Source of the DNA: Adineta vaga
Lineage: Eukaryota > Animalia > Rotifera
Reading direction: 5' to 3'
Assembly: GCA_021613535.1 (NCBI GenBank)
Contig: CP075496.1
Location: 12,400,001 to 12,464,000, forward strand
Length of the DNA: 64,000 nt
Made by a program: the position numbers and the translations under genes. Below are positions 1 to 64,000 of the stretch, in pieces (position 1 is the first letter of the stretch; the number at the start of each line of letters is the position of its first letter). Under the pieces are notes generated by a model. The model was given only the letters and a program-made list of their open reading frames with translations, was not told where the DNA came from and searched no databases.

Positions 1-811
1 TGAGATCGTGTATGATTATTTATCTAGAGAAAAGAAAGACATATTTCTAATGATTAATAACGAAGAAAACATTTTGTTTCAATTATTTACTTGAGAATTG
101 GAAGGCCAACGATGATCGCTAAAAATATTAATGTAAAGATAGAACAAAAAACAATATTTGTTTTCTAAAGATTTTTACGAACAATCGTTGATCATTTGAC
201 GGATGTGTAGTTAGAAATTCTTTAACAGGCTTAAGTGGACGTTGATGAGATTGTGTTTGAGTATGATTAGAAGGCTGTTAAAAAACAAGAAAACATTTCG
301 TAGTTTAAAAAAATAAATGAAAAAAAAAACAATATAAAAGTAAGTCCATCTACCGAATGCGAACGCAATTGATTGCCATCATTACGTATACCAAATGATG
401 TTAATGGTGTACCTTCTAAAAAAACACTTTGATATCGTTTTGGTGTTGAACCACTTGAAGTTGAATTCGATGGTACATGTTGAAGATGAGATGCTTCTTC
501 GGATCGACGAGTTCCTTTCTCCTTAAATAAATAAAAGCTAATGTTCAATTGGATCTGATGTAATATGACTATTTTCATAATCATGTATTGATTATGTGCA
601 AAACTTTTCTTTTTCTTTATATTCTCACATTCTATTCACTAATACTTGAACATCGTTGAATAAGCAAACTATTCTTAAAATGATCAATTAGATCAAACAA
701 AGAAATTTCCAATTCTTTTGATTGTTCAAAGAAAATCTTTTACATTTAATATACCTTCAATTTTTGTGGAACGAATGTAGTTGGTTTAATTGGACGAGTT
801 GCAGTAGCCAT
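1..811 (-). CDS. 5' part of an unidentified multi-exon, S/T/Q-rich protein; runs off the window start
   Basis: ATG at 811 (MATATRPIKPTTFVPQKLK). GT-AG exons at about 755-811, 353-522, 178-274 and 91-118 join in frame. Confidence 0.6.
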
Positions 812-1504
812 TAATATATGTATGTATTTATACAACTAAAAGTATTTCGATCGAGAAAACGTGAACATCATTTTTGTCTGCACTCATTATAATGGTTGTA
901 GGAGAGCGACATTTGTGAGCTGCCAGCATGGTTGATGACAAAACAAATAAAAAGATTTTTGGAAAATGAATTGAAAAGAGAAGGAATTTGTATATTAAAG
1001 AATTTATGCCGTAAAAGAAATCAACTGAATGTTGAAGAATAGAAATAATAGGTGAGCAAGAAAGCGAGAGAGAGAGAGAGAGAGAAAGAGGGCAGAGAGA
1101 AAATGAAAGAAGAAAAAGAAAATGAATCGAACGAATTTGTTTATTTCCTTATCCATCACGACAGCATGATTTCGTTGATCATCGTCAATATTTTTAAGAA
1201 TAATGAAAAAGAAAGAGAAAAAAAGAGTTTTCGTTTCAATTCACCATTCGTCGATTTCGGCTTTGTTTGTATGATTAAAATTATATAGGAAAAGAAAAAG
1301 AAAGAAATATTCTAATCGATTGTTGAGTATGACATTGAAGTTGAATTTGATAGGTTTCATATTCTTATTACCTTTCAAGAAATTAAAAATTTCGTATGCA
1401 AAAAATTTGATAATCGAACGAACAAAAGTCATTTTATTTATTTATTTTTATTTTTTTCATAGATTAAAACTAATCACTGAACAAAATGAAGACAGATGAT
1501 GTAT

Positions 1505-2572
1505 TCAAAGCATAAATGGTAAATCTTTATTTTCTTCACCAACACCAAAATAAAGTGAACCAAAACGATTCGTTTCTGGAATATGAAAAAAGGCCATACC
1601 AAGCCACTGAAGACTACGAATTTGCACTAGGCCACTTCCACGTTCATACTGAACGCTCCAACCTAAAATTTATACAAATCAATTAATGCATAACTTCACG
1701 TTCATCTTTACATACCTTTTGGTATATCTTCATCGATTGTATCAAGAAATTGAACACTTTTATCAAGATTTGATCGATGTATAAGGCTTTTTTGTTGAAG
1801 TTGAATTGGTTCACGAAAATGAAAATAATTTGTCAATTTACCGGCTTCTGTTATTGTTAATCCTATGAAAATAAAACGAACTATTTACATGGAACAATTT
1901 CTTTATTTTATTTTTTACCTTCAAATGTTCGATTTCGTTCAACATTACCATTTGGTTGGAGAACATACGAACTTCGTGGAATAATTAAAGCATCTTGTTC
2001 AATCTTCCATAAAACAGCAGCTAAGCGTTCTTCTTCACGTAATTGTGACTAGAAAAACAGATAATGAAAAACAAGAAAAGGATCGGTTTTTTTTTCATTA
2101 CTTTATTTTCGTCAACATTTTCATCTTCTGTATTTTCATTGATTATAGTATATTTTGTTACTTCAAATTCATGTGATGGATCACCAGTAAACCGTCCTTG
2201 ACATAATAATGATAATTCTTTTGCTTCATCATCAGCTGAATTTAACATATTCCAATTAATACAATCTTTACTAAAAAACAATTGATCAAAGAAAAAAAGT
2301 TATTAATTTTCTGTAAATTACCAGTAGGAATATCTTTACCTGTAGAGAAATTGTCGTTCTCTTAATTCGTCTTTTTGACGACCCTGAACAATAAAATAAT
2401 CATCAGTTATTCCTAAAATTTTACCCCATAAATGAATTGTTTTAAATTTATATTGATCTTTTAGAATAACAAGTGATGTTTGCAATGAAGCACGTTGTTC
2501 AGGACTAAAGACAATGCCACTAAATGCTAGAAGATCAACATCAAGATTAAAATCTTTTGCTTCGATACCCAT
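1505..2572 (-). CDS. RSPH9: Radial spoke head protein 9
   Basis: SPEQRASLQTSL..LWGKILGITDDYFIVQG, GRFTGDPSHEF and C-terminal YFGVGEENKDLPFML* match RSPH9. Multiple short introns. Confidence 0.93.
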
Positions 2573-2672
2573 TTGATGTTTAATTTATGTTCACTGAAAG
2601 AAATGTTTCACACCTTATTAATGAAAATTTTGATAGAAACATACATATACAATCTAGTCATTTAGTAAATAC

Positions 2673-2685
2673 GTTGCTTCGAAAC
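2673..2685. promoter_or_regulatory. Putative RFX X-box upstream of RSPH9
   Basis: GTTGCTTCGAAAC about 100 nt upstream of the ATG of a motile-cilia gene. Confidence 0.45.
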
Positions 2686-3920
2686 GAACCTCTATTGAAG
2701 TAGACAAGACATTTTGAATAAAAGAGGTCGCTTTATTGGAATAGTTCTGCCAACATAAAAAAATATATTCAATACCACGAGAGATCAATGATTACTTGAA
2801 AGAGATTTTATTTTCAATAACCGCTGTTTCAATTAATTAGAGTCTGTCAACAAACCAAAGAATATAACGAAGGAACGCTAGCGACTGATTCGAGAGTTCA
2901 TCAAATTCTATTTAGCATTAGCATATAGCCGCCTTTTACAGTTAGCACGTGTGATTTATCAAATAGTCCTTATTATCACAAATAAAAATCTTAAGATTAA
3001 AAACTGAGTCGCAAATATCGGTGTTGGAAAGTGGAATAATTCTTGTCACATTCAAAAATACAATTATATCTAGTTATTTTCTCAGTTTTGAAGCGTGATA
3101 AAATTATAGAGTTTGTATTGAAACTCTATTGGACTTCACGTGATCATTTTCTAGTAAAAATAAAAATAAAAATGATGTATTGAGGTTAGAATCTGTTTCA
3201 CAAATATTTTCCTTTTTTTTATTGATATTTTGATAAACATTCCATCTCTGCATGTTGTCTATATTCGTTGAATGATAATATCATATAGAATCCTGTTTAC
3301 TCATGAAAGAACTGGCACAATGCGACTTTTTTACATCTAAATAGCTATAGTAATTTTCAAATGATCGAATAAAATGCGAAAAATCATTGATTACATACCT
3401 TCTGTTCTTGCTAGTATTTTATTTTAGTTTGTTTTCTACATATTGATTACTATGCACGAATAGAAATTTACGTGCTTCATAGAGAATATTAAATCGAACA
3501 CAGTAGAATCTAAAATAAACTTTTTTAAATACATGAAACTAATATATCTATGTCTATATATTTTCAGCGTATCTACCAACTAATAATCAAATACTTCATA
3601 GAATAAAACAATGTATATTATTTTAATAAAGAAGCTCAACAAATGAAATTCAATTTTTCCAGTAGAAAAACTACGCTTGAAAATATTCTTTCTAGTGATC
3701 CATATTATTTGCACGTGTTGTGAAGACTCTTAGTACCGAGAATTGTTGTCTGAGGAAAACTTACTATCTATATATATATTGAATTATATTAATTTATTTT
3801 CAAAGTCTTAGAAGATCGAGGGTGAGAACGTAATTATCGAAACATTTCATTTGAACGTTCGGTGAGATACGTATCAGTCAGCAAGGAAGTTCTTGAGATA
3901 ATTTAGGTTGCAAATTACCA

Positions 3921-4872
3921 ATGTATGACAATTATCGAAGTTCGAGAGTGGCACCCCTGGATACATCGTCAGCATCGATGAATGATTTATTACCAACGTC
4001 TGCACGAGTATCCCAAATTCAGACAAATTACAGAAATGATGAAAAGCAGATTCTACCATATCAGTCGAACAGACCTTCTCAACCATGGCAAACGGATCCG
4101 TATTCATCAAATTCATATCAAAATCCACCAAGTATAGCAAAACAAGTGTAAGTACTATTTATTCTGATCGAACTATAATAGAAATGTTGTCTATATCGAG
4201 TAATAGTGCGCCTGCTGCTTCAACAAAGAAATTTCTTATTATAGCATCTGTACTGGGCGTTATCATTGGTCTGTGTATGTGTGGTATTCCGTTGGGAGTT
4301 ATCACAACGTTGTACTTAAAATTGAGTAAGCTCGATGATATCAATACTGAATAATTATAAAACAAACTATAATTTTTTCTTCCAGAATCAGATGGAAGTG
4401 CTACTTGTGCAACTACAGGTGGAAGGATTATGTGCATTGTATTTTGAAAATTATCAACGTATTTTTTCATTTCTTTGCAGGTTCAAGTTCTGTCAGTTTA
4501 CCACCTCAATGTACGACATACACAACTATTTCAGAAGCAAATCGTCTTACTACATGCACAGGCAGCTATTATACTGATTGTAGTTGGACAGCTGGTTGGT
4601 ATCGAGTAACAGGAGGAGGTGCTACTAAATTGGCAACTGTTGCTAGTAGTACAAATTACTGTTGTACATCGTATCCAGGTTGGTTCAATGGAACTCTTCC
4701 AACTACATCTGGTGCGACTACGATAGGAATGTACTGCATCAATTATAGTGGTAATTTGTGTTACAGTCCATGGTCAGTGAGCACGGTTCTTGTAACAAAT
4801 TGTGATGTATTTTATGTTTACTATCTACCAACGATAACGAGTTGTAACTCACGTTATTGTACGACATATTAA
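3921..4872 (+). CDS. Type II membrane protein with a C-terminal uromodulin/GP2/OIT3-type D8C cysteine-rich domain
   Basis: Polar N-terminus, then a TM segment (FLIIASVLGVIIGLCMCGIPLGVITTLYL), then WYRVTGGG..C.TSYPGW.NG.LP..C....VTNC..FYVYYL...CNSRYC. Introns at about 4148-4206, 4326-4385 and 4419-4480. Confidence 0.75.
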
Positions 4873-5753
4873 CAAGATGGTTAATATTCATGAACTAAAA
4901 ATATACCATACTCGCTATTGTATTCCAAAAAATGAATTTATTCTCGAATAAATATATTACTTTACAATATATCTCGATGTATCATAGTGTTTGATACATT
5001 GTGTATATTGTTCAAGAAATAAAGATGATTATTATACAATACAGCCAGGTATACTTTTATTTTTAATACGATTTTAATTTCAAAACAGGTGATTTTCACA
5101 GAGTCACATGAATACATTACGAAATTTCCCATCAATAGTTCAAGTTTGTTGATTGTATTCTGTTAAAGGACTTCTTTTTTGAATCAATTGGAACTCTATA
5201 AACAAAGATATTTATTGTTTTCAAGTGATCCAAATTTAGTTGAAACTTAAGAAATTGAGAAAAAGAATATCTAGAGTATTGAATGGAAATAATCCTTAGG
5301 AACAATCTGAAAAAGTCTGAACATTAATTTCATTTTCATTTCTTATAGTTTGATTCTGCATCGAAAATATAGTTTATGAAATGACACGACATCTCTCATA
5401 ATAAATGTGATTGAATGTTGATGATGATAATATGAATCATACCCTAGATTTTCTTCTGTTTTTTCCTTTTCGTTTCCTGAGTATTCTGGATAGGTAAGAT
5501 AATCAGGTATTTATATAGATTAGAAACCTATTTCTACAACTAAAATGAGTCTGAAAGATACCATACATCCTGCGATATAGTGTGGTAAATAGTCTGAATG
5601 ACGCAATACATTGTATACCGTACAGTCATGTAAATTTCGCAATTACGGTTTTGCCTCTGTCATGGTACTACAAAAATAAAATTTAGTTGTATATATATAG
5701 ATTCTCCTTTTAATTTCAAGTTATTTCAAAAGTTATTCTATTTTAGAAAAATA

Positions 5754-8700
5754 ATGACGGAGAGCTTTGCATCATCAGATTATTCTGAAAATCTACAGCT
5801 AGAAACAACATATTCAAATAATAACAACGACAATAATCATAATCAACGAAAACAAAAACGTCGTCCAATGCAAACAAGTTCACAAGACGCTCGATACAGT
5901 CATCGTTCTTATCAACAGCAACAACAACAACAACAACAACAACAGTGGTATCCAGAAAATATGTATTATGATCAATATTATTACAATCCACCACCTTCGC
6001 GTGGTGGATATATGAATCATAATTATTATAATTATCAATCACAACAACCACAACAACAACATCATCATCGACGCGGTCAAAATCGGCATCCAACTTCGTC
6101 AGGACAAATGAATCAACAAGCAAATATTCGTCCATCCAATCATCATTCATTAGGACGATCCACTGGTGAAGTGGAAAATCTTCGTTCGACATTAACCGAA
6201 CAATTATTAGAAAACGTTTATGAATGTATGATATGTATTATCAAAATCAAGTATGTTTCTAGAGGAAGAAAAACGTTTTATTAATTTCATTTCTTTTTCA
6301 GTCGAGACGAAGAAATATGGTCATGCGATATTTGTTATAAAATGTTCCATTTAAATTGTATTAGAAAATGGGCAAATTCCGAAGAGAGTGGTACTGATAA
6401 AAACTGGCGTTGTCCAGGTTGTCAATATTCTTATTCAACAAATCCAAATTATACTTGTTTCTGTCATAAACGTACTAATCCTATTTTTCAACCAGGTGAA
6501 ATTCCTCATTCCTGCGGTGAAAGATGTGAAAAACGATTGAATACAAAGTCAAACGATTGTAATCATCGTTGTTCAGAGTAAAGATTTAGTATAAATTGAA
6601 ATTCGATCTTCTATTTTGCTATTTTCGTTTAGACTTTGCCATCCAGGTCCTTGTCCAACATGCACAACAATGGTTAAACGTTCATGTTTATGTGGACGTG
6701 AATCTCAAACAATTATGTGTAGTTCAAATTCATTAATTAAATGTGAAAATAAATGTGGAAAATTGAAATTATGTCAACATCATCGTTGTGAATTGGTACG
6801 ATTCATTGACTATTTTCATCGCTTTTTTATAATATTAATTTTGGATATTTCTAGGTTTGTCATCCACGAGACTGTGAACCATGTGATCAGTTAATCAAAC
6901 AAATATGTTTATCACATGGAACTGAAAGAGAAGTTTTATGTACAATTGAAACGGGTGATACGAATTTATACACCTGTGGTGAAGTGTGTGGAAAATTACT
7001 TCAATGTGGTCAACATCGATGTACAAAAACATGTCATGATGGATCATGTTCAGATTGTTTGCTATTACCGAAGAATTGTAAAACGTGTGCTTGTGGAAAG
7101 ACAACAATGGATAATGAACAACGAACTTCATGTCTTGATCATGTATGTTTAAAAAAATGAATAAGCCGAATGTGAATTATAAACAGAGATTATTTTTTAT
7201 TTCTAGTTACCAACTTGTGACAAATTATGCGACAAAATTCTATCTTGTGGTCCAACAAATGATCATCATCGATGTTCAGCTCAATGTCATAATGAATCAT
7301 GTCCACCGTGTAATAAAAAATCTATACTTCAATGTCGTTGTGGACAATCTAGTCAATCAACATCATGCGTCGAAGCTATCCAATATGATCCAATAAAAAA
7401 TCCATTTTGTTGTGAACGACGATGTAATCGTAAGAAAATATGTGGAAAGCATCGGTTAGTTATTTCATTTCTGATTTTACATACAAAAACTAACCGTCTA
7501 TTTTCATCTTACAGATGTACTGAAATGTGTTGCGATCGTGATATTCATGTCTGCGAAATCATCTGCGGTAAAACGCTTAATTGTGGCATTCAGTATGTTT
7601 TAATAATGAAATTAAAAAAATTAAAATTAATATATCTATATAATTTCTTCTTATTTTTAGTAAATGTGAAGAATTATGTCATAAAAATCCTTGTCGTAAA
7701 TGTCCAATAAATAGTTATGATGAATTAACTTGTCGCTGTGGTCAAACTGTACTTCAACCACCGATTGAATGTGGTACAAAACCACCCATATGTAATTACA
7801 AATGTGATCGTACACATACTTGTGATCATCCAGTTTATCACAGCTGTCATAATGACGATGAATGTCCACCATGTACACATCTTGTATCAAAAATGTGTGT
7901 TGGTGAACATACATTACGTAATAATGTAAGCTATTGACTTGAATTTTCTTTTTATTTGCATGAAGAGAATTATTTTTTTATGATAGGTTCCTTGTCATTT
8001 AAAAGAAGTCTTATGTGGTCAACCATGTGGCAAACCTCTTCAATGTGGTGTTCATACGTGTCAACGTGCATGTCATTCAGGCCCATGCCAAACAGTTGAT
8101 CAGAAATGTACTCAACGATGTGCTATGAAACGACGTGAATGTGGTCATCCTTGCAATGTTCAATGTCATGGACATGAACCATGTCCTTCGACCACTTGTC
8201 GAGAAGTCGTTAAAGTTCGTTGTCCATGTGGTCGATTATTAAAAGATGTTGTTTGTAATATCAAATCAAATGAATCGAGTGAAAATAAAGATGATGTGAA
8301 TTTAACACAATCACTGGTTCAAGCATTATCTGTCCGAACGATCGATTTATCTCTTGCAAGAAAACAACAACAACAAGTTCAACTACCACAATTGGAATGT
8401 GATGATGAATGTCGTATTATACAAAGAAATAAAGCTTTAGCACAAGCTTTATCGATTAATCCCGAAGAATCACGACAATCAGTAGTTGTTTATACAGATT
8501 TTTTACGTGATTATGCAAAGAGAAATGTAGAATTTGTACAAACTGTTGAACGACAATTTGCTCAACTTGTCGAAGAAACTCAACGTCATCGTGCTTCAAA
8601 ACGATGTCATTCATTTAAACCCATGAAAATTAATGAACGTCATGTTGTTCATGAATTAGGAACATTCTATGGTTTAGAAACACAAGCAATGGATCCTGAA

Positions 8701-8820
8701 CCACATCGCAATGTGACTGCATATGCATCGTATGGTGTATGTAAAATTCCAACGGTTCTATTAAGTGAAACAATACGACGTGAAAAATTGAAAGTACCAC
8801 CTCCTGTTACTTTGATATGA
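5754..8820 (+). CDS. NFX1: NF-X1-type zinc finger protein (RING/PHD, NF-X1 repeats, R3H)
   Basis: YECMIC..FHLNCIRKWA..WRCPGC, repeated CH.GPC NF-X1 fingers, and the R3H motif FKPMKINERHVVHELGTFYGLETQAMDPEPHRNV. Confidence 0.92.
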
Positions 8821-9087
8821 ACAGATATTGAAATATACATATATACGCATAGTTATACGTAGTTTTTTAAATTTCATTTTCGTTCTCTTTTTTTCTGTCT
8901 TTTCTCGCTCCCTTCATATTTCATTAAAATAAAGAAGAGCCTGTCTCAGGGTATCTCTATTGTGTTATCTTATTTTCAATATATCTATATAGAAGAAACA
9001 AGAAGACCAAGTAGTTTTCTCATAAAGATAGATTAATGTTTCTTTTTTCTTTATGTTAGATTATTATTTGTGCAATAAGTCTAAACT

Positions 9088-10105
9088 ATGTATTGTCGTT
9101 CATTACTAATGATTTCTCGATTGCCGCGTGTACATACTTCTCATATTACAAATCAATGTTTAGTCACATCTTGTAATCATCCATCGTTATTCTTTCTTCA
9201 ACAGCAAAATCGTTCCTTAGCAGAAGATACATCTTCTAAAACATCACCCGGTCTTCTACGTCGATTTTTTCGTTGGTATATGAGAAAACCGAAACCAGTC
9301 GAGATTAAACCAGTTAAATCTACACCTTCTGAACCACCACTCACATCAATGCAACGATTAAAACGTTTTCTTGCACTTTCGCCGCCGATTGAACGTCTGT
9401 TTATTCGTTCACGTATTATTGAAGATGAAGATTTAGCACGCTTAATATCAAAAACAGCTGCTGTAACCATCTATGCATTTATTGGTATTACTACACTCGG
9501 TACACTCGGTGTCGATACTAAACCATTATTAGCTGGTATTGGTATAACTGGTTTTACCGTTGGTTTTGCACTAAAAGAAGTAGCAACTAATTTTATCTCA
9601 GGTGTTTTTCTTGTTATTAATAAACCATTTGTACGAGGCTGTCGAATTAAAATTCATGGAGGTGGTGGAGGTATTGAAGGTAAATTTGTTTTCATATCTA
9701 GCTGATTATTTGAATAGTTTCATAATAAAACAAAGGTCTTGTTCATTACATCGATGTTCGATATGTACATCTCAAAACTAATGATCGTAAGTAATAATGA
9801 TGTTGTTATGTAAAGTGAAATGTATCTATTTTTGTTTTCTAGATGGTATTATTATGGTTCCATCAGCAGTTGTGTATACGAATCCATTTACTGTCTTTCC
9901 AGCTGATGATGATGCCAATATCGGCTTTATAGATATGACGAAACCCTCACCTAGTGATCCAACAAAACCGGCGGAACCAATCCCAATTACACCAAAGATT
10001 AGTAGTAATAAGAGTACTGGTGCAAAAGAAGCAAAATTGACAATGAAATTAAGTACAGAACCAGCAGGATCATTTAAAAAAGCACCATTCAAAGAAAAAC
10101 TATAA
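9088..10105 (+). CDS. MscS-family small-conductance mechanosensitive channel with an N-terminal presequence
   Basis: Pore helix signature LGVDTKPLLAGIGITGFTVGFALKEVATNFISGVFLV. Spliced beta domain GIEGLVHYIDVRYVHLKTNDHGIIMVPSAVVYTNP. Introns at 9680-9735 and 9787-9842. Confidence 0.88.
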
Positions 10106-10328
10106 AAGTTACTGAATACATTCTATCTAACTAAAAGTTTCTTTTCTATAGTAAGCTTTTCATTTTCATCTTTTCATATATAAATCTTTTAACAATGAGC
10201 AAAATGTAAAAATAGTCTTTTTTTAAAGCATAAGTAAATGTAATTTGAATTTGTGATAAAAGACAGGCATATAGATGTATATTATCTATTCAAATCTACA
10301 CATTATTTATTATTCTAAACATTCATGA

Positions 10329-11081
10329 TTATTCTTGTGATTCAGGAATAGCAAGACTATCATCACGATCGAATACTGGTCGTCCATCAGATTTTGAACG
10401 ATAATTTTCATTAAAAACAGCATGAGCCCAAGTCAATGTGTCATTAGAAACTTCCATAGCCCAATGTGCTTTACGTGGCTGCACAAGCCAATCGGAATCA
10501 TTGATAAGTAAATCAAGTGCTTGTGCTACTTTATACCAATCGACAAGTAATCGACCATTAATAGGCAATTCAACATTTCGTGAACGAATGAATGATATAA
10601 TAGAAGTTAATGTTGGAAATTTTCGTGTTCCTTTCGTTATAATTTCCACAATTGATTCTGTTGATCGTAAAACTATTAATAAAGCTGTTTTAGTTATTGA
10701 TGTTGATAATGTTACTTGATGAACATCGTCCTTTTTTAATTCAAGCATTCGATTGAATGTTCGTTTTAAATCAAGAAAATTTTCACTTAATTTATCCAAA
10801 TTAAAGTTACCCGTTTTACAAAATAAAAGTTCGTTTTGAAAAGATTGAACATGATCAGCTTGTGATTCAACTGATGTAATTACGATTGCTTCGCGATTAT
10901 CAGTAACTGGAACATTAAATGCATATTGTCGTAATTGTTCGTCTTTTTTCAATTCAGTATTTTGACGAAGTTGTTCAGCTAAGGCAAGAACATGAAACCA
11001 ACGGTTACGAGCAAAATGACTAGATTGTCTGTCCGTTGCTATTGGATGATCGTGATTTGATGATGTGGATACTTCACTCAT
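10329..11081 (-). CDS. Unidentified 250-aa protein with an intronless ORF
   Basis: Long ORF with globular composition and typical codon usage. No family recognised. Confidence 0.75.
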   Translation of the reverse strand: MSEVSTSSNHDHPIATDRQSSHFARNRWFHVLALAEQLRQNTELKKDEQLRQYAFNVPVTDNREAIVITSVESQADHVQSFQNELLFCKTGNFNLDKLSENFLDLKRTFNRMLELKKDDVHQVTLSTSITKTALLIVLRSTESIVEIITKGTRKFPTLTSIISFIRSRNVELPINGRLLVDWYKVAQALDLLINDSDWLVQPRKAHWAMEVSNDTLTWAHAVFNENYRSKSDGRPVFDRDDSLAIPESQE

Positions 11082-12834
11082 TCTTCTATAATAGAAAGTA
11101 AAAAAGAAAGAAATTATAGGGATATGTTTGAAACGTAACTATCTACAAAATAATGTCATTAAGAAAAATAATTAATTTTATCATCTCTACTTATGACATT
11201 CATGTTTTACTTTTGTACTAGTTAAACTTTCTTAGTATAGGGACGAGAACGTTTGTCCTTGGGTATGTTTCGAGATGCACTGTAATATTTCTGTGTTTTT
11301 TTTCCTTCCTTTCTTTCTTCTCCACGAAAACTATTCAATAAATACTTTAGAGTATCGCTGTTTTTGTCACTGCCGTTGTGTTTTATTGGACTATGCATCG
11401 ATATATATGTATCCTCCCTTTCCGTTTGGACTACAGAACGAGAGAGAGAGAGAGAGAAAAAACATGACGTTATTGCAATCTCGTAATACACGATTTGAAA
11501 AGAAAAACAGTCTTTCTTATGTCAGTTTTTTTTTCATTTTCTTAATATATGATATGCGTTGATCTGTTAATTAAACTCAAGTCTGAAGGATGTAATATGC
11601 AACTGTGTTAGTATATATATACATAAATTAGTAGTTCTAGACGACATTCTACAAAAGATAATAAGTCGGAAATAGTTTTGTTACCATTGTGTCTATACGC
11701 CAAGAAAAAAGCATTTCTTTCTTCGATTTCAACTGCCTATTAGCATAAGTTTTGTATGGAATATTTAAGAATGAAGAAGAATTGCTAATTATGATTTACG
11801 TGTCAACAATCTTGAACAAATTCTAATGATCTATATTTTTTTTGTAAAACCAAAACTTTGAATGACTTTTATGATGAGATATAATTCTTTCCTTTTCGCC
11901 TATTTCTTATTTATTTTGTTATTAAGCACTTTGTCTGTCTTGAGTATTTGCTATTCGTTGTTTTTTGATGATAAGACATAGAGATATAAAATCGTGTAAA
12001 GTACTCAAGAGATAGAAACAAAATGTCATAAATAGTAACATCGATCAAAAGTCAAGTAAAACCTCTCAAGATAACTTTGATAATAATTGGTTTATGATGA
12101 CAAAACTCGTACAATATATGCATTTCATAGTCCCAAGCGATACATTCGTTTCATTTAGCAAAGAAATTGTAAGTAATCAAGATGGTCGTTATATTCTTTG
12201 CTTGATGGTGTTGTTGATATTTCTCAAGTCCTATACGTCAATAAGATTTTGAGGAATGTCTTTCATCACATATGAATAAATTTCGTCTGGCTAATCAACT
12301 AATGATTGTCATACGAAATCCATCATAACGTCATAATAAATTGTGCTGTAAGACAGTTATTGATTAGTATACTCTACCAAATGTATAGATCTTTGTTTAA
12401 TATGTGACATTCAATATTCAAAACTGACAAAATATTACATTTGATATTATGAATATCATTAACTCGAAAGTAGAGATAAAATCACCATTCACAAAAACAT
12501 CAGATATATTCAATGCTGAGAACAATCTACTTCATGTAACAAGAACGGCGATACTCATATTTTATATGTTCTCATACCTTTCGCAGAAATCAGAAGCCGA
12601 GATATTGTGTATTAATTGATAATGAGTCTGTAGAAGATTGTTTACGAAAATTATATGAGTACGACGTATCTTTTTTGATTGCTTGTATAAACACGTGGAA
12701 TAAAACAAAGAAGAAAAATGATACAGTTGAATGATTTAGATACTTTCAATGTTGATCGTCACTATTAATATCGTCATCATTTTATCATTTATTTATTTAC
12801 TTTTTCACCGCTACATTTTTCTAAAAATAATACA

Positions 12835-13374
12835 ATGGGTTCATCTTCGAGCAAAAAATCAAGTCCACAACAATCAGGAGTTGCTGGTCAACAGGCTCCT
12901 CCACAACAAATGCCTGTACAACAAATACCTGTTCAACAACCAATTCAGCAAGGACAAGGATTTGCACCGGCACAACAGCCAATGATGATGAATGCACCTC
13001 CGCAGCAGCAGCAGCAACAACAACAACCGATAATTGTAGCGCCTCAACAATCTGTTCCTCAACAGCAACCAATAATGATAGCACCTCAACAACAACAACA
13101 ACAGCAGCCAGTGATGATGGCACCTCAACAGTCTACGATGGTTCCTGCACCTCAGCAACAGCCTGTCATTATGACTCCTGTTGCGCCTCAACAACAGCAA
13201 TCTGTTATGGTTCCTGCACCCCAACCACAACCTATGATGGTTCCTGCACCCCAACCACAACCTATGATGGTTTCTGCTCCTCAGCAACAACAACCTATGA
13301 TAGTAGCCAGTGCTCCCGAACAACCACCACAAATGGTTGCTCAAGCACAACCAATTCAAGGTGGTTATTTTTAA
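12835..13374 (+). CDS. Q/P/M/V-rich repetitive protein with an N-myristoylation motif
   Basis: 179-aa ORF starting MGSSSSKK, with repeats of PMMVPAPQ(Q)n and an internal 30-nt tandem duplication near 13208-13275. Confidence 0.75.
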   Translation: MGSSSSKKSSPQQSGVAGQQAPPQQMPVQQIPVQQPIQQGQGFAPAQQPMMMNAPPQQQQQQQQPIIVAPQQSVPQQQPIMIAPQQQQQQQPVMMAPQQSTMVPAPQQQPVIMTPVAPQQQQSVMVPAPQPQPMMVPAPQPQPMMVSAPQQQQPMIVASAPEQPPQMVAQAQPIQGGYF

Positions 13375-13738
13375 TCACTCTCATCCGTTTGCGTATACGA
13401 AATGTTGTTGAACTTTCTTCTTTCAATTTATATTTGAGAATATGCCAGTATTCGCTATCAAAATGTCGTTCATTTATTTAGCTAAGCTGTTTTCATTTGT
13501 ATTTACATTTCTGTATATAAAAATATAAAAAAATTACAATATTATACAAAAAGAACTTTTTGATAATGAATGTAATCTAATCTGTTGATCTACTATCACA
13601 TTTTGTTGAAAGTTGTTTTTGTTTGACTGATTTTTTGAATCCATAATAATGCTTATATACTCATTGTGAGAATATGGTCGATAATGGGATGGGATAGATG
13701 TAAGAATATTGCCAACAATTGACTTCATTTGAGCGTAG

Positions 13739-14249
13739 CTATAATGTTGATAGAATTTTAAGAAAAGAGAAAAATAAAACTACACTTGTTTGACCAACAC
13801 CAAGTAGAAAACAAAAGAATGGTTTAATTTCGACAGAGGCAGCATAAAATATAGCCGAAAGAAGTGCAGCTACAAAAGAAATATACAATGTGTTATGTTA
13901 AGTTTTATTTTACTCAAAAAATTTATTTACTAGTAAGTGCAGATGGAATTATTGGCGTTATAATACCAGCTATCATAATTAATAATGCGTACCATCGTCC
14001 AATTTTATGACTTCTCAATGATATAATAGCAACTATCATAGCAATTAAATGAACAACAATAGAAGTCATAAAACACCAAAGAAAGATTTCTACCCATATA
14101 TCTAAATTAGATGAAAATCAAGGAAATTAGAAATCAATTTTTTCAAGAGAAAATAACATACCACCAAATTCAACAAGACGATATTTAGGTGTTAATTTTA
14201 ATGAATCAACAAACCGTCCAAATGAAAGTTCATGTACTATTTGAGGCAT
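13739..14249 (-). CDS. TMEM170: Transmembrane protein 170
   Basis: Three spliced exons give IWVEIFLWCFMTSIVVH..SLRSHKIGRW..LGVGQTSVVLFFSFLKILSTL*. Not in the ORF track. Confidence 0.85.
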
Positions 14250-14448
14250 TGAGATTATATTTTATAAAAGATGATGAAGAACGATAGATGAATAAATACA
14301 ATAATTAATTAAACATACATACAACACAAAACAACTACTATTTTCATTCATTCATTCATTCATTCATTTTTTGTTTTTGTTTCGTTCTCTTCTTTCATTA
14401 GACCTATACGTATCCAATCATCAAATGGCTCGTACTCTTTCGAAAGGT

Positions 14449-14462
14449 GTTTACTAAGTAAC
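14449..14462. promoter_or_regulatory. Putative RFX X-box in the TMEM170/IFT80 divergent promoter
   Basis: GTTTACTAAGTAAC about 75 nt upstream of the IFT80 ATG. Confidence 0.5.
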
Positions 14463-14534
14463 ATTCTTTATCAATGGCAGTAGTGTTCATCATTGACAGG
14501 AAAAGTCGATTTTCTTTGGATACAGTTTTATTGA

Positions 14535-17500
14535 ATGATGCGTTTGAAATTTATATTTCCTACAACATTTCGACATCATGGTCGTGTCGATTGCATTGGA
14601 TGGATGTCAACAGATGATCTATATTCAGTCGGAGAAGATCATATCATATATAAATATAATATTATACAAAATGAATTGATTGAAATTGCTGAATTAGCAC
14701 AAGATTTATATGCACTTGATATGCATTGGTTACCGAAAGGAACAAGTGCAAGTAGTAAACGAAGCATTGGATCAGATCTTTTTGTTCTTGCTACGAGCGA
14801 TGGTATAAATTGCTCGTATCACTTTACAATAAGAAATTTTCTAGTAAATATTTAGGTAAATTTTGTTTGATGAACAAAACTGGACGAGTAGAAAAAATGG
14901 TTGAAGCACATCAAGGTGCAACCATTTGTGTTCGATGGAATTCAGATGGAAGTCAATTAGCAACAGGTAGATTTATCATTAGAAAAACTGTTTCTAGTTT
15001 TCTAATTGACTTTCTAGGCGGTGAAGATGGACAAATTCGAATTTGGGCACGTTCTGGCATGTTACGTTCTAATCTAGTTCAATCAGGTAGATTCTTTCTT
15101 TGATCTATTTATTTTCATAGTGTACACAATTTAGCTACACCAATATTTTGTATATGTTGGTCTGCTGATAATGATGCAATACTTTATTGTACAGGAAAAC
15201 ATCTTGTTATAAAATCATTTTCATTGAATTCAAAACCAAATACTGTATAGATATGAAATAGGAGCTAAAGAAAGAGTATTGAAATGTTTATTTGTATATT
15301 ATCTAGTGGAAAGCGCATGATCAATTTATTTTGAAATGTGATTGGAATACAGTCAATAATCTAATTATCTCAGGTGGTGAAGATTGTCGATATAGAGTAT
15401 GTATTGTTCTATTTCCATTCATTCGTAGCACATGTCTTATTTCCTTGAAGATATGGGACATAGTCGGTCGTCCATTGTATACTAGTCAAATATTTGAATA
15501 TCCAATTACAAGTCTTGCATGGGCACCTGATGGATTAAATTTTGCGGTGGGTTCTTATAATACCATACGACTATGTGATAGCGTTGGAGTATGTATTTTT
15601 TCAAAAATATTTGCTACATTGTTGATATATATCGAAAATCATTTGTAATGTTTTGTTTCTAGTGGTGTCATTCTGTAGAAAAATTTAAAGATGGTAGCAT
15701 ATTTAGTGTCTCATGGTCAAGTGATAGCACACAGCTAGCATGCGGTTGTGGAGCAGGTCGAGTCGGTGTTGGACATATTATTGAGCGGTATGAGATAACT
15801 TTATATGTATCGATTATGAAAAATAGTAATGTGTATATTCTAGTCGAATGAATTGGCATTATTTGGAATTTGTTCTTACCGATCCAAAAGTGATAACTGT
15901 TAGTAATTGTGAAACAGAATTGATCGATAAAATAGAATTGAAAGATCGTCTTGTTAACATGTCAGTTAGTTTTGGATATTTAATTGTTTTAACCAATAAT
16001 CAAGGTTTAATATATAAGTAAATCATCAATTCTACGAAAATATATTGATTTGTTTGTCAAATTTTATGCAGTTGTAAACAATTTGGTCATCCAGCTGTAT
16101 TTGACTTACGTGATATATCAATGAATTTAATTGTTCAAGCAGAAAAGTAATTCAAAATCATCAATAAATATTCCTCTTCTCATCTGATATCATTCAGATA
16201 TTTTCTTCTTTCCGATGGAATGAATATTTCAATTTATTCATACGAAGGTCGACTTGTTTCAATACCGAAACTAATATCACCCAAACCTAATTCAATCCAC
16301 AGAAACACAGTTTCACTTAGTCTTGATACGATTGCTGTTCGTGATTCAACAGATTCAAAATGTAAGTTTAGTACTTGATGAACGACAGACATTATTCATT
16401 CCATTTAGCCATTATATTCTTTGATATCAATGGAAAACCAATCGTTGATGGAAAACCAATATCTCATACGGTATATCAACTATTTTGTCTCGAATTGTTC
16501 ATTCTTTCTTTTTGAGTTTAGCATGAAATAAATTATTTAGCATTGAATCCAACAGGTCCAATTCAAGAGCGAAAGCTTGCATTTGTTGATAAATTTCAAG
16601 ATCTATTTCTCACGAATGTTCATACAGCAGAACCAAATCAACGAATTCGAAAGCTTTGTAAAAATTTCACTTAACAAACGATTTCAATATAAACATGTAT
16701 TCATATTTTGTGTTAGGTACTAATATTACTAGTTTTCATTGGAATGAGATAAATGGAATGTTAGCTGCTATTATCGATGGAAAATTAAATATTTGGTTGT
16801 ATCCAAATGTTATGTTTATTTATCCGAACTTATTAAATCAAACTATTTATCGAATCGAATCAAAGTAGACTATTGTTTGAAGGTATATTCAAAGAATAAT
16901 TTTGTTTTTTTGCTTTAGTAATTTTGGTAAGAATCCATCGATCATCGAATTTCATCATTCTCAAATAACAATTCGTAAATCAACTGGTGCATTAATTCAA
17001 TGTGCAATACCAATTTATTATGAACTTTGTCTTAATTTACTGATTGCAAATCGAGCAGATGAAGCTTTACAATTATGTCAATACATTTCAGTAAAGCGAA
17101 ATTCTTTTATTTTAACAAACTATAGATAAGTTCATCTAGGATGATTCGATTTATGCATTAATTGCAGTTATCTCATTATCTAATCGTGATTTTGATTCAG
17201 CAGAAAATACATTGGCTCATTTATTAAATGTGAAATTTCTAAAACAAATTTCTAAACTAAACAAAAAGTATCGATAATGTTATTTTAGACTGAAATGGTT
17301 TTCTGTTTACAAAATCTTCGTTCAATCACATCGAAAGAAGAACGTGAAGCTGAAATTGTATTGATTACTGGTGGAAATTTACAAGAAGTAGAAGGATATT
17401 ATTTACAAGCAAATAAACCTCTTCATGCTATTATTCTACATCTTAATGAACATAATTGGAATCGGTTAGTTTTCAAAAATAATTCAAAGTTTATCTGATT

Positions 17501-17778
17501 ATAATTTAATCTAGAGCAATTGATTTAACTCAACGGTATCCACAATATTTGGAAATAGTTGTTGGTTATCGACAAAAGTATTTGAATGAATATGGGAATG
17601 GAAAAAAAGAAACAAATTCGAAATATTTACAAGCAATAAAAACTGTCCGTTTAACAATTTCGATTTGAATTCTTTCATGTCTTTTCTTTGACTTTAGATT
17701 AATATCGATTGGAATCGAATTAGTGCAAAATTACGCAAAGATTTAGGTGACAATTATACATTGAAAATTATCGATTAA
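14535..17778 (+). CDS. IFT80: Intraflagellar transport protein 80
   Basis: [61 protein letters not shown] and a C-terminal INIDWNRI. Many short introns. Confidence 0.93.
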
Positions 17779-17902
17779 ACATCTTTTCTATTTTTCTATT
17801 TATAAAAGATATATACATCTCTCTCTCTCTCTCACTGTGCAGTGTATTTCTTAATCTCAGTATTTTCTCACATTGATCTTCTTTTCAGATTATTTTGAAA
17901 TT

Positions 17903-20900
17903 ATGAGTGCCACTCGACGTCGTACAAAAACCAAAACTCCATCAGCATCTACACTAAAGTTTGTTTATATGAATAAATATCATAATAGTCACTTTGATTA
18001 TTTTAGAGATCATACAACAGATAGTGAACCATTCATTCCAGTACCATCTCGACAAGGATTTTTAAATGATCGTACAGATTTCACTCTAGATCCATCATTA
18101 ATATTTGATCAATTACCTCAACCATTTCGGTTTGTTTGATTTGAAGAAAATTCGAAAAAAAACTAAAGTAAAACTGAAATTGATATATTTTTTCCATATT
18201 TTTTAGACGAATCAATAAAATTCTCGAACGAATATTTGATGATGCATGGACAATTATTGAACAACATGACAAACAACGTGTTTCTGAACAATCAAAATTT
18301 GTATCCGCACAACATACATCATCAACAATAATAAATGTAGATTTTCTCAAACTATATTCATAACTGTATAATGAAATATTTTAGACTCCATTTCCTATAT
18401 CCATCATCGGTAGTCATACTTCAGGAACTTTATGTTTTCTGAATGGCATGTTCAATGAACAATCCTATCTTGTTTGTTATGATAATCAAGTAGATGAAAT
18501 CGTCAATCAAGTTATGATTGATAGTGTATTAAAACAAATGATTGTATTTAAACTAGAAGCATCCATAAAAAATACAATTTATTTCTTAAGTGTGATTGAT
18601 AAATCTGGTATGAGAAAATGAAACTCAAATTTCGAACTTCTTCTATCCATTCATTTGCAGGATATTGGAAAATGATGGCTTATAAAAATCAACAGTATTA
18701 TCTATTATTTACTCAATTTGAAACAGAAGTATACATGAAAAGTTTTCAATGACTATCTTAAAGATTGTTTTCTAGGATGATAGTAAACGTCCATTATGTT
18801 TAATGACTCAAATTGGATTGAAAGATGATTATTTAGTTGTTTCTTGGTTTGGTAAATTGAAATGATTCTAGTAATTTGTAAGAAAATCTATTCGATTTAG
18901 GTGTTAATCATGATTCGTGGATTGAAGTATATAAATTACCAAAAGAACAATGGAAAACTGAAATTGCAAATCAAGAACAAGTAATTTTTTCTTTGCAAAG
19001 AAATACACTTTGTAAATAAGACTTTGAACTGTGATTCATATAGGCAATTGCTGCTAGTAAAAATCAAGCAGAAGAGAATACAACAGATCCGTCAATCGAA
19101 GGAGAATTAACATTGATACGTGCTCAATTCTCTCGTCCATCTTTATTATTTAAAGCGAAAGCTCCTAAATTTAGTCCAGGTATGAAAAGACTATTCTCTT
19201 TCTATGTTTTCAGTAATAACACATTCTAATGTTTAGGTTCAAATAATTTCCAACAATTGATGAAAAATACAGAAAACTCATCAAATATTGGACAAGGAAC
19301 AGCAAATCATTTTTTTACTTCACAAATAATTGACTACAGAACCGTATTGATCAGAGATTTAATGTTACAATCAAAGAAGATAGATGTAGCTGATCGACCA
19401 ATAGCAGTACCTAAAGCAGATTTACTTCCTTCGATGTAAATATCTAAGACAACGATTTTCTCAATAAAAACTGAATTGATTCCTTTTTATTTTTAGAATA
19501 CCTAATATTCTTTTCATTCCCGCTGGAACACCAACAGGTAAATAATAGTAACTGAAAATGAATTTAGTGATAAGAAGATTTGAGTGGGTGGTGTTTAAAT
19601 CAGTGCTATTTTTGGAAAAATTTTCAGGTTCAAATACTCTAGCAGTTAGTTGGCCAACAACGAATCAATTGTTGATATACAAAGTTTCAAAACCTGAAAG
19701 TAAAGGAAAAGGTAGGTAAACTTTCTCATATTTGATTTTTCACTGTATATATTCATTTTACAGAAGCATCAGATGCACGTCCTATGTCCATATGGCCATT
19801 TTCTACTCGTATTACAAGTTTATCCTATGATGCAAAACATGAACATCTTGCTGTAGCTCTCCAATCAGGAAATGTCTGTATTATTGAACGAACAAATGGT
19901 AATTAGATAATTGAAATCATACGATCGAATATATGATATTTGATCTGTTATAGGTGTGAAAGATCTTCCAACAATCCAACATATTAGTTCAGATTCAATT
20001 TCTGATATTCATGCACTTGATTCTCTCGAGTATTCATTTAATATTAATAATCAAAAGAAACACAATGGATTCTTTATGTTATCCGATGATGGTAAAATCT
20101 ATCAAGTTAAATTCAAATCATTATTATCAAATGACAACATGGATGAACAACAAAATATAGCTGTCTGTTTTCCACCGTATGTCAATTCTCTCTTTTGATA
20201 ATAACAAAAAACTAAATTCTATTTATTCTAATAGAGAACAAAGTAAAGATACATCGAAAATTGTTCAAATGATGTTTTTTAATTGTAATCCATCGAATTT
20301 AGTAAGTTAATAATTTGATTGCGAAAAAACGAAGATCAACTCCTTTTTAATTTCTAGTTTGTTAGTATCAATGAATTAAATCGTGTTTATATTAATGATG
20401 CATTGAAATGTACACAGTTATGTGAAATTGTTTTATCAGAATCTACCAAGAATGAAAATGAAGCATTACAAATTGCACTTATTGATGATGCAAGATCAGT
20501 TATTATCGGAGGTATTTATACTCTCTATAAGTTAAGATATAAATATAAGCTTTACTGAATTTTATTTAGTTCCTGAAAATAATAAACAATCTGAAGAAAA
20601 TCAAACATCATCTTTGCGTCTTTATCGCGTTCCATTGGAACACTTTCCTTCACTTGAAACTTATTATCCTGAACGTAAATCTCCAATTATCGATGAAATA
20701 GAACCAGTTATTGAAACGAAATCATCAAAAACAGCTGTTTCTCATTCGAAAAAGAAAGAACAACCAGTAATTGAAATGGACAAAACTGCATTATTATTCG
20801 ATGAAAAAATCAAAGAAATCTTTCTTCAACGGTAATACAAATGATTTTCCTTCTTTCTCTATTAATTTGTCATTATTTTCTCTTTACAGACAATCCCATA

Positions 20901-20983
20901 CTATCGAACGACGTGAACGTTTACGTACACGTTGGAATGAAATCAAACTTCATTGCAATCCAGTTTATGATCAAACAACATAA
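17903..20983 (+). CDS. WDR93: WD repeat-containing protein 93-like
   Basis: DQLPQPFRRINKILERIFDDAWTIIE resembles the conserved WDR93 N-terminal motif (DSLPQPYRMINKL..LFDQSWEIIE). Multi-exon, ending RRERLRTRWNE..QTT*. Confidence 0.72.
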
Positions 20984-21063
20984 GATGAGAAATCTTATTT
21001 ATTGACATTAAAATATAAAAAAAGAAAGCGAAGATGGAGAATAATATTGGCGCATAAGAGAAT

Positions 21064-24000
21064 CTATATTTTGACATTTGCATGATCTTTAATAGGCACT
21101 GTTAAACACGTATCTAAATCGGGATTATTTTCAGCTAATGAATTTTTCTTATAAAACTCAACTAAATCTTTTAATGAGAAAAATGATCGATCACAATAAG
21201 CCATTGTATTTCCATTTATTGTAGTCGATTGAGCATTTTTAGGAAAATTAGATGCAATAAATCGAAATGCATATGTATTAGCTGGATCACGACCAATACG
21301 ACAATCATAAATAATATTATTATGTACTAAAGTTAATGCATATAAACCATTTGATGATGTACGAATGAGAAATGTTCCTTCACCACATGGTTTCAATAAT
21401 CTATGAGCTGCTTCACGTGTAATAGTTGATAAATACCATTTTTCATCGGTTGGTAAACCAAGAAAACTATTTGCAAAGAAGATTAAAATATAGAAATATT
21501 TATTTAATTTTTCTTTATTACTCGTTTATTTGATGTTGTTCAACACCTTTATCACCAACTAATTTTACACACGTCGCAATTTTATTTTCGCAACTAGTCA
21601 TTTCATTCTTTGTTGTTTCTAATGTTTTAACTAATTGTTCACGTTTCAATTGTCTTTCTGTAAAAGTTTCATTTAATCCACGAAGATTATTAACAAAATG
21701 TCCAACACGTTGTTCAAGATATTTAAATGAACGATCAAATTCACTTTTTTCTGTCGCTTTTTGACATTGTAAGAAATTATCACGATTTAATTTCATTTGT
21801 TTTTCATAAATCATTTGAATTCTAAAAGAAGAAGAAGAAAAAGATATATATATATATAAGAAACGAGAAGTTTCACTTCTCAATTATTATTAAACTTACT
21901 TTCCATAAGCCATTGTTGATCGTTGTATTTCACTCATGTATGCTGTAATTTGATCAATTTCAACTTTCAATGATGAACATTCATGTTCCATTTCATTATA
22001 TTTATTTGTTAATTCTAGTAATGTAATACGTAAAAGATTGATATCATGTTTTATACTTGAAAGAACAGCTGCGTAACTATCCATATCATCATAACCAAGA
22101 TTCGATAGGAATATATCACGATGGATTGGTTTATTTAATTTCATATCAGATTTTAGAATAGGAAAATGTTTTGATAAAGAATTTTGTGTGTAATATTCGA
22201 TTAATTCTTGAATTGATCGAAAAAAACATGAACTCAATGAGAAACCGTATTGACCTTGTTTATTCATACAAATTTTAATGAAACGTTGTTGACCATCGAG
22301 TTGAACAACGAGTGTAAAAGGTGCCGATACACTTGCTTCAGTTGAAAAACGTACATAAAAATCACCATCATTGATTGGAATTGTGTTCGTAAGAAGTTTA
22401 TTGATTAATAATTGATGATCTTGTCGTTTATAAAACCATGGACATTTATCAAGTGATTGTTCTTGAGATATGGCTGCATTTAATGCTGGTGCTTGTTGAA
22501 AAGTATTCAATGGTGGTCGTTCAACTTGCCAATCAATTTCATAAATAAAACGTTTTAATAAATGAACATGATCTTTATCATTACGAGAATGAGACATTAT
22601 CATTGGCCATGGTGGTCTAAAGAAAAACGAATAGATCATAGGATGATTATTATTCTTAATATTTACCGAAATATAAGTTGTTTAAATATTGCAACAAGTT
22701 TATCAACAACTCGTTCGGGTTCATACGGTTTAACAGCATGATGTTGATTGAGATTTGTCATCGAAAGATCATAATCGAGTTTCCAAATTTTAATTATATG
22801 ACACATCATAAATTTAAGAAAATCAACATAAAATGGCATAGAATAATTTGCAACAAATTCTTGTATAACTTGTGTAGGAGCATTGACCAAATTAAGAAAA
22901 TCTTCATAGTTTTCATCGGGTATAATACCTACATAATATAAAATGTATACAAATTGTACAGAAAGGAACTCAGTGCATCTTCTAATGGCATGATAGACTT
23001 GTTTCTTTTTTTTGGTATTGAACTTATTAAACTTACCTATTCCTGGTTCTTTCAAACTAACTTTAACTAAACTTGCTAATTCTGACAATTCCATTTTACC
23101 GAAATCCATTTTTTCAATATCCTACAAAAGAAATTCATTAATCAATAAATAAATAAACAAAAGAATATTCTTATACATTATCATTAATTAATCTTCTTAA
23201 TTGAGCAATACGTGTTGATTCAATAGAAAATCGGTAAGCATCAATTAATGATAGTTTTGGATTTTCTTTAACAATATTTTCAAGAGATTGACAAAGACGA
23301 GTTATAATAATAGGTAATTGAGTTTTGGAATCAATCGGTTGATCATTAAAATCTGTTCCAATAATAATATGACATTCCAATTGTCTATTCGTATGTACAC
23401 AACGTTTCGAAGGTAATTTTGAACATTGTCGATGCATAATAAGACCACAACGACTACATTGTAAACCTTGATGAATAATTCCATAAAGAGATTTTTCACA
23501 TAAATCACACGTATGTCTTTCATAAAATGTTGTACATATAAAATTATCGCCATGATTATTTGTTGTATGTTGACTACGAAAACGTTCAAATGATATAGGA
23601 CGATATTTATCACGTGTTTTCAATTCTTTAATTGCATCTAAGATTGCTTGACGTTGAAAAGCATCATGAATATGATCATGTTTTAATTGTTCATCAGTTA
23701 ATGACAATAAAATTTCACCATCATATTTTAATGTTTGAAAATTTGGTGCATAACGATATAAATTCACGACAGCTAACCATTCGCATACATCATTAACGGT
23801 CCAATCACTCACAGGTATACTCGAATCATATGTTACTAATGCACGATTATTTGGATGACATGCATTTAAACCAGGACATGTACCTGCTGTCAAATCTAAT
23901 GTACATTCAACATGAAAATAATCTCCACAATTTGTACATTGATAACCAATATTTCCTGAACCCCAAATATAATCTTCACAATACGGACACCATGCTGGTG

Positions 24001-24082
24001 ATTTAAAATATCGTAAACGATATTTATGATCACTAACTATTGTTTCTCGATGTGGAGATGTAATAGGAACATAGTTTGCCAT
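21064..24082 (-). CDS. PI3K regulatory subunit, p85-like (C1-SAM-C1-RhoGAP-SH2-coiled coil-SH2)
   Basis: Two C1 zinc fingers, a SAM domain (WTVNDVCEWL), a RhoGAP-like region (IFKQLIFRPPW), nSH2 (DGDFYVRFS), an iSH2 coil and cSH2 (GTFLIRTSS..LAENNPDLDTCLTVPI). Confidence 0.85.
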
Positions 24083-27000
24083 ATGATTTTTCTATTATGT
24101 TATTTGTAAAGAAAGATATGTGAGAAAAAAATATCTAACTCTTTTTTTTATATGACTATAACATGACAGCAACTTATTTAAAATGTTTGGTTCATTAATA
24201 TGCCAATAGAAGATTGTTTTTACATCTAGATGTCAGGTTTGATTAATTGAACCAATGAAAAAGCTGTTTTCTATTTATTTGTTCCGTTCTTTTTTTCTTT
24301 TTCTTTTCTAGTTAGCTGGCTGATTGATGAAGAATTTTTTTTTCATGATAAATGAGATTATTTCTTTTTTTTTGTATTCTGCAATTGGAATTATGGTGTT
24401 TTTACAAGATTATTATCAAATTTCATCATATTTGATCGTCATTTGATTTTATATTCACGTTTGTCAATAGATATAATTCATCAAATATATACTCGCAATA
24501 ATATGGATTATTTTAATGCTTTTTCATATATATATATATATATATATATATCAGTTAGTTTTCGTATATCAGTATGTATGAAAGACAGATCTTTGATTAC
24601 TTTACAGGATATACTCAGCCAAAAAAAGCAAATGTCAATTAGAGTTGCTCTTCGATTCTATCGGTTTTTTTCTCTCTGTTCGTGTGTATGTTGGCATTAC
24701 ATATATACTCCGCCTTTTGATAGTTAGTCTTGGACTTTTTCTTTTTCTCTTTTGCTCTCTTGTCTTGTTGACATATATACCGACATATACTCTTCTTTCT
24801 GTTTTCGTTAGGATGCTTGTCGTTTTTTTCCCCATCTTTAGAAATATGTAAGTAAACACCAAATGTCTTTTTGAAACAAGAGAAAAATAGGAGTAAGCGA
24901 GAGGAAAACTGATCCTCTAGGGTGTGTGAGAAGTGACGCGAGAATGTCAGTGTAAAAGAGAGAGAGAGGGAAGAAGAAAGCAAAACAGACTTCTTGATTA
25001 GTATACATAGACAAAAAGATGTATTCGTTCAGTCGAGATATTTATCTTACGTTCGGTGATTATATAAAGAAAAATACGTTGACGATTTTCTATGTCTACA
25101 TGACATAATGTATGTAGAATGACGTTCTAAATTAGTATTGATGAAAAACAAATACAATCGGCTTGTTTCAAGATAAGATTGCTACTGACATTGTTAACTT
25201 ACAAAAAGAGAAGAAATCCGTTCTCTTCCTTTCTGCTTATGTTTCTTCTTTAGTTCTTTTTTAGTTCTTGCAAACAATTATGTTTGAGACACATCAAAAC
25301 TGTCTACTATCACTAATCAGGTGCGTGTATGTGGAAAAAATGGCATTAAGACAAGTAGTCGTTTTGACGCGATGATTAGCTCCTAAGAAATTTCTTCTCA
25401 TGTAACTTCTTCTCTTTCTTCTTCTTCTTCTTCTTTTGTATACATCAAGGTCAATGGCTTTCATGAAGATGAGTATATGTATACGTTGTTGCTTTAGCTT
25501 TTTCATTAATTTTTCATTCAATGATCTTCATCGCATACAACAGGAAGAACAAAACAAAAAAAAGGTGTTTCTTTTACATTTATATTCATATTCATTCTTT
25601 TTTAGTCTCGATATTTGTGACCATTTCATTTCCTTAATCGTTTTCATCTCATCATTCTTTTTCTATCGAAGAGGATTTGCATCTAATCGATTAGCAACTC
25701 TCGTTGTTCTTCCTAGACTTTCTTTTCCTTTCAATTCATCATTGAGAGTATGCGTGTGTTTTGATACGTTAAGACTCTATAATCAAAGTTGTTCTCTTCG
25801 TTAAAATTTCTCAGATAATAATTCATCTCATCGGCAAATACATTGATAAGATGATCATATGCATTTGTTGACAGTTGCGCTAAGATCTTTTTCGATAAGA
25901 CAAATTATGTGAACAAATGACGATGAAATATTGACTACATAAACAAGCAACATTATGAAGGTAACTCGCTTACACAATGCCGTTAGTCGTAGTTCTCTTG
26001 ACGTTATATAGATGCGATAGTAGTAACTAATTTTCTACTCTGTCTTTCTTTCTCTTCGTTTTTTTTCTCCAGAATGCATTGTCGTTAGCAGACGACAAGA
26101 AGAAGAAAAGAAGAGAAAAAAACTTAGTTTATGCGTTTGAATGCTTGCACACGAGTCCATCGAACGCGTGTTGTTTCTTGTATATTCTAATGTAAGATGT
26201 TGTGCCAACCACGTAAAATGAATAAGAATGACAACGACGATGATGATAATGAAGAAAAGTGTCAAATAAAAGTCTCTAACAAAAGAAAAATAAATAAACA
26301 ATAAAATATTATTTGATTAATTTGAATTGAATAAATATTATTAAACTTTCATTCATATGGTAAGTGAATTGTTCAATAAAACTATATAATTTTTATATAC
26401 CATTTAGTGATTAAATGGAGAAATGATACAGATCTATATTTATTTATTTATTTATTTATATGCATATGAATTTCTTTCGCTCATATAACTACCGCTGTTT
26501 GTTTCATCAGCGTTTCGCGTCATCTAATTTAATTATTCTCTAGAGAGACAATAGAAGAGGCAAACACACGCTTGCATTCGTGCGTTCACGAAGAAACAAT
26601 AACAACTAAGAACATAGTACCGTCAACGACGTCTGTTGATAATAAAGAGCAAACTAGTTTGTCAAAAGGAAGAGAGAAGGATTTCAATTAGTCCTATCAA
26701 CAAGAGTTTAGAGGTAGAAGCCTAGTCAACTTGAATATAAGTGCGTACGTCATCAAGCGGCATCAATGATGACTGATGTGTATACGTCTATCTGTGTGTG
26801 TGTGTGTCTGCGTGTTTTTTTCCCGAAGTGTGCGTGCTTGTTTGCTTACGTTTATAGATAGCGAAAAAAACTTTTGTATCTAGACATAGCTGGATCTTTT
26901 GTTTAAAATTTCATACGTATACTATTATTTATTATTTTTTCTAGAATAAAACAAAAATCAGCGTTCGTATATATAAATATATACATGTCATTGATAAGAT

Positions 27001-27085
27001 GCTATTAAGATCAATGACTAGATCACTACTATCTATCGTCTCATTGATGAGATTATCTAATGTAGAATAATGAAGATAACAAGTT

Positions 27086-30000
27086 ATGTTGCATGATTCT
27101 ACAGATGATGATGATGAAGTCGGTGATATTGAAAGAGATACAAGTAGTCAACAACCGGTAGGTTTACTCAAAATAAATTGTATCTTTCAACTAATAATGA
27201 TTGTTTTATTCTTTTTAATTAGGTGTCACCAAATCGTTCAGCACCTATATCAATTCGATCAATAGCATCACATCCAACTACTTCATATCCTACGACAACT
27301 GCTTCACCATTATTATCAGCTAAAATAATCAATGTTGATTATTTGCCACCATCATCAGCTAAAGCATCACCTATTCATCATCCAACTGTATCAAGTCATG
27401 TAAATCCATTATCAATACCAGCACATCGAATATTATTCAATGCACCAACGAATTCATTTGCTGATTCACCATCATTATCTATACGTTCGACGACAAATAC
27501 AAATTTTCATCATGATATTAATCAACCATCAACAATGGTTACAACTGAAACACATAGTTTAAGAAGTGCAGATTCGACAGCATCTTCAGAAGAACATGTA
27601 CATCCATCATTACCATCACAACAACAACAACAACAACAACAACAATATTCAAATGCAATACGAAATACAGATCATCCATTATCAAATTTAAAATATCGTT
27701 CAACACATGGATATCCATCAGTATCAAGTACGAATGTTTTCATGTGATTTCTAATACTTATCATACATCTATATCTAGGTACAACACTTTCAAGTGCCAC
27801 AGGTGTACCTATTGATCGTATGCCATCACCCTCGCCTTCATTATTAAGTGAACGTGAACGTGAAGAAAATGAACGTGTTGAACGTGAATTAGAATTTAAA
27901 CGAAAACGTTTACAAATTTATGTATTCATTTGTCGTTGTATTGCATGTCCATTTAATTCAAAGCAATCGTCAGATATGGCACGAAAACATTTAAAAGTAA
28001 CTCTTGTTCAATATGGTGTTACCAAAGAAAGATTTCTTGCTTTTCTTAATGGTAAAACACATATTGAAGCTGATGAAGGTATGAACAAAACAAAATGAGT
28101 TTTCTCTTTCTCATAATCATATGATTTTTTAGCTTTTATCAATGCTGTTCGTTCATATTATGAAGTATTTTTGAAAAGTGAACGTGTTGCAAAGATGGTT
28201 CAATCCGGTGGTTCTTGTTCGGATGATTTTCGTGATGTATTTCGCATAAATATTGAAAAACGTGTACGAAGTTTACCTGATATTGACTCATTTAAAATAA
28301 GCAAAGATACAGTGCTTACTTTGTGGATGTCAAAATTTGATGCTATTTATCGTGGTCAAGATCAAGATCAAGATAATCCGAATCGTCGACTATCAAAATC
28401 GAATTATATGTCAACATCAGCTGAATTAATTATGAGCAAAGAACAATTGTATGATATGTTTCAAAATGTATTAACTGTTAAAAAATTTGAACATCAGTAA
28501 GTTCAGAAATAAAGAATCTCGAATACATTTATAAATGATTAACGAATATAAATCTTTTCTTTTAGAATGATCTTTAATAGTGCTCAAGTAAGATATAAAC
28601 ATTTATAAAGATTATTTATTAAATCGATAAATATTCGTTTTTATTTATTTCTATAGCTTGATAATAATGATGAACAAGCTGCTACTATTCGTCGTGAACT
28701 TGATGGTCGAATGAAACAAGCTGAATCATTACAAAGAGTAAGTAGAAAGAAATGACTTTGAAAATACAAACGAAAACTTATTTAGTAAAAATATTAAACA
28801 AAAAAAGTTTAAGTTAATTCTACTTATTCCAGGATATACTAAATGATCTTTGTCAAAAGATGAAAAAGGTGTTTTATCTTCTATTTCTATTCTGTAGTAG
28901 TACTTCATTGCTTGCATGAGATACGAATTCAATAGAGTCTTGCAGCATGTTTCATTTTCATTAGAACAAATTTATTTATTGATATGATTTGTTTTCTAGC
29001 AACGAGGTTTAATGCCAAAATTTGTACATAAAGAAATGGATACATTATATGTTGATGAATTAAAAAAGTTGATCAATGATCTGATGGGTAATCTAGAAAG
29101 TTTACCAGTACGTGGTGGTTCAGAACAAAAACTATTGAGATCTAAACGTGGCCAAGGACATGGACGTCTTGCTAGTGCTGGTAGTAATCCATTATCTGGT
29201 GTTAATTCAGCGAATAGATCGACATATAATGATGGAAGTAATCATTTAGATGACAATGAACCAGGATTATCAAAATTAGCATTTGTATTAAATTTTAATG
29301 TGAATATTACAGTGAAAGAAGTACGTGGATTGAAATCCGTTCCATCAAATCGTATTGTCTATTGTACGATGGAAGTTGATGGCGGAGAAAAATATCGTAC
29401 TGAACATGCCGAAGCAGGAAAACCTGTTTGGGAATCTTTAGCTGAATTTCCTACGAATCAAATCCTCCCTATAGTTAAAGTGAAACTTTATATGGAAAAT
29501 CCAGGGATACTTAGTTTAGACGATAATAAACTTGGAAAAGTCACATTACAAATTGATCCCACATTTAATAAAACAAACTGGTGGACAGATATGATTAAGA
29601 ATAAGAGTACATCTACAGATGAATTAAAACTTAAATTAGATGTACGAATGGAAAAACCACAAAATCTGAAAATGTGTGGGTATGTATGAAATATAAATAG
29701 AAAAGAATGATAAATAGAAAATATGAATGAATATCGATGTTTAGTTGGTGCTATGCTCGTGGTAAAAATGTTTGGAAAACATGGAAACGTCGATACTATG
29801 CATTAGTTCAGGTACTAAATACAAATAAGAAATCTCATGATTTCTATTCGAAATATTTAGGTTTCTCAATATTGGTTTGCTATATGCAGCTATCGTGAAA
29901 AAAAATCTGAACCTACTGAAACAATGCCTCTTGAAGGTTATACTGTTGATTATGCTGAACCAGATAATGGTAAATTATTTGTGATTAGAAAGAATTATAT

Positions 30001-33000
30001 GTCATCCTTTCGTTTCATTCCTTAGGTTTAGTAATGCATGATGCGAAATATTTTTTTAAAGCTGTACGTGAAGGTGATGTTGTGACATTTGCGACAAATG
30101 AAGAAAATGAACGACATAGTTGGGTACAAGCGTTATACCGTGCTACTGGTCAATCACATAAACCAATACCACCAGTGACGGCAACTACTAAAACATCCCA
30201 AGGTGCTGCTGGATCAACTGCAAAAGATCAAGTTGGTACGTATTGAACAGATCAGAAGAAAATATCGACATTATCATAAGTTTTCTTCAAAAGTTAAAAT
30301 AAAATGAATATCTTATATAGGACAGTTGCCTGTTTCGCGTACTCAGTCATATGATCTCGTTGAGAGAGCGAATTATTTTCGAAGTTTATTCAAATTAATT
30401 CCAGCGAAACAATGTAATGTTTGAGTTTCTTGAAATATTGAGCATGGCATGTGCAAAATTTCGAATGATTCATCTTATTTTGCATGAACATGTTTTTATT
30501 TTCATTTTTGAATGAATTGATCTACTAGACAAAAGCAAAAGATATTTCTATATTTCTTCTATGCCTATTTTAGATTCAGATCGATCGAAAAAACTTGGCT
30601 TTGATGAATACATTCAAAGTGATCCATGTAAATTTGATCATCATGATCTTTTCAAAGCATTACAATCAGCAACATTGGATTATAGATTGAATGATCCATA
30701 TTGTTCTTTGGTAAATATTGCAATAGTCATTTGAACTCTACATCTTTAACAATCTATTTCTAAACTAACTTGCTTCTTTTCTTTTTTCTTTTTGCTAGGG
30801 CTGGCTAAGTCCTGGACAAAGTTACATCCTCGAAGGTTATAAATCTAGTGATGTTTGAAGTTAAATTAATTTGCATTTTGTTATTTCTTTAGAATATTGT
30901 TCTCGATATGGTGTTCGTGGTTGTGTACGACATTTGTATTATTTAAATGATTTACTTGATCGAGCGGAACAAGGATTTATGATTGATCCACAATTAATTC
31001 ATTATAGTTATGTCTTTTGTGCTTCGCATGTCTCAGGAAATCGGTAAATAAACTGAAATTTTCTTTTCTTTTCTTTTCTAATCGAATCGTAGACCTGATA
31101 ATAATGTAACGACAATAACTATGGAAGAAAAAGATCGTTTTAATGAAATTAAAGAACGTCTGAAAGCATTTCTTGAATATCAAGTAACTAATTTCCGGTG
31201 AGTAATATTCTTACATAAATATACAAGAATCAGAGACATGTTCTTTTTTTTGTTTTTGTAGATATTCATTTCCATTCGGTCGACCAGATGGTGCCTTAAA
31301 AGCGACATTGAGCTTATTAGAACGTGTTTTATCCAAAGATGTAGCAACACCCATCTCTCGTGATGAAATACGAAATTTTATTGGAAAATGTCTAGAAAAT
31401 GCTGCCTATATCAATTACACTCGAGTATCTGATCAAGCTAAAATTGAAGGTAAAACTATTCAGAAAATCTTTGTCAAATAAAAGTTCTCATTTGTATTTA
31501 CTATCGTTACTTATGATTCTTTCTTTAAAAAAAATGTCTGAGTATGTATGTGTCAGTTCGTTTGATCTATTCTTTTCCAGGCGAACGAGAGATACATCAG
31601 CAATTAAATGACGGTAAATTTCATATGTTGTTTTATCCTAATATAAATAATGTTCAATTAACAACAGCTTTGCCCATTCTTTTTAATTCCTAACCTACTT
31701 CTTTGTTTAAAGATTTCAGCATACATAAAGTTTTTCTTTCTTGTTTTCGAATAAGATTAACTGCTTGTTGTATTTAATCAATCAATAGTTTCTCAATTTG
31801 GACCATAATAATAACAGCTTTATGTTTTACATTGTTCCAGTTCATCCATGTACCTTTTTTTTAAAAATTTTTTAACATAGTTTATCCATAATAAAAGCAT
31901 CTAATATAAATGGATGATCTATGAATGAGAATACTCTGACTAAAAGAAAAACCAGAAATAGTTTTAGTTTATTTATATTACTGTGAATTAATGATAAATC
32001 GAATTTTGTTTTTTTTTCTAATTTAGAAACTGTGTACAATAGTGATGATTCACCACGAAAGAAAATTGATGATTTAATTCATTTAGCTGAGTTATGTATT
32101 GAATTATTACAACAAGATGCTGAACATTATCAAGAAGCATTTCAACAATATCATGAATTAGTAGTTGAACATGAGGAAATCTTCTGGTCTTTATTTGCTG
32201 TTGATATGGAACATGTTATTGATCAACAACCAATTGAAAGTTGGGATTCATTTCCATTATTTCAATTATTAAATGATTATCTTCGAGTGCATGGTAAGAT
32301 TTCTTAATTCTTGATAAAAATTTCAATAAAACTTTGTTTTGTTTTTCATTGTAGAATCTTTATCATTAGGTCGATTTCACCAACAGTTACGTGATACATT
32401 TGCTCCATTAGTCGTTCGTTATGTTGATTTAATGGAATCATGTATTGCACAATCAATACACAAAGGTTTTGAAAAAGAGAATTGGAAATTAAAAACGTAA
32501 AATCATTTATGAAAATAATGTTGCAAAGAAAAGAAAAAGTTTCATTTCAATTGTAGACATGGATGTGCAACAAGTGAAGATATTTTGTGGAAACTTGATG
32601 CTTTACAAAATTTTATTCGTGCTTTACATTGGGTATGAGAATATAAATCTAGTATGATTATAAATGAACATTTTTATTTTTCTTAGCCGGATGAAATCTT
32701 TGGTGAACATCTAGAAAAACGATTGAAACAAATGGCTTCCGATATGATTGAAGCTTGTGGAAAAAGGTATGATTAAATAAGTTTTCAACAAATAACTCCA
32801 TAATCGTACGTTCTCAATTATTCTAGAGTATGGCGTCATTTTGAAGCATGGATGAAGAAAGGTGGTTTAATTAGTGGTACAAGTTCCGATTATCTTTTCC
32901 CAGCGGAATGTTGCGTGATGGTAAATGTTATCCTTGATTGTAAAGCTCAAGTAAATACATTATCTGTTCATTTTCTTACAAATATGATCGTTTTCTTTTT

Positions 33001-33834
33001 GTAGGCTCTAAAATTATGTGCATTAAATAGTGGAGATCTTCATCAATATCATACACGTATTGATGAATATTTAGAAAAGATTCTCAAAGATATGTCCAAA
33101 GCATTAATACAAAAATTAATTAGCGCTCTTGATTCGGTTTTGAAGAAACTATCACGGTATGATGAAGGAACATTCTTTGCTCAAATTCTTTCATTAGCAG
33201 TAAGAAATGATTGTTTAATTTCTCATTAGAAAATATAATTCTTTCATCAATTTTAGAAACCAATTAATGAAGATGGTCAAGCATATGTTTCATGTGTAAA
33301 TTTAAATCTTGAACAATTACGACAAAAAATTAGTGATGAAATTTTTACATTGAATATTTTTGAAGTTTGTTTTAGTTTCATTTTGAAATAGAATCATTAT
33401 TTGTCTTTGATTAGGAATGGTATCGACAACAAACACAATACATTTTCATGTGGCTAGGAGAAAGAACAGAAATAAGTCTTCATCCATATCAATTAGCTTG
33501 TTTAATGTTAATAGTTAAAGTAAGGAACTCCTTATCAACGAACTATTTTTTTGATTTATTTTTCTATCTTTCGATAGAAAGCTCGTGGAAGTTTTGAATT
33601 ACAAGGTGTTCAAGAAAAAGATTTGAATTCACAATTATACAGCAGTATCATGCAAAGATTGCACGTAAGCGAGATTTAAATCTCATTGTCTGTCTGTAAT
33701 AAATGTATCTATCTATATATATATATTGTCTTGTTTGCATGTTCTTGTGGTATGTTAGAGAGGGAAATTGATTATCAAAAGATTCATATCTTCATATTTT
33801 CTAGTTTGAAGAGACAGCCAATGCTGTGAAATAA
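27086..33834 (+). CDS. CADPS: Calcium-dependent secretion activator (CAPS/UNC-31)
   Basis: [28 protein letters not shown], a C2-like domain ([11 protein letters not shown]), a PH domain ([15 protein letters not shown]) and MHD/MUN region ([14 protein letters not shown]). More than 20 exons. Confidence 0.95.
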
Positions 33835-34430
33835 CAAGCAAAGTATATCCAGATGATTTCTATTCAATGTTATATCTAAAATCTACTATTAGTTTATTGT
33901 TTAAATTCAGCAATAGGTTTCTTTGATTCGACTTGTTTATATATGCTTTTAACTTCCAAGTATTTGAATAACAAGATCTCAACAGTGTTTTTGATTTGTT
34001 TTGTTTTGTTTATTTCGGAGGCCGGTGGATCTTCTATTTTCTGTTTCTTTTGTTGCAATGTATTCTTAGTTTGAAATCTAAAATTTTATGAAACGACACT
34101 ATTGGAAAATTTCGTGCAATTCTGCTGTACGTCTTTATATCTCTCTTTTTTTTGTTGCAAAGTGATGTTCTCTTCTTCTTCTTTTTTGTATAGCTTGTCT
34201 TACAAAAATGGCATTGTGTTTCTTTCTTTCTGTGTGTTTCCCTTCTTCTTGAATGATTCTGTTATCGCTATTATTCTTAATTCCATGAGTTTTTTTTTGT
34301 ATTTGTTTGTGTGCTCTCTTTTGTTTTTTGTTTTTTTGAAGAAAAATGAAGACGAAAAGAAACAAAAACTATTTTCTATGCAATATAGAAAACAAAGACG
34401 GATATCTTCTTCGTTTTCAGATTCGATCAA

Positions 34431-35111
34431 ATGAATTTTGAAACGATTATTGAATTTCGAACAACATGGAATAATGAACTGTTTTTTAAACATCAAGCAA
34501 CTTGTCGATTAGCAAAACGTTTAATTAGAAAAAGTGTTTTGATTCGTAAGAAAACTTTGTAGAGAAAATGATGGATTACTTTAAATTTTATTTAGTTCAA
34601 ACACGATTATGTCGACGCTTGAAATGTATGGAAAATGATTTAACAAAAGAATTACAAATCATTCAACATGATCGAGAATTCTTACATGATTATCATAAAT
34701 CAACTTCGCTAGCAGATGGTTTACAACAAGTAAGTGAAAAGTTATTTGATGATTCTCGAGTTTTAGTTTGATTTGTTTAGCGATTGAAAGGATTACAAAA
34801 TGAAATTGAAAATTATAATCGTCAGATAAAGAATCTTGTTAAACAAGAAAAAGACTATTGGAAACAATTGGAACAAACTATTCAACGGTAAGTAGAAGAA
34901 AACATTGAATTAAGATAAAGATGATTTTCTCTTTTTTAGAGGACCAATGAAAAATTCTGCGAATATTCGAACCACGAAGATTACTAATGCAACATTTGTT
35001 ACAGGTGTTGATAAAAATAATGAAAATCTACCACCAATTGATTCGAATACTAATGATTTTGAAAAGAAACCTCATGGAAAAGTACCAAAAATTCGTAAGA
35101 AGAAAAAGTAA
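34431..35111 (+). CDS. Unidentified small coiled-coil protein with a C-terminal LPPI motif
   Basis: Four exons join in frame (MNFETIIEFRTTW..RLKCMENDLTKEL..NLPPIDS..KIRKKKK*). Confidence 0.65.
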
Positions 35112-35573
35112 CATTATAGTCAGATAGACTTTTCTTTTTTCTTTGTTCCATGTAAATAATTTTTTTTCTTCTCTCTTATATTTTGTCATGACAAAAAGTA
35201 AATAATGTAGTTTCTTATTTTTTCATACGATATGTTCTTGAATTATGATAATGAAATAAAATCTTGCACTTTGTATATATTTTTACAGTAGTGTAGATGT
35301 TGAATACTTGATTGCATTCGAAAGATTGAAGCAATAATAAAAATCGAATTCTTTTTTTTCTACCATATGTCCTCATAAATGAAAAGTACATTCAGCACTT
35401 TGAAAAGAACAAGTTGTATTTGAAAACGTAAGCCATCTATCGAATATTTTCTTCTTCTTTTGTCGTTACTAGTTTAACCTCATCTGTTGTCAGGAACGAC
35501 GATATGCATGATGGTCATGTGCTATTCAGTTTTATAATATGTTAATTTGTATTGATATTTGAAGAGAAAAAAC

Positions 35574-36200
35574 ATGTTACGACGAGCACCTGAATTACCT
35601 CGATCAGTTAATGATCGTTTGAATCGATTAGCAACATCTGTATTTACATCAATTGATGCTAATGAATCAAAACGAACAAATAATTTTCAATCGAAACAAG
35701 CTCGAATTGAAATTGATTATTCATCTAGTTTACCCTTACAAATGTTATTATATTTTAATGTTTGTTTTTTTCCTTGTTGGCTATTTTCATTAATATTTGT
35801 CCTACCTGTCTTAGCAGTAACTTCCAAAAATCAACATGCGATATTAATGGTTTTTGCTTTTGGTTTCAAAGCAATTATTGAATGTGTTAGATTATATTTA
35901 GGTTATACTGGAAATTTAGCTGAACGTATGCCGGAATTAACAGCTTTCTGTTTGTTAACAATCATTTTTCAATTACCATTGAGTATCTTCTTACTGATTT
36001 ATCCACTTTTAGCAAAACCTGAAGTTCAATTGTCGCTTGTATTTGCTGTAGAAATTATTTACATAGCATTTCTTTTATTTGAAACAATATTTGGTATCAT
36101 GGCTGTACGCGTTATGGTAACAGCACAATCAAGTCGTTTTCATTATCAACAATTCGAAGAAGTTCTACCAGCAAATGAAATTATTTCACCTTCGGGATAA
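35574..36200 (+). CDS. TMEM17: Transmembrane protein 17 (ciliary transition zone), intronless
   Basis: ELPRSVNDRL, SSLPLQMLLYFN..FFPCW and RLYLGYTGNLAERMPELTAF. Confidence 0.9.
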   Translation: MLRRAPELPRSVNDRLNRLATSVFTSIDANESKRTNNFQSKQARIEIDYSSSLPLQMLLYFNVCFFPCWLFSLIFVLPVLAVTSKNQHAILMVFAFGFKAIIECVRLYLGYTGNLAERMPELTAFCLLTIIFQLPLSIFLLIYPLLAKPEVQLSLVFAVEIIYIAFLLFETIFGIMAVRVMVTAQSSRFHYQQFEEVLPANEIISPSG

Positions 36201-36348
36201 ACTTTTTTTCCTCTCTTTTTTTTGTAATATTGTAAAAAGGAAACAGAAAAGGAAGAATACAAAATGTTTTCGTTTTGTTAGGTATCTCATGTTATTTTAC
36301 TCGTTTTAATGTAGTTTCAGATATATAAAAACAGGACGAGTTTAATCA

Positions 36349-37106
36349 ATGCATAGATCATATCAACCAATACTTCCATCTAGTAATCGTCTTCTTCAAA
36401 AAAAATGGGATGATAAATATTATTATGAACATCAACTTTTGGTAAGAATTTTTTCAAATAGAACCAGAAATGAATTTAACTAATAGTTAATGATTATTTT
36501 CAGGTACGCGATGCTCGGCCAACTATTGATACACGACCTCCTCGAACTTATATGCATCTTCATATGAAATTAAAAAAACTGCAGGTATTGATAAATTTTC
36601 TTTATAAAATCAATTAACTATTCTTTGATTTAGTTAGAACAAGAACGTACAGCAACAATTGAACGTGATAATCGTATATTGTTAGAAAAAATGGCACAAA
36701 CCATGCGTACAACTGGTCGTCTTGATAATCGTAATACATATTCAGCTAGAAGGTAACTAACAATCAATGTAAATATTCTTATATGAATTTGATGTTTTTA
36801 GTCTGAATCAAGAAAAGCGTCGTCGTGAATTATTACGTGTATCGAGAGAAAATTCTACAATGGCCAAAAGAATTGTCGATCGTAAACCTGATTTAAATCG
36901 AAATGATTGGTCAACTAGTTGGTCAAAAAATATATCATATTTAGATAATATATCTAAATATGAATTTGATTGGCATGAATCACGTGTAGGAAAAGAATTA
37001 TTTCTCTACTTAATTTTTGTATCGTCTTCATTTTCATTAGCCAAATACACGGCAACAATCGTCTCGACGCGCTGCAAGTGCTCCACGAGCTACTCGAAGA
37101 GAATAA
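36349..37106 (+). CDS. CFAP97 domain-containing protein (CFAP97D1/2-like)
   Basis: Spliced [65 protein letters not shown]. Confidence 0.85.
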
Positions 37107-38159
37107 AAGTTTTCTCTCAAAAGATAATTCTTATATTGGTGAAGATTTGTTCTTATGCATTATTCCGGTCTTTGTTGTGCATTGTATTTCTTCTTATTAA
37201 GAGTGATAATTCTTGTCTTGATAAAAAAAATTGTGATTTCAATTTAGTTATGAAAAAAAAATGCTATTTCTTATCGCTTAATCTCGTTTATTATCATTTT
37301 TTGTATATCTCTTCTTCTTTTTCTTTTTCTTGCTTTACTAAAATCAATATCTATTCGTTTTTTTACTTTAATAAAACATATACACTTATTATTATATTCT
37401 CGCATCAACAGTTGTATTAAATGTCGTATAAATAACGAGTATATCGTGGAAAATCCATGTAGTGAAAGATGATCAACATTAAAAGAAGACTTGTTAGCAG
37501 TAGGAAAATATCAAAAGAATGTAAATAAGTAAATAATGATGAAGATTGAACAGAACGATTAAATGTAAAAGAATAATTTATATTTGAAATAAGTTTTTTC
37601 ATTGAATTGAGATTCTTCGCGCATATTATTCTGAATCTAAGTTTTTATAATCTATTCATCTTTCAATAGTTCATATAATTTTACATGAAACCCTGAAAAA
37701 ATATCACCTGTAGAGAATTCATTTTGTCGTTTATATTTAGTGACATCTTGAAAACCACACATATATCAGTGTCGCTACCATATGTCATTTTATAAACTCT
37801 CTGAAAAAACTGCCGTCTACTCATTTAGTTATGAGTGTTTCTAACGATAATATTGGTTCTTTTATCTAACATGTTCTCTGTTACATATTTACACAGTAGA
37901 TGTCAGTTTTAGTAATTCATAAAAAATATTTTGTTGTTATGTTCGCTTATTTCTTTTACTAATATGATTCATCGGAATATATACATTTTCTTTTTGAGTA
38001 TTACATTCTGTTAACAGTAACAGGAAGAAGAGAGAATATTTGATTACTTATAATTATTTTATTTTGATGCATATAGAAAAAAAATGTTGAAAAACACAGT
38101 GTTTTTTAATTTTAGATAGTCGCTGTCTTGATCTATATTATTTTTTTATGAATCCATCG

Positions 38160-38992
38160 ATGGAACCACAAGCATTTGGTGCTGGTCGAGCTGGATCAGC
38201 ATTTGATCCGATAGAATTTTTGAAAAAACCTCAAGTTATTTTACGAATTGTTGCCTGGGTATATTTCCATGAACTGAGTAACTTTTATCGGAATTAATCT
38301 TGTTTTTATTTTATAGGTTTTCGCTATTATTGTATTTGCATGTATTGCCCAAGAGGGATACGCGAATAATATATGTCGATATAATGAATCGAATGCTTGT
38401 GGATATGGTGTTGCTATAGGTGTTATTGCATTTCTCTTAACAATAGCATTCACTGGACTCGATGTTTATTTTCCGAATATTTCGAATATAAAAACACGTA
38501 GAACGATTGTTATTGCTGAATTAGCTATATCAGGTAGAAATGTTTCATATGAATTATTTGTTTAAAAATTAGATAATACTTTAGGAATATTGACTTTCTT
38601 ATGGTTCATTGGATTTTGTTATTTAGCTGATCAATGGCGACAAGAAGATCAAAAAGATTTACTAGGATGGAATGGTCGTAACAGTGTTCAAGCAGCTATT
38701 GCTTTTTCTTTCTTTTCAGTTATCATTTGGGTAATACTTTGATTTTTAATCATATTCATAGAAATTATGATCTTGTTTTGTCTACTTCTAGGGTGCACTA
38801 GTATTTTTTACATTTCGTCGTTATCGTGAAGGTGTATCAAATTTATTTAGTTCAGGTTATGAAGATCATTCAACAGGTGGTGGACAAACGTATGCTGGAT
38901 ATCCAGCAGCTGGCAATACAGGTAGCTTTTCTCAACCACCTTTTACAGCAACTCAACAAGCAGAGTCGAATTATCAACCACCTACATATTAA
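38160..38992 (+). CDS. SYNGR: Synaptogyrin
   Basis: AFGAGRAGSAFDP..KPQVILR, ACGYGVAIGVIAFL, WFIGFCYLADQW, VQAAIAFSFFS and a C-terminal YQPPTY*. Four exons. Confidence 0.92.
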
Positions 38993-39805
38993 TTAAAGAG
39001 ATATTTAAAAAAATCTAAACAAAAATGATCTGTCTTTGTGTAGTATTTCGTTTGTTTTTATTGTTTTGTCTTGTGAATCTCGTCATGAAAGATTTTTCAA
39101 ATTTTTTCTCCTTTTTCTTGAGGGCCAAATATGTGAAACAGTGACACTTCTTTTACTCTTCCTTTCTTGAGAATCTGCGTTATTTATTAGAATCGCTTTC
39201 TTTTCTTTGTGTTCCATGTGAATTATTGAATGAATCAAAGATGAAATGATCCCGGTTAGATTTCAGATTACGATGAAAATCAAAATAAAACACTCGAGAT
39301 TAGTCACATGAGTGTTAGAGAATGAACAAATCACGAAACTCACCGGCATGAGATATTTTAAACAATGATCATTTCATTTTTTTCTATTCTTCGTTATCTC
39401 ACTATTAATTATTGAATGTCTATTCCTTTTATCATTTGTTATATTTTATTCTTAAACAAGACATGAACTATTTCTGCGCATTCACTTGTGTATCCTTTAT
39501 TTATTGTCGTTATTGTGAAGGTATTCATTTTTCTTTAAATATATGTCATTCAATTGTATTACAATGTTGTTCAAATTTCAAGTATTCCCAACGAAAACAA
39601 AATGGACAAGATGAAAAACTTGATGCTGATCGATTAGTGTTCTCTATTTGCTTCAAGTATGAAAGGATTTTTCTTTGCATTGCTGCTCAAGCTTGAAGAA
39701 CAAGGACAAATGACTGGCAGACTGACAAATATATGTTGATAAGAATAAGATATGTGTATTATATTGCAATTCCTGTTGCTTCTTTTTCTTCCTTTCTGCA
39801 ACTCC

Positions 39806-40013
39806 TACGATTTGAAGAATATTATTATTTGAGTTTGATGATGAAAAAGAAATATTTTGTCAAGAAATAGCTAAGAATCCTTTCTATTCTTAGTCTTCCA
39901 AGTGAAGACATATTGTAGGAAGAAAGAAATAATGTTTTCGTTGATGGGCGACCTCTTCTTCAAACTGCCAGGTAGCTGTGAGAACTTCTAAATAAATCAT
40001 TCCACTGCAATGT
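39806..40013 (+). repeat. Diverged direct repeat, copy 1 (degraded coding fragment)
   Basis: Shares an exact 19-mer (39814-39832) and 20-mer (39948-39967) with 44563-44581 and 44698-44717, at 134 versus 135 nt spacing. Confidence 0.85.
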
Positions 40014-40153
40014 GATGATGAAAGTCAAAATCATTTTGAATAACCAACGAATCAAGAATTGATTTTCAGAATACATGAAAATATTGCTGAGATTTTCCTT
40101 CATTACTATTACTTAGAAGAGAGAGATGAATTTTCTTTCATTTTCTTTCGAAT

Positions 40154-64000: not shown

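What the first reader, a model, noticed from the sequence alone, without database searches (positions are those of the whole stretch)
9088..10105. Intron-containing MscS channel in an animal, with a mitochondrial-type presequence
Seen: a clear MscS pore and beta domain, two spliceosomal introns, native flanking gene, and an N-terminus rich in R/S/L with no acidic residue in the first 45 aa. The usual C-terminal alpha/beta cage is replaced by a P/K-rich tail. Known: MscS occurs in prokaryotes, plants, fungi and protists but is generally absent from animals, and Arabidopsis MSL1 is mitochondrial. Inference: a domesticated horizontally acquired osmotic safety valve for mitochondria, which would be useful during desiccation and rehydration.
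Basis: partly seen in the sequence, partly recalled or inferred. Interest (0 to 1): 0.85.

Follow-up and report, generated by a model that had tools for sequence, protein, structure and literature searches.

The report
Spliced mini-MscS channel gene in rotifer
A bdelloid rotifer carries a real, spliced and transcribed gene for a miniature pressure-release (MscS) channel, a family said to be absent from animals; its nearest relatives are in fungus-like microbes, and its N-terminus looks like a mitochondrial import signal, though that is unproven.

Summary
Window 9088-10105 (+) in Adineta vaga (chromosome 4) is a three-exon gene: 9088-9679, 9736-9786 and 9843-10105, with two 56-nt GT..AG introns. 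RNA-derived contigs from three studies lack both introns; a DNA run keeps them. The 301-aa product equals a public "hypothetical protein". It passes Pfam cut-offs for the MscS TM2/3 helices and beta domain and lacks the alpha/beta cage domain.

The interpretation needs correcting.
- This is not a truncated bacterial MscS. It is a TcMscS-type miniature MscS: N helix, TM2, TM3 and beta domain. The best sequence and fold match is Trypanosoma cruzi MscS (9bgq). Arabidopsis MSL1 is distant.
- The missing cage is a family trait. Only the P/K-rich tail is bdelloid-specific.
- The nearest relatives are intronless genes of unnamed fungus-like organisms and Mitosporidium daphniae. The only named animals are bdelloids. 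Transfer from a eukaryote is therefore likely (about 0.85), but the tree cannot exclude ancient vertical descent (AU p 0.52).
- The presequence-like N-terminus is real and recurs across the non-animal relatives. Mitochondrial targeting is plausible (about 0.5), not shown.

A. vaga has a second, syntenic copy on chromosome 1; the channel core has dN/dS 0.09. The scan noted a mini-MscS on another piece of this genome (s1-505291), probably that copy.

The parts
9058..9087 (+). 5' untranslated leader; in-frame stop TAA at 9082-9084 directly before the start codon
   Evidence: The RNA contig of run X1 begins at 9058. The sequence was read.
9088..9679 (+). Exon 1 (aa 1-197 plus the first base of codon 198): presequence-like region, RRFF motif, linker, N helix, TM2, TM3 and the start of the beta domain
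   Evidence: ORF list; Pfam and NCBIfam hits; splice joint at 9679/9736 in three RNA runs; identical to P0001.
9088..9222 (+). aa 1-45, presequence-like: no Asp or Glu, Arg/Ser/Leu/Asn-rich, ending in R42-S-L-A45 (an R-x-[FYL]-[AS] motif)
   Evidence: First acidic residue at position 46. The motif is kept at residues 41-45 in 10 of 13 bdelloid sequences. pLDDT is below 50, so the region is predicted disordered. dN/dS is 0.38 against the second copy.
9250..9279 (+). aa 55-64, basic-aromatic 'G-x-x-RRFF-x-W' motif; predicted short helix 56-65
   Evidence: Conserved in all bdelloids, and recognisable in Mitosporidium-clade and P0087/P0231-clade relatives (alignment A3). Helix in the model.
9379..9411 (+). 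aa 98-108, N helix (interfacial helix before TM2)
   Evidence: Aligns to residues 5 onward of the T. cruzi MscS chain. Model helix 98-108 with pLDDT about 90. The role of the N helix is described in PMC12334622.
9427..9504 (+). aa 114-139, TM2
   Evidence: Model helix 114-139, pLDDT 94-97; PF21088 match at aa 125-163.
9520..9621 (+). aa 145-178, pore-lining TM3a/TM3b. F156 (9553-9555) and F160 (9565-9567) occupy the positions of E. coli MscS gate residues L105 and L109. F160 aligns with TcMscS gate residue F64.
   Evidence: HMM alignment to 9bgt. F156 and F160 are invariant in the 16-sequence alignment A1; across the 140-sequence alignment A4 only F160 is among the nearly invariant columns. 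F64 = L109 is stated in PMC8282336.
9680..9735 (+). Intron 1, 56 nt, GT..AG, phase 1 (splits codon G198)
   Evidence: Skipped in RNA contigs of X1, X5 and X6, retained in the DNA-like run X12. Same position in the chromosome-1 copy.
9736..9786 (+). Exon 2, 51 nt (aa 198-215, beta-domain strands)
   Evidence: joints on both sides; matches P0001.
9787..9842 (+). Intron 2, 56 nt, GT..AG, phase 1 (splits codon H215)
   Evidence: same position in the chromosome-1 copy.
9843..10105 (+). Exon 3: end of the beta domain (to aa 234, nt 9901), then a bdelloid-specific P/K-rich tail (aa 235-301, nt 9902-10102) with conserved 'DMTKP' and 'EPxGSFKK' motifs; stop codon at 10103-10105
   Evidence: PF00924 match spans aa 165-230. 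Tail motifs are conserved in bdelloids only. Tail dN/dS is 0.29 and its composition is K 11, P 9 of 67.
8125..8820 (+). Upstream neighbour: last exon of an R3H-domain, Cys-rich (NFX1-like) gene; not part of the channel gene
   Evidence: PF01424 R3H, 3.5e-11.
10329..11081 (-). Downstream convergent neighbour, 250 aa, no Pfam family; syntenic next to the second MscS copy
   Evidence: 59.5% identity at the chromosome-1 locus.

Best explanation
The locus is a functional bdelloid-rotifer gene for a miniature MscS-type mechanosensitive channel of the kind solved for Trypanosoma cruzi (TcMscS).

Each subunit has an interfacial N helix, two short membrane helices (TM2 and pore-lining TM3) and the beta domain. 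It has no alpha/beta cage and so no side portals. By homology, seven subunits would form a central pore closed by hydrophobic rings (here F156 and F160), with resident lipids possibly contributing. The pore would open when membrane tension rises, letting ions and small osmolytes out.

The gene belongs to a large, mostly unnamed eukaryotic subfamily. It was most likely taken up by an ancestor of bdelloids from a fungus-like (holomycotan) eukaryote. It then gained two short introns and a P/K-rich tail, and was duplicated with the genome. Both copies are kept under purifying selection.

The 95-residue N-terminal extension begins with a presequence-like stretch that the non-animal relatives also have. 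The most likely site of action is therefore the mitochondrial inner membrane, with the N helix and beta domain in the matrix, acting as a swelling-release valve.

Shown: gene structure, transcription, family membership, fold, conservation, and the distribution among named organisms.
Inferred: heptamer, tension gating, direction of transfer, mitochondrial location (about 0.5), and any link to rehydration.
For: Gene model and expression:
- Spliced RNA contigs from three studies.
- The product is identical to the public protein P0001.

Family:
- Pfam PF21088 and PF00924 both score above their cut-offs; PF21082 is absent.
- The best PDB sequence hits are the 174-aa T. cruzi MscS chains (E 1e-26), against E. 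coli MscS at 1e-16 and AtMSL1 at 1e-6.
- The AlphaFold core, residues 80-235, has pLDDT 88-97.
- The best fold match is 9bgq: TM-score 0.76 over 136 of 137 target residues.
- The gate-position Phe residues and the structural residues P180, G198 and P221 are conserved.
- TcMscS is a proven tension-gated heptamer lacking the cage (PMC8282336, PMC12334622).

Origin:
- 19,577 relatives at E<=1e-3, and 71 clusters at E<=1e-30, nearly all short proteins.
- Bdelloids form one clade (SH-aLRT 96-98). They group with Mitosporidium daphniae and unnamed intronless genes.
- Those unnamed genes sit in a conserved BUD31-MscS-CCTbeta neighbourhood on contigs whose CCT-beta is 67-70% identical between them. 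For the one contig searched, the nearest named CCT-beta sequences are fungal, at 71-75%.
- The named animal hits are bdelloids only: Adineta, Rotaria and Didymodactylos.

Selection and age:
- A second copy lies on chromosome 1 with the same intron positions and a syntenic neighbour.
- dN/dS is 0.09 for the core and 0.29-0.43 for the N-terminal and tail regions.

Targeting:
- The first acidic residue is at 46.
- In 111 non-bdelloid relatives with N-terminal extensions, the median first acidic residue is at 28 and median net charge is +3. In 96 cytosolic CCT-beta controls the figures are 11 and -2.
- The R-x-[FYL]-[SA] motif occurs in 28 of 107 extensions, against 13.8 +/- 3.4 in shuffles (maximum 27 of 500).
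- The motif is kept at residues 41-45 in 10 of 13 bdelloid sequences.
- Residues 1-48 are predicted disordered.
Against: - No localisation predictor or experiment was available. The presequence argument rests on home-made composition and motif counts.
- The bdelloid N-terminus has only 3 Arg in 40 residues and is rich in Asn and Gln.
- The one characterised family member, TcMscS, sits in the contractile vacuole complex and plasma membrane, not in mitochondria (PMC8282336).
- The AU test does not reject a tree in which the fungus-like sequences form a clade that excludes bdelloids (p 0.52). Topology therefore cannot separate transfer from ancient opisthokont descent with loss.
- The named-homolog searches are word-indexed and not exhaustive: 143 hits against 1,892 clusters at E<=1e-10. 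Absence from other animals is likely but not proven.
- Oligomer prediction gave no verdict.
- The desiccation transcriptome supplement that could be searched lists the rotifer's MscL but not this gene, and the file was cut when stored.
Confidence: 0.7

Rival explanations
1. Same channel, different address. The protein works in the plasma membrane or an osmoregulatory organelle (protonephridia or contractile bladder, or the ER), as TcMscS does in the contractile vacuole complex. The N-terminal extension is then a cytosolic regulatory or membrane-binding arm, not an import signal.
For: TcMscS, the closest characterised relative, is in the contractile vacuole complex and plasma membrane (PMC8282336). 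The conserved basic-aromatic RRFF helix at aa 56-65 could be a second interfacial, lipid-binding helix. The bdelloid N-terminus is only moderately Arg-rich.
Against: TcMscS has no N-terminal extension at all; its N helix starts at residue 1-5. The extension's acid-free, positively charged composition and the R-x-[FYL]-[SA] motif recur across many divergent relatives, and are absent from cytosolic controls. No signal-peptide-like hydrophobic core is seen in residues 1-45.
Confidence: 0.4
2. The gene was not transferred. It is an old opisthokont gene, shared by the fungal and animal stems, that survived only in bdelloids among sampled animals.
For: The nearest relatives are holomycotan, the sister lineage of animals and their kin. 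A tree with those sequences as a clade apart from bdelloids is as likely as the free tree (AU p 0.52). The gene predates the split of the two A. vaga genome copies and is present in all three sampled bdelloid genera.
Against: It requires independent loss in every other named animal lineage and in the unicellular relatives of animals; none appeared among named hits. Bdelloids are known for unusually many foreign genes, including fungal ones (PMC3499245, PMC4632278, listed; not read in full here). The rotifer introns are not shared with the intronless relatives.
Confidence: 0.12
3. Direct acquisition from a bacterium, followed by loss of TM1 and the cage domain in the rotifer (the implicit first reading).
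For: MscS is mainly prokaryotic. Short prokaryotic and viral forms exist. The same genome holds bacterial-type MscL genes, according to an earlier scan note (s1-489433).
Against: Bacterial sequences lie outside a starred (96-97) eukaryote-type clade of 148-171 rows that contains the bdelloids. The truncated architecture, the N helix, the RRFF motif and the presequence-like extension are all shared with eukaryotic relatives.
Confidence: 0.03
4. Contaminant DNA or an assembly artefact rather than a rotifer gene.
For: None found.
Against: The gene lies in a chromosome-scale contig with rotifer-like composition (GC about 0.30-0.35). It has 56-nt introns removed in RNA and eukaryotic neighbours. 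A syntenic second copy exists, and orthologs are present in independent assemblies of Adineta, Rotaria and Didymodactylos.
Confidence: 0.01

Closest known systems
Trypanosoma cruzi TcMscS, the 'miniature MscS' (PDB 9bgq, 9bgs, 9bgt, 9bgu; PMC8282336, PMC12334622)
   Same: Same architecture: N helix, TM2, kinked TM3 and beta domain, with no alpha/beta cage. It is the best sequence hit (E 1e-26) and the best fold hit (TM-score 0.76 on the target). The Phe at the main gate position is shared (F160 = F64)..
   Different: The rotifer protein has about 95 extra N-terminal residues (presequence-like stretch, RRFF motif, Pro-rich linker). It has a second Phe (F156) where TcMscS has Ala60, a conserved P/K-rich tail and two introns. 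About 31% identity over the structural alignment. TcMscS is in the contractile vacuole and plasma membrane.
Escherichia coli MscS (2oau, 6rld)
   Same: TM2, TM3 and the beta domain align (E 1e-16). Structural residues P129, G143 and P166 correspond to P180, G198 and P221. Gate positions L105 and L109 are hydrophobic here (F156, F160)..
   Different: No TM1, no periplasmic anchor, no alpha/beta domain, no C-terminal barrel and so no side portals.
Arabidopsis MSL1, the known mitochondrial MscS-like channel (6vxm, 6lyp)
   Same: MscS superfamily. A possible functional analogue if the rotifer protein is mitochondrial.
   Different: Only a distant relative (E 1e-6). MSL1 has five TM helices and keeps the alpha/beta domain. 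There is no specific common origin with the rotifer gene.
Mitosporidium daphniae hypothetical proteins KAM0684190.1 and KGG50552.1, and unnamed holomycotan relatives
   Same: Nearest named non-animal relative (49% identity to the rotifer protein in A3). Shares the 'GC-x-[IL]K[IV]HG-x-GGG[IL]EG' beta-domain signature and the upstream basic 'RFF'-type motif.
   Different: Shorter (about 190-250 aa), without the bdelloid tail; the unnamed relatives are intronless as called. None is characterised.
Microsporidian MscS2 (Nematocida displodere; PMC11262690)
   Same: Another extremely compacted eukaryotic MscS that keeps TM3 and the beta domain and still forms a heptamer.
   Different: Reported as bacterially derived and lacking TM2 as well. 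Whether it is related to the Mitosporidium gene found here was not tested.

Membership tests
MscS superfamily | Profile match to the TM2/TM3 helices (PF21088) and the beta domain (PF00924) above curated cut-offs | tested here: met
   P0001 scores 28.8 bits (cut-off 23.1) and 33.7 bits (cut-off 20.2). NCBIfam MscS models reach 1e-12 on exon 1.
MscS superfamily | Hydrophobic gate residues on TM3a (E. coli L105/L109) and conserved kink and turn residues (P129, G143, P166) | tested here: met
   F156 and F160 occupy the gate positions. P180, G198 and P221 are invariant or nearly invariant in the 140-sequence alignment.
MscS superfamily | Homo-heptameric assembly | not testable with these tools
All solved relatives are heptamers.
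MscS superfamily | Conductance gated by membrane tension | not testable with these tools
   Needs patch clamp or downshock rescue.
Canonical (E. coli-type) MscS | C-terminal alpha/beta domain (PF21082) forming the cage with side portals, and TM1 | tested here: not met
   No PF21082 hit. The model shows only two long helices before the beta domain and a disordered tail after residue 247.
TcMscS-type miniature MscS | Architecture N helix + TM2 + TM3 + beta domain only | tested here: met
   The HMM alignment covers chain residues 5-159 of 9bgt. Foldseek aligns 136 of 137 target residues, TM-score 0.76. Secondary structure.
TcMscS-type miniature MscS | Closer to TcMscS than to any other solved MscS | tested here: met
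   E 1e-26 against 1e-16 for E. coli MscS and 1e-6 for MSL1. Ranked first by fold.
TcMscS-type miniature MscS | Membrane helices too short to span a flat bilayer; pore plugged by lipids at rest | not testable with these tools
   Described for TcMscS by cryo-EM and MD (PMC12334622); not examined here.
MSL1-type mitochondrial MscS | Specific sequence relationship to plant MSL1 (five TM helices, alpha/beta domain retained) | tested here: not met
   E 1e-6, aligned over TM3 and the beta domain only.
Matrix-targeting presequence | N-terminal 20-50 residues free of acidic residues, net positive, hydroxylated | tested here: met
   First Asp or Glu at residue 46, 3 Arg and no acidic residue in the first 40. 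Cytosolic CCT-beta controls have their first acidic residue at a median of 11.
Matrix-targeting presequence | Processing-site motif R-x-[FYL]-[AS] (R-3 type; named from general knowledge of MPP and Icp55 sites) | tested here: met
   R42-S-L-A45. R-x-L-[AST] is found at residues 41-45 in 10 of 13 bdelloid sequences. The motif is enriched in relatives: 28 of 107 against 13.8 expected.
Matrix-targeting presequence | Positive call by a trained predictor, or experimental import | not testable with these tools
   TargetP, MitoFates and DeepLoc are not available.
Horizontally acquired bdelloid gene | Absent from other animals | tested here: inconclusive
   Named animal hits are bdelloids only. The named searches are not exhaustive, and the exhaustive search carries no names.
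Horizontally acquired bdelloid gene | Nested inside a non-animal clade | tested here: inconclusive
   Bdelloids group with holomycotan sequences at SH-aLRT 90, unstarred. The backbone is a polytomy, and the AU test does not reject bdelloids lying outside (p 0.52).
Horizontally acquired bdelloid gene | Integrated in the host genome: host-type introns, transcription, host neighbours | tested here: met

The most novel reading that the evidence does not exclude
The rotifer gene is one member of an undescribed, eukaryote-wide family of mitochondrial miniature MscS channels. They have a presequence, N helix, TM2, TM3 and beta domain, and no cage. Bdelloids captured one from a fungus-like donor with its import signal still working. 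That would give these animals a mechanosensitive release valve in the mitochondrial inner membrane, something no other animal is known to have, possibly used when mitochondria swell on rehydration.
Probability: 0.4. Interest if true: 0.75.

Novelty: new member of a known kind. Interest (0 to 1): 0.55.

Why it matters
[quoted passage not shown] Here an animal lineage has kept two expressed copies under purifying selection.

It is also the minimal form of the channel, whose gating mechanism is under active study.

If the N-terminal signal is a true mitochondrial presequence, this would point to a widespread, unstudied class of mitochondrial mechanosensitive channels outside plants. It would also show a foreign gene arriving with a ready-made organelle address.

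The surprise is tempered. Bdelloids are known to hold thousands of foreign genes, and automatic databases already tag the orthologs as MscS-domain proteins. No paper found here discusses them.

Tried and rejected
- A six-frame search of the whole genome with PF00924 found nothing, because the beta domain is split by both introns. The protein search then found two loci.
- The language-model atlas search returned only generic short MscS clusters from archaea, bacteria and giant viruses, with no taxonomic help.
- Cluster look-ups gave no names for the nearest unnamed relatives.
- Literature searches for MscS or mechanosensitive channels with rotifer, bdelloid or Adineta found no relevant paper.
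- The careful IQ-TREE run on the reduced set did not finish in the time allowed, so quick trees with SH-aLRT support are reported.
- The AU test could not separate 'nested in' from 'sister to' the fungus-like sequences.
- The homo-oligomer prediction (4 copies of aa 84-250) returned no verdict. It is not evidence either way.
- The supplement of the A. vaga desiccation and radiation transcriptome (PMC10809525) mentions only MscL. The file was cut when stored.
- The 'Nosema granulosis' hit (P0048) was rejected as a second non-rotifer host. It is a 1.2-kb contig carrying the bdelloid-specific N-terminus, and its reading runs on past the exon-1 end, so it is most likely rotifer DNA in that assembly.

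Exons were searched by reference, and dN/dS was computed exon by exon. The full-length product was used only as the public protein P0001, which equals the spliced model.

Full report
**What is there.** The window is part of chromosome-scale contig 4 (12.40-12.46 Mb) of a 100.8-Mb, six-contig genome. The identical public protein is from Adineta vaga.

At 9088-10105 (+) the sequence reads as three exons, 9088-9679, 9736-9786 and 9843-10105, separated by two 56-nt GT..AG introns, both in phase 1. Contigs of three RNA-like runs from three different studies skip exactly 9680-9735 and 9787-9842. A DNA-like run has a contig that runs straight through both. One RNA contig starts at 9058, and an in-frame TAA lies at 9082-9084, so ATG 9088 is the start.

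The spliced product is 301 aa and is identical to the public protein P0001, 'hypothetical protein I4U23_021122'. Exons were searched by reference, and the whole protein was used only as P0001.

**What it is.** Exon 1 alone hits the MscS TM2/3 model and NCBIfam MscS models. P0001 passes the Pfam cut-offs for PF21088 and PF00924 and has no hit to the third, alpha/beta domain PF21082.

A profile of the rotifer proteins and their first relatives was run against all PDB sequences.
- The 174-aa Trypanosoma cruzi MscS chains come first, at E 1e-26.
- E. coli MscS follows at 1e-16.
- Arabidopsis mitochondrial MSL1 scores only 1e-6.

An AlphaFold model built on 140 relatives is confident for residues 80-235 (pLDDT 88-97). 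It shows a short helix at 98-108, long helices at 114-139 and 145-178, a five-stranded beta domain and one more helix at 237-247. Residues 1-48 and the tail after 247 score low. Foldseek ranks T. cruzi MscS first, with TM-score 0.76 over 136 of its 137 residues.

TcMscS is the 'miniature' MscS: an N helix, TM2, TM3 and beta domain, with no cage or side portals. It is nonetheless a heptameric, tension-gated channel (PMC8282336; PMC12334622). The missing cage is therefore a trait of the subfamily, not something replaced in the rotifer.

In the alignment, F160 sits at the TcMscS gate residue F64, which corresponds to E. coli L109. F156 sits at E. coli L105, where TcMscS has Ala. P180, G198 and P221 correspond to the conserved P129, G143 and P166.

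**Relatives and origin.** Close homologs with names come only from bdelloids: Adineta vaga, A. steineri, several Rotaria, and Didymodactylos carnosus. There are also dozens of unnamed metagenome fragments that end where exon 1 ends, which is what bdelloid DNA read by a prokaryotic gene caller would look like.

An exhaustive profile search of 1.84 billion cluster representatives found 19,577 relatives at E<=1e-3 and 71 at E<=1e-30. The best are nearly all short proteins of 150-270 aa in which the match ends near the C-terminus.

In a 210-row tree the bdelloids are one clade (SH-aLRT 96). It lies inside a starred eukaryote-type clade, and bacterial sequences lie outside it. Their nearest neighbours (support 90, not starred) are:
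- a clade holding Mitosporidium daphniae, found in two independent assemblies;
- three groups of unnamed intronless genes.

All of these share a distinctive beta-domain signature (Gly-Cys, then 'K-I-H-G-x-G-G-G-I-E-G'). Most also have a basic-aromatic 'RRFF'-type motif upstream of the N helix.

The unnamed relatives lie on gene-dense eukaryotic contigs. On three of these, whose CCT-beta proteins are only 67-70% identical to one another, the channel gene sits in the same BUD31-MscS-CCTbeta neighbourhood. For the one contig searched, the CCT-beta is nearest to fungi of many phyla, at 71-75% identity. The gene therefore looks native and old in a deep fungus-like (holomycotan) lineage.

The backbone among these groups is a polytomy. 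An AU test does not reject a tree in which the fungus-like sequences form a clade that excludes bdelloids (p 0.52). The case for horizontal transfer therefore rests on two points: no other named animal has the gene, and bdelloids are known to take up foreign genes (PMC3499245, PMC4632278; listed). I put transfer from a eukaryote at about 0.85, ancient vertical descent with massive loss at about 0.12, and a bacterial source at about 0.03.

**Age and selection.** A. vaga has a second copy on contig 1 (P0015, 68% identical in alignment A1). It has introns at the same two positions, and the same 250-aa convergent neighbour at 59.5% identity.

Between the two copies dS is about 1. Exon-by-exon dN/dS values are:

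| Region | dN/dS |
|---|---|
| N helix, TM2, TM3 | 0.09 |
| Residues 1-45 | 0.38 |
| Linker | 0.43 |
| Tail | 0.29 |

Both copies have therefore been kept as coding genes for a long time.

**The N-terminus.** The first acidic residue is E46, and residues 1-40 have three Arg and no Asp or Glu. This is not a rotifer peculiarity.
- Among 111 non-bdelloid cluster representatives with at least 30 residues before the N helix, the median first acidic residue is at 28 and the median net charge of the first 40 residues is +3.
- In 96 cytosolic CCT-beta proteins used as a control, the figures are 11 and -2.
- The R-x-[FYL]-[SA] motif is typical of matrix-peptidase sites, by general knowledge. It occurs in 28 of 107 extensions, against 13.8 +/- 3.4 in composition-preserving shuffles (maximum 27 of 500).
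- Bdelloids keep R-x-L-[AST] at residues 41-45 in 10 of 13 sequences.
- No signal-peptide-like hydrophobic core is present.

This fits a mitochondrial presequence that came with the gene. With two membrane helices, import would put the N helix and beta domain in the matrix.

These are home-made measures. The bdelloid stretch is only moderately Arg-rich, and the one characterised relative works in the contractile vacuole and plasma membrane. I give mitochondrial location about 0.5.

**Most likely mechanism.** By homology, the protein forms a heptameric, cage-less pore. It is closed by two rings of Phe, and possibly by resident lipids as in TcMscS. It opens under membrane tension to release ions and small solutes.
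- Shown: the gene, its expression, the fold and the conservation.
- Inferred: assembly, gating, location, and any role in rehydration.

The conserved bdelloid-only tail motifs and the RRFF helix have no assigned role.

**Novelty.** This is a new member of a known kind: a TcMscS-type miniature MscS, notable for sitting in an animal. The orthologs are already in public databases as uncharacterised or 'MscS domain-containing' proteins, but I found no paper that discusses them.

The scan has an unexamined note of a 'mini-MscS' on another piece of this genome (s1-505291), probably the contig-1 copy. It also has a follow-up on bacterial-type MscL genes in the same genome (s1-489433).

Noticed in passing
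L001 5427-6654; L009 9443-12231; L012 696-6484: On three deeply diverged, unnamed fungus-like contigs the mini-MscS gene lies head-to-head with BUD31 and within a few kb of CCT-beta. This is a conserved micro-synteny across organisms whose CCT-beta is only 67-70% identical.
   Followed up: partly
P0048 ('Nosema granulosis', 1.2-kb contig): A protein filed under a microsporidian carries the bdelloid-specific N-terminus and runs a few codons past the exon-1 end. It is most likely rotifer DNA contaminating that assembly.
   Followed up: partly
P0234 (Didymodactylos carnosus, 422 aa): The public gene model fuses LIM zinc-finger domains to the mini-MscS. It looks like two neighbouring genes merged by the annotator, and it hides the true N-terminus in this early-branching bdelloid.
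   Followed up: no
window 10329-11081 (-): A 250-aa convergent neighbour has no Pfam family but is conserved (59.5%) beside the second MscS copy on contig 1. The RNA contig of run X1 runs on about 790 nt past 10300, so the 3' ends of the two genes probably overlap.
   Followed up: partly
PMC10809525, supplementary file 8: The A. vaga desiccation and radiation transcriptome table lists an MscL gene (FUN_024790) under 'regulation of osmotic pressure changes'. The mini-MscS was not found in the part of the file that is held.
   Followed up: no
deep-search clade of 36 representatives (for example P0125, P0132, P0133, P0135, P0144, P0150): One strongly supported (100) branch of the mini-MscS family starts with signal-peptide-like hydrophobic N-termini instead of presequence-like ones. 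This suggests that different subfamilies go to different membranes.
   Followed up: no
window 8125-8820 (+): The upstream neighbour ends in an R3H domain preceded by Cys/His-rich repeats. It looks like the last exon of an NFX1-type zinc-finger gene.
   Followed up: no
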